Shown here in pieces: positions 1-64,000 of a DNA stretch of 64,000 bases. The translations under genes were made by a program, and so were the position numbers. Each line of letters begins with the position of its first letter. Position 1 is the first letter of the stretch. The DNA is from a virus, in IMG/VR virus record IMGVR_UViG_3300028591_000173, positions 4,799 through 68,798 of that record. The stretch is one strand, 5' to 3'. The notes under the pieces were generated by a model. That model was given only the letters and a program-made list of their open reading frames with translations, was not told where the DNA came from and made no database searches.

Positions 1-19
1 TAAGGGGAGGTGACGCCAT

Positions 20-1114
20 ATGCTCGCGACAAAGCCAGGCAATGGCGGCCACGGCCTGGAAGTATATAACGTCGAGGACGGCAAGTACGCCCAGGTGTCA
101 TGCTCATTCAACGGGCAGCAGATAGACACGTGGGAGCAGTACAGGGACGCCATCCTCGCAAGCAACCCACAGTGGAAAAGCGCCTACGACGGCGACAAGA
201 ACGTCGCCGATCAGTTCGACGCGATGGTTCAGGATCAGCTGTATCCCGAGCTCGTGCAGGGCGAGGTCGACAGGCTGAATATGGAAGGCGAAAGCCAGAT
301 CAGATTCAGCTCCCCCGACGAAGCGGCGCTGAACATGCACAAGCTGTTCGGAAGCAAGCTGGTCGACAATTTGCTCGCCAACAACATCCTGAACAGCGAG
401 ATGATCTCGGTCAACCCGTATAAACCTGACTACAAAGTCAGCGTTTTGGCCGCCTGCATCCAGATGAACAGATATCCGGGCAACAACCGCATGAAACCGA
501 TTACGGCAAGCGATTACAGAGATCGCGCGCGGAACTTCCCAAGCATGAGCCTCGATTACGGAAGCGATGAGGACGATCTGAGAAGGTATCTGTCCGACGC
601 GAAGGAAATCCCGGTGACGAGGAACATGGGCATCGCGAGCGAAGCGGTTTGGAAGGAAGTCAAGAGAAGTTTCTGGGATCAGAATTCCCAAATCAACTCG
701 ACCCTATCGCGCGTCGGCGGGAAGAACTGCTCCTATTTCGGCTCGGTTTGCTATATGGCCACCGGCGGCTACGAATACGACGAAGGCGCCGCCCATACCA
801 TCAAGGGCATCGTGAAGATGGATGGCGTCAAATACACCTTTTGCCCTTATTCCAACAGGGGCGACGACATAGACGCTTTCAGGCAGGCGTTCGAGAGAAA
901 CAAACCCGCGATCGTCGGCAATTTGATCGGCAAACTGACCGAAGGCGGGAAAATGAGCGCGAGCCAGGCAGGGCAGATATGCGCTTCTTTGGAAAGGCAG
1001 ATCTCAAAAGACTGCGGCTTGTGCGCGATGATCATGGGTTTTGACGCGATAGCCGGCGAAGGATACCAATTCGATATCATAAACCCGAATATCGTCGACG
1101 TCGTTTACGATTAG
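20..1114 (+). CDS. hypothetical protein, candidate virion/ejected protein; N-terminal ATKPGNGG...GKY leader shared with the 1340..2362 product
   Basis: 364-aa ORF; SD aaggggagg 7 nt upstream; N-terminal 25 aa align with the next-but-one gene. Confidence 0.6.
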   Translation: MLATKPGNGGHGLEVYNVEDGKYAQVSCSFNGQQIDTWEQYRDAILASNPQWKSAYDGDKNVADQFDAMVQDQLYPELVQGEVDRLNMEGESQIRFSSPDEAALNMHKLFGSKLVDNLLANNILNSEMISVNPYKPDYKVSVLAACIQMNRYPGNNRMKPITASDYRDRARNFPSMSLDYGSDEDDLRRYLSDAKEIPVTRNMGIASEAVWKEVKRSFWDQNSQINSTLSRVGGKNCSYFGSVCYMATGGYEYDEGAAHTIKGIVKMDGVKYTFCPYSNRGDDIDAFRQAFERNKPAIVGNLIGKLTEGGKMSASQAGQICASLERQISKDCGLCAMIMGFDAIAGEGYQFDIINPNIVDVVYD

Positions 1115-1128
1115 CGGAGGCTGCGAGA

Positions 1129-1350
1129 ATGTTTGACGAACTGAAAAGAAGAACAATGGAACGCTTCCACATGACGGAAGAGGAATATTGGGAGAACATA
1201 GACATCTATAGGGACAATGTTTTGACGACCCATAAGATCCTGGATGAGATAGCCCAATACCTCGAAACCCACGACCCCAACGTTCTGAGCATCGAGGCGG
1301 AGAACAAAATAGCGAGGGATATGTTCGGAGGCTACAAATATGGCAACTAA
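1129..1350 (+). CDS. small hypothetical protein (73 aa)
   Basis: ORF with GGAGG upstream; stop overlaps next start. Confidence 0.45.
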   Translation: MFDELKRRTMERFHMTEEEYWENIDIYRDNVLTTHKILDEIAQYLETHDPNVLSIEAENKIARDMFGGYKYGN

Positions 1351-2362
1351 ACCAGGCGGCGGGAACCAGCAGGAAAGCTATGACCCGAATACCGGCAAAT
1401 ACGTCGCCAGCGGCGGCGAGGGCTACCAAGACGACAAGACCGGGCTCAAGAAATACCACAGCGGGTCGATGAAGTCCACCCAGGACATAATCGACGCGAT
1501 AACCAGCGGCGCCTACGGGCAGGATTTTTCCGATTACTATAACCAAGCGGACCCGCAGACCAGGCAGGAGATGATAGACTACGTCCATTCCGAGATGGAC
1601 AGCGCGAACACCCAAGGCGAGATCTCCCAAAGGTTCACGCCGATGGACTACAACGAATACAGGGACTTCCAGCGCCAGGCGATGGCCAGCTCAGGGCTCA
1701 CCCCGCAGGACTGGAGCGTCATAGACCATTACATCGGCACCGGATCGACCTCCTTCTACCTCAACACCGCGATGCGCCTCGGGTACGACGAGATGCTCAA
1801 GCAGTTCAAAGCCGTGAAGGGGTATGACCCGAACACGAACCCAGGCGATTACCTCTCCAGGGCGAACGTCGAGCTTTTCAGAAAGACGATGGAGAAGGCC
1901 ACGCATTCGTGCCACGCCCCGAGGAACATGCAGGTCGACAGGTACATCGGCACCGGCCCTCTCGTATCGTGGCTCAAGAACACGGGCGTCCTGGACGGCC
2001 TCCCGACCGAGAACAACGGCTGGCACGACAGGCTCGTGAAGGGCACGTACACCATGGACGACCTGGCCAACAGGCTGACGGCCCTCATCGGATCGGTGAT
2101 GCCGAAGGACGGGTCGTTCCTCAGCTTCTCCGCCTGCCCGAACCTGTCCCACATGAAAGGGAAGGTCGGGGCGACCAAGAAGGACATACTCATAAGGATA
2201 GACGTCCCGCAGGGGCAGGACATGCTCATCACGAGGAACACCCACGAGAGCGAGGGGATGTTCCCGAACGACATAGATTTCTTCGTGAAGGACGTCAAGG
2301 TCGAGCGCGACGGCGGGATCGGCACGGAAAGGGTGGTATTGTACTATGGAATCAGGAAATAA
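1340..2362 (+). CDS. putative ADP-ribosyltransferase-like protein (R ... S-x-S ... E-x-E motif order), with shared N-terminal leader
   Basis: 340-aa ORF; motifs DRYIGTG / FLSFSAC / HESEGMF in the order and spacing of R-S-E ARTs; internal YIGTG duplication. Confidence 0.5.
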   Translation: MATKPGGGNQQESYDPNTGKYVASGGEGYQDDKTGLKKYHSGSMKSTQDIIDAITSGAYGQDFSDYYNQADPQTRQEMIDYVHSEMDSANTQGEISQRFTPMDYNEYRDFQRQAMASSGLTPQDWSVIDHYIGTGSTSFYLNTAMRLGYDEMLKQFKAVKGYDPNTNPGDYLSRANVELFRKTMEKATHSCHAPRNMQVDRYIGTGPLVSWLKNTGVLDGLPTENNGWHDRLVKGTYTMDDLANRLTALIGSVMPKDGSFLSFSACPNLSHMKGKVGATKKDILIRIDVPQGQDMLITRNTHESEGMFPNDIDFFVKDVKVERDGGIGTERVVLYYGIRK

Positions 2363-2600
2363 CAGATACACCGAGAACATCGAGGGCGTCGACGGCGAGA
2401 TGGTCGGGAGGAAGATGATCGTCCCGAACTGCGCCAAGTGCGTGCATTCCGACGGGCTCAGGTGCGCCAAGATGAACGCGGCGAAGAACGATCTCGCCGA
2501 CCACGGGGTGGATATCTTCCATTGCCCGAGCTTCGAGGCCAAAAAAGACAAGCCGATGGTCGAGAGGGTGAAGACCATGGGCTTCTCATCGGGGGAATGA
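2346..2600 (+). CDS. small Cys-containing hypothetical protein
   Basis: 84-aa ORF overlapping upstream stop; CxxC...C...C. Confidence 0.4.
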   Translation: MESGNNRYTENIEGVDGEMVGRKMIVPNCAKCVHSDGLRCAKMNAAKNDLADHGVDIFHCPSFEAKKDKPMVERVKTMGFSSGE

Positions 2601-2705
2601 CGATGGGAAACGGGCAGACGATAGCAGGGGCGTCAAGATGCTCGACGAGAAAGGCTGATAAGCCTTTCAAAGCGAGATCGTTTACAAAAAAGTCAAAGAA
2701 ACATA

Positions 2706-2734
2706 TTGACAAATGATATTTCTAAGAGGATAAT
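2706..2734 (+). promoter_or_regulatory. sigma70-like promoter TTGACA-N17-GATAAT
   Basis: hexamers at 2706-2711 and 2729-2734; 150-bp intergenic region; SD+ATG at 2755. Confidence 0.55.
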
Positions 2735-2754
2735 TTCCTCGAAAGGAGCGCAAA

Positions 2755-3624
2755 ATGAACGAGAATCATTACCCAAAAGGAAGCTCAAAAGGCGGCCAAT
2801 TCGCGCCTAAAGACGGCGCCGCCGTCGCCAACGCGATGGGCCTCAGCGAGGCCGACCTGTCCTTTGACGTGCGGAAACAAGGGGAGATGGATTCCCGATA
2901 CGTGAAAGACTCGCTCCCGCCTTTGGCCTCCTATCCGCCTGAGATCAGGCAGACGGCGTCTGCCCTCCATGAGCAGTCGCTGGCCAACGAGGCCCCGATC
3001 ACCGAGGATATGAGAGGCATATCGAAGCTGATCGGCGGCGATATGGTCGGCCTTGACCATGTCGTGAAAAGCCCGGACAGCATCGCCCACAAGCTGCAGG
3101 AGAACATGGAATACTATGGGAACACCGCGCAGGAAGCCGTGGAGTGGTGCGACGACCTCATAAGGTACACCATCCTGTTCAACCCTGACGAGTTCGCCGG
3201 GAGCACCAACGATTTCATCGAGGCGCTGATGTCCCGCGGATACAAGGTCAGATACCTTCAGAACAGGTATCTCGCGTCCAAAAACGGCATGATGCAGGAA
3301 GGCTATAAGGACATAGGGCTGAAGCTCGTGTCCCCGAACGGCCACAAAGTCGAGGTTCAGTTCATGCTCCCGAAGATGTACGCGGCCAAGAACGGCCTGT
3401 CCATCGACGAGCATGGGAATTTCTTCCAAAGGGCGGACGGGATCATGTCGGGGCATGACTACTACGACATGCAGAAACAAGCCAAGATCGGCGACCTTCC
3501 CGACGATGAGAAGCAGGAAAGGCTGCGCTACCTCGATTACATGAACAGGACCATCTACAAAGACGTCGAGATACCCAACGGCGTCGAGAACATAAGGAGA
3601 GAGAATTACTATGGAAGAGAATGA
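2755..3624 (+). CDS. hypothetical protein (289 aa)
   Basis: ORF with SD aaaggag. Confidence 0.6.
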   Translation: MNENHYPKGSSKGGQFAPKDGAAVANAMGLSEADLSFDVRKQGEMDSRYVKDSLPPLASYPPEIRQTASALHEQSLANEAPITEDMRGISKLIGGDMVGLDHVVKSPDSIAHKLQENMEYYGNTAQEAVEWCDDLIRYTILFNPDEFAGSTNDFIEALMSRGYKVRYLQNRYLASKNGMMQEGYKDIGLKLVSPNGHKVEVQFMLPKMYAAKNGLSIDEHGNFFQRADGIMSGHDYYDMQKQAKIGDLPDDEKQERLRYLDYMNRTIYKDVEIPNGVENIRRENYYGRE

Positions 3625-3832
3625 GACCTATTGCCGCTTCGGCAACACGCTATTCAAGACCGATGCGGACGGAAACGACTTCTGGGTCAACCAGAAGTTC
3701 CACGACTCATGGCAGAGAGTGGAATTCGAGCGCGGGCCGCACCCAAGCGCAGGATATCCCATCCTCGACAGGGACGAGGCCCTCGAGTTCGCGAAAGGGC
3801 TCGGCATGAGCGAGGAGGCCTTCGGGGCATAA
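3611..3832 (+). CDS. small hypothetical protein
   Basis: 73-aa ORF, ATGA-type overlap. Confidence 0.45.
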   Translation: MEENETYCRFGNTLFKTDADGNDFWVNQKFHDSWQRVEFERGPHPSAGYPILDRDEALEFAKGLGMSEEAFGA

Positions 3833-3834
3833 GC

Positions 3835-4293
3835 ATGGCCGACGACAGAAACAAAAGATACATAGACGGCTACGACAGCGTCTACAAAGACGTCAGGGAA
3901 GGGCTCAAGAGAGGCGAGAAGAACGGCCACTGGATGTGGTTCATATTCCCGCAGGTGAAAGGGCTCGGCAAATCCCCGGTATCCGATTTCTACGCATTCG
4001 ACGGGATTGGGGACGCCAAGGCGTTCTACGCCAACTGGGGGCTCAGAAGGAGGCTCGTCAGCCTTTTCAGGATAGTCAACTCCTTCCCGGACAAGGCCTA
4101 TCTGACGAAATGCTTCGGCGAGACCGACTCCAAGAAGTTCCATTCGTGCGCGACCATATTCTATCTGGCCACCGGAAAACGCGTTTTCCGCAATTCGCTG
4201 GACAGGTTCTTCGGCGGGGCTTTGGACATAAAGACCGTGGACATACTCAGGGCGAGAAGCGAGTATAAGCCGGACGCTTTACCAAAGCGATAG
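3835..4293 (+). CDS. DUF1810-like small protein (motif HWMWFIFPQ); start trimmed to internal ATG
   Basis: ORF track 3631..4293; upstream part overlaps the preceding gene; ATG at 3835 follows stop 3830-3832. Confidence 0.5.
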   Translation: MADDRNKRYIDGYDSVYKDVREGLKRGEKNGHWMWFIFPQVKGLGKSPVSDFYAFDGIGDAKAFYANWGLRRRLVSLFRIVNSFPDKAYLTKCFGETDSKKFHSCATIFYLATGKRVFRNSLDRFFGGALDIKTVDILRARSEYKPDALPKR

Positions 4294-4318
4294 GCTTTGC
4301 TATCATTGTAAAGAGGTA

Positions 4319-4789
4319 ATGAAAATGAAGAAAGTTTTCGTAAGCATCCCATTGAAAGGGCGCTCGAAAGAGCAGATCCAGGACTCCCTGGACAAAATAA
4401 AAGCCGCGGTCGAAGGCCTTTTGGACGCGAAGGTCGAGATACTCCACCAGAAAGTCGAGGATCTCCCGGACTTCACCAAAGAGGACTCAGACGACAGCAT
4501 CGAGTTCATCGGCGAGGATCTCAAGCTGATGTCCGAGGCTGACTATTTCGCCACGGTCGAGCACAACTACGACTACAGGCATTGCTCCCTTGAGGAGGAC
4601 ATCTTCAGGAGATACAAAGACGACGAGTTCGGCAAGAACGACAAGATGTTCAGATTCTCCCTGAACATCATAGCCCCGGACGTCATCAAGAAGGAGAGAG
4701 AGCAGGCGGAGAAGCTCTGGAAGATGGAGTTCAAGGACTCCGGCTGCGAGGTCAGGGAAGACATCTCCGAGATGAACAACCGCGACTGA
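4319..4789 (+). CDS. hypothetical protein
   Basis: 156-aa ORF, SD gagg. Confidence 0.55.
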   Translation: MKMKKVFVSIPLKGRSKEQIQDSLDKIKAAVEGLLDAKVEILHQKVEDLPDFTKEDSDDSIEFIGEDLKLMSEADYFATVEHNYDYRHCSLEEDIFRRYKDDEFGKNDKMFRFSLNIIAPDVIKKEREQAEKLWKMEFKDSGCEVREDISEMNNRD

Positions 4790-4808
4790 CCATAGGGGGT
4801 AACCGAAG

Positions 4809-5522
4809 ATGGCATACATACCTTTCGACAAGATGAAATCCTTGCGTGAGGCCGCCAAGAAAGGCGACGAGCGCGCCAAGAAGATCCTGATCATGCAGAT
4901 GGACGGGACCGATTTCGGCCCATCCCTCGAGGAGTATTTCACCTCCCCTCAGCCCCAAGGGCAACCGAAGCCGCAACCAGCGGCCTCCCCGACGCCTGGG
5001 CACAAGATAGACGACCCGAAGCTCGCCAAATTCCTTGAGTACAACGGCGTGAGCGAGGGCGACCCGGACTACGAATCCACGATAGAGGCGTATTACCAGG
5101 AATTCCCGAAGGCCAGGCCGGCCGAGATGAAGGCGACCGAGAGCCATTCCGACCCAGGCGACGACGGGATAAACATCCCGAGCACCCCGGGCGACAGCGA
5201 GTCCATCTACGGCGACGAGGATGAGGACGACGCGCCTCAGGCCGCGACGGAGCAGAAGGACTGCATCGACTCCCTGATAGACAGCGAGTACGAGGCCATC
5301 AAGGAATACAACGAGGCCATATCCGATGTGATGAGAATGGACCTCGGCGACGCCGTCAAAAGAGGCATGATCGCCGACCTTGAGGAGATCCGCAAGGACG
5401 AGATGGAGCACGTCGACAAGCTCAAGAGGATGAAGGAATCCGTCAATAAGAAGGAAGAGAAGGCCGAAGAGGCCGCCCAGCCTTCCGAAAACATGCAGGA
5501 AACGCCACAAACCATCGAATGA
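4809..5522 (+). CDS. acidic low-complexity protein (Pro/Gln-rich linker, Asp/Glu-rich C-terminus)
   Basis: 237-aa ORF. Confidence 0.55.
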   Translation: MAYIPFDKMKSLREAAKKGDERAKKILIMQMDGTDFGPSLEEYFTSPQPQGQPKPQPAASPTPGHKIDDPKLAKFLEYNGVSEGDPDYESTIEAYYQEFPKARPAEMKATESHSDPGDDGINIPSTPGDSESIYGDEDEDDAPQAATEQKDCIDSLIDSEYEAIKEYNEAISDVMRMDLGDAVKRGMIADLEEIRKDEMEHVDKLKRMKESVNKKEEKAEEAAQPSENMQETPQTIE

Positions 5523-5534
5523 AAACCTTTTTTC

Positions 5535-5564
5535 TTGAAACATGTATGAAAAAAGCCTTAAAAT
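5535..5564 (+). promoter_or_regulatory. sigma70-like promoter TTGAAA-N18-TAAAAT
   Basis: hexamers 5535-5540 / 5559-5564 in intergenic region. Confidence 0.45.
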
Positions 5565-5614
5565 AGGGATGGTAAGGTAAGTTCCTACTTTACTGCGTTC
5601 TTTCTGTGGAAGGG

Positions 5615-5648
5615 CAAGGCGCTTTGCGCTTTGTCTTTTCTTTTTTTC
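5615..5648 (+). terminator. intrinsic terminator-like hairpin CAAGGCGC-TTT-GCGCTTTG + TCTTTTCTTTTTTTC
   Basis: 8-bp stem (one G:U) followed by T-rich tract. Confidence 0.45.
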
Positions 5649-5691
5649 ATTTTCATATTAAAATGAGGTCAAATGTAGCGGAGTGAGGAAT

Positions 5692-5952
5692 ATGAAGGTC
5701 GCATTGGATATCCGTAATATGTCGAAGCTGGTCAAGCCGTCCAGCAACGACGTCATCGTCTATGACGGCAAAGAATGGTATGTCACCACGAAAGAGGACA
5801 TACTCAAGGAAGCCAACGACCTGCTTTCCGAATGCAGGACGGAGCTTGCCAACGAGAAAGAGGCGAACCGCAGGTTCAGGGAACAGGTTTCCCAGGACAT
5901 GTCGGAGCTTACTGGCATGGTCAGATCGCTGCTTTCGCTAAAAGGAGAATGA
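5692..5952 (+). CDS. hypothetical protein; start moved to ATG 5692 (track start 5683 is GTG)
   Basis: SD GGAG/GAGG upstream of ATG 5692. Confidence 0.5.
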   Translation: MKVALDIRNMSKLVKPSSNDVIVYDGKEWYVTTKEDILKEANDLLSECRTELANEKEANRRFREQVSQDMSELTGMVRSLLSLKGE

Positions 5953-5954
5953 GA

Positions 5955-6953
5955 ATGAGAAGCGTTTCCAAGATTTTTCTGGCGACTCTGGGCCTGTTCG
6001 CCATAACGGGTTTCTCCGGAACCCCGAGCAAAGCGGGGGCCGAGCCGTTCATAGAGGCCCCGATGAGGCTGGAAGACCCGATCGATTCCGCGAGCGAGGC
6101 CATCAGCGAGCCTGAGCCGGCCGTTTCCTCCGAGGAAGAGCAGAAGCCTTGCAAGGTCACCATAGAGAAGGCCGAGCACGGGACGGTCAAAACGGACATC
6201 CTCGAGGGCGAGATCGGCGACATAGTCACCGTCACCGCCAAGCACGACCTGCTCTACACGGTCGATTTCGTCGCCGTGAACGGGGTCAGCCTGATCGAGG
6301 ACGAGGACATAAGCGGCAGATACCAGTTCGCGCTCGCCGAGGGCGAGAACGTCATAACCGCGAGATTCGTCGTGGACGAAGAGCTCTGCGGGGCCATGAC
6401 CGAGATAGTCAAGGAAGCCTCGGAGGGCGACTGGGAGAGCCTGTTCACCGTCGAGAACCTCCTGACCGTCATCAAATGGATCATGGACGGAGGCATCCTT
6501 GTCGCGATGGTCGCTTACTTCATAAAGGACAAGAAACTCGCCACCAAGATCGAGAAAGCCGTGACGGAGAAAGTGTCCAAAGCCGTCCCGGACGCCACGA
6601 AGCAGGCCGTTTTGGCTGAGACCAAGACCCTCATCGAGCCTATGTTCTCCCAATACATCCAAGACAGCGCGCTCGCCAGGCAGCTCATGTGCATCGTAGT
6701 CAAATGCATGGTCCTCATGCAGCAGAACACCCCTGAGGCGAAAGTCGCCATACTGAACGAGTTCGAGAAGCTCAAAGGCATCGTCGACCTGGATTCCATA
6801 GCGAACGTCAAGAAGTTCATAGAGGAAACCGTCGAGAAGCAGGCCAAAGCCTATCAGGACACGATCAAGAGGCTCAACAACATAGAGGCCCGCCATCAGG
6901 AAGCCGCAGCACCGGCCGAGGATGAGCCGAAGGACAACGGCACCCAGATCTGA
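5955..6953 (+). CDS. secreted/membrane protein: N-terminal signal peptide (MRSVSKIFLATLGLFAITGFSG), Ig-like beta domain, C-terminal TM helix
   Basis: track ORF 5775..6953 trimmed to ATG 5955 (SD AAAGGAG 7 nt upstream); the opposite-strand ORF 5760..6896 was rejected. Confidence 0.6.
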   Translation: MRSVSKIFLATLGLFAITGFSGTPSKAGAEPFIEAPMRLEDPIDSASEAISEPEPAVSSEEEQKPCKVTIEKAEHGTVKTDILEGEIGDIVTVTAKHDLLYTVDFVAVNGVSLIEDEDISGRYQFALAEGENVITARFVVDEELCGAMTEIVKEASEGDWESLFTVENLLTVIKWIMDGGILVAMVAYFIKDKKLATKIEKAVTEKVSKAVPDATKQAVLAETKTLIEPMFSQYIQDSALARQLMCIVVKCMVLMQQNTPEAKVAILNEFEKLKGIVDLDSIANVKKFIEETVEKQAKAYQDTIKRLNNIEARHQEAAAPAEDEPKDNGTQI

Positions 6954-6979
6954 TAAGGCACAGGAAGAAAGGACGCAAA

Positions 6980-7189
6980 ATGAACAAAAGAAACAAAATC
7001 ATCATCATAATGTCGATCGTATTCATCGTGTTGGCCATAGCCTTCCTCATAACGGGGTTCGCCTTGGCCGGCAACGATGTTCTCGCGTGGTTCGGCTCGA
7101 AATACGCGATGCTGTTCTACATAGTCTTCGGGGTCTATTTCCTCGTCATAATGTACTTCGTCGTAACGGATAGGATAAAGAAGATATGA
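6980..7189 (+). CDS. small membrane protein (2 TM)
   Basis: 69-aa hydrophobic ORF. Confidence 0.5.
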   Translation: MNKRNKIIIIMSIVFIVLAIAFLITGFALAGNDVLAWFGSKYAMLFYIVFGVYFLVIMYFVVTDRIKKI

Positions 7190-8172
7190 GCGCGGAGAGA
7201 GAAGAGAAGAGAAACCCCCTGAACCGAAAGGTTCTTCTCGGGGTGTCGGCGCTTGCCATCGGCGTCGCGCTGATAGCGGTATGCTCGTTCGTGCCGTTCA
7301 TAATCGACCCAAGCAGATGGATGACGGTCGAGTTCCTCACCGACGAGCTGATAATGGTCGCGATAGTCATATTCGCGATGATATCGGCCATGTTCATCGG
7401 GGAGGCGAGCAACGCGCAGGACGAGAGAAGCGCGCTGTCGAAGGCCAGGGTCGAGTTCTTCGGCTCGGTCAAGCCGATAAAAGACAGCATAAACTCCTTC
7501 TCCCAATGGGTGAAGAAAGTGCTCCAGCCAAGGGACATCCTCAGCATGAAGCAGAGGATAATGCGCCAGGCCGGGATAACCGATTACAGCATCCTCGACC
7601 TCGAGGACAGCGAGATCAAGGCGCTCGTCAAGCCGCAGAAATACGGCGACCGCTACTACAAGAGCATCACAAAAGACCAGATCAAGGTCGTCATCGACAT
7701 AAAACACGGGAAGTACAGGGTCAAGCCGGTCGAGCCGGGATACTACCTTTCCGCGAAGAACCTCGTCGACCCGAGGACCATAACCGAGAGATCCGGTCAG
7801 GAAGGCTGGAAAAAAGGCCTCTACCTCTTCAAGGAGGTTTTCTCGAGGATAATGTTCACGGTCATATCGGCGATGATATTCGCCTCCCTCATGAGGGACC
7901 TGACCGCCGAGGATGCCGACGTGGCCGCCGCATGGATCAAATTCATCTCAAGGCTCTGGGCGATGGTATCCAGCGCGTTCATGGGCTACATAACCGGGAC
8001 CAAGGTCAACGACATCGACGCCGAGTACATCGAGATGCGCGTGGCCGTCCACAAGATGTTCTTGCAGGACAAGGACTTCAAGCCGCTGGATGAGCAGGAA
8101 GAGGCCAAGCAGCAGTTCATAGACAGGGTCAAAGAGGAGAACGTCCTCATGATAGAAGACAGGAAGGAGTGA
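7186..8172 (+). CDS. membrane protein (N-terminal TM pair + later TM)
   Basis: 328-aa ORF, ATGA overlap. Confidence 0.6.
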   Translation: MSAEREEKRNPLNRKVLLGVSALAIGVALIAVCSFVPFIIDPSRWMTVEFLTDELIMVAIVIFAMISAMFIGEASNAQDERSALSKARVEFFGSVKPIKDSINSFSQWVKKVLQPRDILSMKQRIMRQAGITDYSILDLEDSEIKALVKPQKYGDRYYKSITKDQIKVVIDIKHGKYRVKPVEPGYYLSAKNLVDPRTITERSGQEGWKKGLYLFKEVFSRIMFTVISAMIFASLMRDLTAEDADVAAAWIKFISRLWAMVSSAFMGYITGTKVNDIDAEYIEMRVAVHKMFLQDKDFKPLDEQEEAKQQFIDRVKEENVLMIEDRKE

Positions 8173-8178
8173 CGGACA

Positions 8179-8721
8179 ATGGCAGAGGAAGAGAGAACAG
8201 AGAACGCCGGGAAAGAGGAAAAGAAGACGCTTTCGGGCTGGCTTGACGACCATCCGAAGTCGGTTTTCGCGACCAGGCTGGTTCTTTGGACCGTCTTCTC
8301 AGCCGTCCTCCCGTTCGCGTTCATAGCGTGGAGATACGGGATATTCACATCCGAATGCAAGATCAAGCTGACCGGGTGGGGATTCATAGCGATAGTCATC
8401 GCCATCGTGTTCCTGTCCACTTTGGTCGGATACCTTTACAAGCTCCTCAAGCCGGGCCTGGTCAAGCAGTGCATAACCGGGCTCCTGAGGATAACCCTCC
8501 CGCTCGTCGTGCTCACCCTTCTGGTGCACAGCATAGCCAACAGCATCAGGCTGTTCGAGCAGGCGCTCATATGCGTCACCGTGTGCGAGACCGTGGGGAT
8601 ACCGATCAACCCGTTCCCTGAGCTGATAGCGAAGGTCCAGAAAGAGGACGAGAACACGAAGGTGGAGACCACGATGGATCTCCTCTGGGACAAGTTCTTC
8701 AAGAGAAAGAAGGACGAATAG
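8179..8721 (+). CDS. polytopic membrane protein
   Basis: 180-aa ORF, 4 predicted TM. Confidence 0.6.
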   Translation: MAEEERTENAGKEEKKTLSGWLDDHPKSVFATRLVLWTVFSAVLPFAFIAWRYGIFTSECKIKLTGWGFIAIVIAIVFLSTLVGYLYKLLKPGLVKQCITGLLRITLPLVVLTLLVHSIANSIRLFEQALICVTVCETVGIPINPFPELIAKVQKEDENTKVETTMDLLWDKFFKRKKDE

Positions 8722-8723
8722 CC

Positions 8724-9131
8724 ATGCCGAGGATAAGCGACGACGACCTCAAAAGGCTCGCGGCCATCATCGAGCGGAAGATCATGGAGGAGTTCGGCGA
8801 CAGGCATCTGTCCGGCAACCTCATGAGCACGCTTGAGGTGACCTACGGGGCAGGGACGGTCGCGATATCCATACCGGCCGAGGTGTATAACTTCTACGAA
8901 TTCTTCAAGACCGGCGCGATAGTGCCGAGGGGGAAAGGGAGCTACGCCTCATCCCTGGACATAAGGGGAAGCGAGTACGTCGTCTATGACGACAAAGGAA
9001 AAAGGACGTTCAAAAGGCCGCGCAACCACGTGGGCTACGTCAACAGGATAATAAACGACTCGATCGCGGAATGGACCGCGTCGATGTCGGACCGATACGA
9101 ACAGATTTCGAAGACAGACACAGGAGAGTGA
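8724..9131 (+). CDS. hypothetical protein (tail module)
   Basis: 135-aa ORF. Confidence 0.55.
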   Translation: MPRISDDDLKRLAAIIERKIMEEFGDRHLSGNLMSTLEVTYGAGTVAISIPAEVYNFYEFFKTGAIVPRGKGSYASSLDIRGSEYVVYDDKGKRTFKRPRNHVGYVNRIINDSIAEWTASMSDRYEQISKTDTGE

Positions 9132-9137
9132 TGAGAG

Positions 9138-9968
9138 ATGCCGACAACGATCGAAGACCTTGACATAAAGCAGATAGTTATGGAGAAGATCGCCAGCGAG
9201 ATCCAGTCCATCCGCGAGCTCGACAGCGACACATACGGCAAATACAAAGTCACCATAACCAACGAGAGGCAGTTCCTCAGGGAAGACGAATTCGAGCACA
9301 ACACGATCTACCTGGTCGTGAAGTTCCTCGAGGGAAGCAAGGAATTCGGCCAGCAGAAGCAGCCGTTCTCCATAAACGCCATGAGCGAGCACAACGCTTT
9401 CGGCGTGTGCCAGAAGCTCATGATGGACTTCTCCGAGACCTACAACCTCATCTTCGAGTTCAGCAACGCGGAATACACCCTCAGGCAGACTATGACCACG
9501 CCGTCGGCGGTGAGCAACTTCAACGAGGTCTACGCGGGATTCCGCTCGGTTTTCTATATGTCGGGGACGTTCCTGATCGGCATCAACTCCAACCCGATAA
9601 CCGGCATAACGGTCAAGGACGCTGGCGGCCTCAACGAGGAGATAAGGTTCCTCACCGCGCAGTGGACGTTCGAGGCGCAGCCGGACTCCCAGCCTTTCTA
9701 CGGGACGAACGACTTCAACAGGACGGTGGCGAAATCGGCGGCTCTGTCCGTGGGATTCACCATGTACGCGGTGAACACCGATTTCTTCAACGGGGTCATG
9801 GACCTCATATTCAACAAAGACAACAGAGCGGACATAAACAAGACGTACACGCTCTCCATATCGTTCAAGAGCGGGAACGCCTACGAGGTTCCGATGAAGC
9901 TCCTTAGCGTCAGCGGGGCACAGCAGATCAGGGATTTCCCTGCCTGCACCTTCACATTCATGAGGTGA
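9138..9968 (+). CDS. putative virion structural protein (possible tail tube/major tail)
   Basis: 276-aa ORF, beta-rich, just upstream of the giant tail protein. Confidence 0.5.
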   Translation: MPTTIEDLDIKQIVMEKIASEIQSIRELDSDTYGKYKVTITNERQFLREDEFEHNTIYLVVKFLEGSKEFGQQKQPFSINAMSEHNAFGVCQKLMMDFSETYNLIFEFSNAEYTLRQTMTTPSAVSNFNEVYAGFRSVFYMSGTFLIGINSNPITGITVKDAGGLNEEIRFLTAQWTFEAQPDSQPFYGTNDFNRTVAKSAALSVGFTMYAVNTDFFNGVMDLIFNKDNRADINKTYTLSISFKSGNAYEVPMKLLSVSGAQQIRDFPACTFTFMR

Positions 9969-9974
9969 TGAGAG

Positions 9975-10478
9975 ATGGCATCGGATGAGAGAAAGATAAC
10001 CATAGAGCTCAAAGCGATCGGGACGGACGATTCCGAGGACGACGGGAACGGGAAAGACGAGGACAAGAAAGAGAAAGCCGCGAAGAACGCCTTGAAAAGC
10101 TCCCTCAAGCAAATGGGGAAGTTCGCGGTCAGGCAAGCCACCACCCAGATGCTTTTCGAATTCGAGAGATACACCACCCTGTCCGAGAACTACAAATTCG
10201 AGGTGATGATAGGCAACGCCCAGACCGCATTGAAGAAAACCATGGCCCTGGGATCGTCCCTGATAAACGGGGCGGCTACGGGGATGATCATCGGAGGCCC
10301 GGCCGGAGCGGCCATCGGCGCTTTCGTCGGAGCCGCCGAATTCGCGGTCACTGAGGGCCTCTCCCTTTGGAGGCAGTACAGGCAGCAGGATCTTCAGCTG
10401 GCCACGGACGACAGGACGGCCTCTTATGCCAGATCGAGGCTCGGCCTCATAGACAACGGAAGGGGGACTCAGAACTGA
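9975..10478 (+). CDS. hypothetical protein with Gly/Ala-rich hydrophobic C-terminal segment
   Basis: 167-aa ORF. Confidence 0.5.
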   Translation: MASDERKITIELKAIGTDDSEDDGNGKDEDKKEKAAKNALKSSLKQMGKFAVRQATTQMLFEFERYTTLSENYKFEVMIGNAQTALKKTMALGSSLINGAATGMIIGGPAGAAIGAFVGAAEFAVTEGLSLWRQYRQQDLQLATDDRTASYARSRLGLIDNGRGTQN

Positions 10479-10479
10479 C

Positions 10480-13400
10480 ATGAAGCTGAAATGCAGGATA
10501 AACGGCGTCGATTACGACATAGTTCAGGGCGCCACTTTCACGGACAATTTCAACGAGACGCTCGACAGCGCCACCATTTGCCTCGACCAGGTCCGGAAAA
10601 TAGACGGCGTCAGGCAATACGACGACGTTTTCATATGGAACGCCGATGAGTCGTTCGACGGATACGGCGGCCCCAGGGACATAGCGGAGCTGGACGGCGG
10701 GATCACCGTCGGAGGCGACAAACATATCACAGACGCGTGGACCGATGTCTATCTCTCGAGCGGGGGGCTCACCATAGAGGACAAGGGCGCCTATTTCGAG
10801 CTGTCCGGACGGATATGCCAGATATGGTCCTGCATCTTCTACGGGTACACCGACCAGAACGAGGACGAATGCAGGTACAGAGGCGTGAGAATGGACGTCA
10901 CGGCCGGTTTCGTCATGAATGAGGGCCTGAGCCAAACGGAGCACAACGAGAGCGGATTCAGGATAGAAGCCGCCGACGGAAGGGCCCACGGCGGGATCGA
11001 TTCCGAGATAATCCTCACGAACGGGACGCATTCATTCGCGTGCTCCTACTCCCCAGACACGCAGTCCTTCACCGTGGACAAATGGCAGGGGCCGACCCTC
11101 ATCAAATGGCTGCAGAGCTCAGCGGTCGGGTATCAGGTCGACGGCATGAACAAAACCTTCGACATACAGGTCCATGCGGACGACTTCTCAGGCGACGGAA
11201 TCGTCGATTTCAGCATAGAGATCGTCTACAGAGGCAGGACATACACATTCACGATGACCGGCATCGAGGACGTCGACGAATGGACGAAAGTGGTCACTTT
11301 CGAGAACCCTGACCTAGGCAGTCTGGGCATCACCTTCGTCAGCGGCCAAAACGGGGGATGGAACTCGGAAGGCCTGGAGAACAGGGAACCGACCGCCACC
11401 GACCCTTCCGGGATACTCAGGGCGACGGATGGCATGTCCATATCGAACCTGATGGGCGTGAGGGACGGGACCAAAAAGCTCCCGACTTTCTACAAGCATC
11501 TCCTCTTCGACAAATTCCCGGAGGAGCAGGTCGGGCTTGAGACGGGGCTCTACAAGTGCGCCATCGACCTTTTCAGCGAGACGAAGAGGCTTGAGAAGAT
11601 ACCGCTTCCGAACATATCCATAACCCAGTCCCTCGTGCAGGAGAAGAAAAGATCCTGCTGGTTCTACATGAAGGAATACGTCGAGGCCTTCTCTCCTAAA
11701 TACAAGAAAGTCTCGAACAGGAGCGGGCATAAATGGAGATACGTGAGCAAATACTATCTCAGCGAGAGCGGGACGGACCGCGACGGCCTGATAGCCAACC
11801 TCAAGGAGATCTTCGACAGCGTCATATGCCCTGAGATGTCGATGACCAACCCAAGCCTGAAGGATCTGCTCGCGCAGATAATGAGGGTCAAGGACATGAT
11901 CCCCGTGGTCAAGGACGATGTCATATACGGCCTCGACATAAGCCATACGGTCGGGGATTTCGATAGGACGAACGCCAATTTCGTCAGAGGGTCGCTCAGC
12001 AGCGACGATTTCGCCACGGACGCGAGAAGGGAGCACAGCAACGCCCTATCGCAGGAGAATTCGGCCCACATGGTCGAGTACCTCGGGTTCAGGTCGCCCA
12101 ACAGCGTCTTCCTAACGCTCGACCAGCTCACGTTGGAGACAAGGTTCCCGATATACAAGATAAACAGCATCAAGATGTGCTATTACAAGGAAGCCGAGCT
12201 CGTGCCTGCGGCGGGAAGCAGCCTGCCAAGGGTCAAGAAATACTTCCTCTGCAAACAGGACATCACCCCTCTCATACTGCAGAACACCGTAAGGAACACG
12301 CTCAGCACGAACTGGGATAGCTTTCTGAGCGGCAGGCCGGTGGATACCCCCCACGATTTCTCGAACATGGATTACACGGACTTCGACGGCAATAAGGTCA
12401 CCATGGATTTCGCCAAGCAGTTCAAGATATGCACGATCGGATACGACATCGGCAGCAACAAGCTGATGGGCTGGGGCGCCAAATACCAGTATCTCAACGT
12501 GCTTTGGTTCAAGGCGGAATGCTCCTACATAGAGAACATAGTCAACCTCGTCGACGCGATAAACCCATACGGCCTGACCAACCCCCTTCAGCTCAAAGGC
12601 GGAGAGGGATATGAGGGCGTGACCGTACCCGGCGGGATAATGCACATCATGCCGCTTGACGGGGATCAGGACCTTCTCGGGCAGAATCCCGACGAGAACA
12701 TCGCGAAGAAGATAAAATCCATCGTGTTCGAGGTGGATTACGACGCCATGTACAGCGGCGCCATAATGCATGGCAAAGAGAACATAGACAGGGACGACAT
12801 AGTCACCGTCGACAACTGCAGCGCGGCCCTGACCGTCCTTGAGAGCGACGGGCTTTTCGAGCGCGAGAAGATGGACCGCATCGGCAACAAGATCTTCAAG
12901 ATGACGGCCAGATACGACGAGGACAACGGCGGGGCCGACCCAAGCAAGGTCCAGAAGGTCGGAACCTACGACAAAGAGACCGATTCCATAATCTACTCAA
13001 GGGAATACCAGATCTACGACAACGCCATACTCGCCAACTACGAATCCACCAGCGAATACGTCCTGAAGAACTACTTCACCACGGTGTGGGCCAAATACAG
13101 GACGTACAGCCTCATGCCCTATGGCGAGAGCATAAGAAGGGCCGAGAACGTCAGGAAGTTCCTCCTTCTCAGCAAAGAGAAAGCGTATTACGAGAACGAG
13201 GGCAGGGGCGATGAGATGCTTTTCGGCGACGCCGAGACGGCGAAGCAGTTCCTCAGCTTCGTCACCCCAAGCGAACTGGACAAGGAAAGCGGGACGGTGA
13301 GGCACGACGAGAAGATCAACTGCGGGTATTTCGTCTTCTACACAAGGGAAGACGGGAACGAGAACACGGGGATCTACCTCAGCGACGTCAACGCGTTCGC

Positions 13401-15597
13401 GAGCGGGACGTCGCTCTGCTTCAACATAGCCACGTACGACAACATATCCGGCGGAAGCTACATAGACGAGATGACCGCCGACCTCAAGCCAGCGTTCAAC
13501 GCGGACGACCTCCTTGACTACAAAACCACCCAGTCGTGGTGGAACATGGTCGGATCGACCGACGACGCGTTCGTGAAGAACGTCGGATTCAGCGTATGCC
13601 ATCTGGACAAAGAGGCGTATTTCCACGATTACCTGATCCCGAACCCGACCGTCCTGAGGTTCTACGGGGAAGCGTACCTCAAGCTCCCGAAGGCGATCAA
13701 CGCATCCGATTTCCTTCAGAGCAGCAGCATGTCGATAGGCGTGTCCAAAAAACCGCTATGCAAAGACAACAAAGAGATAATCGACATGACGATGCAGTTC
13801 GACTACCTCGCGGAGAACAGGGACGAGGTGGTCGTCTCGCCGTGGATGAGCAAGCTGAATGACCTGATAGGCCATTACGACAAATTCGACAGGGACGGCT
13901 CGCTGAAGACCGATTACGTCGGCGGGGTGAGCATAACCTGCTTCGCCTACGACAGCAAACCCAGATTCGGGATCCCCGCCAGGCTCCATAAAGCGGTCAT
14001 GAAGATCAAAGCGAGCGATTTCGCGACCCTTGAGCCCGACGATCCTTTCATGCTTGCCGATATCGGCGCTTCCTTCAATGTGCCCAAAACTCCTTTCTCT
14101 CAATATTCGTGGTCAAGCTACGAGGCGAACGGAAAAGGGACCCTTTCCCTGAACAAAGTCACGTCCGTGGACACCCAAAGCATGAGCGTCAGCGTAAGCG
14201 CGGCGTTCAGCGGCGGCTACCAGCTCCGGATCAACAAGATAATGAAGGGCGACATAAGCTCGTCCATATCCTTCTCGCGCACGTTCGCCATCGAATTCAG
14301 AAGGACGGCGGTCTCGAACGAGGGCGGCGAGACATACTATTACCTCGAAGGCGACATCCCGGCCGAGATCGTCGACGTCAACCTCCGCGAGGCGAACGAG
14401 AGCGACATGCCTTATAACGTCCCGGCCCATTACTGCGTCTTCCAGGAAGGCTCAGACGACCCGACAGAGCTGAGGGAAGCGAATTCCTCGGTGGCCTACG
14501 CATCGGTCTCGGCCGAATCGGTCAAAGTCAGATCGTTCGCCAAGAACATGTTCGTCGTGGCCTCATCCGCCAAAGCGGACAGGAGGCTCGAATACACCAT
14601 GTACAGATACGACGCCGAGTCCGACCCGGCGGTCAACACGTTCCCAGAAGACTTCTTCGTGGACGCCGAGGCCTCGGTGGAGAACATCTTCTCGGCCTTC
14701 GAGGACGAATCCGGGGCGGTCGGGATCTACGTCAACCCGTCCAGATACAGAAACAACCAGAACATACCGTTCGCGGTCCGCTCCCTGCAGTATTACTACA
14801 GAGACGACAACGGGACGATGCACTTCGTCTTCGGCGTGAACCTGCCCGATATATCGCGGAACGACGTCGTCTACGACCCGTTCAGCATATATCTCTCCGC
14901 CGTATCGAAGCGCTGCATGGATGTCTTCGACGAGAGCCACCTCGTGGTCGGCAGAGCCAAGAACGCCCTGCTCGACCCCGATCAATGCTTCTCCGACCAA
15001 TACTACGAGCCGGTCGGGCGCGTCCCGTCGGCCTACCAGAAGGCGAAATACCTCGAGTCAGACGGGCGCCAGATCATCCACATCGACGGCGCCGACGTGA
15101 GCGACGATACCGCCATCGAATGCGAATTCATGGCATCGGGGTCCGCCGACCCGACCGAATGCATGTTCGGCAGATGGGGCGCGGACGGACTCGTCATGAT
15201 GCGCGGTGAGAACGGGCTCATCCTCCGCAGGTCGGCGAGGGACTCCTCGCTGAGCACCAACCCGGTGGCGATCGACGAGGGCAGGAGATACCTGGCTAAG
15301 GCCGATTCGAACGGGCTCTCGCTGAACGGCATCCAAGTCTCGTGGTTCCACGGCGCAGCGTACAGGATGGATCCGACCCGCGGCATCGACGCGTTCGGGG
15401 CAAGCCTTGACGGGAACATGCTCGGCAAGGGCTTCGTCGGCAGGATATACGGGATGAAAGTGTATCAGGCGGGGGCTTTGGCCCACGACCTCGTGCCATG
15501 CGTCAGGAGATCGGACGGCAGACCGGGCCTGTACGACGCGGTCACGGAGACGTTCCACGCCAACACCGGCGCAGGCGATCTCAAATACGGATTCTAG
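10480..15597 (+). CDS. giant tail/virion protein (1705 aa); candidate central tail spike / host-recognition protein
   Basis: single uninterrupted ORF; not helical like a tape-measure protein; followed by fiber genes. Confidence 0.75.
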   Translation: MKLKCRINGVDYDIVQGATFTDNFNETLDSATICLDQVRKIDGVRQYDDVFIWNADESFDGYGGPRDIAELDGGITVGGDKHITDAWTDVYLSSGGLTIEDKGAYFELSGRICQIWSCIFYGYTDQNEDECRYRGVRMDVTAGFVMNEGLSQTEHNESGFRIEAADGRAHGGIDSEIILTNGTHSFACSYSPDTQSFTVDKWQGPTLIKWLQSSAVGYQVDGMNKTFDIQVHADDFSGDGIVDFSIEIVYRGRTYTFTMTGIEDVDEWTKVVTFENPDLGSLGITFVSGQNGGWNSEGLENREPTATDPSGILRATDGMSISNLMGVRDGTKKLPTFYKHLLFDKFPEEQVGLETGLYKCAIDLFSETKRLEKIPLPNISITQSLVQEKKRSCWFYMKEYVEAFSPKYKKVSNRSGHKWRYVSKYYLSESGTDRDGLIANLKEIFDSVICPEMSMTNPSLKDLLAQIMRVKDMIPVVKDDVIYGLDISHTVGDFDRTNANFVRGSLSSDDFATDARREHSNALSQENSAHMVEYLGFRSPNSVFLTLDQLTLETRFPIYKINSIKMCYYKEAELVPAAGSSLPRVKKYFLCKQDITPLILQNTVRNTLSTNWDSFLSGRPVDTPHDFSNMDYTDFDGNKVTMDFAKQFKICTIGYDIGSNKLMGWGAKYQYLNVLWFKAECSYIENIVNLVDAINPYGLTNPLQLKGGEGYEGVTVPGGIMHIMPLDGDQDLLGQNPDENIAKKIKSIVFEVDYDAMYSGAIMHGKENIDRDDIVTVDNCSAALTVLESDGLFEREKMDRIGNKIFKMTARYDEDNGGADPSKVQKVGTYDKETDSIIYSREYQIYDNAILANYESTSEYVLKNYFTTVWAKYRTYSLMPYGESIRRAENVRKFLLLSKEKAYYENEGRGDEMLFGDAETAKQFLSFVTPSELDKESGTVRHDEKINCGYFVFYTREDGNENTGIYLSDVNAFASGTSLCFNIATYDNISGGSYIDEMTADLKPAFNADDLLDYKTTQSWWNMVGSTDDAFVKNVGFSVCHLDKEAYFHDYLIPNPTVLRFYGEAYLKLPKAINASDFLQSSSMSIGVSKKPLCKDNKEIIDMTMQFDYLAENRDEVVVSPWMSKLNDLIGHYDKFDRDGSLKTDYVGGVSITCFAYDSKPRFGIPARLHKAVMKIKASDFATLEPDDPFMLADIGASFNVPKTPFSQYSWSSYEANGKGTLSLNKVTSVDTQSMSVSVSAAFSGGYQLRINKIMKGDISSSISFSRTFAIEFRRTAVSNEGGETYYYLEGDIPAEIVDVNLREANESDMPYNVPAHYCVFQEGSDDPTELREANSSVAYASVSAESVKVRSFAKNMFVVASSAKADRRLEYTMYRYDAESDPAVNTFPEDFFVDAEASVENIFSAFEDESGAVGIYVNPSRYRNNQNIPFAVRSLQYYYRDDNGTMHFVFGVNLPDISRNDVVYDPFSIYLSAVSKRCMDVFDESHLVVGRAKNALLDPDQCFSDQYYEPVGRVPSAYQKAKYLESDGRQIIHIDGADVSDDTAIECEFMASGSADPTECMFGRWGADGLVMMRGENGLILRRSARDSSLSTNPVAIDEGRRYLAKADSNGLSLNGIQVSWFHGAAYRMDPTRGIDAFGASLDGNMLGKGFVGRIYGMKVYQAGALAHDLVPCVRRSDGRPGLYDAVTETFHANTGAGDLKYGF

Positions 15598-15610
15598 GAG
15601 GAAAGACACG

Positions 15611-15988
15611 ATGGGCATAGACATATTCCAGTCAAGAAGGGGCTACGACGAATACTGCAGGTGGTGGTCCCGCGACGAGAGCGAGGAGCTCGATGACGCC
15701 GAGCTCGTCATGAAAAGGGTCCAGACGGGCTCATTCATGGCGAAGGAGGCCGCCCCGGAGCGCACTAGGACATCGGTGACGGTCGACTCATTCATGCACA
15801 GGCAGACGACGGTGACGATAAAATCGCCTGATGATCTGACGGGCATGAAGGCCAACGACCTGGTCGAATACCTCGGCGAGAGATGGATAGTCACGAACGT
15901 GCAGAAGGTCAAATCCAGGAAGCAGAACGCCAGGTACGCGAAGGACGGCTACTGCTCCCATTTCTGGTACGTGGACCTAAGGAGATAG
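15611..15988 (+). CDS. hypothetical protein
   Basis: 125-aa ORF, SD ggaggaaag. Confidence 0.5.
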   Translation: MGIDIFQSRRGYDEYCRWWSRDESEELDDAELVMKRVQTGSFMAKEAAPERTRTSVTVDSFMHRQTTVTIKSPDDLTGMKANDLVEYLGERWIVTNVQKVKSRKQNARYAKDGYCSHFWYVDLRR

Positions 15989-16047
15989 TTTCCGCTTTGC
16001 ATTCGCGCGCGAATACTTTAAAATGAGAATGACAATGAGGTGATTTC

Positions 16048-17403
16048 ATGTGGATTTGGTTAGACAGCACCGGAAAGGTTAAGCAATACCTGATGCATGG
16101 TCCGTCCCCGGTCGTCGGGGAGACCGATTTCCAGATTTTCGCGCATTTCGAGGGGCTCGATTACGAGCTTTTCGATTCGGCCACCATAAAATTCAGGAAG
16201 CCGGACAGGCAGGGGAATGCCTACCCAACTCTGTTCATGAGGAAGGTGAATCTGCCATTCTACCCGCTTCCGGAAGACACGGACAACGCCTATTTCGAGA
16301 TCAACCACGATGGCGGGTATCAGGGATTCCTTTTCGATTTCTCCAAGTTCACCTCGGACGACGAGGTCGTGAGGCTGCTTGACACGCCAGGCGTGTGGCA
16401 GGCCACGATAACCTGCCTCAGCGCACCGACGAAGACGAATGTCTCCGGCCTGATAACCTTCACCGTCGGCGCATCCGCGTCGGATTCCGAAGATCAGACC
16501 GAATTGGCGCTCGACCAGATACTCGAGAACCTCATCCTCTCGGCGATGATACTCAAGAAGAACAGCAACGCATACCTCAGGGTTTCGCCGACTTTCGTGG
16601 ATGACGCCACCGTCGGCACCCTCGATCCGAATATGTATTCCGTGGGCTCGGTCGTCTACGACACGACGAGGAAGAGCTTCTACAAGATCCTGACCGTCAC
16701 GACCGACGAGGTGCTGGGGACGACCCGCGCGACGTACGAGAAGGCGTACAGATCGGTCAAGGTATGCGAAGCCGACTCGAATACGACCATGGAGGAGGCA
16801 TACGCGCAGAACGACGGCGATCTCGCCGTGTTCAAGACGCCGAACGGCGGGTCCGTCATCGCCTCGTTCTATGAGGACGGGGTGCAGAAGATAGGCTTCG
16901 AGGCCGTGGAATTCCTCACCGGGAACAGATACGCGGGATCCGGGTTCAGGGACCACGCATTCCTCAGCCAACTGAACGCGGACAACATGACCGTCACGCC
17001 GCTGAGCGTCCTCGCAAGGGACGTCGACAACATACACAGGCTCGCGCCGCCATACGTCGCCTCGAACGCGTACGTGGCGGATGACATAGTCCTCCATGAC
17101 GGGACGTTCTACCGCTGCGTGAACGTCAACGGCACCACAGGGACGTGGACGGCCGCCGACTGGGCTGAGCTCGACCTCAACTACATAATGGGCAGAACCA
17201 GGGTGGACGAGGAGCTCGACGTCAACAGCCATCAGCCGATATCGAACCGGGCCGTCACTTTGGCGCTCAGGGGGAAAGTCGACAAGACGACGAAGGTCAA
17301 CAACCATGGGTTGGACCAGGACGTCAACCTGATCCCAGACGATCTGGGCATGGAAAGGGTGAGCAATTCGGACATAGACGATCTGTTCGGTCCGAACGAA
17401 TAA
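16048..17403 (+). CDS. tail/baseplate protein with C-terminal CBM5/12-like carbohydrate-binding motif (YVADDIV..GTFYRC...WTAADWAEL)
   Basis: 451-aa ORF; aromatic W/Y pattern of chitin-binding-type domains. Confidence 0.6.
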   Translation: MWIWLDSTGKVKQYLMHGPSPVVGETDFQIFAHFEGLDYELFDSATIKFRKPDRQGNAYPTLFMRKVNLPFYPLPEDTDNAYFEINHDGGYQGFLFDFSKFTSDDEVVRLLDTPGVWQATITCLSAPTKTNVSGLITFTVGASASDSEDQTELALDQILENLILSAMILKKNSNAYLRVSPTFVDDATVGTLDPNMYSVGSVVYDTTRKSFYKILTVTTDEVLGTTRATYEKAYRSVKVCEADSNTTMEEAYAQNDGDLAVFKTPNGGSVIASFYEDGVQKIGFEAVEFLTGNRYAGSGFRDHAFLSQLNADNMTVTPLSVLARDVDNIHRLAPPYVASNAYVADDIVLHDGTFYRCVNVNGTTGTWTAADWAELDLNYIMGRTRVDEELDVNSHQPISNRAVTLALRGKVDKTTKVNNHGLDQDVNLIPDDLGMERVSNSDIDDLFGPNE

Positions 17404-17437
17404 AAACCAACAAGGCAAGGCAAGGAGAGAAAAAAAG

Positions 17438-18493
17438 ATGTCTAGTTATCTGGATTTAAGCGGTCTGTCCCGATATGACGGGAAGATCAAGGCGCTCATA
17501 ACGGCCGAGGCGACCGCCAGGGCCAACGCCGACAGCGCGCTCAGCAGCAGGGTGAGCACGCTTGAGAACGCGGGGTATATCACGAAAGGCGCGAGCAACC
17601 TCGACTACTACTACACGAAGACGCAGTCGGACAGCCGCTACTACGACAAGGCGACGGTGGACGGGTTCATCGCCACGCTGAGCGGCAAGCTCGACATCAA
17701 CGTCGTGACAAAACAAGAATGGCTTGATACCTACGAAGAGCATCCGGACACCTATTACGGTACGGGCGTCTACCTCGTTCCGCAGAACGAAGGCCAAGAT
17801 GTAGGCCCCCACGACGCCTATGACGAGTACATATCCGCCAGATCGGGAACGTCCCCTAACTATACCTACAGATGGGAGAAACTCGGCGACACCAACCCAA
17901 GCCTCAGCGGTTACGTCCCGAATACCAGGACCGTCAACGGCCACGCTTTGTCGAGCAACGTCACCGTCACAAAGGCCGACGTCGGCCTCGGCGACACCGC
18001 CAACGGCGCCCAGGTCAACGTCCTGGAAGGCGTTCAGCTCAACGGGACGGATCTCACCATAACCGGCAAGAAGGTCAACATAAACCTTTCCTCATACGCC
18101 ACCCAGTCCTGGGTCACCTCGGGATACGTCGCCAAGGAAAGCGGGAAAGGCCTGTCCACGAACGATTTCACCAACGCTTACGAGATGGCGCTCCGCAACG
18201 CGTTGGACCCGAATACCGGAAAGGGCGTCGCGTCCGTGGTTTGGGTCAGTGATAATTTCCTTACATTAGACGGATGGGATCCATATCAGACCAAGCTCAA
18301 CGGCATCGCCGCCGGAGCCCAGGTCAACGTCATAGAGGTCATCAAGGTCAATGGCAACGCGGTCTCAGTGACCTCGCCTAAGACCGTCAGCCTCACCATC
18401 CCGACCAAGACGAGCGATCTCACCAATGACAGCGGGTTCATCACCGGCGTCACGTCCATAACCAACTCGGAGATAGACGCGCTGTTCGCGTAA
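17438..18493 (+). CDS. tail fiber protein (repeated YYxK / GLSTNDFT / AGAQVNV fiber-type motifs)
   Basis: 351-aa ORF. Confidence 0.7.
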   Translation: MSSYLDLSGLSRYDGKIKALITAEATARANADSALSSRVSTLENAGYITKGASNLDYYYTKTQSDSRYYDKATVDGFIATLSGKLDINVVTKQEWLDTYEEHPDTYYGTGVYLVPQNEGQDVGPHDAYDEYISARSGTSPNYTYRWEKLGDTNPSLSGYVPNTRTVNGHALSSNVTVTKADVGLGDTANGAQVNVLEGVQLNGTDLTITGKKVNINLSSYATQSWVTSGYVAKESGKGLSTNDFTNAYEMALRNALDPNTGKGVASVVWVSDNFLTLDGWDPYQTKLNGIAAGAQVNVIEVIKVNGNAVSVTSPKTVSLTIPTKTSDLTNDSGFITGVTSITNSEIDALFA

Positions 18494-18512
18494 AAGGAAA
18501 GGAGGGCAGTCG

Positions 18513-19064
18513 ATGCCTAAGTATTTAGACGACGCTGGCCTGGCCTATTTCCTCAGCAAGTGCGGCGGCAAGTTCCAGGCCAAGCTGATCAGCGGAACGA
18601 ACATAAAGACCATCAACGGCCAGTCCATACTTGGGTCGGGCAACCTCACGATAAGCGGTGGGGCGACTACCCGCTTATACCGACACGAGGTAAGGATCCA
18701 ATGCCAATGGGCTGGAAGCTCATACACCTTCTTGGAGATGACCTTCTATTCGACAAGCGTATATCCTATCGAGGATTTCGGCGATTTCCTTGATGTGGTT
18801 TTCTCAAGAGGCAATGCGGTCTATACGATTCCTGTCACGCTCTTCAATGTGTATAACGGAGCGGTCACGGAAGTGAAGCACCTTTTGTCATATGCCGTTT
18901 CTTACAGTAATGGCATTTTGGGCTTCAATTATGACCACAACTCCATAACCGATGGCGTTGGCGGAATCCAAGCGACTTCAAGTGGCGCAAGCATGGCTCA
19001 TTACTACACCGACATATACAGCTCGAATGTGAACTACGTCCAAGATGACGTGACGGAGGTTTGA
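18513..19064 (+). CDS. fiber-associated protein (lower-GC segment)
   Basis: 183-aa ORF, SD aaggaaaggaggg. Confidence 0.55.
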   Translation: MPKYLDDAGLAYFLSKCGGKFQAKLISGTNIKTINGQSILGSGNLTISGGATTRLYRHEVRIQCQWAGSSYTFLEMTFYSTSVYPIEDFGDFLDVVFSRGNAVYTIPVTLFNVYNGAVTEVKHLLSYAVSYSNGILGFNYDHNSITDGVGGIQATSSGASMAHYYTDIYSSNVNYVQDDVTEV

Positions 19065-19396
19065 TGATGACGTACCATTATTACAAAAAGGGTGACAACT
19101 ACATAGTCACAAAAAACCCTCTTGTTGAGCCGCTTCCGATCGGCTTCACGAAAGTCTCGAAAACCGCCTATGAGAAGCATCTTGCCCAAGGGAAAGCGGA
19201 GAGAGACAGGATGAAGGCAAGCGATTCTTACCTAAAAACAAAGGAGATCGCCCAACTCAAAAACCAGCTCTCAGCCACTGACTACAAGGCCATCAAATAC
19301 GCCGAAGGGGCCATCTCTGAGGAGGATTACGCGCCCATCAAAGCCCAACGCCAGCAATGGCGCGACAGGATAAATGAGCTGGAATCCGATGAATGA
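19061..19396 (+). CDS. small tail-fiber-associated protein (XkdX/XkdW-like pattern TDYKAIKYAEGAISEEDY)
   Basis: 111-aa ORF. Confidence 0.45.
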   Translation: MMMTYHYYKKGDNYIVTKNPLVEPLPIGFTKVSKTAYEKHLAQGKAERDRMKASDSYLKTKEIAQLKNQLSATDYKAIKYAEGAISEEDYAPIKAQRQQWRDRINELESDE

Positions 19397-19838
19397 CATA
19401 AAAAGCCGTCTTGAAAGAGCGGGGTTCAGATTCTCGCAAGAGATTCCAAGGAAAGCCTCGTTCATAATGCAGGACGGCTCTTTTTTGGATATGAGGGGGC
19501 TTTCCCACTCGGATCTGGAAGGGGTCTTCCTGGCGAACGGGATAACGGCGTCGGGCAGGGATAACCTCCTTCGCGGATACGGGGCCATACAGGTGAACGA
19601 CGGCACATATGAGATGCAATACGAATGCGCATATGCTCGCCTCCCCGATTCCATAACCCAGGCGCAGGGCGAATCGCTCCTCCGTTGGCTGGACCGCCTC
19701 ATGACGGACTGCCGCAAGGCGGAGGTGACCGTGGCGTTCAGGGGAAAACTGTCCGTCATCCCGCTGCTTTGCAAAAAAAGCCCCGACGGGGCTCTGCCTG
19801 ATGATATAATAAAGGATATAAGGAGGGAAAACCGATGA
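19389..19838 (+). CDS. hypothetical protein (start ambiguous: 19374 or 19389)
   Basis: ORF track 19374..19838. Confidence 0.45.
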   Translation: MNDIKSRLERAGFRFSQEIPRKASFIMQDGSFLDMRGLSHSDLEGVFLANGITASGRDNLLRGYGAIQVNDGTYEMQYECAYARLPDSITQAQGESLLRWLDRLMTDCRKAEVTVAFRGKLSVIPLLCKKSPDGALPDDIIKDIRRENR

Positions 19839-20278
19839 ATTTCGAGCCTAAATTCGTGACGGTCGACGACTTCAAGAACTACTGGGGCAAGGATCTCAGA
19901 TCCATGCTCAAAGACGAGGACAACCCGTCCAACGGGCCGTCCGCTTTCCTTGCGCGCACCGAGAGCGAGATGAAGCGCTACATCGACCACAACACGTTCA
20001 GGAGATTCAGATACGAGGATCTCCGCGGCGAGCAGCTCGACGCGTTCAGGGAGGCCATACTCCTTCAGGCGATGTACAAGATCAGGAACGGCGAGATAGG
20101 CATGGACAGCGGCTACGACACCGAGCATGGCATCGTGGCGAAGAGGTCCGAGCTCGTCGAGATCACCCTGTGCCAAGACGCGATAAACGTCCTGTCCAAC
20201 GCGGGCCTGTGGAACCTGGTCATGAAGAACCGCCCGAGGAAGTTCGGCGGCGGGTTCATACCGGGCGATTTCTCCTAA
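19835..20278 (+). CDS. hypothetical protein
   Basis: 147-aa ORF, SD aaggaggg. Confidence 0.55.
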   Translation: MNFEPKFVTVDDFKNYWGKDLRSMLKDEDNPSNGPSAFLARTESEMKRYIDHNTFRRFRYEDLRGEQLDAFREAILLQAMYKIRNGEIGMDSGYDTEHGIVAKRSELVEITLCQDAINVLSNAGLWNLVMKNRPRKFGGGFIPGDFS

Positions 20279-20298
20279 TGACGGAATAACGTGCTCAT

Positions 20299-20326
20299 AC
20301 CCGGTCGGATATGGCCGGGTTTTCTT
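20299..20326 (+). terminator. intrinsic terminator ACCCGG-loop-CCGGGT + TTTTCTT
   Basis: hairpin + T tract directly after the tail module. Confidence 0.5.
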
Positions 20327-20357
20327 ATCGGGAATTAAAACAAATTAAGATTTTTTC

Positions 20358-20387
20358 TTGACAAACATCAAATAAGTCAAATAAAAT
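20358..20387 (+). promoter_or_regulatory. sigma70-like promoter TTGACA-N18-TAAAAT
   Basis: hexamers 20358-20363 / 20382-20387 upstream of the HTH gene. Confidence 0.55.
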
Positions 20388-20413
20388 GGTGTGCGAAAGG
20401 AGAATATTCCAAA

Positions 20414-20665
20414 ATGTCAAATAATCTGGCTAAGTTCCGCGGGAAGCATGGCCTCACGCAGGAAAAGCTCGGGAAGAGGCTCGGCATCTCAAAGGCCGGC
20501 GTCAGCTACTACGAGAAGCACAGGCTCAGCCCTGAGCTCGCGGTGAAATGCGCCGACGTCCTCGGCGAGAACCCATTCGCCCTGCTCGGGACCGACGCCC
20601 TCGCGGCCATCCCAACCACCGAGGACGACAAGCAGATCCTCATCGAGATGATAGAGGGCTTATAG
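20414..20665 (+). CDS. XRE-family HTH transcriptional regulator (Cro/cI-like)
   Basis: HGLTQEKLGKRLGISKAGVSYYE helix-turn-helix. Confidence 0.7.
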   Translation: MSNNLAKFRGKHGLTQEKLGKRLGISKAGVSYYEKHRLSPELAVKCADVLGENPFALLGTDALAAIPTTEDDKQILIEMIEGL

Positions 20666-20666
20666 C

Positions 20667-21062
20667 ATGCTGACCAAAAAAGGGATAAACAAGCGCGTCG
20701 ACGACCTGAACACGGATGTGAAGAAGCTCACCGACCTCATCATCACCGACAGGGTCAAGAGGCTTGAGGAGACGGAAAGGCTCTACAACGAGCAGACCGC
20801 GCTCCTGTCGAACGTCAGGCTCAGGGTCAAAAGCGCCAGGATCGTCAAAGGCGACGACGGCGTGAGCAGGCTCGTCGTGACGTATCAGCTCCCAGTGGTC
20901 TCGGTCGCCCTCGACGAGAGCGGGAAACCGAGCGAGAAGGATCCGATGTTCTACTCGATCAACGCATTGGGCCTGGTCGGGCAGAGCGACTACGAAACCA
21001 TCTCAAGGGCTCTGGGCGACGCTGAGAAAGCGGCCATCGTCGATAACACAAATAAGAAATAG
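20667..21062 (+). CDS. hypothetical protein
   Basis: 131-aa ORF. Confidence 0.55.
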   Translation: MLTKKGINKRVDDLNTDVKKLTDLIITDRVKRLEETERLYNEQTALLSNVRLRVKSARIVKGDDGVSRLVVTYQLPVVSVALDESGKPSEKDPMFYSINALGLVGQSDYETISRALGDAEKAAIVDNTNKK

Positions 21063-21065
21063 TGT

Positions 21066-21094
21066 TTGATTTATATTATGAAAAACGCTATAAT
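21066..21094 (+). promoter_or_regulatory. sigma70-like promoter TTGATT-N17-TATAAT
   Basis: perfect -10 at 21089-21094. Confidence 0.6.
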
Positions 21095-21124
21095 CAAATC
21101 GTAAGTTGGAGGAAAGGAACACCG

Positions 21125-21319
21125 ATGTCTTTTGCAGAGAGACTGAAAAACTTACGGAAAGAACGCAATATGTCCATCAAGGAATTGTCGGACGTCTCGG
21201 GTCTTTCGGCTGTGCAGATAAGCAATTATGAGCATGGGCACAACGTGCCTAACGCCATAAACGCCAACCGCCTGGCCGCGGCCCTCGGATGCGCCTACGA
21301 CGAGCTGATGGGCCGTTAG
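21125..21319 (+). CDS. XRE-family HTH regulator (64 aa); start trimmed to ATG 21125
   Basis: SD ggaggaaagg; ERLKNLRKERNMSIKELSDVSGLSAVQISNYEHG. Confidence 0.65.
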   Translation: MSFAERLKNLRKERNMSIKELSDVSGLSAVQISNYEHGHNVPNAINANRLAAALGCAYDELMGR

Positions 21320-21332
21320 GAAGGAACGCAGC

Positions 21333-22163
21333 ATGGAACTGACCAACGAAAACTACCACAGCATCGAAGCCCGATCCGAGTACATGGGCTATTCCCAATT
21401 CAAGGATTTCCTCGACTGCGAGAAGAAAGGCCTGGCAAGGGTCAAAGGGGAGCTCGAGGACGAATCGTCCCCGGCATTGCTCTTCGGAAGCTATGTCGAC
21501 AACTACTTCAGCAAAGAGATCCCGATGGAGGAATTCAAGGCGAAGCATCAGGAGATGTTCAAGAAAGACGGCACATTCAAATCCGATTTCAAGAACATCG
21601 AGCCGGTGATAGCCGCGATAGAGGGCGACAAGCTCCTGTCGAAATACCTCGGAGGCGAGCACCAGGTCATCATGACCGGCACGATAGCGGGCGTGAAATT
21701 CAAGATCAAGATAGACGCCTATCACCGCGACAAGGCGATAGTCGACCAGAAGATCATGAAGGACATGTCAAGCGTGTGGGTCGAGGTGACCGACGAAGAC
21801 GGGGAGAAACGCAACGTCAGGATGGATTTCATCAAGGCGTGGCGATACGACCTCGAGGGCGCCATCTATCAGGAGATAGAGCGCCAGTGGAACGTAAAGC
21901 ATGGAGGGGAGGACAGAAAACTCCCGTTCATACTCGCCGTCACCACGAAAGAGGATGTGCCCGACAAGGCACTCATCAAAATCGACCAGGATATCCTGGA
22001 CGCGGCATTGGCGGAAGTCGTCGAGAAGGCCCCTAGGTTCGACGCGATAAAACGCGGCGAGATAGAGCCGAAAGGATGCGGCTCCTGCGATGTCTGCAGG
22101 AAGGGGAAGATGCTCACGGGCGTGTTCTCCTACAAAAAGCTATTCCATATGGAGGAGGACTGA
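21333..22163 (+). CDS. PD-(D/E)XK nuclease, Cas4/RecB-like exonuclease with C-terminal Cys cluster
   Basis: IDAYHRD ... VDQKIMK core; GCGSCDVC ... C cluster. Confidence 0.65.
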   Translation: MELTNENYHSIEARSEYMGYSQFKDFLDCEKKGLARVKGELEDESSPALLFGSYVDNYFSKEIPMEEFKAKHQEMFKKDGTFKSDFKNIEPVIAAIEGDKLLSKYLGGEHQVIMTGTIAGVKFKIKIDAYHRDKAIVDQKIMKDMSSVWVEVTDEDGEKRNVRMDFIKAWRYDLEGAIYQEIERQWNVKHGGEDRKLPFILAVTTKEDVPDKALIKIDQDILDAALAEVVEKAPRFDAIKRGEIEPKGCGSCDVCRKGKMLTGVFSYKKLFHMEED

Positions 22164-22165
22164 AA

Positions 22166-22648
22166 ATGGCAGAGCACAAACACTGGCGCAATTACACTGA
22201 CCTGACCTATCTCCGCGCCGAGCTCCTCAACCCTGGGGAGAAAAGGGTCCTGACGATCAAAGACGTCGTCATGGAAAAGGTCAAAGGAGAAGGAGGGGCG
22301 GAAGACACCAAACCCGTTCTCTATTTCTACGAAGACTCCCTCCCGATGTGCGTCAACAGCACCAACGGGAAGATCATAGAGTCGCTCTATGGGACGGGCA
22401 TGATGGACGAATGGGTCGGCAAGAAGATCCAGATCTTCGCCACCAAGACGAAAGTCGGCGGCGTCCCGACGCCATGCATCAGGGTCGAAAAGACCATCCC
22501 GACCGCGAACGAGCCGAAATACCTCTGCTCGGTCTGCAAGAAGGAGATCTCCAAAGACCTCTATGAGAAGAGCGTCAAACACTACGGCAAGGCATTCTGC
22601 AGCAAGGAGTGCCACGAAGCCGACGAGAACGGCGAGCAGGTCCTATAA
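22166..22648 (+). CDS. hypothetical protein with C-terminal C-x2-C-x20-C-x3-C (TRASH/MYM-like) zinc finger
   Basis: track ORF 22076 trimmed to ATG 22166 after stop 22163. Confidence 0.55.
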   Translation: MAEHKHWRNYTDLTYLRAELLNPGEKRVLTIKDVVMEKVKGEGGAEDTKPVLYFYEDSLPMCVNSTNGKIIESLYGTGMMDEWVGKKIQIFATKTKVGGVPTPCIRVEKTIPTANEPKYLCSVCKKEISKDLYEKSVKHYGKAFCSKECHEADENGEQVL

Positions 22649-22708
22649 GGCCTGAGCCGGTCTCCAAAAAAACAAAAAAAACGAAAGCCAACGGAGGAAA
22701 AAAAGAAA

Positions 22709-23251
22709 ATGGCAGAAGAAAACAACAGCGAAGTCGTCTTCGGACGAGACAAGAAATCGGAAGCGCCGCAGGAGGACTTCCCCCTTATCGACGAAGGGTC
22801 TTATGAGGTCGTTTTGGAAGACGTCGAGGAAAAGAAATCGGCTAAGGGCTACGAATACCTCAAGCTCAGATTCTGCATCCGAACCGATGTCGAGCAGAAC
22901 TTCAAAAACAGAAAGCTGTGGTACACCATCTTCAAGAGAGACGGCGACAAAGCCTACAACTTCAACGCGTTCAACGAGCTCATCCTGACTCAGGAAGGGA
23001 CCCCTAATTACAAGGATCACTTCGGACCTGAGAACATCAAGGAAGAGATCATTCAGTACGTCATCGGCCTTCATATGAGAGTCGATGTCGGCATCGAGCT
23101 CAACAAAGCGACGAGCAAGGACGACAACGTCATCGTGGCCGGCACGTTCGCACCGTCCATCTGGGATGCCAGCCATCCTAAGACGGCCGCCGCGGACCCA
23201 AATCCGAACACAGCGCCTATCGACGACGTTTCCGACGATCTCCCGTTCTAA
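22709..23251 (+). CDS. putative ssDNA-binding protein (DUF669-like) with SSB-type acidic C-terminal tail DDVSDDLPF
   Basis: 180-aa ORF; C-terminal D-rich ...PF tail. Confidence 0.55.
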   Translation: MAEENNSEVVFGRDKKSEAPQEDFPLIDEGSYEVVLEDVEEKKSAKGYEYLKLRFCIRTDVEQNFKNRKLWYTIFKRDGDKAYNFNAFNELILTQEGTPNYKDHFGPENIKEEIIQYVIGLHMRVDVGIELNKATSKDDNVIVAGTFAPSIWDASHPKTAAADPNPNTAPIDDVSDDLPF

Positions 23252-23259
23252 GCGATGCG

Positions 23260-23287
23260 GGGAGGCTTAGCCGCCTCCCTCTTATAT
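23260..23287 (+). terminator. hairpin GGGAGGC-TTAGCC-GCCTCCC + TCTTATAT (weak U tract)
   Basis: 7-bp GC stem right after the SSB stop. Confidence 0.4.
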
Positions 23288-23417
23288 GGAAGCGATCCGC
23301 CGCACTCCTTTTCACAAACGAATCATCCGACTTACGAGCGGCGGATGGCAGCCCAAAGCTGCGCGCTTCCTCCAACCAAAGACACGCGGTGCGGTTCAGG
23401 CCGCATCGCTTTTCTCT

Positions 23418-23494
23418 CGGGACGTAGCACAGCTTGGTAGTGCGCCTGGTTCGGGACCAGGAGGTCGTGGGTTCGAATCCCATCGTTCCGACCA
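23418..23494 (+). tRNA. tRNA-Pro(CGG): tRNA-Pro (anticodon CGG)
   Basis: hand-folded cloverleaf: C1-G72, D arm GCAC/GTGC, anticodon loop TTCGGGA, T loop TTCGAAT, A73, CCA. Confidence 0.75.
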
Positions 23495-23524
23495 ATTCGA
23501 ATATGCAAAAATAAAATGAAATGC

Positions 23525-23554
23525 TTGACTATTGATAACAAACAATGGTAAAGT
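23525..23554 (+). promoter_or_regulatory. promoter-like TTGACT-N18-TAAAGT inside the tRNA array
   Basis: hexamers 23525-23530 / 23549-23554. Confidence 0.35.
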
Positions 23555-23593
23555 GATCGTGCTGAGGGGAAATCCTCGGCGAAAACCTGTCAT

Positions 23594-23668
23594 CGCGGGG
23601 TGGAGCAGCGGTAGCTCACTAGGTTCATACCCTAGAGGCCGTGGGTCCGAGTCCCACCCCCGCAACCA
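23594..23668 (+). tRNA. tRNA-Met(CAT): tRNA-Met (anticodon CAT), initiator-like C1:A72 mismatch
   Basis: acceptor CGCGGGG/CCCCGCA, anticodon loop TTCATAC, T loop TCCGAGT, CCA. Confidence 0.7.
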
Positions 23669-23669
23669 T

Positions 23670-23743
23670 GCCGCAGTAGTATAGTGGCAGTACCTCTGCT
23701 TCCCAAGCAGATGGCGCGGGTCCGATTCCCGTCTGCGGCTCCA
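23670..23743 (+). tRNA. tRNA-Gly(CCC): tRNA-Gly (anticodon CCC)
   Basis: acceptor GCCGCAG/CTGCGGC, U73, anticodon loop TTCCCAA, CCA. Confidence 0.75.
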
Positions 23744-23763
23744 ACCGAAAACCAAAGAAACAC

Positions 23764-23839
23764 GCCCACTTAGCTCAGAGGATAGAGCGACGACCTCCTA
23801 AGTCGTAGGCCGAGGGTTCGAGTCCTTCAGCGGGCGCCA
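23764..23839 (+). tRNA. tRNA-Arg(CCT): tRNA-Arg (anticodon CCT)
   Basis: TAGCTCAG D region, anticodon loop CTCCTAA, T loop TTCGAGT, CCA; one A:C mismatch in acceptor. Confidence 0.7.
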
Positions 23840-24052
23840 AAAAAGAAACTCAAGCCGCCAAAACAAACCACCAATTCACCACCTAAGCGCAAGGTCTTTG
23901 TAAGAGTGGGCGGCGTGTAGGGGTTAGGGCTGTAAACTCCCTAACCCTCAACCTAAGGACATAAGGCGCCTATTATAAACGACCAGTTCCGGAAAATTTT
24001 CTTTCAAAACTGACGAAAGGGGAGGGGACAACCGGGGCGCCGCCATCATAAT

Positions 24053-24127
24053 TGGGGTATAGCCAAGCGGTAAGGCTCCGGACTCTGAATCCGGGATGCG
24101 CTGGTCCGATCCCAGCTACCCCAACCA
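24053..24127 (+). tRNA. tRNA-Gln(CTG): tRNA-Gln (anticodon CTG)
   Basis: U1-A72, 3-bp D stem as in bacterial tRNA-Gln, anticodon loop CTCTGAA, CCA. Confidence 0.75.
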
Positions 24128-24133
24128 TTTGAT

Positions 24134-24210
24134 GCCTGGGTAACCGAACTGGCATAGGTACTGGCCTCAGAAGCTAGGTTTTGCGGGTCCGAATCCCGCC
24201 CTGGGCACCA
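24134..24210 (+). tRNA. tRNA-Leu?(CAG): tRNA with anticodon CAG (Leu by anticodon) but type-I architecture (5-nt variable loop), A73
   Basis: acceptor GCCTGGG/CCTGGGC (two G:U), anticodon stem CTGGC/GCTAG, loop CTCAGAA, T arm GCGGG-TCCGAAT-CCCGC, CCA. Confidence 0.55.
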
Positions 24211-24256
24211 TCAAAAGGTTGTAATCGGCCCCGTCGGGCCATTATGATAGATATGC

Positions 24257-24332
24257 GCCTGATTAGCTCAGCGGTCAGAGCAGCCGCCTCGTAAGCGGCA
24301 GGTCGGAGGTTTGATTCCTTCATCAGGCACCA
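24257..24332 (+). tRNA. tRNA-Thr(CGT): tRNA-Thr (anticodon CGT)
   Basis: acceptor GCCTGAT/ATCAGGC, TAGCTCAG, anticodon loop CTCGTAA, CCA. Confidence 0.75.
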
Positions 24333-24340
24333 CACAGGAT

Positions 24341-24414
24341 GGGGGCGTAGTTAAGCGGGATAATATCGGTTCCGCAGACCGAAGCCAGGGGTTCGACCCC
24401 CCTCGCCTCCACCA
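24341..24414 (+). tRNA. tRNA-Ala(CGC): tRNA-Ala (anticodon CGC) with G3:U70; unusual C33
   Basis: acceptor GGGGGCG/CGCCTCC, anticodon stem TCGGT/ACCGA, loop TCCGCAG, CCA. Confidence 0.55.
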
Positions 24415-24449
24415 ACACAGAACACATCCTACATCAAAGGAAAGAACGC

Positions 24450-26984
24450 ATGGCAACAATTCAAGAACTGGAAAAAAGGTATGAATCCATACCTCTTGAG
24501 ATCAAGAAGACCCGCAGATGGGTTGGCTACAGAGTCGAGGAAAGAGGCGGAAAGCAGACGAAAGTCCCTTATGACGCGATCTTCGGCAAATGGGCGAAAA
24601 GCAATGACCCGTCCACATGGACGACATTCAGCCTAGCCATCTCAGGCGCGGTGAAATACGGATTCGACGGCATCGGGTTCATGCTCGGCAAAGACACCGA
24701 GACCGACACCCATTACCTCGGGATAGACCTGGACAACCACGACGAGCCCGATTTCCAGGAGATCGCGAAGGATTTCATCGATACCCTCAACTCATATACC
24801 GAATATTCCCACAGCGGGAAAGGCATACATATCATATGCAAAGGCAAGAAGCCCGTCGGAAGATGCCGCAAAGCGAACATCGAGATGTACGACAACGGGC
24901 GCTTTTTCACCATGACCGGGAAAGTCATAAAGAACCTCCCAATAGCGCAAAGGGACCAAGAGGTCTACTCGCTATGGGAGAAATACATAGAGGACAAAGA
25001 CCATCCGCTCGAGCTCAACAACGCGTTCGCGGACGATGGAGTCGTGGTCTTCGGCAAGAGCTACAGGGCGGTCACGATAGAGAAGGACCCTCTCTCGGCG
25101 AACATGAGCGACCATGACCTCATGGACAAGATCCGCAACAGCCGATATGGGCAGGAATTCAACGCTTTGTACAACGGCGACATGAGCGCCTACGGCAACG
25201 ACCACAGCAAAGCGGATTTCGCCCTGTGCAAGATCCTCGCGTTCTGGACGGGATGTGACAGGGTTCAGATGGACAGGATATTCAGAGGAAGCGCGCTCAT
25301 CCGCGAGAAATGGGACCAAAAGAGGAGTGAGACCAACAGGAACGGCGTCACCCTCAGCGCGGGCACATTCGGGAGCCAGACCATAGAATACGCCATAGCC
25401 ACCCAGAAGGACGTGTACAGGCCCGTCAAGGAAAGGAACGTCGTCGTGGAGAACACGGGGGCGACCCTCGAGCCGACCACCGACGTGGTGGAGTTCGACG
25501 ACAAGATGGACCCGATCATCCCCGTCAAGAAGATATTCAAGACATACCCGCTCAACGACACAGGCAACGCGGAGAGATTCTACGACTATTTCGGCGAGTG
25601 GTTCAAATTCAACAAGGAAAGCAACGGGTTCATGTTCTGGAACGGGAAGACCTGGACCAAGGACATGAAAGGCTGTGTGAGGAAATACGCGAACAAGCTC
25701 ATAGACATACTCAAAGACGAGGTGAAGAGCACCGAGGAGAGAATAGAGAAGGAGAATGATCCGGACGAGGCCGACACGCTCAAATCCGTCCTCAAGGCGC
25801 AATTAGACAATGTAAAAAGAGTGTCGAATAAAGCCGGCAAGGACGCGATGCTGAGCGAGTTGCACGACCTCCACGACCTGCCTGTCGTGAACAGCGAATT
25901 CGACACGCAGGACTACCTCCTCAACACCGACAGCGGGGTATTCGACCTGCGTGACGGCACGAGGCTTCCGTTCGACAAGAAGCTCATGCTCTCCAAGAAC
26001 ACGAACTGCAAAGTGGATTTCGATACCCCGACTGTGTGGCTCAAGTTCCTCCGCGACATATTCAAGCGCCCCGATTCCAAAGAGACCGAGGAGCTCATCG
26101 AGACCATTCAGATGGCTTTGGGCGAATCGCTTACGGGAAGGACCAACAAAGAGCACCTTTACATCCTCTATGGGAACGGCAGCAACGGAAAATCCACATT
26201 CATCAAGGTCGTCAACGACGTGTTCGGCGATTACGGCACGTCGGTCAACAGCGACCTGCTCGTCCAGAGCAACAGCTCAAGCCAGGCCAACGAATTCTCA
26301 TTGTCGGCCCTGCTTGGGGCGAGAATGGTGTCCACGAGCGAGACCGCCGAGGGCAAGAAGCTCGACGAGGTCATCATCAAGAAGATGCTCGGCGGCGAGA
26401 AGATAAACGCCCAGTTCAAATACGGGCAGCCATTCTCGTTCATGCCATCGTTCAGCCCTTGGATGTCGACCAACAACAAGCCTATCATCCGCGCGACGGA
26501 TTTCGGCACGTGGCGAAGGATCTTCTTCGTCCCGTTCCTCAATACCTTCACGGAGCAGACGAAAGACGTGGAGATGCCTAAGAAACTCGCCGCCGAGGCG
26601 CCTAAGATCCTCGGCTGGATGATAAAGGGCGCGATGCGCCTCCACAACGAATTCAAGGACAAACTCCCGAAGCCGAAATGCCTCGAGGAGGCTCTCAGCG
26701 ACTACAAGAAGGAACTGGACGTCATCGTCGCGTTCCTCAACGACCGCTGCATCCGATTCCCGACGATGTCCATATCGGCATCCGTCCTCTATCAGGAATA
26801 CAAGGAATGGGCCAAGAACAACAACGAATACCTGTTCAGCGAGAGCAGATTCAAGCAGGAGATACCTAAGAAAGGCTACAAACTCCACAAAGACATCAAC
26901 AAAGGCTGGGTGTACGTAGGCCTCAAGCTCGCGAAAGACGAGCGAGGGGTCATATTCGGAAGGAACAGCGAACCTCTATGCTAA
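24450..26984 (+). CDS. DNA primase-helicase: N-terminal prim-pol domain + D5-like SF3 helicase (Walker A GNGSNGKST)
   Basis: 844-aa ORF; prim-pol motifs DLD / SGKGIH; P-loop and Walker B. Confidence 0.8.
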   Translation: MATIQELEKRYESIPLEIKKTRRWVGYRVEERGGKQTKVPYDAIFGKWAKSNDPSTWTTFSLAISGAVKYGFDGIGFMLGKDTETDTHYLGIDLDNHDEPDFQEIAKDFIDTLNSYTEYSHSGKGIHIICKGKKPVGRCRKANIEMYDNGRFFTMTGKVIKNLPIAQRDQEVYSLWEKYIEDKDHPLELNNAFADDGVVVFGKSYRAVTIEKDPLSANMSDHDLMDKIRNSRYGQEFNALYNGDMSAYGNDHSKADFALCKILAFWTGCDRVQMDRIFRGSALIREKWDQKRSETNRNGVTLSAGTFGSQTIEYAIATQKDVYRPVKERNVVVENTGATLEPTTDVVEFDDKMDPIIPVKKIFKTYPLNDTGNAERFYDYFGEWFKFNKESNGFMFWNGKTWTKDMKGCVRKYANKLIDILKDEVKSTEERIEKENDPDEADTLKSVLKAQLDNVKRVSNKAGKDAMLSELHDLHDLPVVNSEFDTQDYLLNTDSGVFDLRDGTRLPFDKKLMLSKNTNCKVDFDTPTVWLKFLRDIFKRPDSKETEELIETIQMALGESLTGRTNKEHLYILYGNGSNGKSTFIKVVNDVFGDYGTSVNSDLLVQSNSSSQANEFSLSALLGARMVSTSETAEGKKLDEVIIKKMLGGEKINAQFKYGQPFSFMPSFSPWMSTNNKPIIRATDFGTWRRIFFVPFLNTFTEQTKDVEMPKKLAAEAPKILGWMIKGAMRLHNEFKDKLPKPKCLEEALSDYKKELDVIVAFLNDRCIRFPTMSISASVLYQEYKEWAKNNNEYLFSESRFKQEIPKKGYKLHKDINKGWVYVGLKLAKDERGVIFGRNSEPLC

Positions 26985-28300
26985 GGGACTATCAGCAGGA
27001 TATGTACGACAGGATAAGGGAATCGCTCAAGACGCACCAAGGCGTCTGCGCGGTCCTTCCCTGCCGAGCCGGCAAGACCTACATAATGGACGAGATATGC
27101 GAAAGCGCCCACAGAAAGGGCAAAAGCGTGCTCGTCATGGCCCACAGGAGGCTTCTCCTCGCCCAGCATGCCAAGATCATAGCCAACGCCCGCCTCGAGA
27201 GCGTGTTCACCGAGGTGAACCATCTCGGCGAGAACGGCCCGGTCGACCTGATCATAATCGATGAGGGCCACATCAGCGGGGCCGATTCGTACAGAAAGGT
27301 GTGCGATTTCTACGGGTGCAAGCGCATCCTGTTCACCGCCACCGCGAAACGCCTGGACAACAAGCCCCTGTCGCTCGCCGACGAGATACTCAACGGCATA
27401 AGCGCGGACGAGCTGATCGAGCGCGGCCTCATATCGAGATACGAGCTCTACGCCCCGAAGCTCGACATAGACCTCAAGAAGGTCAGCATGAGCGGGGCGG
27501 ACTTCAACAACGAGCAGCTTGGCGAGGTCATGCTCGACAGGAAGATCTACGGCGACATCATAAAGTACTACCGCGAATTGGCGGACGGCAAGCAGGCCAT
27601 AGCCTACTGCACCAACGTCAAGCACAGCCAGTCGATATGCCAGCTCTTCAACGACAACGGGATACCCGCGATCCACATCGACGCAAGCACCCCCGAGAAG
27701 AAGCGTGAGGAGGCGATGGCCGAGTACAAAGCTGGCAAGTACGCCGTCCTCTGCAACTGCAACCTCATCAGCGAGGGGATAACCCTCCCTGAGTGCGAGT
27801 GCTGCATGCTCCTCAGGCCGACGCAGTCCGAGACGCTCTACATCCAGCAGGCCTGCAGATGCCTCACCCCGGCTCCCGACAAAACGGCCATCATAATCGA
27901 TTTCGTGGGGAACTGCTACGCGCATGGCACCCCGACCGAGAAGAGGGTCTACACGCTCGATCCGAGCGCCCAGAGGGTCAAGAACCCGAGCAGGGAGCCC
28001 GAGGTCGTCGTGAGGGAATGCTCGAACTGCCTCAGGGTATACAAAGGCAACGGCCCGATATGCCCATACTGCGGATTCGACAACAAGAAGACGAAGAGGC
28101 AGATCGAGGAGGACAAGAAAGCCGAGCTTGAGAGGATCGAGGAGCTCGAGAGGAAGAACAAGAAGAAAGAGCAGGGGATGGCCAAAACCTACGAGGAATT
28201 GGTCGAACTGGCCAAGAAAAGAGGCTATAAGAACCCCCGCGGATGGGCGTGGTACGCCTGGAACGGGAGGAAAACCGTCACCTTCGGGAAGAAAAAATAA
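26978..28300 (+). CDS. SF2 DEAD/DEAH-box helicase with C-terminal zinc ribbon
   Basis: motif I LPCRAGKT, motif II IIIDEGH, motif III TAT; CxxC...CxxC. Confidence 0.75.
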   Translation: MLRDYQQDMYDRIRESLKTHQGVCAVLPCRAGKTYIMDEICESAHRKGKSVLVMAHRRLLLAQHAKIIANARLESVFTEVNHLGENGPVDLIIIDEGHISGADSYRKVCDFYGCKRILFTATAKRLDNKPLSLADEILNGISADELIERGLISRYELYAPKLDIDLKKVSMSGADFNNEQLGEVMLDRKIYGDIIKYYRELADGKQAIAYCTNVKHSQSICQLFNDNGIPAIHIDASTPEKKREEAMAEYKAGKYAVLCNCNLISEGITLPECECCMLLRPTQSETLYIQQACRCLTPAPDKTAIIIDFVGNCYAHGTPTEKRVYTLDPSAQRVKNPSREPEVVVRECSNCLRVYKGNGPICPYCGFDNKKTKRQIEEDKKAELERIEELERKNKKKEQGMAKTYEELVELAKKRGYKNPRGWAWYAWNGRKTVTFGKKK

Positions 28301-28312
28301 GGAGAACCTGAA

Positions 28313-28783
28313 ATGGAAATGAACAGAACTAAATTCATCAAGATACTGGATTCGCTGTCTCAGCACGCATTCAGCGTAAAGATCGGGGAGGAGGAGTTCA
28401 ACACGTACAGCCCCCTCTTCAAAAAGCATCTGGATAAGTCGATCGAGATCATCAAGGCGCATGACGAGGAGTGGAAGAAAGAGCAGGAAGCGAAGCCTCT
28501 CCTATGGGTCTTCATCAAGGAGCTGCAGAGGACGACGCCGGGGCATTATACCTTCAAGATCGGAGGCGGCGAGAACGAGCTCACCTTCAAAGACACCCAG
28601 CTCCCCTTCTTCGCGGGAAGCAAGCTGATGGAGGAGAACGTCGCCGTCTCGAGCAAAATCGTGAAGACGAAGCAAGGCTGGTACGGGAACCAGGCCCAAT
28701 ACGACTACCCGGAATACGAATGCACGATCGTCATAGACGACGCGGGGAAATACGACAATGTCAAGCGTGAAGCCACCGAATAA
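28313..28783 (+). CDS. hypothetical protein
   Basis: 156-aa ORF. Confidence 0.5.
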   Translation: MEMNRTKFIKILDSLSQHAFSVKIGEEEFNTYSPLFKKHLDKSIEIIKAHDEEWKKEQEAKPLLWVFIKELQRTTPGHYTFKIGGGENELTFKDTQLPFFAGSKLMEENVAVSSKIVKTKQGWYGNQAQYDYPEYECTIVIDDAGKYDNVKREATE

Positions 28784-29111
28784 GCTCGAGCACGACGTCC
28801 AGAATGAGATAAGGCTGTGGTGCGGGGAGCACGACATCCTCGCCATACGCCACAACGTCGGGAAATTCAGGGCCCTCAACAATCCTGAGAGGATAGTGGA
28901 CGCCGGCCCGCCGCCGGGCTGGCCCGACCTCGAGCTCATCGACAACAACGGCCACTCCATCTACTGCGAATGCAAGACGAAGGGCGGAAGGGTCAGAGAA
29001 GACCAGAAGAAGGTCCACGCGGTGCTGAGGGCAAGGGGCAAGATCGTCATCGTCCCGAAGAGCCTCGAGGAGTTCATCAAGGAGATAAGCAAGTATGAAT
29101 GGTTCAAATAA
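28758..29111 (+). CDS. VRR-NUC domain nuclease (PD-(D/E)XK)
   Basis: GWPDLEL ... CECKT ... Q motif. Confidence 0.65.
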   Translation: MSSVKPPNKLEHDVQNEIRLWCGEHDILAIRHNVGKFRALNNPERIVDAGPPPGWPDLELIDNNGHSIYCECKTKGGRVREDQKKVHAVLRARGKIVIVPKSLEEFIKEISKYEWFK

Positions 29112-29403
29112 CAGCATAGTGTTCGGGAAGACCACCATCGCGAACGCCAAGATCAAATTCACCCAGTCCGGCATAGGCGAGGACGGGTCCATGTCTGTGC
29201 AGATCGGGTTCGAGCTGCCTGAGGGCAAGACGGCCCTGACGGGCAAATTCGCCTTCGACTGCGCCAAGACCAAGGATATCCTGAACGTCCTCGAGCTGAG
29301 GAACTGGGAGGAGCTCCCGAAGAAATACGCGAGGGTCGAGATCGTCGGCGGGAAGGTCGTCGCGGTCGGCAACATCCTCAACGAAAGATGGGTGAGGCTG
29401 TGA
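29095..29403 (+). CDS. hypothetical protein
   Basis: 102-aa ORF. Confidence 0.5.
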   Translation: MNGSNNSIVFGKTTIANAKIKFTQSGIGEDGSMSVQIGFELPEGKTALTGKFAFDCAKTKDILNVLELRNWEELPKKYARVEIVGGKVVAVGNILNERWVRL

Positions 29404-29834
29404 AAGACGAGCTGAACCGATGCGGCATATTCCTTCAGGACGTCTTCATGCTGGACTACTACGGCATAAAGACGTTCTTCCAGGTATGCGGCACGACGAA
29501 GGAGACCGTATTCCTCATCGAGCTAGCCGTCAGGGAGACGGAGCAGGGCGTGATGATCAGGGTGCCTATGAAACCATCCAGGAAGCCACGTGTCATCCTC
29601 AGGGACAACACCCCGACGAAAAGCAGGTACGAGGTCACCCCGGCGAAGCTCAACGGAAAGGATTATTGGCTTCCGATACGCATAGATCCGGGCGACCCGC
29701 TCAACAGCGAGGCGAAGAGGTACGAATCGGACCCAATATGCGGATACGCGTACGCGATTCCTATTAAAGATGTGCTGAATAAGTACTGGGAAAAGCCGAA
29801 AGACAACAGAAAGCCCAAGGCTAATTGGGCATAA
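29388..29834 (+). CDS. hypothetical protein
   Basis: 148-aa ORF. Confidence 0.5.
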   Translation: MGEAVKDELNRCGIFLQDVFMLDYYGIKTFFQVCGTTKETVFLIELAVRETEQGVMIRVPMKPSRKPRVILRDNTPTKSRYEVTPAKLNGKDYWLPIRIDPGDPLNSEAKRYESDPICGYAYAIPIKDVLNKYWEKPKDNRKPKANWA

Positions 29835-29894
29835 AATAACAAAAATCAAAAAAACTTCTTGACAAGTATCAAACGAAAGAGGGAGAATGTAGCC

Positions 29895-30071
29895 ATGAAG
29901 AAAGAGAACAGAATGCTAATCGTCAACATCGGGATCGCGATAGTGCTCGCCGCCGACATCATCTTCTGCGCGACGAAACCGAATCCGGCGACCATCTCGA
30001 TGGTCGTAATGTCGGCCACGGCGTTGGGGATAGGCCTGTATCTCGATCTCAAAGGGAGAAAAAAACGATGA
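29895..30071 (+). CDS. small membrane protein (2 TM), start trimmed to ATG 29895
   Basis: SD gagggag; hydrophobic 58 aa. Confidence 0.45.
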   Translation: MKKENRMLIVNIGIAIVLAADIIFCATKPNPATISMVVMSATALGIGLYLDLKGRKKR

Positions 30072-30400
30072 AGTACGGAGATTACAGGGACGAGCTTCTA
30101 ACCGATGAGGAGATATCCAAACTTCCTGACATGGAGTTCGAATCGGAGAAAGAGGCGAACAAATTCGGGTTCGACCATTTCATCAGCATGCCGAGAGGGT
30201 GGAACGCCTTCCGAAAGAAAAACGGGAAATACGCTTTCAGCTGGTGGAAGCTCACCCACCCCTGGGAAGACGGAATGTGCCCCATGAAAACGCCCAAAGC
30301 CTACGAAAGAATGGGAAAATCGGCGATTTGCCAAAAAAACCCATGCAAATATTGCGATGAGGCATGGAAATGCCCTTACAACAAGGAGAGAACAAAATGA
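30068..30400 (+). CDS. hypothetical protein with C-terminal Cys cluster
   Basis: 110-aa ORF. Confidence 0.5.
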   Translation: MKYGDYRDELLTDEEISKLPDMEFESEKEANKFGFDHFISMPRGWNAFRKKNGKYAFSWWKLTHPWEDGMCPMKTPKAYERMGKSAICQKNPCKYCDEAWKCPYNKERTK

Positions 30401-31164
30401 AGAAAGAAAAGAAAATCTACGCAGCCTCGACCGAATTGGTCCACATCGACATCAATGAGATCTTAGGACACTGCAAAGAGCCTGAATACTGGGAGAGGGA
30501 ATGGACCGTCTTCAAATGCAAGGACTTCGACATCGTGTGGCATCTCACATGGATCAACGTCAGATCAAGAACCTTATCCTCGCGTATCCGCCTCGATTAC
30601 CATGGCAAGAGGAGATGCTGCGGATGGGACTGGAAATTCGACATCTCAAGGGAAGTCGACCTCAAAGATATCCCGCTCAGCCACGAGGAATACAGCCAGG
30701 AGAATTTCGAGAGAAACCTCATTAGCTGCATCATGAAGGCCATCGGCAACCTCGAGAGAAGCATAACGATGGGTACATATGACTACGAGCAGGCCAAATC
30801 GCTCGAGGAGAGCGAGAAGGAAAGGCTTGAGGAGATCGCCATCGCGTTCCTTGACTCCGAGAACGTCAAAAACGAGAGCATCAGGGATGCCTATATCGAG
30901 AAATACGTCAGCGACAACTCCAATTTCAGCTATTGCAAAGCCATCGTCGACGGAGCCGAGAGAAAGTTCTATCCATGCGTCAGGCTATTGGTCTGCAGCT
31001 GGTTCGGCGACGAGAAAGGCTTCAACAAGGAGAAGAACCTCCTCGCGGAAGGCGACAAGAGCAAGGAGAAGATCATCTTCAAGATCTGGAAATCCAGGAA
31101 AAAGCTCGAAAGCCAGAAGTGGCGCGACGAGATGGAGGACAACCTCGAGTCGATCCAAGGCTAG
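30397..31164 (+). CDS. hypothetical protein, start trimmed to ATG 30397
   Basis: SD ggagag 8 nt upstream. Confidence 0.5.
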   Translation: MKKEKKIYAASTELVHIDINEILGHCKEPEYWEREWTVFKCKDFDIVWHLTWINVRSRTLSSRIRLDYHGKRRCCGWDWKFDISREVDLKDIPLSHEEYSQENFERNLISCIMKAIGNLERSITMGTYDYEQAKSLEESEKERLEEIAIAFLDSENVKNESIRDAYIEKYVSDNSNFSYCKAIVDGAERKFYPCVRLLVCSWFGDEKGFNKEKNLLAEGDKSKEKIIFKIWKSRKKLESQKWRDEMEDNLESIQG

Positions 31165-31237
31165 AGGAAAGGGTGATAGGCAGGCTGCCCCATAAAGGCC
31201 TATGCCACCCATCGGGAGAGTTATCCGGTGGGATTAT

Positions 31238-31314
31238 GCTCCATTAGCTCAGCGGTCCAGAGCGGGCGCCTTATAAGCGCTAGGTCGGCGGTTCGAACCC
31301 GTCATGGAGCACCA
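31238..31314 (+). tRNA. tRNA-Ile(TAT): tRNA-Ile (anticodon TAT, reads AUA)
   Basis: acceptor GCTCCAT/ATGGAGC, TAGCTCAGCGG, anticodon loop CTTATAA, T loop TTCGAAC, A73, CCA. Confidence 0.7.
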
Positions 31315-31319
31315 AAAAA

Positions 31320-31440
31320 CGCTGCAAAAGACAGAGCTGGTGCATTTGGTAAAAGTCAGTTCCCAGAGAGTAAGAGCCCCTCGTCAAGCAAACTGATATG
31401 CTAGAGAGGCCAAGGCGGTTCGATTCCGCAAGCAGCACCT
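31320..31440 (+). ncRNA. tRNA-like element: T arm GGCGG-TTCGATT-CCGCA + acceptor-like GCTGC/GCAGC, with ~40 extra nt; degenerate or insertion-containing tRNA?
   Basis: T-loop consensus at 31419-31425; 5' GCTGC (31321) complementary to 3' GCAGC (31433-31437); no clean cloverleaf. Confidence 0.25.
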
Positions 31441-31474
31441 ACAGAAAGTCATTCGCACAACAAGGAGGAAAAGA

Positions 31475-32608
31475 ATGATCAGAGCAATTTTATTCGCGGT
31501 ATTCATCGTGCTCATGCTCGCCGCGATCGCCGTAGCAGCCTACGGCGGATGGAAGTGGTACGCATCGCTTGAGGAGGAACCGAAGAAGAAGACCTACGGG
31601 TTCTACGAGCCTGGCGTAAAGCCGGAAGAAGCCCCAAAGAAACCTAAGAAAGGCCTCTTCGTGGCAGGCTTGTTCGCCTTCATCGCGTCCGTCGCCCTCA
31701 CCGTATTCGTGCCGGGCAGCGTCCATCAGGTCGACACAGGAACAGTGGCCGTCGTAAGGCATCTCGGCAAAATCGTCGACATGAGGCAGCCGGGAACCTA
31801 TTTCGACTTCTACATGACGAACCATTACGAGACCTACGACACCAAGGTCCAGCAGGTCGAGATCGTCACCGCCGCGTATTCCCGCGACGGGCAGACGATG
31901 GAGCTTGAGGTCTTCCTTCAGTACAAGGTTCAGAGCGACCATATCATGGACATCGCCACCCAGTACGGAAGCCTCGACGCATTGCAGTCCCGCATCGAGA
32001 CGCAGACCATCGAGAAGACCAAAGCGGTCATGTCCAGCGACATCGCCATGAACATCATCCAAAACAGACCGCAGTTCTCCAATGACGTCAGCGAGGCTGT
32101 CAGAGCCGGCATCTCAGATGACTACTTCGTCGATGTCAAAGACGTCGTCCTCACCAACATCGATTTCACAGATGAATTCGAGCGCTCAGTCGAGGCCAAG
32201 GTCATCGCCGAGCAGGAAAAGCAAGCCGCCGAGACCAGAGCCAACGCAGAGGCGGAAGTCGCCAGGATCAAAGCCGAGGCGGAGAAGACCGTCGCGCAGA
32301 TCGAGGCGGAGAAGAGGGTCATCGAGGCCGAAGCCGATGCCGAGGTCGTGAGAATCGCCGCCGAGGCTGAGGCGAAAGCCGCCGTCGCCAAGATCGTCGA
32401 GCTTGCCAAGACCATCGGGTTCAACGTCATCGAGAACGAGGATGGATACGTCATCGAGTTCGACGCGATCCACACCGAGCAGATGTTCAGGGAAGCCGTC
32501 GAGGAATACCTCGAATACCTCGCTTATCTCGAGAAATGGAACGGCGAGCTCCCACAGGTCGTCTCAGGCGACGATGCCGTAAGCATCATCATCCCGAACG
32601 GCAACTAA
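31475..32608 (+). CDS. SPFH/band-7 (HflK/C-, prohibitin-like) membrane protein with coiled-coil Ala/Glu-rich region
   Basis: N-terminal TM pair; VDTGTVAVVRHLGKIVD...PGTYF SPFH core; AEAEAKAA repeats. Confidence 0.75.
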   Translation: MIRAILFAVFIVLMLAAIAVAAYGGWKWYASLEEEPKKKTYGFYEPGVKPEEAPKKPKKGLFVAGLFAFIASVALTVFVPGSVHQVDTGTVAVVRHLGKIVDMRQPGTYFDFYMTNHYETYDTKVQQVEIVTAAYSRDGQTMELEVFLQYKVQSDHIMDIATQYGSLDALQSRIETQTIEKTKAVMSSDIAMNIIQNRPQFSNDVSEAVRAGISDDYFVDVKDVVLTNIDFTDEFERSVEAKVIAEQEKQAAETRANAEAEVARIKAEAEKTVAQIEAEKRVIEAEADAEVVRIAAEAEAKAAVAKIVELAKTIGFNVIENEDGYVIEFDAIHTEQMFREAVEEYLEYLAYLEKWNGELPQVVSGDDAVSIIIPNGN

Positions 32609-32621
32609 AAAACAAAAAACG

Positions 32622-32644
32622 GAGCGGGGCATCCCGCTCTTTAT
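32622..32644 (+). terminator. intrinsic terminator GAGCGGG-GCAT-CCCGCTC + TTTAT
   Basis: 7-bp GC stem directly after the SPFH stop. Confidence 0.5.
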
Positions 32645-32727
32645 GGGCCCATGGTTCAAAGGCAGAACGGGCGGCAAAGACCGTCAGACCCGCGTTCGAT
32701 CCGCGGTGGACCCAACTGAAAAAAGAT

Positions 32728-32961
32728 ATGAGAAAGAACGAACGAACGACAAGCAGGATGGAACCGCCCGTCGGAAGGAAAGGCATCCCTGAGATCCGCT
32801 ACAGGATAATCTACAGGAGCCGTTCCGCAGGCAAAATCAAGACGATGGAGGCGACCAAACGCACCATCATGGGGAAAATAGTCGTCATCCGGAAAAAAGG
32901 ATATGCCATAGACGACATAGAGGTATATCAGCCAAAGGAGGGAAAGAACGATGTTCGATGA
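32728..32961 (+). CDS. small basic protein (uncertain)
   Basis: internal ATG of ORF 32536..32961; no clear SD. Confidence 0.3.
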   Translation: MRKNERTTSRMEPPVGRKGIPEIRYRIIYRSRSAGKIKTMEATKRTIMGKIVVIRKKGYAIDDIEVYQPKEGKNDVR

Positions 32962-33202
32962 AAAGAAAAACGAAAAGGATATCTGGGACTTCAAGTCATT
33001 GACCAAAGAGGAGATCCTGGAGCAGGTCAAAAGCGTCAAAAAAGACAGCGCGCGCAATTTGATGGGATGCCTTGAAAGCTGGTACAACCCATATTTCGCC
33101 ATCAGGGAGGCATTCGGCATCGAAACCCTGGAGAAAATGGGCGTCGATGAGCTCAGGGATCTCCTCAAATTGGCAAGCGTCGTCGGGGAAGGGCTCTATT
33201 GA
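32951..33202 (+). CDS. hypothetical protein
   Basis: 83-aa ORF, SD aggaggg. Confidence 0.5.
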   Translation: MFDEKKNEKDIWDFKSLTKEEILEQVKSVKKDSARNLMGCLESWYNPYFAIREAFGIETLEKMGVDELRDLLKLASVVGEGLY

Positions 33203-33203
33203 T

Positions 33204-33941
33204 ATGATATTCAAGATAGACAGAGACCCGAACGACACCGGGCGCGCCATGTTCCTCTCGGACGAGATCGAGATAAAGCCAGGCATCACGTGCATAGTGG
33301 GATGCAACGGCTCAGGCAAGACCACGCTGATGGACCATATCAGGCACCACCTCACCAGAGTCCGCCATGCCAAGGACGTCGGCGAGATCAACCCGTTCAA
33401 GGGCATATTCGGCATGAAAGACGAGGAAACCGACGAGCTCGTGTTCGCATTCGACAAAAACGAGGAATATGCGACCAGCGAGCAAGACGGCATCATGGGC
33501 AGGCTGTGCAGGTACATGGAATCCACGGGCGAGGGCATCATCTCCCGCCTGGGGCATGGCATACCCCTCCTCGGGAAAGCGTTCGGCGACAAGAGGAACG
33601 AAGGCAAGAAAGCCTATCTGTTCCTCGACGACCTCGACGCAGGCACGAGCATAGACATGATCTCCGAGATAAAGGAAACGCTCGGATTCATAGCTCAAAA
33701 CGCCAAAGAACACGGGATCGAATGCCATATAATCGTCTCGGCGAATTCGTATGAGATGTGCAGAGGTGTGAGATGCGTCGACGCGAACACGTTCGAGGAA
33801 TGGAGGTTCGACGATTACGAAGGATACAGAAAACTGGTCCTGGACAGCAGAAAAAGAAAGGAAAAGGCGATTATCCAAGCCGAAAAGCGTATCATAAAGG
33901 GTGAAAAGAAACGGAAACCCAAGGAGAGGAAGCATGAATAA
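33204..33941 (+). CDS. ABC/AAA_21-type P-loop ATPase (Walker A GCNGSGKT, Walker B LFLDDLD)
   Basis: track ORF 33072 trimmed to ATG 33204 after stop 33202. Confidence 0.6.
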   Translation: MIFKIDRDPNDTGRAMFLSDEIEIKPGITCIVGCNGSGKTTLMDHIRHHLTRVRHAKDVGEINPFKGIFGMKDEETDELVFAFDKNEEYATSEQDGIMGRLCRYMESTGEGIISRLGHGIPLLGKAFGDKRNEGKKAYLFLDDLDAGTSIDMISEIKETLGFIAQNAKEHGIECHIIVSANSYEMCRGVRCVDANTFEEWRFDDYEGYRKLVLDSRKRKEKAIIQAEKRIIKGEKKRKPKERKHE

Positions 33942-34428
33942 GATTCTTATATTAGAGACCAAGAGATGCGACACAAGAGCCCTTCCCAAAGGCGAGAAGC
34001 TCAAGGAAGAGGACGTCAGGATCGACACCAAGAGGCATATCTACGCCGTTATCGAGGCCTATAAAGCCCTGACCGAGCATGGCGTGGAGCAGGCCAAGAA
34101 ACACGACCACACCAAGCTCGAAGACCTCAAAGGGTTCACCGATGCGCTCAACACCAGGGCGGTCGGGGCTGAATTCAAGAAGCACCCATGGTGGAAGAAG
34201 CACATGACCGAGAGGCACCACCTCAACGACAGCGTCCCGGACGACGTCAACCTCCTCGATGTGCTCGAGATGGTATGCGACTGCGTCTGCGCCGGCATGG
34301 CCAGGACGGGGGAGGTCTATCCGGTCGAGATCAAGCCCGAGGTGCTCAAGAAAGCGGTGGCCAACACCGCCGAGCTCCTGAAGAAGAACATCAAGGTCGC
34401 CAAGCGCAAGGAAGGGACAGGCCGTTAA
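33934..34428 (+). CDS. hypothetical protein
   Basis: SD aaggagagg; 164 aa. Confidence 0.5.
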   Translation: MNKILILETKRCDTRALPKGEKLKEEDVRIDTKRHIYAVIEAYKALTEHGVEQAKKHDHTKLEDLKGFTDALNTRAVGAEFKKHPWWKKHMTERHHLNDSVPDDVNLLDVLEMVCDCVCAGMARTGEVYPVEIKPEVLKKAVANTAELLKKNIKVAKRKEGTGR

Positions 34429-34496
34429 CGAGCGTTCCGACGGGCCCATGATGGGGCGCTGTCGTGGATAAAAAACAAAGAAAGGAATCCAAAAAG

Positions 34497-34847
34497 ATGG
34501 AAAAGAAAATCAAGGTATTCATCAGCCAGCCGATGAACGGAAAACCGGGCTGGGAGATCGAGAAAGTGCGCGAGGAACTCATCGAATTCGCCAAAACAAA
34601 AGTAGGCGACAACATCGAAGTCATCGATAGCTACTTCAAAGGCGCGCCACACGAGGCAAAACCGCTCTGGTTCCTTGGCAAATCATTTGAATTGCTCTCA
34701 ACCGCCGACGTCGCCATCTTCGCGAAAGGATGGAATGAGACCAGGGGCTGCATGATGGAACACAAAGCCTGCGAAGCCTACGGAATCAAGGCCTATGAGT
34801 ATGGAAACCCGGTCCAGCAAGGCAACATCGGTAAAGTGCTTGCATGA
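34497..34847 (+). CDS. DUF4406 / nucleoside 2-deoxyribosyltransferase-like protein (motif GWNETRGCMMEHKACEAYG)
   Basis: track ORF 34464 (GTG) trimmed to ATG 34497. Confidence 0.5.
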   Translation: MEKKIKVFISQPMNGKPGWEIEKVREELIEFAKTKVGDNIEVIDSYFKGAPHEAKPLWFLGKSFELLSTADVAIFAKGWNETRGCMMEHKACEAYGIKAYEYGNPVQQGNIGKVLA

Positions 34848-34863
34848 GGATAGGGACCAGCAA

Positions 34864-35316
34864 ATGAAGAAAGAGCACACCTACAAGATCATGCACAAGT
34901 ACCTCAAGAGGCCACAGCTCCTCGAGAGGTTCGGATTCGCGCCATTCACCGACGAAAACGGCGAGACCGTCATAGCGAAGCCCCTCAGGCTGCCGCTAGA
35001 CTGCGGGATAGTCAAGAACACCAAGAGGCTGTTCGAGGTCTTCCGCAGGGACGCGACCGACGAGGAGAAGGCCGAGGATTTCAAGGATTTCCGATTCAAC
35101 GAGGACGGCACCGTCGTGGTCACGCCCGAGATGGAGAAGGAATGGACGGAATGCCAGCTTTGCTTCTATCCGGAAGGGGTCGGCAAGAACCAGCTCTTCA
35201 TAAACGCCCCGGACCACAACCAGTACTTCAACAAGCTGGTCCTGGACGAGTGCGCGAAGGCCGACGTCGAGACGCTCCTCGCCAACAAGGTCATATACAA
35301 GTCGCTCGTGAGATGA
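34864..35316 (+). CDS. hypothetical protein
   Basis: internal ATG of ORF 34795..35316. Confidence 0.45.
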   Translation: MKKEHTYKIMHKYLKRPQLLERFGFAPFTDENGETVIAKPLRLPLDCGIVKNTKRLFEVFRRDATDEEKAEDFKDFRFNEDGTVVVTPEMEKEWTECQLCFYPEGVGKNQLFINAPDHNQYFNKLVLDECAKADVETLLANKVIYKSLVR

Positions 35317-35324
35317 CGATCCAA

Positions 35325-35366
35325 GGGCCGTTTCCAGCCGAAAGTTGGAAAACCGGCCCTTTTTTT
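35325..35366 (+). terminator. strong intrinsic terminator: GGGCCG...TTTCCA-loop-TGGAAA...CGGCCC + TTTTTTT
   Basis: long GC-rich hairpin followed by a 7-T tract. Confidence 0.8.
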
Positions 35367-35399
35367 GCTATCATATTCCCATAGGCAGGAAGACGCGCA

Positions 35400-36947
35400 G
35401 TGAGGACCGACATTTTCACAGAAGAGAACGGCGTAAGGGACTTCGACGTACAGAAGATATTCGGCAAAGGCTACAACAACGGCCTCTTTTTCAATTTCAA
35501 GGGGAGATACCGCTTCTATGTCGGCTCCCGTTCGTCCAAGAAATCCCAGAACATGCTTGGGTATGAGCCGATACTCAAGATCCTCTCCGACCCGAGGAGG
35601 AACATCGTCATGTGCCGTCAGAACGATGTCGACAACAAGAATTCCACGTACGCGAACCTCATAAAATGCATAGAGGATCTGGGCCTCACATCCGAATTCG
35701 CCATAAGGAAGCAGCCGCTTGAGATCGAATACAAGAGGACCGGGCAGATGATAGTCTTCAAAGGCCTCAACAACCCTACCAGCATCACCTCGTCCAAATT
35801 CCCGCATGGCGAGCTTACGGACATCTACATAGAAGAGGCCTACGAATGCCAGAATTATGACGATTTCCTCAAGCTCGACGGCTCCCTCCGCGTCAGCGGC
35901 GAGCTTGCCAAGGAGATAGGCATACAGATAACCTGCGTCATGAACCCATGGTCCCCGGACCATTGGATCTTCACCGAGATATTCAGGGGAAGGCTCGAGC
36001 CGACCGAGGAATACATGGAGACCCACAAATACGACGATTACAGGGACGACGACTACGTCGGGCCTTTCGGCAAGGGCCTCTACCTCCACCAGTCCAACTA
36101 CAAGATCAACGAATTCAGGGACAGGGAGAGCTGGGATCCCGCGGCCGAGCAGATGAAGAAGAGGTCGCCTGAGCTCTACAAGCCGAACTTCCTCGGGCTT
36201 TTCGGGGCCACCACCGGCCTCGCCTACCCGGAATTCTCCACGGCCTGCTACGTCACCGCCCAGGAAGTCATGTCCATGACCGACATAACCGAATTCGCCA
36301 TAGGCATCGACACCGGCCTCTCAAACGGCGAGGGCAAGAAGATAACCATAAAGAAGGGCGAGGACCCGGACCTGAAGATTCGCTCCGCCACGACCATGTC
36401 GCTCGTGGGCGTCACGAGGGATTTCGGCAAGGTCATCGTCGTCGACGAGTACTTCCACTCGAACGACATGTCCTCCAACCAGACCAACACCGACAACAGG
36501 GAGAGCCTGAAGCACCCTGAGCTCATAAAGCAGTGCATCCTCTACATATCGAAGTGGATCGACAAGTACGGGAGGAACCAGACCAAGGGCAACCTGCTCA
36601 TGAAAGGCACGATAAACGTCTACGTGGACAACGCCGACATAGCCACCATACAGGGCCTCGAGATGGAGCTCAGAAGGGTGGGCCTGTTCAACGTCAACGT
36701 GATGGGCTGCACCAAGAAGAGCATCCAGACCCGCGTCGACTTCACGAGGATCCTGATGAGCTACGACTCGTTCAAGATATGCGCCGAGAACTGCCCGAAC
36801 GGCATCAGGGAGTACAAGGCCGCGAGGAAAGGCGAGAAAGGCGAGCCGAGGGCCCCTGGCAACGACCACTACATCGACAGCTGCGACTATGCGTGGGCCC
36901 CATTCTGCACAGAGCTGACCCTCTGGAAATCGTTCAAGGAGCATTAG
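35400..36947 (+). CDS. terL: terminase large subunit (ATPase + nuclease)
   Basis: 515 aa; deviant Walker A VGSRSSKKS, Walker B DIYIEEAYE, nuclease motifs GIDTG / VDEYFH; GTG start with SD aggaag. Confidence 0.75.
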   Translation: MRTDIFTEENGVRDFDVQKIFGKGYNNGLFFNFKGRYRFYVGSRSSKKSQNMLGYEPILKILSDPRRNIVMCRQNDVDNKNSTYANLIKCIEDLGLTSEFAIRKQPLEIEYKRTGQMIVFKGLNNPTSITSSKFPHGELTDIYIEEAYECQNYDDFLKLDGSLRVSGELAKEIGIQITCVMNPWSPDHWIFTEIFRGRLEPTEEYMETHKYDDYRDDDYVGPFGKGLYLHQSNYKINEFRDRESWDPAAEQMKKRSPELYKPNFLGLFGATTGLAYPEFSTACYVTAQEVMSMTDITEFAIGIDTGLSNGEGKKITIKKGEDPDLKIRSATTMSLVGVTRDFGKVIVVDEYFHSNDMSSNQTNTDNRESLKHPELIKQCILYISKWIDKYGRNQTKGNLLMKGTINVYVDNADIATIQGLEMELRRVGLFNVNVMGCTKKSIQTRVDFTRILMSYDSFKICAENCPNGIREYKAARKGEKGEPRAPGNDHYIDSCDYAWAPFCTELTLWKSFKEH

Positions 36948-36977
36948 GATAGGATACGCGTCCTATCCTTTTTTTTA
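36946..36977 (+). terminator. intrinsic terminator AGGATAGGA-loop-TCCTATCCT + TTTTTTTT
   Basis: 9-bp perfect stem + 8-T tract. Confidence 0.8.
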
Positions 36978-37000
36978 TTATAAAAAGTGTTAATTGGCAC

Positions 37001-37030
37001 TTGACTTTTCATATCGTTCATGAGTAGAAT
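37001..37030 (+). promoter_or_regulatory. sigma70-like promoter TTGACT-N18-TAGAAT
   Basis: hexamers 37001-37006 / 37025-37030. Confidence 0.55.
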
Positions 37031-37060
37031 ATCGGAGAAGAACGAAGAAGGGGGAGACCA

Positions 37061-37267
37061 ATGGGCAACACGATCGACAAAAACAAGCTATTGAGCCATC
37101 TCTCGAAGAAACTGGAAGACCTCCGCAACGAGCGCATCATGCACCTCGAGAGGGGGATGGACAGATTCGTCGAGCAATGCGACGCCGAGATAACCGCGTA
37201 TTCGGAGATGAAGGCGGCGGTCATAAAAGGCGAATTCGACGCAACGGAGGAGGAAAGCGGATCATGA
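37061..37267 (+). CDS. hypothetical protein
   Basis: 68-aa ORF, SD gggggag. Confidence 0.5.
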   Translation: MGNTIDKNKLLSHLSKKLEDLRNERIMHLERGMDRFVEQCDAEITAYSEMKAAVIKGEFDATEEESGS

Positions 37268-37686
37268 TGAGGATATCCGAATATCTCAGCCAAAACCCGC
37301 TCTGGAAGGCCAAAATGCGCCTGAGCAGCCTCCATATGGACCTCGAGACGATGCCGAAAGACACCCCGATCTACATCGCCGGGACCTTCGGGCCGCAGGG
37401 GAAAAGAACCCTCAAAAAGCTCCTTGAGAAAAACGGCTTCACAGCCGTCAAGGGGTATTATGACACCCATAAGGAGGCCATCGACGACGCCGGGAGGATC
37501 ATGACCTTGATCAAGAAGTCCGGGAAGGAATACACGGAGGCGGATTTCAAGGCCGCCTACTGGAAGCGCCTGGACAAAAGGGACGCCTACTACAAAGAGG
37601 AATACGCGAAGAACGGGATCGTCGTGGATTTCGGGCAAAGGACGCTCCGACAGATCCGCGAAGAGCTGAAGGAGATGCCAATATGA
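37264..37686 (+). CDS. hypothetical protein
   Basis: internal ATG of ORF 37177. Confidence 0.5.
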   Translation: MMRISEYLSQNPLWKAKMRLSSLHMDLETMPKDTPIYIAGTFGPQGKRTLKKLLEKNGFTAVKGYYDTHKEAIDDAGRIMTLIKKSGKEYTEADFKAAYWKRLDKRDAYYKEEYAKNGIVVDFGQRTLRQIREELKEMPI

Positions 37687-37970
37687 ACGAAAAAATCGAA
37701 AAATCCCCGACAAATCCCACGTCGATTCGCCCAAAAGAGGTCTTCTGCGAATTCAGGGAAGGCGAGCCCGTCATCTATCAGAATGGGCCGATCTTCCAGC
37801 TTGGGATAGTCAAGCGCGTGTGCGGAGGGGACGAATACTTCGTCTGGTACCATTCCGGCGACACCGCCGCAAAGACCCACGCAAGGCATCTCCGCAAGAT
37901 CAACAACCAATACGCATTCCATATCATCCGGCTTGACCCGGACGGAAACGAGAGGAGGGCTTCGGAATGA
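37683..37970 (+). CDS. hypothetical protein
   Basis: 95-aa ORF. Confidence 0.5.
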   Translation: MNEKIEKSPTNPTSIRPKEVFCEFREGEPVIYQNGPIFQLGIVKRVCGGDEYFVWYHSGDTAAKTHARHLRKINNQYAFHIIRLDPDGNERRASE

Positions 37971-38254
37971 AGATCCACGAACTTAAGATACTCGACAAAT
38001 ACGCCGCGGAGGTCGCGCTCGGCAGAAAACGCTTCGAGCTAAGGAAAGACGACCGCGGATATGAGGTCGGCGACCTCATCCATTTCAACGTCATAGCGGA
38101 CAAACCCGATCCGACCTTGGACGCATGCGTCTTCACGCTCATGAACTCAGGCAACCTATACAGGATAACCTACATCCTCAGGGACGTCCCGCAATACGGT
38201 CTCGCCGAAGGCTATTGCATATTCGGCATCGAGAAGCTCGTGCCGGAGCGATAG
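37967..38254 (+). CDS. ASCH/DUF3850-like (PUA-fold) protein
   Basis: MKIHELKI...GRKRFELRKDDR...GDLI pattern. Confidence 0.55.
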   Translation: MKIHELKILDKYAAEVALGRKRFELRKDDRGYEVGDLIHFNVIADKPDPTLDACVFTLMNSGNLYRITYILRDVPQYGLAEGYCIFGIEKLVPER

Positions 38255-38266
38255 GAGGGCCGCGCG

Positions 38267-38416
38267 ATGGAAAAGAAGGGGCCGATCTGCAACGACTGCA
38301 TGCATTTCTCGCCGTATTTCGGGGTGTGCAGGGACAAGCGCAACAAAGGCAACAGGCGCGGCGACGAGACGGCCTGCAGCCGCTTCGTCAGCGCGTGCCG
38401 CAAGGAGGCGAAGTGA
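38267..38416 (+). CDS. small Cys-rich (zinc-ribbon-like) protein, 49 aa, not in ORF track
   Basis: SD ggaggg 7 nt upstream; CxxC ... C ... C ... C. Confidence 0.35.
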   Translation: MEKKGPICNDCMHFSPYFGVCRDKRNKGNRRGDETACSRFVSACRKEAK

Positions 38417-38526
38417 TGGGCTGGGATATCCTCGGGATATGGCAGCTCGCGTTCATAATGGCCGCCATCCTGTTCCTGATAGGGATCGGACTGGGCATGG
38501 CCGCGAAAGGAAAAAGAAGGAAATGA
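38416..38526 (+). CDS. 36-aa single-TM peptide
   Basis: SD aaggagg 8 nt upstream; ATG overlaps previous TGA. Confidence 0.3.
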   Translation: MGWDILGIWQLAFIMAAILFLIGIGLGMAAKGKRRK

Positions 38527-38828
38527 AGGGAAGAAACACATTCCGCTGGATATCGGGCATCGTGGCGATGGCCATGGTGTTCGTGGTTTACTTCGTGGGG
38601 TGCCAATTCGGCTATCTCATGGGAAGGGCCTACGCAAAGGAATCCGCATACAGCGACGACAACATAGAAGTCACAGTCGCCCTTTACGAGATGGACTACG
38701 GGAAGAAAGTCAACGAGGCCATATTCGGGGACGACATCCTCTATCTCGTGCTCGAAGACGGGACGGTGGCGACGTTCGTCCTGAAAGAGGTCGACAAATG
38801 CCGGTTCGAATGGGTGATGAACGGATGA
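38523..38828 (+). CDS. membrane-anchored hypothetical protein
   Basis: N-terminal TM. Confidence 0.5.
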   Translation: MKGRNTFRWISGIVAMAMVFVVYFVGCQFGYLMGRAYAKESAYSDDNIEVTVALYEMDYGKKVNEAIFGDDILYLVLEDGTVATFVLKEVDKCRFEWVMNG

Positions 38829-39187
38829 ACGGGATCACATACCTATTGGTCCGCCACAGAGGGAACCGCTATTCCATCTATTCCCCGGACACATACGGGG
38901 CGGACACCTGGGGCATGAACACCCAGGAAGACCTCATATTCAAGAGGAAGCATTGGTACGCGACCTACTGGAGGGGAGGGAGCTTCGAACTCGACATCGA
39001 CGACTACGAAGAGGAAACCAGGCTCAACGTCGTCCTCGAGAGCAATAACCCCTCTAGCGTGTTCACATATCTAATAAAACACCGCGCCAGAGCCGAGAAT
39101 ATCGAAAACATCAGAAAGGACATCGATAAGATACAGGAAGACTGGAAGAAGATCGACGAATGGGCGAAAGGAGGCTCCCAGGAATGA
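38825..39187 (+). CDS. hypothetical protein
   Basis: internal ATG of ORF 38600. Confidence 0.5.
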   Translation: MNGITYLLVRHRGNRYSIYSPDTYGADTWGMNTQEDLIFKRKHWYATYWRGGSFELDIDDYEEETRLNVVLESNNPSSVFTYLIKHRARAENIENIRKDIDKIQEDWKKIDEWAKGGSQE

Positions 39188-39474
39188 CCAAGGAAGAAGA
39201 GCTGTTCAAGGCGCTGAGCCAAAAAGGCAAGATGGAGACCCTCATGGCCGACGCGGCGCTCCACACGGCGGTCGCCATGTGCATGACCGCGGCGTCGATG
39301 GCATGCGAGAAGCTGTCCGCCGACCTAGCCGCGGGGAAGACCACGCCAGCCGACGCGATGAGATCGGCAGGCCATCTCTTCGCCCTCGTCTGCGAGGAAA
39401 GCAGGAAGAAGATGGAAGACATACTCAACGAAGCCAGATCCATGATGGACGAAGGCAAAGAGAACGAAGCATAG
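39184..39474 (+). CDS. hypothetical protein
   Basis: SD aaggagg. Confidence 0.5.
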   Translation: MTKEEELFKALSQKGKMETLMADAALHTAVAMCMTAASMACEKLSADLAAGKTTPADAMRSAGHLFALVCEESRKKMEDILNEARSMMDEGKENEA

Positions 39475-39487
39475 GAGGAAAACCCAT

Positions 39488-39757
39488 ATGAAGAAAGCAA
39501 AAACATTGATCGCGCTGACCGCGATGGCCACGCTCCTCGCCGGATGCGGCTGGAGCAACAAGCAGATATTCGACTTCGACCAGAAGTTCGAGAAAGTCCA
39601 CGTGTTCGCCACGGGGCACTGCTACAGCATCGAGAGCTGGACCGATTACGAGGACGGCGACCAGATCCAGGTCAAGATCGAGGGGAAGGGCACATGCCTG
39701 TTCCACTCGAGCCAGATCGCCCTCATCGCGGACAAATGCCCGTTCTGTGACAGATAG
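39488..39757 (+). CDS. lipoprotein (signal peptide + lipobox LLAGC)
   Basis: MKKAKTLIALTAMATLLAGC. Confidence 0.6.
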   Translation: MKKAKTLIALTAMATLLAGCGWSNKQIFDFDQKFEKVHVFATGHCYSIESWTDYEDGDQIQVKIEGKGTCLFHSSQIALIADKCPFCDR

Positions 39758-39768
39758 GAGGGGCAGGC

Positions 39769-40098
39769 ATGGAAGAGAAAAGAAGATCCATCAAGGACGT
39801 GGTCCGGGAGCTCAGAGGCAGCGAAGACAGCGTGATGATCTCCGACGCGACTAAAGCCGTACTCGGGGGCATCGCCCTGATAGCTGAGAGATCGCCGTCG
39901 CTGAAAAGGCTGAAAGAGCTCGACGTCAAACTCTATAACAGCGTCGTCAACACCGTATTCATGACGACGGTCGTCAACCTTGCCGCGATAGGCAAGACCG
40001 AGGAAGAGGCGAAAAAGCTCATCGGCGAGATAGCGGCCTCCGACGGCGCGGTGGTCGAGGCCGGAATGGTCAAGTGCGTCGACATCAGCGACGCCTAG
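39769..40098 (+). CDS. hypothetical protein
   Basis: SD aggagggg. Confidence 0.5.
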   Translation: MEEKRRSIKDVVRELRGSEDSVMISDATKAVLGGIALIAERSPSLKRLKELDVKLYNSVVNTVFMTTVVNLAAIGKTEEEAKKLIGEIAASDGAVVEAGMVKCVDISDA

Positions 40099-40113
40099 AA
40101 GGGAGAAAAAGCA

Positions 40114-40419
40114 ATGGCAAAGAAAGCAAAAGCGAAGAAAAAATTGGAGAACGAGGTCATCAACCCGTTCACCGAAGAACAGTCGAAAGTCATCGGCAAC
40201 GTCGTGGGTCAGGCGATCCACGCCGCGGTGTGTCTGGCCTACAGAGGCATGTCGGCGCTCATGGACGAGGCCGCCAAAGGGATGGCCACGGGCCAGCTCA
40301 ACGCGCTCCAGGCGTTCGGCATGGTCTCGATGAAGCTCCACGTATTGGGAGACCTTGAGGCCAAGGAGGCCGGGTTCTCGCTGACCGAGGAGAAAGCCGG
40401 GGAGCAGCCGAAGAAATGA
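40114..40419 (+). CDS. hypothetical protein
   Basis: ORF. Confidence 0.5.
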   Translation: MAKKAKAKKKLENEVINPFTEEQSKVIGNVVGQAIHAAVCLAYRGMSALMDEAAKGMATGQLNALQAFGMVSMKLHVLGDLEAKEAGFSLTEEKAGEQPKK

Positions 40420-40682
40420 GCAGATACGAGCCAAAGCGCAAAGAGATCCTGAAAAAAGGCGAAGACGGGTTCGCGTATCTCGACCTCGAACACGTCGGGT
40501 ACAGGACCGTCGGCGAAGCCATAAGAGACATCCAAAAGCACAAAATCGAGAATTGGGTGATCGTGAGGAACGCCAGTGGGCTCTATGACATCTGCGCCAA
40601 ACCCGACACCGGCGGCGAAAGCCTCACCGAAACCCTGAAAAGCGTAATAGAGGGAATCAGATCGGGGAAACACCGACAATGA
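40416..40682 (+). CDS. hypothetical protein
   Basis: ORF. Confidence 0.5.
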   Translation: MSRYEPKRKEILKKGEDGFAYLDLEHVGYRTVGEAIRDIQKHKIENWVIVRNASGLYDICAKPDTGGESLTETLKSVIEGIRSGKHRQ

Positions 40683-41005
40683 AACGCAAGAAAACGTTCG
40701 AGGTCCCCGACGTGGAAGACTTCGAGAGGATAGTGCTCATGTCGATATTCTCCGAGATGATGTTCAAAGCGAGGAAAGGCCGCGAGGCGGAATTCGACTC
40801 ACTGGTTGCCAGCGCATGCAACGCAATGTTCGAAGCGGAGGTCATGGCCTTCATGATGGGGGCGAATCTGCTCCCCAAACCGAACACCGCGGGCGACTTC
40901 ATAAGCGCGTCGCGGTTCTACTTGGCGTGCATCGTGCCGAATCGGCGCACGATAATAACGGTGGCCACGCTGCCGGAGAACCATAAGGAGGAAAACAAAA
41001 AATGA
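40679..41005 (+). CDS. hypothetical protein
   Basis: ORF. Confidence 0.5.
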   Translation: MKRKKTFEVPDVEDFERIVLMSIFSEMMFKARKGREAEFDSLVASACNAMFEAEVMAFMMGANLLPKPNTAGDFISASRFYLACIVPNRRTIITVATLPENHKEENKK

Positions 41006-41346
41006 GCAAACTTGATTTAGACGACGATTTATTAGCCATCATCACGAAAATGAGCGAGGGAAACCCAGGATGCATAACATTCCTCATGGAAGTGATGAAG
41101 AATGTGGATCAGTTCAGATTCATCGAGATGGTCCTGAGGCTTGACAAGGCGGAGCTGTACGGAAGCCATATCTATATGCTATGGAACGACTGCTGCGACA
41201 GGGACCTTGACAAGACCATCGAAATGATTACGAACATAAAAAACGACGATGAGCTCCGCTCCTATGTCATCGATCGCGGCTATGGGAAAAAATACGAGCA
41301 GCAGAAGAGCCCAAAACCCGAGCTCTTCGAGGAGGAAGCGAAATGA
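41002..41346 (+). CDS. hypothetical protein
   Basis: ORF. Confidence 0.5.
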   Translation: MSKLDLDDDLLAIITKMSEGNPGCITFLMEVMKNVDQFRFIEMVLRLDKAELYGSHIYMLWNDCCDRDLDKTIEMITNIKNDDELRSYVIDRGYGKKYEQQKSPKPELFEEEAK

Positions 41347-41744
41347 GCAGACTCACGACCAGAATGAGCATCATGGGGCGCAAGCACGACATCGAGGGCG
41401 GCCAAGCGTACCATTGGAAGGAAAAGCTCAAAGGCTATGACTATTCACTCATAGAAGAAGTTGTGGATAAGTTAGGCGATTTGGAGGATATAGAGGAAGA
41501 GATGGGCTGTCCCATCGAAGTCCTATTCAAAGCCATGAAGCAGGGCTTATTCTACAAAGGATACTCCGGCGATATTAAGGAATTCATGCCGGATGGCTCG
41601 CAATTCATAGCTCCTGATCTGCCTAATGAGGGACTTTTGCTCCTTCACGTAAGCGCCTATGAAGACTGCATCATCATCGAGAAGGGCCTTGCTTTGAACG
41701 GTTACGGAACGGAATGGGCTCTGACCAAGGAGGAACTGCAATGA
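41343..41744 (+). CDS. paralog family A member (C-terminal GYGTEWALTKEELQ)
   Basis: full-length similarity to 51977..52330. Confidence 0.55.
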   Translation: MSRLTTRMSIMGRKHDIEGGQAYHWKEKLKGYDYSLIEEVVDKLGDLEDIEEEMGCPIEVLFKAMKQGLFYKGYSGDIKEFMPDGSQFIAPDLPNEGLLLLHVSAYEDCIIIEKGLALNGYGTEWALTKEELQ

Positions 41745-42130
41745 ACCGCCATAAATTAGAGCCGGCGCATACCCCGCCCCTCGGCACTGTGGAAGACGTC
41801 GAGGCCGTATTCGATAAATACGGCGTCAAGGACCTCAAGGACCTGGACGAGAGGCTCGGCATCTACCAGGCCCTCGCCGACCATGACTACACCGCCGTAG
41901 ACAAGCCCGCCTACGAGGCCATGATGGAGGACATCAAGCGCCTGAGGAGGAAATCCAAGGCCTGCGACATCCTCATCAAAATCGCCTATGAGCACTTCGA
42001 ATGGCACGCGGGGATGAATGCGGTCAAACTCCCCGACAGAACCATCGAATTGGAGGCCGACGATTACGATGCGCTCCGCAAAGAGGTCCTGAGATACTGG
42101 ACGAAGCTGGGCAAGGAGGGTAAGAGATGA
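41741..42130 (+). CDS. hypothetical protein
   Basis: internal ATG of ORF 41714. Confidence 0.5.
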   Translation: MNRHKLEPAHTPPLGTVEDVEAVFDKYGVKDLKDLDERLGIYQALADHDYTAVDKPAYEAMMEDIKRLRRKSKACDILIKIAYEHFEWHAGMNAVKLPDRTIELEADDYDALRKEVLRYWTKLGKEGKR

Positions 42131-42705
42131 CCTATTACGTGGTGAAGGTCGTGGCCCATGGAATCACGATGTATATGACCGATGTCGAGGAAAACGAAGG
42201 CCCTTCCTTCAAAAGCTTTACGATCGGGTACAGCTCGCGTCTGAAAAACGCCAAGAGGTTCGACAAATACCTCGACGCGCTCGAGAGATGCGGCAGGGGC
42301 GACGTCGTCGCGATGGTCGAGGACGGGACCGTCACCGACATGGAATTCAGGCTCGGCGACGTGCGCGTCTATCTCGTCCCGATGCTCCCGGAAGGCGTCG
42401 TGATGGAGACCTTCAAGGAAGACAGGGGAGACACGCTCATCCAGTATACGTTCACGGAATCCGAGTGGCTGGCCGTAAAACGCGACAAAGCCGCGTCGGA
42501 GCATTACAGGAAACACATTGCCGCATACGCGAGAAGCAAAGGGATCGAGTCATACCATCTGCATAAGGTGGAGACGAACTCCCGCGGCGCGTTCGATCTC
42601 CTGAGAAAGCAGGGAGAAGGGGAATGCGTGGAGATCTTCAGGATGTCCGAAGAGGACATAATCGCCTCCGGGATCCTGAGATGCCTCACTCCCAAAAAAT
42701 CCTAA
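42127..42705 (+). CDS. hypothetical protein
   Basis: 192-aa ORF. Confidence 0.55.
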   Translation: MTYYVVKVVAHGITMYMTDVEENEGPSFKSFTIGYSSRLKNAKRFDKYLDALERCGRGDVVAMVEDGTVTDMEFRLGDVRVYLVPMLPEGVVMETFKEDRGDTLIQYTFTESEWLAVKRDKAASEHYRKHIAAYARSKGIESYHLHKVETNSRGAFDLLRKQGEGECVEIFRMSEEDIIASGILRCLTPKKS

Positions 42706-42758
42706 AATCCCCGGCAAAACCGCATTATTTTCCGAAAAGAAAGGAGGGCAAAGACCCT

Positions 42759-43007
42759 ATGAGAAAGAAAAAAGACAGACCAAAGAGGCTGACTAGGAAG
42801 GAGTTCCTGACCGGCTGCGAGTACGCCCTGAACCCATGGGCGTCGGGCAACGAGGCCCAGGACAAGCTCGGTCCGATAGAGGACATCGAGGACGAGCTCG
42901 GCATAGACGCCGCGAAGTTCCTCAGATGGGTCCGCAACAACCCGGACAGGCCGATATCCGGCACCGTCTCCGGGCTGATCTCCGCGTTCAGGGGGAAGGC
43001 ATTATGA
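42759..43007 (+). CDS. hypothetical protein
   Basis: SD aaggaggg; internal ATG of ORF 42624. Confidence 0.5.
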   Translation: MRKKKDRPKRLTRKEFLTGCEYALNPWASGNEAQDKLGPIEDIEDELGIDAAKFLRWVRNNPDRPISGTVSGLISAFRGKAL

Positions 43008-43408
43008 GGGAAAGCGTCAGAAAATCGCTCATGGCAGCCTCGTTCGTGGCCGCGATAACCCTGCCCCTCCTCGCGATATGCGGGGCCGCCATCGGGGTCC
43101 GCGCCTCCCACAACTCGGAGAGATCGCTCACCCCGGTCGGCTGGTGCGTCGAGGCGGTGGCCGGCAGAATCGGCACCGACCCCGAAGGCATGCCATACAC
43201 CTATTCCATGATAGAAGGCACGCGCGGGGAGGATTCGGCGGGCTACGCCATCACCGCCTACGCGGCGGGGGCCAAGTCCGACTGGATCTGCCACGTCGAG
43301 TGCCGGACGGACGACTTCTGGTACAGGATGGCCACGTTCGGGGTGAGCTGGGAGAACACCCTATTCAGGGCCGATGAGGTCGCGTCCCTGACTTGCAAGC
43401 GCGTCTAG
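43004..43408 (+). CDS. lipoprotein (lipobox LLAIC)
   Basis: MRESVRKSLMAASFVAAITLPLLAIC. Confidence 0.55.
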   Translation: MRESVRKSLMAASFVAAITLPLLAICGAAIGVRASHNSERSLTPVGWCVEAVAGRIGTDPEGMPYTYSMIEGTRGEDSAGYAITAYAAGAKSDWICHVECRTDDFWYRMATFGVSWENTLFRADEVASLTCKRV

Positions 43409-43482
43409 GGTGTGCCATAATGGGATCCCCAGGTTATCCCCCACCCGTCCTATGCGGGATGGGCATCTGAAAGGGCTGCGCC

Positions 43483-43506
43483 GAGAGCGCGGCTCTTTTT
43501 TGTTTG
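43483..43506 (+). terminator. hairpin GAGAGC-GCG-GCTCTT + TTTTTGTTTG
   Basis: short stem, strong T tract. Confidence 0.45.
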
Positions 43507-43531
43507 CTTTATCATAATTCCAAAAAAACGC

Positions 43532-43560
43532 TTGACTTATATGAATGGAAGAGCGAAAAT
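43532..43560 (+). promoter_or_regulatory. promoter-like TTGACT-N17-GAAAAT
   Basis: weaker -10. Confidence 0.35.
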
Positions 43561-43595
43561 GTCACCGAACCGAAAAAGGAGAAACCGAAATCACA

Positions 43596-43805
43596 ATGAA
43601 AGACGAGAACAAGCAAAGCATCGACAGCCGCGTCGCCATCTATCTCAATGACGACAAGACCTATACGGTCCGCAGAGCCGATAAGGGCTGGACCATACAA
43701 AGCGGCATCAAGACGCCGGATGAGGCGCTCGCCATCAAGAGAGCGTACGTCTTCGGATACATCGACGGCAGAGAGGAAACCAAGGAGGAGCCGAAACAAC
43801 AATGA
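43596..43805 (+). CDS. hypothetical protein
   Basis: internal ATG of ORF 43545. Confidence 0.45.
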   Translation: MKDENKQSIDSRVAIYLNDDKTYTVRRADKGWTIQSGIKTPDEALAIKRAYVFGYIDGREETKEEPKQQ

Positions 43806-44467
43806 ACGAGAATTACGAAAGGGCGATAGCCTTAGCCGAGAGGCTTAAAAACGAGGGGTGGGCCATCCACTCCATCGACGTCGACAAGAGAGAAGTCAAC
43901 ATCAGCAAATACTACGCGAGCCTATCAGTGTGGTTCAGCGTCGAGAGCGAATACCGCGTCAAGATCAGCATCAAAGACGCCTATGAGAGCGAACATTACA
44001 GATACGCCGAATCAGACGAAAACGGCTTCATCGAGACCATCGTCAAGATGCTCAAAGAGTTCAGCCACGACAACTTCCGGCTCGTCACCGTCAACAGATA
44101 CGGCAAGAGCTGGGACGGGCATGACAGATACGAGTTTCGCTATTGCTCAGACGGCTCCTCGCTGATCAAGTCGCTGGTCGACGACCACTACGACAAGTCA
44201 TTGGACAGGGAGAACATATTCTCGCTCGAGAGACACGAGACGCAATACCCGAACCCATTGATGAAACTCATCGTCGAGAGGGTCAGCGGAGTGCCTGACG
44301 AGCTCAGGGACCATTACTTGCTCAAAGAGAGCACGATCATCTTCAAATGCTCCCACATCGAGTACAGGGACAACGGGCAAGGCAAACCTTCCCAAGAGGA
44401 AAGAGAGAGAAGGACCTACTACGCCTTGGTCGACTTCACCCAAAACAAGAACGAAAGAAGAGGATGA
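43802..44467 (+). CDS. hypothetical protein
   Basis: 221-aa ORF. Confidence 0.55.
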   Translation: MNENYERAIALAERLKNEGWAIHSIDVDKREVNISKYYASLSVWFSVESEYRVKISIKDAYESEHYRYAESDENGFIETIVKMLKEFSHDNFRLVTVNRYGKSWDGHDRYEFRYCSDGSSLIKSLVDDHYDKSLDRENIFSLERHETQYPNPLMKLIVERVSGVPDELRDHYLLKESTIIFKCSHIEYRDNGQGKPSQEERERRTYYALVDFTQNKNERRG

Positions 44468-44481
44468 GGAGGAAAACGCGA

Positions 44482-45282
44482 ATGGATGAATTCCACAGAA
44501 GGCTGAACATAGCCAACGAAGGCAAGAAAAGGGTCGCCGACGAGGTGATGAGATTCAACAAGCCCGACACCCTCGTGATCGACCTCGGGGCGGGGACATG
44601 CGTCATAGAGCGCCTTCTCCTTGAGCGCGGGTTCAAAGGGTCGGCATACGCCGTGGACCGGCAGGGGAGCGCCCCTGACTGGATGGCATCCGCCCCCGGC
44701 TTCCTATTCGTGAAAGGCGACATCATAGACAGATTCGCCCCGCTCATGGGCAAGCTCCGCAGGAAAGGCAAGGGCCAGCACGTCGTGTTCGTCCTGTCCG
44801 CCATCCTGCACGAGATGAAGAAAGAGGACAGGGAGGACCTCGCCGCCCTAATCAGGATCGCGTCAAGGCACACCGAGGCGAGGGTCCACCTCATCGTGAG
44901 GGAGGCCGTATACGGCCCGAGCATCGGCTACAGCCCGGAGATCGACGACATCGCCGTCACGAGCAACATCGCCGGATTCGAGAGGAAATGGCTCGAATAC
45001 TCCAAGCTCCACAGATACGAATGGACGCAGGACGTCCTATTCGCCAATTTCTGCTTCGCCCTGTCATACGGCGCCGAGTCGTGGGCCAGGGAGCGCAAGG
45101 AAGGCAGATACACCCTGAGCGAGACCGACCTGCGGGACTTCGTCAGGGCCTGCGGCTGCCACGTCGATGCGGAATGGTCCGAGAAGGATCCGCTCTACGA
45201 GGCGACGCTCCCGTTCGGGCTCTTCGAGGCCCTGCCATACACGAGCAGGGGGTTCGTATGCCACGAAGGAGAGGCACTATGA
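44482..45282 (+). CDS. class I SAM-dependent methyltransferase (motif I VIDLGAGTC)
   Basis: SD gaggagg 9 nt upstream of ATG 44482. Confidence 0.55.
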   Translation: MDEFHRRLNIANEGKKRVADEVMRFNKPDTLVIDLGAGTCVIERLLLERGFKGSAYAVDRQGSAPDWMASAPGFLFVKGDIIDRFAPLMGKLRRKGKGQHVVFVLSAILHEMKKEDREDLAALIRIASRHTEARVHLIVREAVYGPSIGYSPEIDDIAVTSNIAGFERKWLEYSKLHRYEWTQDVLFANFCFALSYGAESWARERKEGRYTLSETDLRDFVRACGCHVDAEWSEKDPLYEATLPFGLFEALPYTSRGFVCHEGEAL

Positions 45283-45641
45283 GTTACGTCAGGACCAAAG
45301 ACGGAAGGCTCTTCGAAGTCTTGAGAAGCGACGGAGAGAACGTTTTCGTCAAGGATTACGATTACGACAACGACGACTGGTACACAAGAACCATAAAATC
45401 GCGCGACGTCAGGCAAGCCGACTCCATCGAGAGGCTCTGCGACGAGTTCGTCGTGCTGGAATACGGGATCGAAAGCGGCGTTCTGTACGGCAGAAGCCAA
45501 TACATCATCCTTGAGGACGCGATAGCCTCGCAGACGTCGACACACAAATGCTCGTATGAGATCTACGGCGCGGTTTGGACGGACAATGGGCTTATCTACA
45601 GAGCCAAGATGAACGAGAAAGGGGAGTTTGAGCTATTATGA
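45279..45641 (+). CDS. paralog family B member (SIERLCDEF ... NEKGEFELL)
   Basis: SD ggagagg. Confidence 0.55.
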   Translation: MSYVRTKDGRLFEVLRSDGENVFVKDYDYDNDDWYTRTIKSRDVRQADSIERLCDEFVVLEYGIESGVLYGRSQYIILEDAIASQTSTHKCSYEIYGAVWTDNGLIYRAKMNEKGEFELL

Positions 45642-45913
45642 CTAAAGGTTTAAAGGCGCTAGGGAGAATCAGGGTCTTCATGAGCCAGAACTGCAAACAT
45701 TGGAAACAGGATATCGGATATGTCGAGGAAGAGCTCAAAGACGGCGCGAAATGCAGAAAAGCCCTTGAGATCATCAAGAACGCGTTAAAAGAAATGGGGC
45801 TTGAATATATTATCAGCAGCGAAACCATGCTCCTTCATGGTGATGACTTCGAAAGAGAATATAAATGCAAATCAGCAGAAGAATTCGATTTACTCAAGGA
45901 GGCGTTGGGATGA
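45638..45913 (+). CDS. hypothetical protein (lower-GC)
   Basis: 91-aa ORF. Confidence 0.5.
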   Translation: MTKGLKALGRIRVFMSQNCKHWKQDIGYVEEELKDGAKCRKALEIIKNALKEMGLEYIISSETMLLHGDDFEREYKCKSAEEFDLLKEALG

Positions 45914-46128
45914 GCAAGAAATCAATAATCAGCATACAAGATAGCGATAGTGAGCTGTGGGATAAAGCCAAAAAGCAAGGCTACATTTGGGTGAAAACCG
46001 AGAGTGGCTTCATCACCAAAGACGAAATGAGCAATTACGCTAAGCTCACAAGCGCATGGTATGGGGTTTTCCCCTCGCAAAAAACCTACGGCAAGACCTG
46101 GGCCCTCACGAAGGAGGAGCTGGAATGA
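45910..46128 (+). CDS. paralog family A member (C-terminal TYGKTWALTKEELE)
   Basis: internal ATG of ORF 45865. Confidence 0.5.
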   Translation: MSKKSIISIQDSDSELWDKAKKQGYIWVKTESGFITKDEMSNYAKLTSAWYGVFPSQKTYGKTWALTKEELE

Positions 46129-46448
46129 GCGCAGAATCGTTCACGTTCGGCGCGAACTGGCTCGGCCCTATGTTCACAGTGTCGCTGAATCCCAGTCCCA
46201 AAGCGAGGTTTGTCGACAAGTATTTCAGAACGCCAGACGGCGAAACATGCTGCGTGTCGTTCGAAGAAAGCACATGGCTTCTGGCGCAAGATCACCCAGA
46301 GATAGCCAAGACGATACGAGAGCTCGAAAGAGAGCATCTGCGTTCGCTCACTGGATCGGAGGTTGGCAACCAGCTAATAAAGATAAGGGCTCCACGAAAA
46401 GTGTTCGAGAGACTCAAAGAATATAATAGGGAGGATCATAGGAAATGA
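46125..46448 (+). CDS. hypothetical protein
   Basis: internal ATG of ORF 46056. Confidence 0.5.
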   Translation: MSAESFTFGANWLGPMFTVSLNPSPKARFVDKYFRTPDGETCCVSFEESTWLLAQDHPEIAKTIRELEREHLRSLTGSEVGNQLIKIRAPRKVFERLKEYNREDHRK

Positions 46449-46684
46449 GCGCATTGGAATACCTTATGGCTTACGGAAGATTCAGGGACGAAACGGACCA
46501 TTGCTCCGACTGCGAGCACCGCGACGCCTGCGACATAGCCGATCAGACGAGCTTCTGCGAGGACTGCAAAGACTTCGGCGACTGCGGCATACTGAAGACC
46601 TGCGAGAAGGGCGAATACGTGGAGTGCAACAACGGATTCGAGCCGAAATACGACGACGGATACGATGAGGAGGAATCGGAATGA
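46445..46684 (+). CDS. Cys-rich acidic small protein
   Basis: 79 aa, about 10 Cys. Confidence 0.5.
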   Translation: MSALEYLMAYGRFRDETDHCSDCEHRDACDIADQTSFCEDCKDFGDCGILKTCEKGEYVECNNGFEPKYDDGYDEEESE

Positions 46685-47073
46685 GCTGTGACAAAGGTTT
46701 TGCGATAAACATAAGCGGCCACGAGTACCGCGTCGTCTGCGAACGCGCCGTCTTCAGGAAAACCGGCGGATTCGACATGGCGCTTCTCATCCGGGTCTTC
46801 GCCGACGGCAAAAAGACGGAGCTGAAGGAAATCGACGGCTACGCCAAAGAGAAGATAAGCGACTACATCGAGAACACCATCAACGGGCAGGACACGCTCT
46901 ATTGGGATCCCGATGGGACGAACAGGCACCTGGACAAGGCTAGGATGCCCACGCAGAAATCGAAAGGCAAGGCTTCTTTCTCCGGGTATTTGAAGAGATT
47001 CTATTCAAACCATTCCCTGAATGCCGGCAAGAAGAAGCGCGTCATCGTCTCGGCGGGAAGGGTCATTTTCTGA
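46681..47073 (+). CDS. hypothetical protein
   Basis: ORF. Confidence 0.5.
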   Translation: MSCDKGFAINISGHEYRVVCERAVFRKTGGFDMALLIRVFADGKKTELKEIDGYAKEKISDYIENTINGQDTLYWDPDGTNRHLDKARMPTQKSKGKASFSGYLKRFYSNHSLNAGKKKRVIVSAGRVIF

Positions 47074-47084
47074 GGAGATCTACT

Positions 47085-47324
47085 ATGAGCTTTAATCAAC
47101 TTGACATTATCACCGTTCCTACTAAGTCTAGCCCAAAGTTGGGTCAGCTGATGGAATACCTTAAAGGTATCGAACATGAGTGCAGACGTACCATCAACAA
47201 ATACGGAATAGCCATTGTGGAGATGAAGATCTATGACAAATGGCATATCATCTATGACTGGGTTTGGAGTCCTATGAATAATCTGACTTATGTCTATTAT
47301 TTCAAAGAAGGGAGCGAAGAATGA
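47085..47324 (+). CDS. hypothetical protein (AT-richer)
   Basis: ORF. Confidence 0.5.
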   Translation: MSFNQLDIITVPTKSSPKLGQLMEYLKGIEHECRRTINKYGIAIVEMKIYDKWHIIYDWVWSPMNNLTYVYYFKEGSEE

Positions 47325-47506
47325 ATAAGCGCCTTAGGACAGGGAAAACCGTCCGCCTGAAAGACACGAGGGACAACAGGATCTACAAATGCGTGGCTTA
47401 TCGCATAAGCAGGAAAAACTACTGCTATCTATGCGCCGATGAGCATCACAGGCCCATCGCTTTTTACCAATACGAGATAGACAAAGGAGATTTCAAGCTG
47501 CTATGA
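47321..47506 (+). CDS. small hypothetical protein
   Basis: ORF. Confidence 0.45.
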   Translation: MNKRLRTGKTVRLKDTRDNRIYKCVAYRISRKNYCYLCADEHHRPIAFYQYEIDKGDFKLL

Positions 47507-47880
47507 ACAAGAAAGAGAAAGCGTTGCTTGACAAGGCAATTCCCTACGACTACAGAAACCCGAAGCCGATGAAGATCTTCTATCTCCTCAACACCCACAG
47601 GCGATACAGGGGGTTCTGGGGCAAGAACGGATACAACAACGTCATCGTGATCGGCACGTACTGGGAAGAGGGCATGGAAGACGAGGTCTTCTACAGGTTC
47701 GACGACTGCAAGGAAAGGGACCTGGTGGAGGTCTTCGTCCAAAAGCATATGTCCGTCGTCAAGCTCGACATCGACGGCAAGTACGACACCATGCGGCTCT
47801 GCCTCGACGAGAGGGTCTTCGTCCCTGAGTACAACCTATCGAACTTCGTCATCCATACGAACGGGGAGGATGGGAAATGA
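47503..47880 (+). CDS. hypothetical protein
   Basis: ORF. Confidence 0.5.
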   Translation: MNKKEKALLDKAIPYDYRNPKPMKIFYLLNTHRRYRGFWGKNGYNNVIVIGTYWEEGMEDEVFYRFDDCKERDLVEVFVQKHMSVVKLDIDGKYDTMRLCLDERVFVPEYNLSNFVIHTNGEDGK

Positions 47881-48077
47881 AGGCAAGCGTATGCAGGAAT
47901 TGCGAGCATTGCAAAAAGCGTTGCTGGGTGCAAAGATACAAGCCTGTTGGGTATCACGCCATCGGCATGGCTCACGCTTACGGGTATTGCTCCGCGCACG
48001 AAAAACGCTGCTCAGAGATAAGCGAATGCGCTGATTTCGAGCAAAAAATACTTTTGATGAATGGAAAGGAGTTATAA
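47877..48077 (+). CDS. Cys-rich small protein
   Basis: 66 aa, CxxCxxC. Confidence 0.5.
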   Translation: MKASVCRNCEHCKKRCWVQRYKPVGYHAIGMAHAYGYCSAHEKRCSEISECADFEQKILLMNGKEL

Positions 48078-48079
48078 AG

Positions 48080-49042
48080 ATGAAGAAAGAATACTTTGAG
48101 AAGATCATCGCCTCCATATGCGACTGCGGCATCAGCAGCGAGAAAATCGAGGAAGCGTTGGTCGACGTCATCCAGCTGGCCGAGAAGAACGGGGACAGGG
48201 AAGTCGCCGAAATCGTCCGCAAGAGAAAGGAGAGCTCCGGCAGGTGCTTCTCCTATGAGGTGACGAGGAAAGACGACTATGGCGGCTATCAGTTCATGCG
48301 CCTCGAGCAGAAGCCCAGCAAACCGCTCATCCTTCCTTTTGGCATCAAGAACGACATCAACAACGCGATAAAAGGCATCAAGAAGAAAGTCGGGATCAAC
48401 CGCGTCATCTTGATCGGAAAACCAGGGACAGGGAAGACAGAAGCGGCGCATCTCTTGGCGGAAAGGCTTGACGCCCACTTCTTCACCATCAACTGCGTCC
48501 AGCTCATCGATTCCAAACTGGGGGAAACGCCCAAGAACATTGTCAAGGTTTTCGAGACCATCAGCCATGCCGACAGACCTACATTGTTCTTCTTCGACGA
48601 GGTGGACAGCATAATCAACAACCGAACCAACTCAAAAGACGTGGAAGAAATGGCCAGAACCGTCACCGCGTTCATGAGAGGGCTTGACCTCACGGAAGAC
48701 AACCCAAACGCAGTCGTCGTGTGCGCCACCAACCTGAACAAGAAACTAGACCAAGCATTGCTTCGCAGGTTCGACATCGAGATAGACATAAGCGACTACG
48801 ACGGAGAGACCTTGGACCGCATCGCCGCCCACTACGTCGATGGCTATTACGGCCCCGGCGCTTACGAAAACGGGGACACGAAAGCGATCAAGGATTACTT
48901 GCGGGAATCCCAGAAGACGATAACCCCCGCCGACATCAGGCTGGCCGCCAAAAGGGCATACGCGTTCGGCTCGGGCGACAGGTTCGACAAATGGTTGCTA
49001 TTGAAGGAGCTCAGAAAAGAGGCGGAAAGGAAAAACCGATGA
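48080..49042 (+). CDS. AAA+ ATPase (classic clade: Walker A GKPGTGKT, Walker B LFFFDEVD, Arg finger ALLRRFD)
   Basis: 320-aa ORF. Confidence 0.75.
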   Translation: MKKEYFEKIIASICDCGISSEKIEEALVDVIQLAEKNGDREVAEIVRKRKESSGRCFSYEVTRKDDYGGYQFMRLEQKPSKPLILPFGIKNDINNAIKGIKKKVGINRVILIGKPGTGKTEAAHLLAERLDAHFFTINCVQLIDSKLGETPKNIVKVFETISHADRPTLFFFDEVDSIINNRTNSKDVEEMARTVTAFMRGLDLTEDNPNAVVVCATNLNKKLDQALLRRFDIEIDISDYDGETLDRIAAHYVDGYYGPGAYENGDTKAIKDYLRESQKTITPADIRLAAKRAYAFGSGDRFDKWLLLKELRKEAERKNR

Positions 49043-49227
49043 GGCAAAGCACGATCTTAACCAGCGAGAAGATAATCGTGAACGGAGTCGAGCTGCCACC
49101 CCTCCCGAACGGCGCGGGATTCACGAACTGCTCCGTCGTGGACAACAGGGTCTTCGTCAACGGCTATGAGCTCAGGAACGGGAAGTGGAAGAAGACGCTC
49201 AGGGCATTGTGGCATAAGCTGTTCTAG
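49039..49227 (+). CDS. small hypothetical protein
   Basis: internal ATG of ORF 48721. Confidence 0.4.
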   Translation: MRQSTILTSEKIIVNGVELPPLPNGAGFTNCSVVDNRVFVNGYELRNGKWKKTLRALWHKLF

Positions 49228-49259
49228 CCCGAAAAACATAAAGAAGTAAAAAAAATTTC

Positions 49260-49289
49260 TTGACCTTTTCATATTTTACATACTAAAAT
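49260..49289 (+). promoter_or_regulatory. sigma70-like promoter TTGACC-N18-TAAAAT
   Basis: hexamers 49260-49265 / 49284-49289. Confidence 0.55.
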
Positions 49290-49319
49290 GTGTACACATA
49301 GAAAAGGGAGGATCCTCAT

Positions 49320-49574
49320 ATGAGAAGAATCACACTGACCGACGGGCAGGCCGAATTGCTCGAAAAGCTCCTCGAACGCGAGATGGACGAGGAATGGCTC
49401 TACCAGATGGACGGATTCAGGGACCCGGCGCACTACAAAGACGTGCTCGGCCTCTACAAAGCCATCCAGCCAAAGCCAAGGAACCTAATCGACGCCCTGA
49501 CCATCGAAGGGCTGACGTCCGATAGGGACAGGGATCTCGCCGAGATCGTCGGAGGGCAGGCCAAATGTTCGTGA
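49320..49574 (+). CDS. hypothetical protein
   Basis: SD aagggagg. Confidence 0.5.
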   Translation: MRRITLTDGQAELLEKLLEREMDEEWLYQMDGFRDPAHYKDVLGLYKAIQPKPRNLIDALTIEGLTSDRDRDLAEIVGGQAKCS

Positions 49575-49714
49575 TAAAAAGCAAAATCGACTACCAGGAA
49601 TACGGCGGATTCGCCACAAAGAAAGAGGCCCGGGCCCGCATACGCGAGCTAAAGAGGTTCGACCGCGAGCAGGGCAACCCCTTCGACGAGGGGTACTTCA
49701 TCGAGGAGGAATGA
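49565..49714 (+). CDS. 49-aa hypothetical protein not in ORF track
   Basis: ATG 49565, fills the gap to 49716. Confidence 0.3.
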   Translation: MFVIKSKIDYQEYGGFATKKEARARIRELKRFDREQGNPFDEGYFIEEE

Positions 49715-49715
49715 G

Positions 49716-49922
49716 ATGAGCCTGAAAGGCATCATGCTGGCCGACGCGATGCTCTCGCTGATGGCCGGGGGCGACCTGCCCTACAAAGAGAGCCCGTACC
49801 TTGCGGCCCCAGCCGACCGAAGATGGAAGGAAAAGAGGCCGAAGGACGGGAAACCGAAGACTAGAGCCGTCTATTACTACGACGAGAAAGGCAACCTGAG
49901 AAGGAAGAAGGAGAAGCTATGA
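49716..49922 (+). CDS. hypothetical protein
   Basis: ORF. Confidence 0.45.
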   Translation: MSLKGIMLADAMLSLMAGGDLPYKESPYLAAPADRRWKEKRPKDGKPKTRAVYYYDEKGNLRRKKEKL

Positions 49923-50293
49923 GATACATCAGAACCGAAAACGGAAAAATCTACGATACCATAGAAGATAAAAGAATAAGGCTTGGACGCAATGATGAGA
50001 CACACGAAATTACCTTCTACCTTTGTGGGGTGAGCGCGTTTTCACCCCATGTTGTCCTAGACGTTATCGACCAAGCCGACACAGTCGACGAGCTCTGCGA
50101 CTGCTACCTCGAGGACTGCGGAAGAGGCGTACCGGCCATAATCACAAAGACGATGTGGGTGGATTTCCACATGGAAAAAGCCTTTAGAGGAGAGACCGCA
50201 TTCTACGCCTGCATAGTCAAGAGAGACGAAAAAGGCACCCATATAAACCCGGTCGCCAAGCTCAACGAAAAGATGGGGTGGGACCTATTATGA
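49919..50293 (+). CDS. paralog family B member (VDELCDCY ... NEKMGWDLL)
   Basis: ORF. Confidence 0.5.
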   Translation: MRYIRTENGKIYDTIEDKRIRLGRNDETHEITFYLCGVSAFSPHVVLDVIDQADTVDELCDCYLEDCGRGVPAIITKTMWVDFHMEKAFRGETAFYACIVKRDEKGTHINPVAKLNEKMGWDLL

Positions 50294-50481
50294 GCAAAGG
50301 CACCAAGGTCTGGTACAGATGGCCGAACGGGCAGATGCAGCGCGTCTACATCTACGAGGACTTCCATATAAAAGGCGAGATATGCCACCGGGGTTCCAGC
50401 GGGCATAGGAGCTTCGTGCTCAAAGACGGCGAGTACGGGAAAAACTGGGCATACACCAAGAAGGATTTCAGGGAGGAATGA
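50290..50481 (+). CDS. small protein with degenerate family A tail (EYGKNWAYTKKDFREE)
   Basis: internal ATG. Confidence 0.45.
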   Translation: MSKGTKVWYRWPNGQMQRVYIYEDFHIKGEICHRGSSGHRSFVLKDGEYGKNWAYTKKDFREE

Positions 50482-50483
50482 GG

Positions 50484-50891
50484 ATGATCGACGGAAAGAA
50501 GGCATTCATAGCGCTAGGCACATGCGTGCTGGCCAAATCCAAGAAATACAACGACGACTCGGCCCGCATCAGACCAAAGGGCGAGGAACGCGATTACTCC
50601 CCCAAAGAGCTGGCGGGGATCGTTCTCGAGGACCTTGAGAGAGGCGAGGGCAACGACAAGATCGGCATAAGCCTCACCAAAGCGGCCAAAGCCATCGACG
50701 CAGGATATATCTGGTTCAAGGAAGAGGGTCGCGAGCCGGAAGAGGCAGAGGTTCTGAGCCTCCTTCGCGGCACTCTCTTCTCGAAGGGCTGGCGCATAGA
50801 GTGCTGCGACATCGACTTCAAGCTGCGCGCGTTTCCCCTTAACGAATACGGCAAGACATGGGCCCTTACGAAGAAGGAGCTGGAGAGATGA
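50484..50891 (+). CDS. paralog family A member (C-terminal EYGKTWALTKKELER)
   Basis: SD ggagg. Confidence 0.5.
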   Translation: MIDGKKAFIALGTCVLAKSKKYNDDSARIRPKGEERDYSPKELAGIVLEDLERGEGNDKIGISLTKAAKAIDAGYIWFKEEGREPEEAEVLSLLRGTLFSKGWRIECCDIDFKLRAFPLNEYGKTWALTKKELER

Positions 50892-51403
50892 GCGAGATAA
50901 AGATAAAAAACAGCCGAGGCCTCATGAGAAGGGTCTACGGCCTCAGCCCCTCGGTCGAGGAGGCCATCGAGAGATTCGCCTCCACAAGCGAGGAGAACCG
51001 CCTCACCATAGAGGAAGCCAAAAGGCTCATCAAAGGGCAGGGCTACGTCAGGACCAAAAGCAGGATCTACAGGCTGGCCAGCCTCAAAGACGGGAAAGCC
51101 CTCGTCTGGAAAGGCTACGAGCTTGTCTGCATCAAAGAGAGCAGCATCCTCAGGAAGGCGGCTTCCATCGAGGAATTGTGCGATGAGTTCGTCCTTTATG
51201 ACCCCTATCCCGACCAACACGAATATTTGGTCAAAATATCAAAGATAAACGGTAAGGTCTATTATGAGTTCCTGACCGGGACGAACAAGAACAGATTCGA
51301 CTGGCAAAGCGGCAGGGAGAGGATCTACGGCGCGATCTGGACCGAAAAGGGCCTCATCTACGTCGCCGCGCTCACCGAGAAAGGAGGCTTCGAGCCGCTA
51401 TGA
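50888..51403 (+). CDS. paralog family B member (SIEELCDEF ... TEKGGFEPL)
   Basis: internal ATG of ORF 50858. Confidence 0.55.
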   Translation: MSEIKIKNSRGLMRRVYGLSPSVEEAIERFASTSEENRLTIEEAKRLIKGQGYVRTKSRIYRLASLKDGKALVWKGYELVCIKESSILRKAASIEELCDEFVLYDPYPDQHEYLVKISKINGKVYYEFLTGTNKNRFDWQSGRERIYGAIWTEKGLIYVAALTEKGGFEPL

Positions 51404-51729
51404 AAGAAGAGATGGAATACGTCCACCACCCGTTGGAGCAGGCTGTGCACAGCCTCGCCTGCCTGGCCACCCCCATCACCAGGATGCCGGGCCTCGTGGA
51501 CAACCTATACAAAGACGCCGAAGAGCAGATCGGGGCGCTCATGAAAGAGCACAAAGCCCTTGGGATCATCAAGAAACACGCAAGAGATATAAAACACTTC
51601 AAATACCTTCTCTACATGGCCAAATATTGGGAGGAGAACGAAATCGAGGTGACGGAAGAGCTTCTATACAATTACGATTTCCCGTATACCGTCGACGAGT
51701 TCAACCTCCTGAAGGAGGAACTGAAATAA
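51400..51729 (+). CDS. hypothetical protein
   Basis: ORF. Confidence 0.5.
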   Translation: MKEEMEYVHHPLEQAVHSLACLATPITRMPGLVDNLYKDAEEQIGALMKEHKALGIIKKHARDIKHFKYLLYMAKYWEENEIEVTEELLYNYDFPYTVDEFNLLKEELK

Positions 51730-51980
51730 TGCCGATAAAACACTGGGCCTTGGGGAGCGCCCGCAGCAAAACCCCCATGCGAATGAGCATCACCATGTCC
51801 AAGCAGACCGACCTGATGGAAAAGGTCGCGGCCAAGCTGGCCGAGGCAGGCATGGAGATCGCCAGGGAAACCCCGGACACGCAGTTTTTCGTCCTGAAAG
51901 ACGAGAACGAGCCGCATATGTGCGTGTCGGCCACGCTTAGGATCATCATCAAGCCAAGGAAGGAGTACATCACGAGATGA
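51729..51980 (+). CDS. hypothetical protein
   Basis: internal ATG of ORF 51627. Confidence 0.45.
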   Translation: MPIKHWALGSARSKTPMRMSITMSKQTDLMEKVAAKLAEAGMEIARETPDTQFFVLKDENEPHMCVSATLRIIIKPRKEYITR

Positions 51981-52330
51981 GAGAAAGAATAACCGAGAAA
52001 ACGAACGGCCATTGGTCTTACAACATAGACCAGGATTTCAGCGAAGACGACGCCGGCGGCTATGGCATCAACTTCGGCTCCCACACGCTGGAGAGCGCGG
52101 TCGAGAAACTTGGCAAGCTGGAGGACTTCGAGGATAAGTTCGACTTCCCCCTCGAAATCCTGCTGAAGGCTTTGACGGAAGGCATCTACGACAAGCGAAG
52201 ATACTACATCGGAAGCTGCATCAGCCTAAGCAACGGGAACATCGGATTATACATCGGCGACCTGGACAGGCTGTTCCTATTCAAGGATTACGGCGAAACC
52301 TGGGCCGCAACAAAGGAGGAACTGGAATGA
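51977..52330 (+). CDS. paralog family A member (C-terminal DYGETWAATKEELE)
   Basis: ORF. Confidence 0.5.
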   Translation: MRERITEKTNGHWSYNIDQDFSEDDAGGYGINFGSHTLESAVEKLGKLEDFEDKFDFPLEILLKALTEGIYDKRRYYIGSCISLSNGNIGLYIGDLDRLFLFKDYGETWAATKEELE

Positions 52331-52515
52331 GAAACGGGCGATTCATGGACGTCACCGAGGCCTACGACGAGATGCTGAACGCGTTCGGAAGGCTCAGGAA
52401 GAACAGCGACCTCGCGATCATGTGCGTGGACGGCAGGTTCGTCCTGGTCAACACCAAAGGCAACAGATTCAGCGTCGTCAAAGAGCTCAAGAAGGTGGGG
52501 GAATGCCACCTATGA
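52327..52515 (+). CDS. small hypothetical protein
   Basis: ORF. Confidence 0.45.
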   Translation: MRNGRFMDVTEAYDEMLNAFGRLRKNSDLAIMCVDGRFVLVNTKGNRFSVVKELKKVGECHL

Positions 52516-52721
52516 GCCTGTGGGAGGAGTTCGAGCTCTCCGAGGACAGGGCCAAGGAGCTCAGGCTCGACGGGCTCAATGAGCCGACCGAGAAAGACTG
52601 CCTCTTCCTGATGTGCTTCATGACCTTCGGCGGGATATGCAGCGAGGAAGAGGTGAGGAAGATAGCCGACATAGCGTACGGCGCGTACGAAAGGAAACGC
52701 CATAAGGAGGAAACGAGATGA
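52512..52721 (+). CDS. small hypothetical protein
   Basis: internal ATG of ORF 52422. Confidence 0.45.
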   Translation: MSLWEEFELSEDRAKELRLDGLNEPTEKDCLFLMCFMTFGGICSEEEVRKIADIAYGAYERKRHKEETR

Positions 52722-52972
52722 GAATCGAGACGAAATTCAATTTAGGCGACAAGTTATACTTCGTCAGGGAGAACAGAATCAACGAAGGAACCGTCAGCGG
52801 GATCGAGATAGACGTCGGCAAAACGAACAAGAAGAAAATCGTGACGGACCTCTCATACCGCGTCTGGAACGGCTCTTCCATGACGATGATCTCCGAGTCA
52901 AGGGCCTTCGCCACGATCGACGAGCTCACAGCGAGCCTCGTCGGCGAGTACAGAAAGGGGGCCAAGCGATGA
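52718..52972 (+). CDS. hypothetical protein
   Basis: ORF. Confidence 0.5.
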   Translation: MRIETKFNLGDKLYFVRENRINEGTVSGIEIDVGKTNKKKIVTDLSYRVWNGSSMTMISESRAFATIDELTASLVGEYRKGAKR

Positions 52973-53337
52973 GCTACAGGCTGGAGAAGATCATAGCCCC
53001 GGACTGCGTCACCCATGGCAGGCCCCGCAAGAGCTTCGAGGAGGCATACAACGAATACCTTTTCGAGGATACGTGGACATCCTCGGCGACCGTCTACCTC
53101 CAAGAGAAGAGGGACGGGGAATGGGTCACCCTCTCAAAGCCCGAGATAGCGAGGCTCTGCCGCAAGGTCAGCGAGCGCGGCGAGATCTCCATCGCCACCG
53201 CCGGCTACACCTACACATTCAGGCTGCCGAAGAAGGTCGAGGTCCCGAGCGACCTCGGCGGGTGGCAGGCCCTCGCATACGTCCTCCTGTCCCTCCTATG
53301 CGACAAGATGGAAACCGAGCCAAGGGAGGGGTTCTGA
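52969..53337 (+). CDS. hypothetical protein
   Basis: ORF. Confidence 0.5.
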   Translation: MSYRLEKIIAPDCVTHGRPRKSFEEAYNEYLFEDTWTSSATVYLQEKRDGEWVTLSKPEIARLCRKVSERGEISIATAGYTYTFRLPKKVEVPSDLGGWQALAYVLLSLLCDKMETEPREGF

Positions 53338-53339
53338 CG

Positions 53340-53636
53340 ATGAGATACGCGAGGATGAGGGACGGCTCGATCATTGAGAGGAAAGCCGGGAACTACGCCA
53401 TCCCAAACCCAGAGGATATCGTCAGGGAATCCGACGACCTGGAGAGCCTCTTCGACGGGATCATATTCAAGGACACCTGCGCGAACAGGCTCCGCTTCGT
53501 CGACATAAACGCCGCGTGGGACATCCTCGGGGCCGCCCTGTTCAAAGAGACCGTAAGGGGATACGTCGAGACCGAGGAGGGCCTCAGGTACGCCGCGAGG
53601 CTCAGCCCAAGCGGGGAAGGGTGGGAGCTGCTATGA
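53340..53636 (+). CDS. family B-like small protein (MRYARMRDG ... GEGWELL)
   Basis: SD gggagggg. Confidence 0.5.
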   Translation: MRYARMRDGSIIERKAGNYAIPNPEDIVRESDDLESLFDGIIFKDTCANRLRFVDINAAWDILGAALFKETVRGYVETEEGLRYAARLSPSGEGWELL

Positions 53637-54373
53637 GGCGCATAATGCTGGCGATGAGCCCGGAACGGGCCAAGCTCGCCCTTGAGGGGAGGCTGAAGGA
53701 CGAGATCCGCAAGACATTCCCGAAATGCGAATTGCCCTGCGAGGTGTTCATATACGTGACGAAGGGGGAGGACATCCTCATCGCGTATGAGGACTATGAC
53801 TACGATAGTATGAGTTACTATAGCCCTGAATACGCACTCATACCGAAAACCCTCTTCGCCAAGAAACCCAGCAAAGACGATGAGGATTACAGCCTCTACG
53901 AAAGCGAGCGCGATGCCTACAGATACTACAAGAACGATTTTGACAAGACGCAGCACGACCATGAGTGGAAGCTCAACGGCAAAGTGGTTGCCAAGTTCAC
54001 CTTAAACAAAGTCGGTGAAATACATAACTTCCCATATGGGTACGAAATGTTTGTGAGCAATGCAGACATTAGAAGAGAAGGAGAAATTTGCCAAAAAGCC
54101 TGCCTAACAAGCGACGAACTTAGAGAATATCTTCCTTGTGACAAAGAAAGATATGGCTACGCTTGGCATATCGACAACCTTGTGATCTTCGACGAGCCGA
54201 AAGAGCTGAAAGACTTCGTCGGATTCGGCACCCCGACATACGAGCAGACCAGATCGCTCGTCGAGCTGTCCGGCAAGCCTTATTCCAAAGAGACCTACAG
54301 AGAGCATTGCGAGCGTTTCGGATACACTCTCAAGAGACCGCCTCAGTCGTGGCAGTACGTGGAGGAGATATAG
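53633..54373 (+). CDS. hypothetical protein, possible ASCH-like N-terminus; contains a low-GC internal segment
   Basis: internal ATG of ORF 53516. Confidence 0.5.
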   Translation: MRRIMLAMSPERAKLALEGRLKDEIRKTFPKCELPCEVFIYVTKGEDILIAYEDYDYDSMSYYSPEYALIPKTLFAKKPSKDDEDYSLYESERDAYRYYKNDFDKTQHDHEWKLNGKVVAKFTLNKVGEIHNFPYGYEMFVSNADIRREGEICQKACLTSDELREYLPCDKERYGYAWHIDNLVIFDEPKELKDFVGFGTPTYEQTRSLVELSGKPYSKETYREHCERFGYTLKRPPQSWQYVEEI

Positions 54374-54374
54374 C

Positions 54375-54842
54375 ATGGGGACATACACATACCTGAGATT
54401 CTCCGGCCAGCTCAAAAGGGAGCACGCCAAGGAGATAAAGAAACTGTTCGACATGGGCCAACCGACCGTCGTGGATTCCGAGGGCAAGAACGAGTGGGAG
54501 CTCTTCGCCGAGAGGCACGATTTCGCGAAGCATCTCGCGAGCCTCCCCCGCGCGACCCAGATCCCGTTCGGGGCGATAACCGCGTACAACAGGGACAAGG
54601 CCGGGACCGACGACGCGTTCAGCAACGTGTTCTTCGGGGACGATGAGCAAGCCTGGGCGTTCCAATGCGACCTCAAGGACTACGACGGGGAGATCGAGGC
54701 GTTCCTGACCGAGGTCGCCCCGGAGATATGCGAGAGGTTCGTGGCCGAGGAGTGGCTCGAGGAATGCGATTTCCCGATAGTGCATGCGTACAACCTCGGG
54801 GGATACCTCAACGAGATAAAACGGAAAGGAGCCAAACCATGA
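54375..54842 (+). CDS. hypothetical protein
   Basis: ORF. Confidence 0.5.
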   Translation: MGTYTYLRFSGQLKREHAKEIKKLFDMGQPTVVDSEGKNEWELFAERHDFAKHLASLPRATQIPFGAITAYNRDKAGTDDAFSNVFFGDDEQAWAFQCDLKDYDGEIEAFLTEVAPEICERFVAEEWLEECDFPIVHAYNLGGYLNEIKRKGAKP

Positions 54843-55129
54843 CCGAAGAGGAATACCTGAGGCAACGCGAAGCCAGGATCGAGGGGATAAAGGAAAGATT
54901 CCCGTTCGTCCGCTCGATATGCATCGACGGGGACCCGTATATCGTGACCGCCTGGTTCATATTCGGCGGGAAGTGCCACTACGGCTCGCTCGAGCAGCTT
55001 GAGGGATACTGCGCCGAATGCAGGGACGCGCTCATGAGGGCGCTGTTCCCGGAGGCCGACGGGCATCGCGATGAGATCGTCGTGGCCCCGCTTGCCGAGA
55101 CAGACAGAAAGGAAAAACGAAAACCATGA
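54839..55129 (+). CDS. hypothetical protein
   Basis: internal ATG of ORF 54665. Confidence 0.5.
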   Translation: MTEEEYLRQREARIEGIKERFPFVRSICIDGDPYIVTAWFIFGGKCHYGSLEQLEGYCAECRDALMRALFPEADGHRDEIVVAPLAETDRKEKRKP

Positions 55130-55332
55130 AAGACATAGCCATAGAGAGAACCGCGCCGACCGGGCTGGCCGACACCGTCAGATGCAAGGTCATCGACTTC
55201 GGGCTCGCCGCATGCTGCGGGAGCGCCGCCGTATCGGACCTCCTCAAATACGAGTTCGGCGAGGACTACGCCGACCAGCAAGTCAACCTCATGTCGCCGA
55301 AGGCCGGCACGCTCATCCCCGATCCGGAATAG
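55126..55332 (+). CDS. small hypothetical protein
   Basis: ORF. Confidence 0.45.
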   Translation: MKDIAIERTAPTGLADTVRCKVIDFGLAACCGSAAVSDLLKYEFGEDYADQQVNLMSPKAGTLIPDPE

Positions 55333-55657
55333 GCGCCTTGCCTTAAACCGCGTCGGACCGCCCCATCATACCCTGTTTCGGGCAGGCATATATCATATCT
55401 TAGATAGATATATGCGGACCCCCCGGACGGCCCTTCCCAGAGATTTCCTGTATTTACTAATACCTCATTATAATAATAATAATAATTATTATAATAGAGG
55501 TATTGGTAATCCGGGCGATTTCTTCATTCTTATCTTTTTCCCCTATTGTACGCATAATAGGAAAGCAAGAGACAAAATATTAGTACAATAGGGAAAAAAC
55601 GTAAGATTCAACTTCCCGAAGGGCTGATTTATATATAAATCACTTGAAAAAAAACAA
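55333..55657. repeat. AT-rich non-coding region with nested inverted repeats and an (AAT)5 tract; candidate ori / packaging or regulatory hub
   Basis: CCCTATTGTAC...GTACAATAGGG 11-bp perfect IR; AATACCTCATTATAAT-(AAT)n-ATTATAATAGAGGTATT IR; CATATATCATATCT/AGATAGATATATG IR. Confidence 0.5.
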
Positions 55658-56194
55658 ATGAAACGCCAAACTTATGTTATGGAACCGAGAATGAGATACC
55701 TGAGCTCGACCGAGTCGTTCGAGATGGACGCGCCGGACCCGCTCGACCCGTCCGCATGGATACGCATACGGCTCACCGACCTCGACCTGATCAACCTCAT
55801 CGGGTCGGATTTCGCGTCCAAACCAGAAGGCATCGACGACGACTCGTTCAGGGGCGCCAGGCTGCTCTGGGAGGGGTGGTTCCTCTCGCCGAGGGCGCTC
55901 ACCCTGGCCAAACGCAGGGCCCACCTGAGGAGGCTCGGGCGCGCCGAATCGGCATGGCTCGCGCTCAGACCCAGGAAACGCGCCCCGAAGAAACCCCGTC
56001 AGGCCGACCCGGAGAGGATCGCGTACCTGAGGGAGAACCGCCTCGCGATAGAGGACAGCTGCGCCAGGCATGGATGGATCGACGAGTTCCTCGCCCTCAT
56101 GAGGGACCTCGAGCCGGGCATCCGCAGGGCCGAGGCGATGGGGCGCTGGAAGGAGGCCCGATCACGCGTGGGTGTTGCAAAGGCGCGCCCATAA
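55658..56194 (+). CDS. hypothetical basic protein (start uncertain)
   Basis: 178-aa ORF, no clear SD. Confidence 0.45.
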   Translation: MKRQTYVMEPRMRYLSSTESFEMDAPDPLDPSAWIRIRLTDLDLINLIGSDFASKPEGIDDDSFRGARLLWEGWFLSPRALTLAKRRAHLRRLGRAESAWLALRPRKRAPKKPRQADPERIAYLRENRLAIEDSCARHGWIDEFLALMRDLEPGIRRAEAMGRWKEARSRVGVAKARP

Positions 56195-56227
56195 GCGCTA
56201 TAATCGGGTGAGAAAGCGGAGAACGGC

Positions 56228-56590
56228 ATGGGAAACAGCATCTTGGAATCATATCAGCTCACCGTCGAGAGGTTCGAGGCGGCCATAGCCGTCGGCAGGA
56301 CCAGGCCGCAGATACTCTCCATGTTCCATAAGACCCCGGACGAGATGGACAAGTGGTGCAGGGAGACCTACGGCCACGACTTCAAGACCGTCGAGGAATG
56401 GGTCAGGCAATGCACCATAGACGAATACCTCCATCTCGTGAGGGACCTGGGCATGGGCGGGAACGCCAGCGCCCTGGCCATAATAGACAAGGCGATACAG
56501 AAGGACGAGTCCGCGGGCACCGTCGCGATCAGGTTCGTGGCGAGCGGCGTCAAGCCGACCGGGGACGACGACAAGGAAGACGATGGATAG
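56228..56590 (+). CDS. hypothetical protein (possible small terminase/HTH-like; unproven)
   Basis: SD aagcggagaacgg. Confidence 0.5.
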   Translation: MGNSILESYQLTVERFEAAIAVGRTRPQILSMFHKTPDEMDKWCRETYGHDFKTVEEWVRQCTIDEYLHLVRDLGMGGNASALAIIDKAIQKDESAGTVAIRFVASGVKPTGDDDKEDDG

Positions 56591-57257
56591 CGCGACGATC
56601 ATAGCCGGGGCGGCCAGGCAGGAGGCCCGCGGAAGGGCCAGCGCCGCGGCGCAGAGGAAAAAAGCCGATGCGATGGACAGATCGATGGGGGGCGGGATTA
56701 GCCAAAAATTTTTCATTTCGGGCCATGTGTACCTATACATCGTGTCCATAGACGACACACCCATATCCCGGGACGACTTCAGGCGCCTCGATCCACGCAT
56801 ACGCGGGACACGTGGGCGCTATTCCTTACAATACATACCCGCGGGGTCGCCCAGGCGCAACCCGAGGTTCCCATACCTGATCGGGCAGGACCTGGTCCGC
56901 ATCCGCGTGACCGTCTCCGGGCCGAGGCACTGGGGGGCGCTCTGCAAACGCATCCCCGAGCTGGACTGGGTCAGGAGGAACTCCACGATGACGGACGCGA
57001 TGTTCGCCATAGCCAAGAAGCACCCGGGCCTGGTCCTCAGGTTCGGCATAGACTTCCCGAAGTACTGCGGCAAGATCGAGTCCGCCGCGGAACGGCTCGG
57101 GATAGACATAGACCACAAGCCCCTGGTCACGTACCAGTGGGGGTCGGATGCCCCTGTGCCCGAGAAGGGCGCCGAGGCGGCCAAGAGGACCAAAGCCGAT
57201 TACCTTAGGGAGATAGAGCTGGCCGCATCCGAGTCGGCCGGGGAGGAGGAGATCTGA
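56583..57257 (+). CDS. hypothetical protein
   Basis: 224-aa ORF. Confidence 0.5.
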   Translation: MDSATIIAGAARQEARGRASAAAQRKKADAMDRSMGGGISQKFFISGHVYLYIVSIDDTPISRDDFRRLDPRIRGTRGRYSLQYIPAGSPRRNPRFPYLIGQDLVRIRVTVSGPRHWGALCKRIPELDWVRRNSTMTDAMFAIAKKHPGLVLRFGIDFPKYCGKIESAAERLGIDIDHKPLVTYQWGSDAPVPEKGAEAAKRTKADYLREIELAASESAGEEEI

Positions 57258-57258
57258 C

Positions 57259-58896
57259 ATGTCCATAACCGTGCAGGAATACATCAGGAAGAAAGCCCTT
57301 GGGCTGGTCGGCCTCATAGAGACGCCGATCGACCCGCGGGTCCGCGAGGAGAGGCTGACGTTCGTCAACAACATCAACGAGGACATCCAGAACAAGCTCC
57401 ACGAGTACTGCGTCTGGTACGGCGGGGACTCAGAGGAGATCCTGAACTACTACAGCAGGGCGCAGGTCCTCGATTTCAACTACGACCCGATCTACAACAG
57501 GAACAAGAAGTCCTACTTCTGGGCGGTCAGCGCCGTCGAGCAGGACATAAAGAGGACCCACTCAGGGCAGCCGAGGAACATCGTCGACACATTGGTCAAC
57601 ATAGTCGGCATCCCGAGGATAAGCGTCGGGTCCGGCGACAAGCTGAAGAAGCTCGACGGGAGGCTTCAGGAGATCCTCAGGGAGAACCACTTCACGAGGA
57701 TGGTCATGCAGCAGGCCAGGCCGATGACGTTCGTCGAGGGCTGGGGCGCATGGAAGATCAACTGGGACAAAGAGATATCGGACTGCCCGATACTGCTCTA
57801 CTACCGCGCCGACGCGGTCGATTTCGTGTATTCGTCCGGCAGGCTCAGGGCGATCATATACAAAGACTATTTCCAGGACGAGAACCGCAAGGACTACGTC
57901 CTGTTCGAGATACGCAGGAGGGACGGCAAGGACCTCGTCATCGAGAAGGAGCTCTTCAGGATGACGCCCGCCTCCGATCTGCTCACCCCGGTGAAGCTGG
58001 AATCGCTCCCTCAGCTGAAGGACGTCAGAAAGACGATCAGGGTCAGCAACTACAAGGGGTTCCTCGGATATCCGTGCATAATATACGAGGACAGCAACGC
58101 GGACACCTACGGCAGATCGATATTCACCGGCAAGATAGACCTGTTCGACGACCTCGACCAGTGCCTGTCCCAGTCGGCCAATACCGTGCGCAGATCCACC
58201 ACGCTGGAGTACTTCGACACGATGTACCTCGAGAAGGACGAGAAGACCGGCATGCCTAAGATGCCTCACGCCTTCGACAGGAAGTACGTCGCGTTCAAGG
58301 GCTTCAGGGGAGGCGACGGGCAGTCCGGCACGACCGGCCCTGTCACCGTAACCCAGCCTAAGCTCGACATCGCGCAGTACAGCGAGGAGGCCACGGCCAT
58401 ATTGCTCCAGATCATATCGGGCATCATGTCGCCGGCCACCCTCGGCATAGACATCGCCAAGAAGGACAACGCCCAGGCGCAGCGCGAGAAGGAGAAGGTC
58501 ACGATCTTCACCAGGAACACCGTCAAGGACGAGGAAGGCGAGACCTTCAGGAGGGTCGCGAACGACCTTCTGATCGCCGATGAGATGATGAGGACCAACG
58601 AGTGCACCTGCCATAACTACGACATCTCGGTCACGTACGACGAGTTCGCCGACTCCTCATTCGAGAACAAGCTCGAATCCGTGCTGGGAGGCTGGAGGGA
58701 AGGCCTGATCAGCGACGAGACGGCCGTCGACTACCTCTACGGCAAGAGCTGGTCCAAGGAGAGGAAGGACGAGGAGCTCGCCAGGATAAAGGCCAAGCGC
58801 GAGGAGTCCGAGAAGGATCCGTTCGCCCAGGGCGCCTATGGCGAGATGGGCGCGGAGAACCCTCACAACGATGCTCTCGAGGACGTTGAGATATAG
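57259..58896 (+). CDS. portal protein (SPP1 gp6-like), acidic C-terminus
   Basis: 545 aa; size and acidic tail; followed by a head-morphogenesis-like gene. Confidence 0.6.
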   Translation: MSITVQEYIRKKALGLVGLIETPIDPRVREERLTFVNNINEDIQNKLHEYCVWYGGDSEEILNYYSRAQVLDFNYDPIYNRNKKSYFWAVSAVEQDIKRTHSGQPRNIVDTLVNIVGIPRISVGSGDKLKKLDGRLQEILRENHFTRMVMQQARPMTFVEGWGAWKINWDKEISDCPILLYYRADAVDFVYSSGRLRAIIYKDYFQDENRKDYVLFEIRRRDGKDLVIEKELFRMTPASDLLTPVKLESLPQLKDVRKTIRVSNYKGFLGYPCIIYEDSNADTYGRSIFTGKIDLFDDLDQCLSQSANTVRRSTTLEYFDTMYLEKDEKTGMPKMPHAFDRKYVAFKGFRGGDGQSGTTGPVTVTQPKLDIAQYSEEATAILLQIISGIMSPATLGIDIAKKDNAQAQREKEKVTIFTRNTVKDEEGETFRRVANDLLIADEMMRTNECTCHNYDISVTYDEFADSSFENKLESVLGGWREGLISDETAVDYLYGKSWSKERKDEELARIKAKREESEKDPFAQGAYGEMGAENPHNDALEDVEI

Positions 58897-59731
58897 GATA
58901 TCCTGGCCCCTGGTCAGATGCGCGGCAGCGATATGCCGCGTTTTCTCGTCGGGGCATGGCAGGCAGCCTGCGCTGAAGGCTATCCGTGCTGAGATCTCAG
59001 GGCTGCCCGATCGGGCGCCGCTCACCAGGGACGAATGCTCCAGGGCGTGGCGGATCGCGTCGGGGCTCCAGAGGGAGCTGACCAGAAAGGCCGACCGCTA
59101 TCTGATGTCGGATCATGACCGTGCTGAGGCGGCCTACCTGGCGTTCAGGGATCTGATGCCGGGGATGATGAGGGCCATCGGGGAGCTCTCAAGGGACGCC
59201 GACTCCAGGATAAGGCTCGAGAGGGCCGAGAGGATCGCGTCCAGGGGGATCCTGTACCTGTGCTCATCCCACGCAGGATGCGCCGAAGGCCACCTGGAAT
59301 ACCAGGGGAGGCTCTACGTGAGCTCGCACTGGAGGGAGAGGTGCCGCGACGCCAGGCTCAGGAAGAGGCTTGCCAAGATGATCAGGGACAGGCATATCAG
59401 GACGGTCGAGTGGGCGATGGGCGCGCCGGCGTACCTGCTGACCAGGCCGAACTGCCGCCACAGGATGGTGAGGGTCCCGATCGAGGAGGCCCTGGGCTCC
59501 ACCGTGCGGAAGATGCTGAGGAGGAGGGATCTCATCCAGACCGACCCCGAAGAACCGGCTTGGGCCGGGGAGATCAGGAGGAAGAGGGCCCAGCTCAGGA
59601 TACTCCGATTCCTCCAGGGGGCCCTACCGTGCTCCGCTTTGGATGGGGACATAAGGAAGCTCAGCCGATCCATAAGGAAAACGGCCGCCAGGCATAAGCC
59701 TGACGACCGAGTCCCGAACCCCGCGGCATGA
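58871..59731 (+). CDS. putative minor head / head morphogenesis protein (Arg-rich)
   Basis: internal ATG of ORF 58838; position after portal. Confidence 0.4.
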   Translation: MLSRTLRYRISWPLVRCAAAICRVFSSGHGRQPALKAIRAEISGLPDRAPLTRDECSRAWRIASGLQRELTRKADRYLMSDHDRAEAAYLAFRDLMPGMMRAIGELSRDADSRIRLERAERIASRGILYLCSSHAGCAEGHLEYQGRLYVSSHWRERCRDARLRKRLAKMIRDRHIRTVEWAMGAPAYLLTRPNCRHRMVRVPIEEALGSTVRKMLRRRDLIQTDPEEPAWAGEIRRKRAQLRILRFLQGALPCSALDGDIRKLSRSIRKTAARHKPDDRVPNPAA

Positions 59732-59889
59732 TATGGATTTTTTGGTAAGGTAATGTTTGGCAAGAAAAGTGAGGTTTCCGCCGCGGGTATGCGATGCCGG
59801 TTTGGGCCGGCGGATCGTATCCTCTGAGTGAGGTGGGGAGGTTAGGGGCCTCCCCTCGTATTGTATTATGCTTGACTTATGTTAATTTG

Positions 59890-60135
59890 TCAAGCGTTTT
59901 CTTTTATTGCTGACAAGAAGCTGACTGGGACGAGCGATAGGATCCTCTCCCTGACGATGAAGTCGAGCATGAAGTTGCCCTTCTTCCCGGATTTCCTCTC
60001 CGGTCGGACCGAGGCGAACCTGATCCCCCTCTTCGTCTCAAGGCCCTCGATCTTCCCGATGAAGTAGCCTTGGCCCTTCTGATCCCAGGCCTTGACGGTC
60101 TGGCCTTTCGTGAACTTGTTTTTGGTATCCTTCAT
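59890..60135 (-). CDS. hypothetical protein
   Basis: SD aaggagg upstream of ATG at 60135. Confidence 0.5.
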   Translation of the reverse strand: MKDTKNKFTKGQTVKAWDQKGQGYFIGKIEGLETKRGIRFASVRPERKSGKKGNFMLDFIVRERILSLVPVSFLSAIKENA

Positions 60136-60205
60136 ATGCGGATCCTCCTTTTCGCAAGCTCATTCTAGCCTATTGATTATCATAAGTCAAGAGGTTTTTT
60201 TGATT

Positions 60206-60394
60206 TTAGATCATATAATCGTATTTTTTCTTGATCCTGCCCAACATCCTGGCGGCTTTCTTCCAGAACATCGAGCTTTTCCTGACGGGTTTCCCCACGA
60301 CTGGGTCGGCGAAGACGTGGAATCTCCCTGTGAACGTGTCCAGGTCGATGCCGCTTGAGCCGTTGCGGCCTGAGCTCCTGTAGATCTTCATCAT
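60206..60394 (-). CDS. small hypothetical protein
   Basis: ORF. Confidence 0.4.
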   Translation of the reverse strand: MMKIYRSSGRNGSSGIDLDTFTGRFHVFADPVVGKPVRKSSMFWKKAARMLGRIKKKYDYMI

Positions 60395-60588
60395 CTGCGT
60401 TTCCTCTTCCCGAGGGGGATCGCGAAGGATTCCTTGGCCTTGCTGAGCTCCTTGGCCTTGTTCAGGCTCTCAAGCTCTTTCCTGAACGCCGCGTACCTGG
60501 CGCATCCGTCGTGGCAGGCGGCATGCCTGTCCTCGCAGCCTTTGCATGGGGACATCAGCCCCCCGTTCCATCCGAATCCTGTGATCAT
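60391..60588 (-). CDS. Cys-rich small protein (CxxC...CxxxC)
   Basis: ORF. Confidence 0.45.
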   Translation of the reverse strand: MITGFGWNGGLMSPCKGCEDRHAACHDGCARYAAFRKELESLNKAKELSKAKESFAIPLGKRKRR

Positions 60589-60746
60589 CTTCCGGCTCCT
60601 CTCAGCGCCATCACCGCTTTGTTCATTATCTCGTTCATGCTCTTCTTGGTCCTCTTCGACCTGGTTCTCACGTACGCGTCCAGCTCAGGGGTGAGGTTGA
60701 CTGTGATGGATCTGCTCGCGTACGTGGCCTTGCCGTGCCGGCTCAT
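60585..60746 (-). CDS. ribbon-helix-helix (CopG/Arc-like) DNA-binding protein, 53 aa, not in ORF track
   Basis: MSRHGKATYASRSITVNLTPELDAYVRTRSKRTKKSMNEIMNKAVMAL; ATGA overlaps on both sides. Confidence 0.5.
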   Translation of the reverse strand: MSRHGKATYASRSITVNLTPELDAYVRTRSKRTKKSMNEIMNKAVMALRGAGR

Positions 60747-60943
60747 AGGTCCTCCTTCATCCTGATCAGCTCCGATGCGGAAAGCCCGAAGGCCCTCCTG
60801 AGCTTGTCCCAGGTCGATCGGCTGCCGCCGGATCTCCCGTTTTCGATGAGACAGTAGTTCGCGGTCGTGATCCCCAACCGTGCTGCCATCTCCCTCTGGG
60901 TGAGATCATGCCTGACCCTGAGTACTTTGAGTTCGGTCCTCAT
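60743..60943 (-). CDS. XRE-family HTH regulator
   Basis: LTQREMAARLGITTANYCLIENG. Confidence 0.65.
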   Translation of the reverse strand: MRTELKVLRVRHDLTQREMAARLGITTANYCLIENGRSGGSRSTWDKLRRAFGLSASELIRMKEDL

Positions 60944-61320
60944 GCCGCTTTCTCCCTCAGGTAGACGAAGATCGTCCCCTCTCTGACGCAGGCTTTCAGG
61001 CTGGCCCTGATCCTAAGCTCCCTGAACGCCTTCCTGATGACCGCCTCGACGGTGAGCCTCTCGTAAGGCTTCATGAAATCGATCCCGAAGACGTCGTAGG
61101 CCGGCGTCTCGATCTTCGGCCTCTCGTCCCCCCAGTACCAGAATATGACGACGTGGCTTGGGAACCCTTTCCGGATCTGCTTGCGCCTGACCGCCAGGAA
61201 AGCCCCCTCGCCGGCCAGCGCGACCCAGAACGCCTCAGGCGCCTTCTCGCTGAGCTCAGCGTCCTTGAGCTCCCTCGGGAACCTCTCTATCCCCATGTCT
61301 TTGATCTTTGCGTTCTCCAT
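60940..61320 (-). CDS. hypothetical protein, first gene of the - strand operon
   Basis: 126-aa ORF. Confidence 0.5.
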   Translation of the reverse strand: MENAKIKDMGIERFPRELKDAELSEKAPEAFWVALAGEGAFLAVRRKQIRKGFPSHVVIFWYWGDERPKIETPAYDVFGIDFMKPYERLTVEAVIRKAFRELRIRASLKACVREGTIFVYLREKAA

Positions 61321-61349
61321 ATTTATATACCTCTTTCTGTGTATGCCTT

Positions 61350-61379
61350 ATTCTATCGCCTATCATATGTAAATGTCAA
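61350..61379 (-). promoter_or_regulatory. sigma70-like promoter (- strand) TTGACA-N18-TAGAAT
   Basis: reverse complement of 61374-61379 / 61350-61355. Confidence 0.5.
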
Positions 61380-61408
61380 TAAAAAAATTATCGATGTTGA
61401 TCGGGACC

Positions 61409-61422
61409 CCCCTTACCGTGCT
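61409..61422. repeat. copy 1 of conserved motif CCCCTTACCGTGCT, flanked by GATCGGG direct repeats
   Basis: exact 14/15 match to the other copies. Confidence 0.7.
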
Positions 61423-61434
61423 CCGATCGGGCGC

Positions 61435-61458
61435 AAAAAGAAAAGGGGCCGAAGCCCC
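61435..61458 (-). terminator. intrinsic terminator (- strand) GGGGC-TTCG-GCCCC + TTTTCTTTTT
   Basis: 8 nt after the stop of 61466..62080. Confidence 0.7.
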
Positions 61459-61465
61459 GATCCGG

Positions 61466-62080
61466 TCAGTGCTGCCTGAAGTAGACCGACTGCCCTTTCT
61501 CCAGGGACCAGCAAGCCAGGCATTCGGGGCAATGCCCCCCGCATGGGATGGCCAGGTCCGGGATGTCCGGGTTGAGCTCGCCTTTCCTGAAGAGCACATA
61601 CGCGACCGGCAGCCTGTAAGGGTTGTCGACCCGGAATGACTTGCTCCAGGCGCTGAAGACGATTCTCAGGTTCTTGGGAATCCTGCCGCCGCGGCCTAAG
61701 TAGCCGTTGACGATGCCGAACTTCTTCGTGAAGCATAGGAACTTGACGCCCGGGCAGGCTTTCGCGACCTTCACCATCCCGAGGAAGTACGCGTCGTCGA
61801 CTATGTCCCCGACCGCATGCCAGCGGAAGTACTTATAGGAGACGAGCGAATCATTGAGGAATGAGACGATGTCGCCGAAGTACGCGTCGGAGTCCGCCAT
61901 ATAGCGCTCATAGTTGTGCCTGTGGGACTCCTGGACGTTCCTGAATAGGAAGTTGCCCCTCTTGCCGTAGCAGAGGCGCGCGCAGGGCGCGTCTTCCCTG
62001 CAGCTCATCTGGGGAGGCAGCGACACGCTTGGTATCTGCGAGCCCAGCTTCGAATTTGTCATTGAGATGTTGATTTCCAT
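61466..62080 (-). CDS. Cys-rich hypothetical protein (cassette 1); possibly DUF5131/Gp37-Gp68-like
   Basis: 204-aa ORF; SCREDAPCARLCYG and CGGHCPECLAC clusters. Confidence 0.55.
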   Translation of the reverse strand: MEINISMTNSKLGSQIPSVSLPPQMSCREDAPCARLCYGKRGNFLFRNVQESHRHNYERYMADSDAYFGDIVSFLNDSLVSYKYFRWHAVGDIVDDAYFLGMVKVAKACPGVKFLCFTKKFGIVNGYLGRGGRIPKNLRIVFSAWSKSFRVDNPYRLPVAYVLFRKGELNPDIPDLAIPCGGHCPECLACWSLEKGQSVYFRQH

Positions 62081-62099
62081 TTTCTTAACCTCTGACTAT

Positions 62100-62127
62100 A
62101 TATTACACTTACATACGCATATGTCAA
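62100..62127 (-). promoter_or_regulatory. promoter (- strand) TTGACA-N16-TAATAT
   Basis: reverse complement of 62122-62127 / 62100-62105. Confidence 0.45.
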
Positions 62128-62160
62128 GTAAATCTTTTGACGAATTTCATCTGATCACGA

Positions 62161-62203
62161 TGCACGGGCCTGGGAATCCGGATCCAGATGGGTTACCGTG
62201 CTG
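62161..62203. repeat. copy 2: inverted repeat TGCACGG...TTACCGTGCTG
   Basis: motif at 62193-62203. Confidence 0.65.
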
Positions 62204-62217
62204 CGATCGGGAGGCAT

Positions 62218-62243
62218 AAAAAAAGAGGCGGGTGATCCGCCTC
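62218..62243 (-). terminator. intrinsic terminator (- strand) GAGGCGG-ATCAC-CCGCCTC + TTTTTTT
   Basis: 17 nt after the stop of 62260..62523. Confidence 0.75.
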
Positions 62244-62259
62244 GATGCGACGCTGTCCG

Positions 62260-62523
62260 TCAGTCCTCGTCTTCCAGGAGCTCAGGCTCGCAGCCGGCTT
62301 TGTCGATGAGCCATTCCTTGAATGCCTCGTCAGGCGCGTCCGCGTCCTTGGTCAGCTCCCTGTATGCCTTGAGAAGGTCGACGGGGGTGTAGAAGTTGTC
62401 GTCGTAGGAGATGGCTTTGCTCTCGCCTTGGTAGTTCGCCATCACCCACATGCAATGCTCCTGTGAGTTGAAGAGCTCGACGTATGCGTCGCAGTAGTGG
62501 TTTTCGGTGTTCGGTTCTCTCAT
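62260..62523 (-). CDS. hypothetical acidic protein (cassette 2), start trimmed to ATG 62523
   Basis: SD aaggagg 7 nt upstream; the upstream part of track ORF 62260..62607 contains the promoter. Confidence 0.5.
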   Translation of the reverse strand: MREPNTENHYCDAYVELFNSQEHCMWVMANYQGESKAISYDDNFYTPVDLLKAYRELTKDADAPDEAFKEWLIDKAGCEPELLEDED

Positions 62524-62548
62524 ATACGAACCTCCTTTTCTATACCAT

Positions 62549-62577
62549 ATGTTAGCATCTCCTATGATATATGTCAA
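62549..62577 (-). promoter_or_regulatory. promoter (- strand) TTGACA-N17-TAACAT
   Basis: CCTATTGACATAT conserved with the 63303..63331 promoter. Confidence 0.55.
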
Positions 62578-62620
62578 TAGGTTTATTTGACTTTTATTAA
62601 CTTTCATCCAGATCAGATCG

Positions 62621-62665
62621 GAGCACGGAGGATCATCTGATGCCTGTCATCCCCTTACCGTGCTG
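62621..62665. repeat. copy 3: inverted repeat GAGCACGG-(22 nt)-CCCCTTACCGTGCTG
   Basis: motif 62651-62665. Confidence 0.7.
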
Positions 62666-62678
62666 GCTTTGGGCGCAT

Positions 62679-62710
62679 AAAAAAAAGAGGCAGAGCTAGC
62701 TGTCTGCCTC
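62679..62710 (-). terminator. intrinsic terminator (- strand) GAGGCAGA..TCTGCCTC + TTTTTTTT
   Basis: 10 nt after the stop of 62720..63274. Confidence 0.75.
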
Positions 62711-62719
62711 CCCTCCTTC

Positions 62720-63274
62720 CTAATCGCCTATAACCCAGAGGTAGTCTTCGGTCTGATTCCTTCTGTGAGGATTCAGGACGACGCTGACCAAGTCGTCTTT
62801 GTCGTAGTCGGGGTTCTCGATGATTCTGCCTTCGGAATCCTGCCCGGCTTCCTGAATCGACTGGGTGTCGTTCGTCACGCATTCCCCGTCTTTGTAGAGG
62901 AGATGCTCGCTGAACGCCATACCCGTCTCTTCGCTGAAGGCCTCGATTTCGCATCCCTTCGAGAGCTCTTTCAGGGTGGTTCCCATAAAGATGTCCGGGT
63001 GGTCGGTCTTCAGAAGGTCGTAGTAGGTGAGCTCGCCCTCGCACATACAGACATACAGGCTCCAAGCGCAGTACCCACTGACGAATTGGGTGAAGGTCCC
63101 GTCCCCGTTGTCGTGGACTTCATCGGCGTTCGCCTCGAAGACTCTCTGAAGGTGCTTGTGGGCCGGTTTGCCCTCACCGTAGTTGTAGTCGGCTTTCAGG
63201 CACTCAAGCACATTCTTGATGATGTTTTTGTCGCTACTTCTGATTTTCATCTCGTAGTCGCAGTAGTTCGGCAT
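62720..63274 (-). CDS. hypothetical Cys-containing protein (cassette 3), start trimmed to ATG 63274
   Basis: SD aaggaggg 8 nt upstream. Confidence 0.5.
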   Translation of the reverse strand: MPNYCDYEMKIRSSDKNIIKNVLECLKADYNYGEGKPAHKHLQRVFEANADEVHDNGDGTFTQFVSGYCAWSLYVCMCEGELTYYDLLKTDHPDIFMGTTLKELSKGCEIEAFSEETGMAFSEHLLYKDGECVTNDTQSIQEAGQDSEGRIIENPDYDKDDLVSVVLNPHRRNQTEDYLWVIGD

Positions 63275-63302
63275 ATCTATGCCCTCCTTTTCTTGTTGCC
63301 TT

Positions 63303-63331
63303 AATATTAAACCTATATAGGGCATATGTCA
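63303..63331 (-). promoter_or_regulatory. promoter (- strand) TTGACA-N17-TAATAT
   Basis: reverse complement of 63326-63331 / 63303-63308. Confidence 0.55.
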
Positions 63332-63374
63332 ATAGGGAATTAAGACTTTTATTAATTTTCTTATGAGCTCAGGA

Positions 63375-63419
63375 CAGCACGGGGCATGATCATCCGGATC
63401 GGATCCCCTTACCGTGCTG
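63375..63419. repeat. copy 4: inverted repeat CAGCACGGGG-(20 nt)-CCCCTTACCGTGCTG
   Basis: motif 63405-63419; spacer contains TGATCA / TCCGGA / GGATCC palindromes. Confidence 0.7.
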
Positions 63420-63440
63420 GCACATCGCCGGCGCGGCATG

Positions 63441-63466
63441 AAAAAAAGCGCCCTCGTTGGGGCGCT
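63441..63466 (-). terminator. intrinsic terminator (- strand) AGCGCCC-CAACGA-GGGCGCT + TTTTTTT
   Basis: 16 nt after the stop of 63482..63730. Confidence 0.75.
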
Positions 63467-63481
63467 CGCGAGAACCCTCGC

Positions 63482-63730
63482 TTAGAGGGTCTCGACTTTG
63501 AGCTTGGCTTCGAGTTGCTCGTAGACGGCTTTGGTGACGACGATGTCGGTTCCGCCCTCGAGGACGATTTTGTAGTTGCTCTCGTTCTCTTCGGTTCTCA
63601 CCTCGTTGCCATTCTCGTCGAAGAGTTTGGTAGGCTTGAGCTTGAGTTCCTTGACGGCGACGATTTTGTTGGTGTCGATGAGGGCGTCGGTTTCCTCGTG
63701 TTTGTGGTTGAGACGTTTGATTTTAAGCAT
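63482..63730 (-). CDS. hypothetical protein (cassette 4)
   Basis: 82-aa ORF, SD gagg. Confidence 0.5.
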   Translation of the reverse strand: MLKIKRLNHKHEETDALIDTNKIVAVKELKLKPTKLFDENGNEVRTEENESNYKIVLEGGTDIVVTKAVYEQLEAKLKVETL

Positions 63731-63800
63731 TGTTTTTTTCCTCGCTTTCTTTTTTTTGATTTAGGGGGAAGAGGTCTCTTTTTCTTCCCCCTATGCCTAT

Positions 63801-63829
63801 ATATTAAACTTATATATGGGACTTGTCAA
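63801..63829 (-). promoter_or_regulatory. promoter (- strand) TTGACA-N17-TAATAT, followed by a 5'-UTR hairpin GGGGGAAGA...TCTTCCCCC (63754-63791)
   Basis: reverse complement of 63824-63829 / 63801-63806. Confidence 0.5.
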
Positions 63830-63842
63830 CAACTTTTTAGAT

Positions 63843-64000
63843 TTATTTTATGTTCCTCACTTTGATGAGGTCTACGAGCATTCCACTCTTGTTGCGTTTC
63901 TCAATGAAAATGCATGCGTGTGGGACATTCTCAGGGACTTTGAAATGTTTTCCAAAGGCGAAAGCAGTCGCGTCAGCGTAGCTATAGAAAAAGCCTTTTT
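63843..64000 (-). CDS. partial CDS (C-terminal about 52 aa; start beyond window), cassette 5
   Basis: open frame to window edge, ends ...LIKVRNIK*. Confidence 0.35.
   Translation of the reverse strand, partial: KGFFYSYADATAFAFGKHFKVPENVPHACIFIEKRNKSGMLVDLIKVRNIK

Follow-up and report, generated by a model that had tools for sequence, protein, structure and literature searches.

The early-gene array of this phage carries a short asymmetric element, a-CCGTGC-(T/A)-a, in the spacers between its cassettes. Judged by its sequence and position the element is most likely a site at which a regulatory protein docks, not one for recombination. A more specific reading takes it as the site of one sequence-specific DNA-binding protein which acts on RNA polymerase in a stoperator-like manner, and for this reading we consider the chances to be about even.

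The window, i.e., the whole stretch of 64,000 nucleotides that was analysed, is part of a complete circular phage genome of 77,646 bp. The array comprises about 20 early cassettes, each consisting of one gene with its own Shine-Dalgarno sequence, σ70-type promoter and intrinsic terminator. It forms a contiguous block of 13.7 kb which lies in inverse orientation inside the head-gene module, between the portal and the scaffold genes on the circular map; the array genes within the window are on the minus strand. The portal protein is similar to the portals of Bacillota siphoviruses, and T4-like core genes were not seen in this phage genome. The phage belongs to a family of uncultured gut phages with relatives from gut and rumen, and the marker gene of the lineage comprises more than 500 protein clusters. 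The host is uncultured and was assigned at the level of Bacillota or Clostridia MAG bins. A blastn comparison of the region with annotated phages gave no match, and searches for related loci with TerL and the DprA-like protein as queries returned no relatives. No match in Pfam, PHROGs or PDB was found for a 1,705-aa protein, and the label "MuF-like", given by eye to the 297-aa ORF downstream of the portal gene, was left without support from Pfam, PHROGs and tblastn.

Four copies of a 15-nt motif had been noticed at the cassette boundaries in the first-pass annotation. All four were found on the plus strand and, as described there, each is flanked by the intrinsic terminator of the preceding cassette on one side and by the next σ70-like promoter on the other (Table 1). 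The second copy had been placed at 62193-62203, which covers only TTACCGTGCTG; the full copy starts at 62190. The opposed arm reported for three copies was recovered (AGCACGG at 63376-63382 and 62622-62628, GCACGG at 62162-62167), as were the GATCGGG direct repeats around copy 1 (61399-61405 and 61425-61431). Identical 19-mers are located at 62649-62667 and 63403-63421, and the conserved block runs from the motif on into the T-tract of the terminator. The repeats do not exceed 44 nt and are intergenic; the motif is not part of a tandem duplication that contains genes.

Table 1. Features of the early array and the adjoining genes (positions in the window).
Feature	Positions	Strand	Remarks
Portal gene	57259-58896	+	phrog_533 match, E = 2e-52
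CCGTGC in portal gene, four copies	57269, 58072, 58184, 58679 (span 57269-58684)	+	sense strand
CCGTGC in the conserved 297-aa ORF (58838-59731) after portal, four copies	58984, 59119, 59502, 59627 (span 58984-59632)	+	sense strand
Convergence point of minus-strand early array and long plus-strand arm	59732-59889	.	contains hairpin 59844-59856
CCGTGC in 53-aa and XRE ORFs, two copies	60733, 60878 (span 60733-60883)	+	antisense to the genes
Copy 1	61409-61423	+	CCCCTTACCGTGCTC, 1 mismatch; core 61416-61421; sole inverted site between terminator 61458-61436 and -35 at 61379 (42 nt away)
Copy 2	62190-62203	+	GGGTTACCGTGCTG; core 62196-62201; terminator-proximal, inverted; after terminator 62244-62218
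Partner of copy 2	62162-62167	-	CCGTGCA variant; array-sense; 40 nt before -35 at 62127
Copy 3	62651-62665	+	exact 15-mer; core 62658-62663; terminator-proximal, inverted; after terminator 62711-62679
Partner of copy 3	62623-62628	-	array-sense; 51 nt before -35 at 62577
Copy 4	63405-63419	+	exact 15-mer; core CCGTGC 63412-63417; terminator-proximal, inverted vs. array genes; 14-23 nt past T-tract of terminator 63467-63441
Partner of copy 4	63377-63382	-	CCGTGC array-sense, promoter-proximal; 50 nt before -35 at 63332
Array σ70-type promoters (-35 start to -10 end)	63829-63801, 63332-63304, 62577-62549, 62127-62100, 61379-61350, 60190-60162	-	10-11 of 12 consensus matches
Intrinsic terminators of four cassettes	63467-63441, 62711-62679, 62244-62218, 61458-61436	-	

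Other parts of this first description did not hold. Instead of one copy per boundary, one to three copies were counted in 16 of the 21 intergenic regions of the array, and the promoter regions at 63801-63829 and 60162-60190 contain none. The inverted repeat of about 45 bp is confined to a minority of the site-bearing junctions (6 of 16, the four first noticed among them). The GATC palindromes are not special either, GATC being not enriched in the array (4.8 vs. 5.3 per kb). The 15-mer is a local variant of the 9-bp element. Its exact sequence gave 13 single, chance-like matches in IMG/VR, and a text search of the literature with the raw word returned primer noise only. The 15-mer does not recur at scattered positions in coding regions, but its 6-bp core is found within two specific genes.

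In 5.3 kb of array intergenic DNA the heptamer CCGTGCT was seen 25 times vs. 0.24 times expected, a 100-fold excess that places the core far beyond chance. The core CCGTGC is present 47 times in the genome, and 45 of these copies fall into one domain of 15.3 kb which consists of the early array and two adjoining convergent genes and makes up 20% of the genome. Outside this domain there are 2 copies vs. 21.7 expected (Poisson 1e-7), corresponding to a roughly ten-fold depletion. None of the 35 intergenic copies overlaps a promoter hexamer. The consensus is asymmetric with conservation limited to the core of 6 nt (6-9 bp), and no second conserved box was found within 20 nt on either side of it. 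The proposal that the motif is boundary-specific and not accounted for by the promoter or terminator consensus was upheld in favour of a functional cis-element, and the suggestion of an operator site came near to our preferred reading.

The word is kept in at least 12 relatives with GC contents of 32–55%, although cargo genes and spacers differ; as had been asked at the outset, the cassette junctions of relatives do carry the element. The lineages L018-L027 and L039, which span this whole range of GC content, show the same word in the same layout, and array genes are not shared between the genomes. In a pair of strains no substitution was found at 126 core positions vs. 178 at 2365 positions (7.5%) of other intergenic DNA (P = 1e-4), and as judged from these counts the core is under purifying selection. 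One lineage, L041, has 18 copies of an 18-bp palindrome in the same slot; by its sequence this palindrome looks like a classic dimer operator.

The element follows two spacing rules. With regard to the terminators, a site is located within 60 nt of 111 out of 126 terminators in nine genomes, and the gap between T-tract and site peaks at 10-14 nt in either orientation. In the genome studied here each of the 13 strict array terminators has a site at a distance of up to 60 nt vs. none of the five terminators of the long arm. With regard to the promoters, the distance between site and -35 obeys 18 + 10.5·k nt (Rayleigh R = 0.78, peak at 10.5 bp, n = 82) with clusters at 18, 28, 39, 50, 60, 70, 81, and 92 nt. 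The individual genomes share the phase and reach R values of 0.73-0.92, and R is 0.77 once similar spacers are removed.

The second rule raises the question whether the element is purely an upstream promoter element, from which a class-I-type activator or a phi29-p4-like shut-off repressor contacts RNA polymerase on one helical face, the closeness to terminators being due to compact spacers. The phasing of 10.5 bp is strict in every genome, the distance to -35 is constant at 18 nt in the compact relative L027, and the element is present at the array promoters and missing from the σ70-like promoters of the long arm, all as this explanation would have it. Class I activators use the register -50.5, -61, -71.5, -82, and -92.5. 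The site centres found here lie at about these positions, and the dependence on the face of the helix is shared with class I CAP and phi29 p4. However, the CAP site is a 22-bp dyad, whereas the CCGTGC element is 9 bp long, asymmetric, tied to terminators and also found in genes. Moreover, 38 of the 45 terminators without a downstream promoter bear sites nonetheless, the distance to the T-tract is no less sharply defined than the phasing to the promoter, the copies in coding regions serve no promoter, and the promoters are already near consensus. We regard a pure promoter element as unlikely, although it retains a real chance of being correct.

The sites are also ordered by strand. Two opposed strand sets were found in each of nine genomes (9/9), overlapping near the convergence point. 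Read along the locally transcribed strand, 29 of the 35 intergenic copies and all eight copies in the portal gene and the 297-aa ORF are in sense orientation; the six exceptions are terminator-proximal inverted copies and include the four that were noticed first. In the portal gene and the next ORF, 8 of 13 encodable contexts are realised vs. 0 of 98 in other genes (P = 3e-9). The eight copies are spread over three reading frames, which together with the significant synonymous test rules out that they are driven by the peptide sequence. The pattern is repeated in ten relatives, with 69 sense vs. 4 antisense copies in these two genes. The sense copies end exactly at the start of the portal gene.

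Such a polar arrangement could be directed at another DNA-tracking machine than RNA polymerase, to which it would be a barrier or a marker, either as a Ter-like fork trap or as a marker of a packaging or ejection domain (e.g. for a capsid-internal protein on the DNA ejected first). The overlap of the opposed sets close to the point of convergence, seen in each of the nine genomes, the synonymous selection of in-gene copies and the strong avoidance elsewhere, as expected of a signal that is harmful at ectopic positions, can be read in this way. As in Tus-Ter and RTP systems, two groups of asymmetric sites face each other around a convergence zone, and their polarity may affect forks as well as polymerases. 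On the other hand, Ter and RTP sites are 23-30 bp long compared with a core of 6-9 bp, and the 45 sites by far exceed the number in known fork traps. Nothing in these systems corresponds to the coupling to terminators and promoters. A barrier or marker leaves the T-tract spacing and the -35 phasing without explanation, and neither a contrahelicase-like protein nor a relative of Tus or RTP was found among the proteins scanned. A barrier of this kind appears improbable to us.

The leading idea of the first-pass annotation had been an integron attC-like or other hairpin-folded site with a dedicated recombinase. In its favour, four cassette boundaries in a row carry imperfect inverted repeats of about 45 bp. 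The repeat is restricted to the minority of junctions given above, and its arms are just two opposed heptamers at a variable spacing (24-63 nt across the family) with a loop that is not conserved; most sites are single, and the conserved part amounts to 6 nt. Folding as single-stranded DNA gave z-scores of -2.4, -1.5, -0.3, and -0.25 and folding as RNA of -1.2 to -0.1, i.e., the hairpins are scarcely better than those of shuffled sequence. The stable single-stranded hairpin with conserved extrahelical bases that characterises attC was not seen. Neither a tyrosine nor a serine integrase or recombinase was detected among the ORFs of at least 150 aa, the array proteins and the genes beyond the window, a scan that covered the smaller ORFs of the long arm in part. 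Integron attC sites come with an adjacent integrase, attI and a Pc promoter, and their cassettes are promoterless, whereas each array cassette has its own promoter and terminator. The attC-like reading is largely refuted and must be considered extremely improbable.

A different link to recombination would be a Chi-like hotspot or a microhomology anchor that mainly drives cassette exchange between co-infecting phages, a shuffling of the PeSL type. The word is short and asymmetric with a polarity that switches by region, hypervariable cargo genes lie between conserved junctions, and the phage encodes a PDDEXK exonuclease and a DUF669 protein. In addition, one cassette replacement was found (4557-5014 in L014 vs. 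225-592 in L015; n = 1 event) in which homology is lost 9 nt past one CCGTGC and returns with the T-tract that precedes the next one by 20 nt. Such a breakpoint is expected under any functional reading, since breaks must fall in conserved parts. A hotspot gives no reason for the position 10-14 nt after T-tracts, the helical register with promoters or the avoidance elsewhere. Chi sequences are recognised by the RecBCD or AddAB enzyme of the host, are over-represented and strand-skewed along its chromosome, and differ between genera, whereas the word is constant over phages whose GC contents range from 32 to 55% and whose hosts probably belong to different genera, and L041 uses its palindrome in that slot. 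We rate this possibility as decidedly improbable.

The element might also serve as a short promoter for a sigma factor or RNA polymerase encoded by the phage, or it might be a structured RNA. Its orientation mostly follows transcription, and CAGCACGGTAAGGGG loosely resembles T7- and Syn5-type promoters. Against this, no gene for an RNA polymerase or sigma factor was detected in the proteins scanned, the core lacks a second conserved box nearby, inverted copies share the spacing rules, and the word is missing from the rest of the genome. As to structured RNA, the folds are weak, and no Rfam family was matched at E < 0.1 anywhere in the array. Both are very improbable. The σ54 -24/-12 elements, the T4 MotA box (TGCTTtA), λ boxA and the Spx AGCA element were set aside on sequence, position or spacing where these could be tested. 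Also rejected was CIRCE/HrcA. The CIRCE operator is a 9-bp inverted repeat, TTAGCACTC-N9-GAGTGCTAA, and has only GTGCT(AA) in common with the element. The two differ at the invariant CC, and most CCGTGC sites stand alone; where inverted pairs occur, 24-63 nt separate their members.

If the element is a protein docking site, the putative protein would affect host RNA polymerase at the early-array junctions. Bound 10-14 nt past the T-tract, it would be touched by the front edge of a polymerase that has not yet moved its active site off the T-tract; polymerase stalls at a roadblock at a distance of about 11-15 bp. On the terminator side the protein would serve as backstop and insulator. Because the nearest site lies on one helix face with respect to -35, a bound protein could touch the promoter-bound polymerase or at least not clash with it, and this contact could lead to class-specific control of early promoters by shut-off or stimulation. 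The opposed polar sets at the head-on meeting of the early array and the head-gene operon suggest that polymerases or forks which cross this point would be stopped as well. It is from the positions of the sites and the comparison of genomes that we infer binding, a binder and its roadblock or regulatory action.

Several points stand against this model. Near-consensus promoters need no activator, and no promoter can be repressed by nothing more than a roadblock upstream of it. As both orientations follow the same spacing rules, the model gives no reason for orientation. The sense copies in the portal gene and the next ORF, ending where the portal gene starts, require an extra assumption, and a phage protein cannot act before its synthesis unless it is injected with the DNA.

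The putative binder is probably phage-encoded and conserved, and it may come with the virion. The XRE and "RHH" proteins encoded at 60585-60943, which had been put forward as cognate binders, are missing in relatives which have retained the motif; the 53-aa "RHH" protein matches no family at all. The HTH proteins of the array are likewise not conserved among motif-bearing relatives. The sole universally conserved array gene codes for a GP88-like protein. Its confident structural model (pLDDT 89) gave no significant fold match and no match to a DNA-binding fold, and we rejected it as the binder; with its weak resemblance to radical-SAM and Fe-S proteins it is probably an enzyme. In the most far-reaching version of the model, a conserved and possibly virion-delivered protein reads the polar 9-bp sites, backstops every array terminator, docks in helical register with the next promoter and, through the opposed sets at the head-on collision including the synonymous copies in the portal gene and the next ORF, forms a "collision trap" and insulator for transcription, or else for replication. 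It would make the element part of a cis-acting system not described before, in a widespread family of phages that live in gut and rumen on Bacillota. We hold this version to be unlikely.

The closest parallel are the stoperators of cluster A mycobacteriophages, asymmetric sites that are spread out, oriented along transcription and recognised by a protein monomer (L5 gp71-type immunity repressor; PMC9283540). In both systems many short asymmetric sites are dispersed in short intergenic spaces, their orientation tracks transcription in both genome arms, and an action on elongating host RNA polymerase is proposed; more than 20 copies are typical of stoperators, and 35 intergenic copies are present here. 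In contrast, the stoperator is a 13-mer of other sequence in L5, occurs genome-wide and belongs to phages of Mycobacterium, whereas the CCGTGC element of this Bacillota phage has a core of 6-9 bp, is confined to one domain and is depleted elsewhere. It also differs from stoperators in the fixed gap past intrinsic terminators, the helical register with the next promoter and the copies written into two coding genes. Stoperator systems have a cognate monomeric immunity repressor with an HTH and a stoperator domain, and their phages are temperate; no repressor homologue, integrase or other sign of lysogeny was found here in the proteins scanned. By analogy, the CCGTGC system is a counterpart of the stoperators and not a member of them. 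If correct, it would provide a second and independent example of stoperator-style genome-wide control through sites that are dispersed and one-directional, in a different phylum and in a phage without detected lysogeny genes, with the fixed post-terminator gap, the promoter register, the synonymous in-gene copies and the avoidance elsewhere as additional rules. The combination of terminator, 9-mer and promoter would then be a compact natural insulator part for synthetic biology in Bacillota and a signature by which early or host-takeover arrays could be found in metagenomic phages.

Long runs of small early genes with many strong host-type promoters and a terminator per unit are found as host-takeover or pre-early arrays in the terminal redundancy of SPO1 and the first-step-transfer region of T5. 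To our knowledge these arrays have no family-wide junction motif with such a geometry, and the array described here differs in being internal on the circular map. A further similarity exists to the PeSLs of T4-type phages, composite terminator/promoter motifs that flank small hypervariable genes in a plastic region (PMC2839356, PMC4122927). Both have pairs of promoter and terminator at every junction and small, hypervariable and mostly ORFan cargo genes. The conserved junctions of PeSLs are points of exchange between close relatives; in the array, one cassette replacement breaks at a junction (n = 1). Unlike the PeSLs, which belong to T4-like myoviruses, the array of this phage with a siphovirus-like portal and a Bacillota host has CCGTGC as a third conserved element between stem-loop and promoter, with a spacing, a polarity and coding copies of its own. 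The junctions appear to be points of cassette swapping, which would tie gene regulation to the trade of accessory genes among phages.

The part of the array that lies inside the window is a run of single-gene cassettes on the minus strand, which are made up of a near-consensus σ70-type promoter (TTGACA-17-TAATAT), a strong Shine–Dalgarno sequence, a small ORF and an intrinsic terminator. The first-pass annotation had reported four copies of a 15-nt motif at the cassette boundaries, and all four were recovered. Read along the gene-sense strand, their sequence is CAGCACGGTAAGGGG, and they are situated a few nucleotides past the T-tract of the preceding terminator. The opposed arm ascribed to three of them is also present as a CCGTGCT on the sense strand 34–35 nt further on, and these three opposed cores precede an AT-rich stretch and then the –35 box. 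Such an inverted repeat occurs in six intergenic regions including the four already noticed, but it is not the unit that is conserved across the array. This unit is neither the repeat nor the 15-mer but the core CCGTGC, mostly followed by T. A simple duplication, in which the motif would be copied together with the genes, does not apply, since the repeats of this region are exclusively intergenic pieces of at most 44 nt (the motif plus T-tract, and promoters) and the genes between them have no relation to one another. The four copies are best seen as belonging to a more extensive junction element, one not described before, in a phage lineage that is itself uncharacterised.

The 5.3 kb of intergenic DNA in the array contain CCGTGCT 25 times on the sense strand compared with 0.24 expected, and six times inverted; the pattern seen in the first pass is therefore real and highly non-random. 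The sequences flanking the core are unrelated between sites, and a-CCGTGC-(T 62%/A 27%)-a is the consensus obtained from 203 sites in eight relatives. Cargo genes differ almost completely from one relative's array to the next, and the only array gene that the relatives share is the one for the GP88-family protein. All relatives with at least 48% identity in this protein carry the word, with 15–30 copies per 20 kb and at a GC content ranging from 32 to 55%; CCGTGCA is the main form in two of them. Two strains differing by 7.5% in their intergenic DNA share 21 cores, in which none of the 126 positions is changed (P = 1e-4), while the adjoining bases vary. The unchanged cores show directly that the six bases are under purifying selection. 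Words containing CTG/CAG, such as CTGGA, CAGGA, CATCTG, CTGAT, and AGCTG, are enriched about 3-fold within 45 nt of the sites in all nine genomes, without a fixed offset; a bias in composition or another, degenerate signal may lie behind this.

Contigs that match the window without a single mismatch over 10.5 kb and 6 kb were recovered through exact-protein lookups; they extend it on both sides and close a circle of 77,646 bp. The long plus-strand arm carries the tail and head genes, a prim-pol/D5-type helicase, an SF2 helicase, TerL, and the portal. The short minus-strand arm, the array, is 13.7 kb long and has about 20 cassettes equipped with promoters; the window covers no more than its final 4 kb. 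It is inverted between the genes of the portal and a conserved 297-aa ORF on one side and those of the scaffold and the major head protein on the other, so that the head-morphogenesis module is split. As a consequence of the inverse insertion one array end diverges from the long arm and the other converges on it. The portal shares 27–31% identity with portal proteins annotated in Streptococcus, Anaerostipes, and Clostridium siphoviruses. The relatives come from faecal and ruminant MAG bins assigned to Clostridia and Bacillota, and no close cultured relative was found by blastn of the region against annotated phages.

Counting both strands, 45 of the 47 CCGTGC copies of the genome are located between 57269 and 72549 (window orientation). 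The remaining 57 kb contain two copies instead of the 21.7 expected, placing the word at rank 20 of 3,570 hexamers for under-representation. Two opposed strand sets can be distinguished (see table), and both are present in 9/9 genomes. The two copies in the 53-aa and XRE ORFs are the sole array copies within coding sequence. In the portal and 297-aa genes CCGTGC is used in 8 of the 13 peptide contexts able to encode it, compared with 0 of 98 contexts in the other long-arm genes (P = 3e-9). The enrichment in these two genes was seen in all ten relatives tested, with 69 sense and 4 antisense copies in total, where only 0.08–0.35 per genome are expected. Both the enrichment of coding copies and the word domain end exactly at the portal start.

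Table. Location of the junction element and of further features of the genome (window coordinates unless a contig is named)
Feature	Coordinates	Position or remark	Copies
Run of single-gene cassettes	59890-64000	minus strand
15-nt motif, first copy	61409-61423	1 mismatch
15-nt motif, second copy	62190-62203	partial
15-nt motif, third copy	62651-62665
15-nt motif, fourth copy	63405-63419
Near-match from mismatch search	60871-60885	contains CCGTGC at 60878-60883
CCGTGC, array-sense		upstream two-thirds of array	29
CCGTGC, opposite orientation		last third of array, immediately past terminators	6
CCGTGC, opposite orientation	60733-60738, 60878-60883	53-aa and XRE ORFs, antisense to these genes	2
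CCGTGC, opposite orientation		297-aa ORF and portal gene, their sense strand, all three frames	8
CTG/CAG words, examples	62600-62650, 63383-63404
GP88-family protein	61466-62080
XRE protein	60743-60943
Flanks of the inverted array	57259-59731; L034 (extending contig) 6275-8936
Convergence of array and long arm	59732-59889
Promoter at array end	59865-59893	minus strand, TTGACA-17-CATAAT
Hairpin after this promoter	59844-59856
Units without ORF	L014 (extending contig) 4003-4300, 3009-3212	5-6 kb beyond window end
PDDEXK-type exonuclease	21333-22163	DUF3799
DUF669 protein	22709-23251
CAATC/GATTG	4005, 28880		2
18-bp palindrome of L041	L041 1-18366	terminator-promoter slot	18

The position of the sites follows strict rules. 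In nine genomes, 111 of the 126 predicted terminators have a site within 60 nt, and the gap between the last T and the site peaks at 10–14 nt in both orientations. Sites are carried by terminators that have no promoter after them (38/45) as well as by those that do (73/81). The nearest site precedes the –35 TTGAC by 18, 28–29, 38–40, 48–51, 58–62, 69–73, 79–82, or 89–93 nt, and the Rayleigh statistic of these distances is highest for a 10.5-bp period (R = 0.78, n = 82). Single genomes yielded R = 0.73–0.92 with an identical phase throughout, and R was 0.77 after removal of similar spacers; spacers of equal length have a median identity of only 38%. Inverted promoter-proximal sites share the –35 register, and the spacing rules are identical for both site orientations. 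In this genome a site was found at 13/13 strictly predicted array terminators but at 0/5 long-arm terminators, three of which are directly followed by a σ70-like promoter and yet have no site. The element hence marks one class of transcription units.

The annotation had suggested attC-like or other recombination sites, or operators, formed by a structured repeat. As ssDNA or RNA, the folds of the four inverted repeats barely surpass those of shuffled sequences (z –2.4 to –0.1), with pairing confined to the opposed cores, and the element region has no match in Rfam. The proteins scanned included no recombinase, RNA polymerase, or sigma factor. Given the weak folds and the missing recombinase in this protein set, the recombination reading is without support, whereas an operator-like site comes near to our own interpretation. 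As possible binders an XRE and an RHH protein had been put forward. The XRE protein is real but the 53-aa 'RHH' protein lacks family support, and XRE and its neighbours are missing from relatives that retain the word, which speaks against them as binders. The GP88 protein is likewise a poor candidate, with only weak radical-SAM-like hits and no significant match of its confident model (pLDDT 89) to PDB folds. Its sequence contains invariant Cys clusters (CX5CX3C and CX3CX2CX2C), none of its 538 homologue clusters bears a name, and homologues of it are encoded by roughly 50 complete genomes of 74–81 kb.

The six invariant asymmetric bases, their conservation across a family of differing base compositions and their depletion elsewhere, together with the fixed gap after terminators, the helical register to promoters and the orientation along transcription, point to a putative protein-bound cis-element acting on RNA polymerase. 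A protein roadblock halts the polymerase active site at a distance equal to the observed gap of 10–14 nt, so that a polymerase reading through would be kept on the T-tract by a bound protein. To judge from the helical register, the protein may contact the next promoter complex, or at least be sterically compatible with it, and the arrangement of the two opposed sets about the convergence point hints at a barrier to polymerases, or forks, passing between the arms. Among known systems, the stoperators of cluster A mycobacteriophages (PMC9283540) come closest to this element. Dispersed asymmetric regulator sites are a kind already known; what is unusual here is the positional rules.

L041, a more distant relative with a GC content of 28% and 21 array promoters, does not contain CCGTGC. 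Its terminator–promoter slot is occupied by the palindrome AGAATAATTAAATATTCT, which is situated 8–12 nt past the T-tracts and 56–77 nt ahead of the –35 box and is like a classic dimer operator. The presence of a different dimer-operator-like sequence in the same slot argues that the slot is a lineage-specific protein-binding position. In L041, ATGACG is moreover confined to the array-sense strand, where it occurs 20 times.

Comparison with the strain L015 revealed the replacement of one cassette including promoter, ORF, and terminator hairpin. At the left edge the 95% homology stops 9 nt after a CCGTGC, and at the right edge it begins again with the T-tract located 20 nt ahead of the next CCGTGC; the incoming spacer is similar to a paralogous junction. 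Shuffling at conserved terminator/promoter motifs has been described for PeSL (PMC4122927, PMC2839356), and the replacement fits this scheme, although only one such event was mapped and conserved sequence is where breakpoints have to lie in any case. The phage encodes a PDDEXK-type exonuclease (E = 2.5e-59) and a DUF669 protein, which suggests phage-owned recombination functions; these, if true, would aid junction-mediated cassette exchange.

At the very end of the array a strong promoter is aimed at the convergent junction and is followed within about 10 nt by a hairpin, an arrangement that may produce a very short transcript or serve as a decoy. Two further array units possess a consensus promoter and a terminator without an ORF. 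One of their transcripts (265 nt) is significantly structured (MFE –108 kcal/mol, z = –3.3, 0/200 shuffles as good), the other (171 nt) is not (z = +0.1), and neither matches Rfam. Finally, CAATC/GATTG is found genome-wide on both strands only twice (about 116 expected), AAGCTT twice (57 expected), and ACCGGT not at all (25 expected), which looks like strong avoidance of restriction-type sites.
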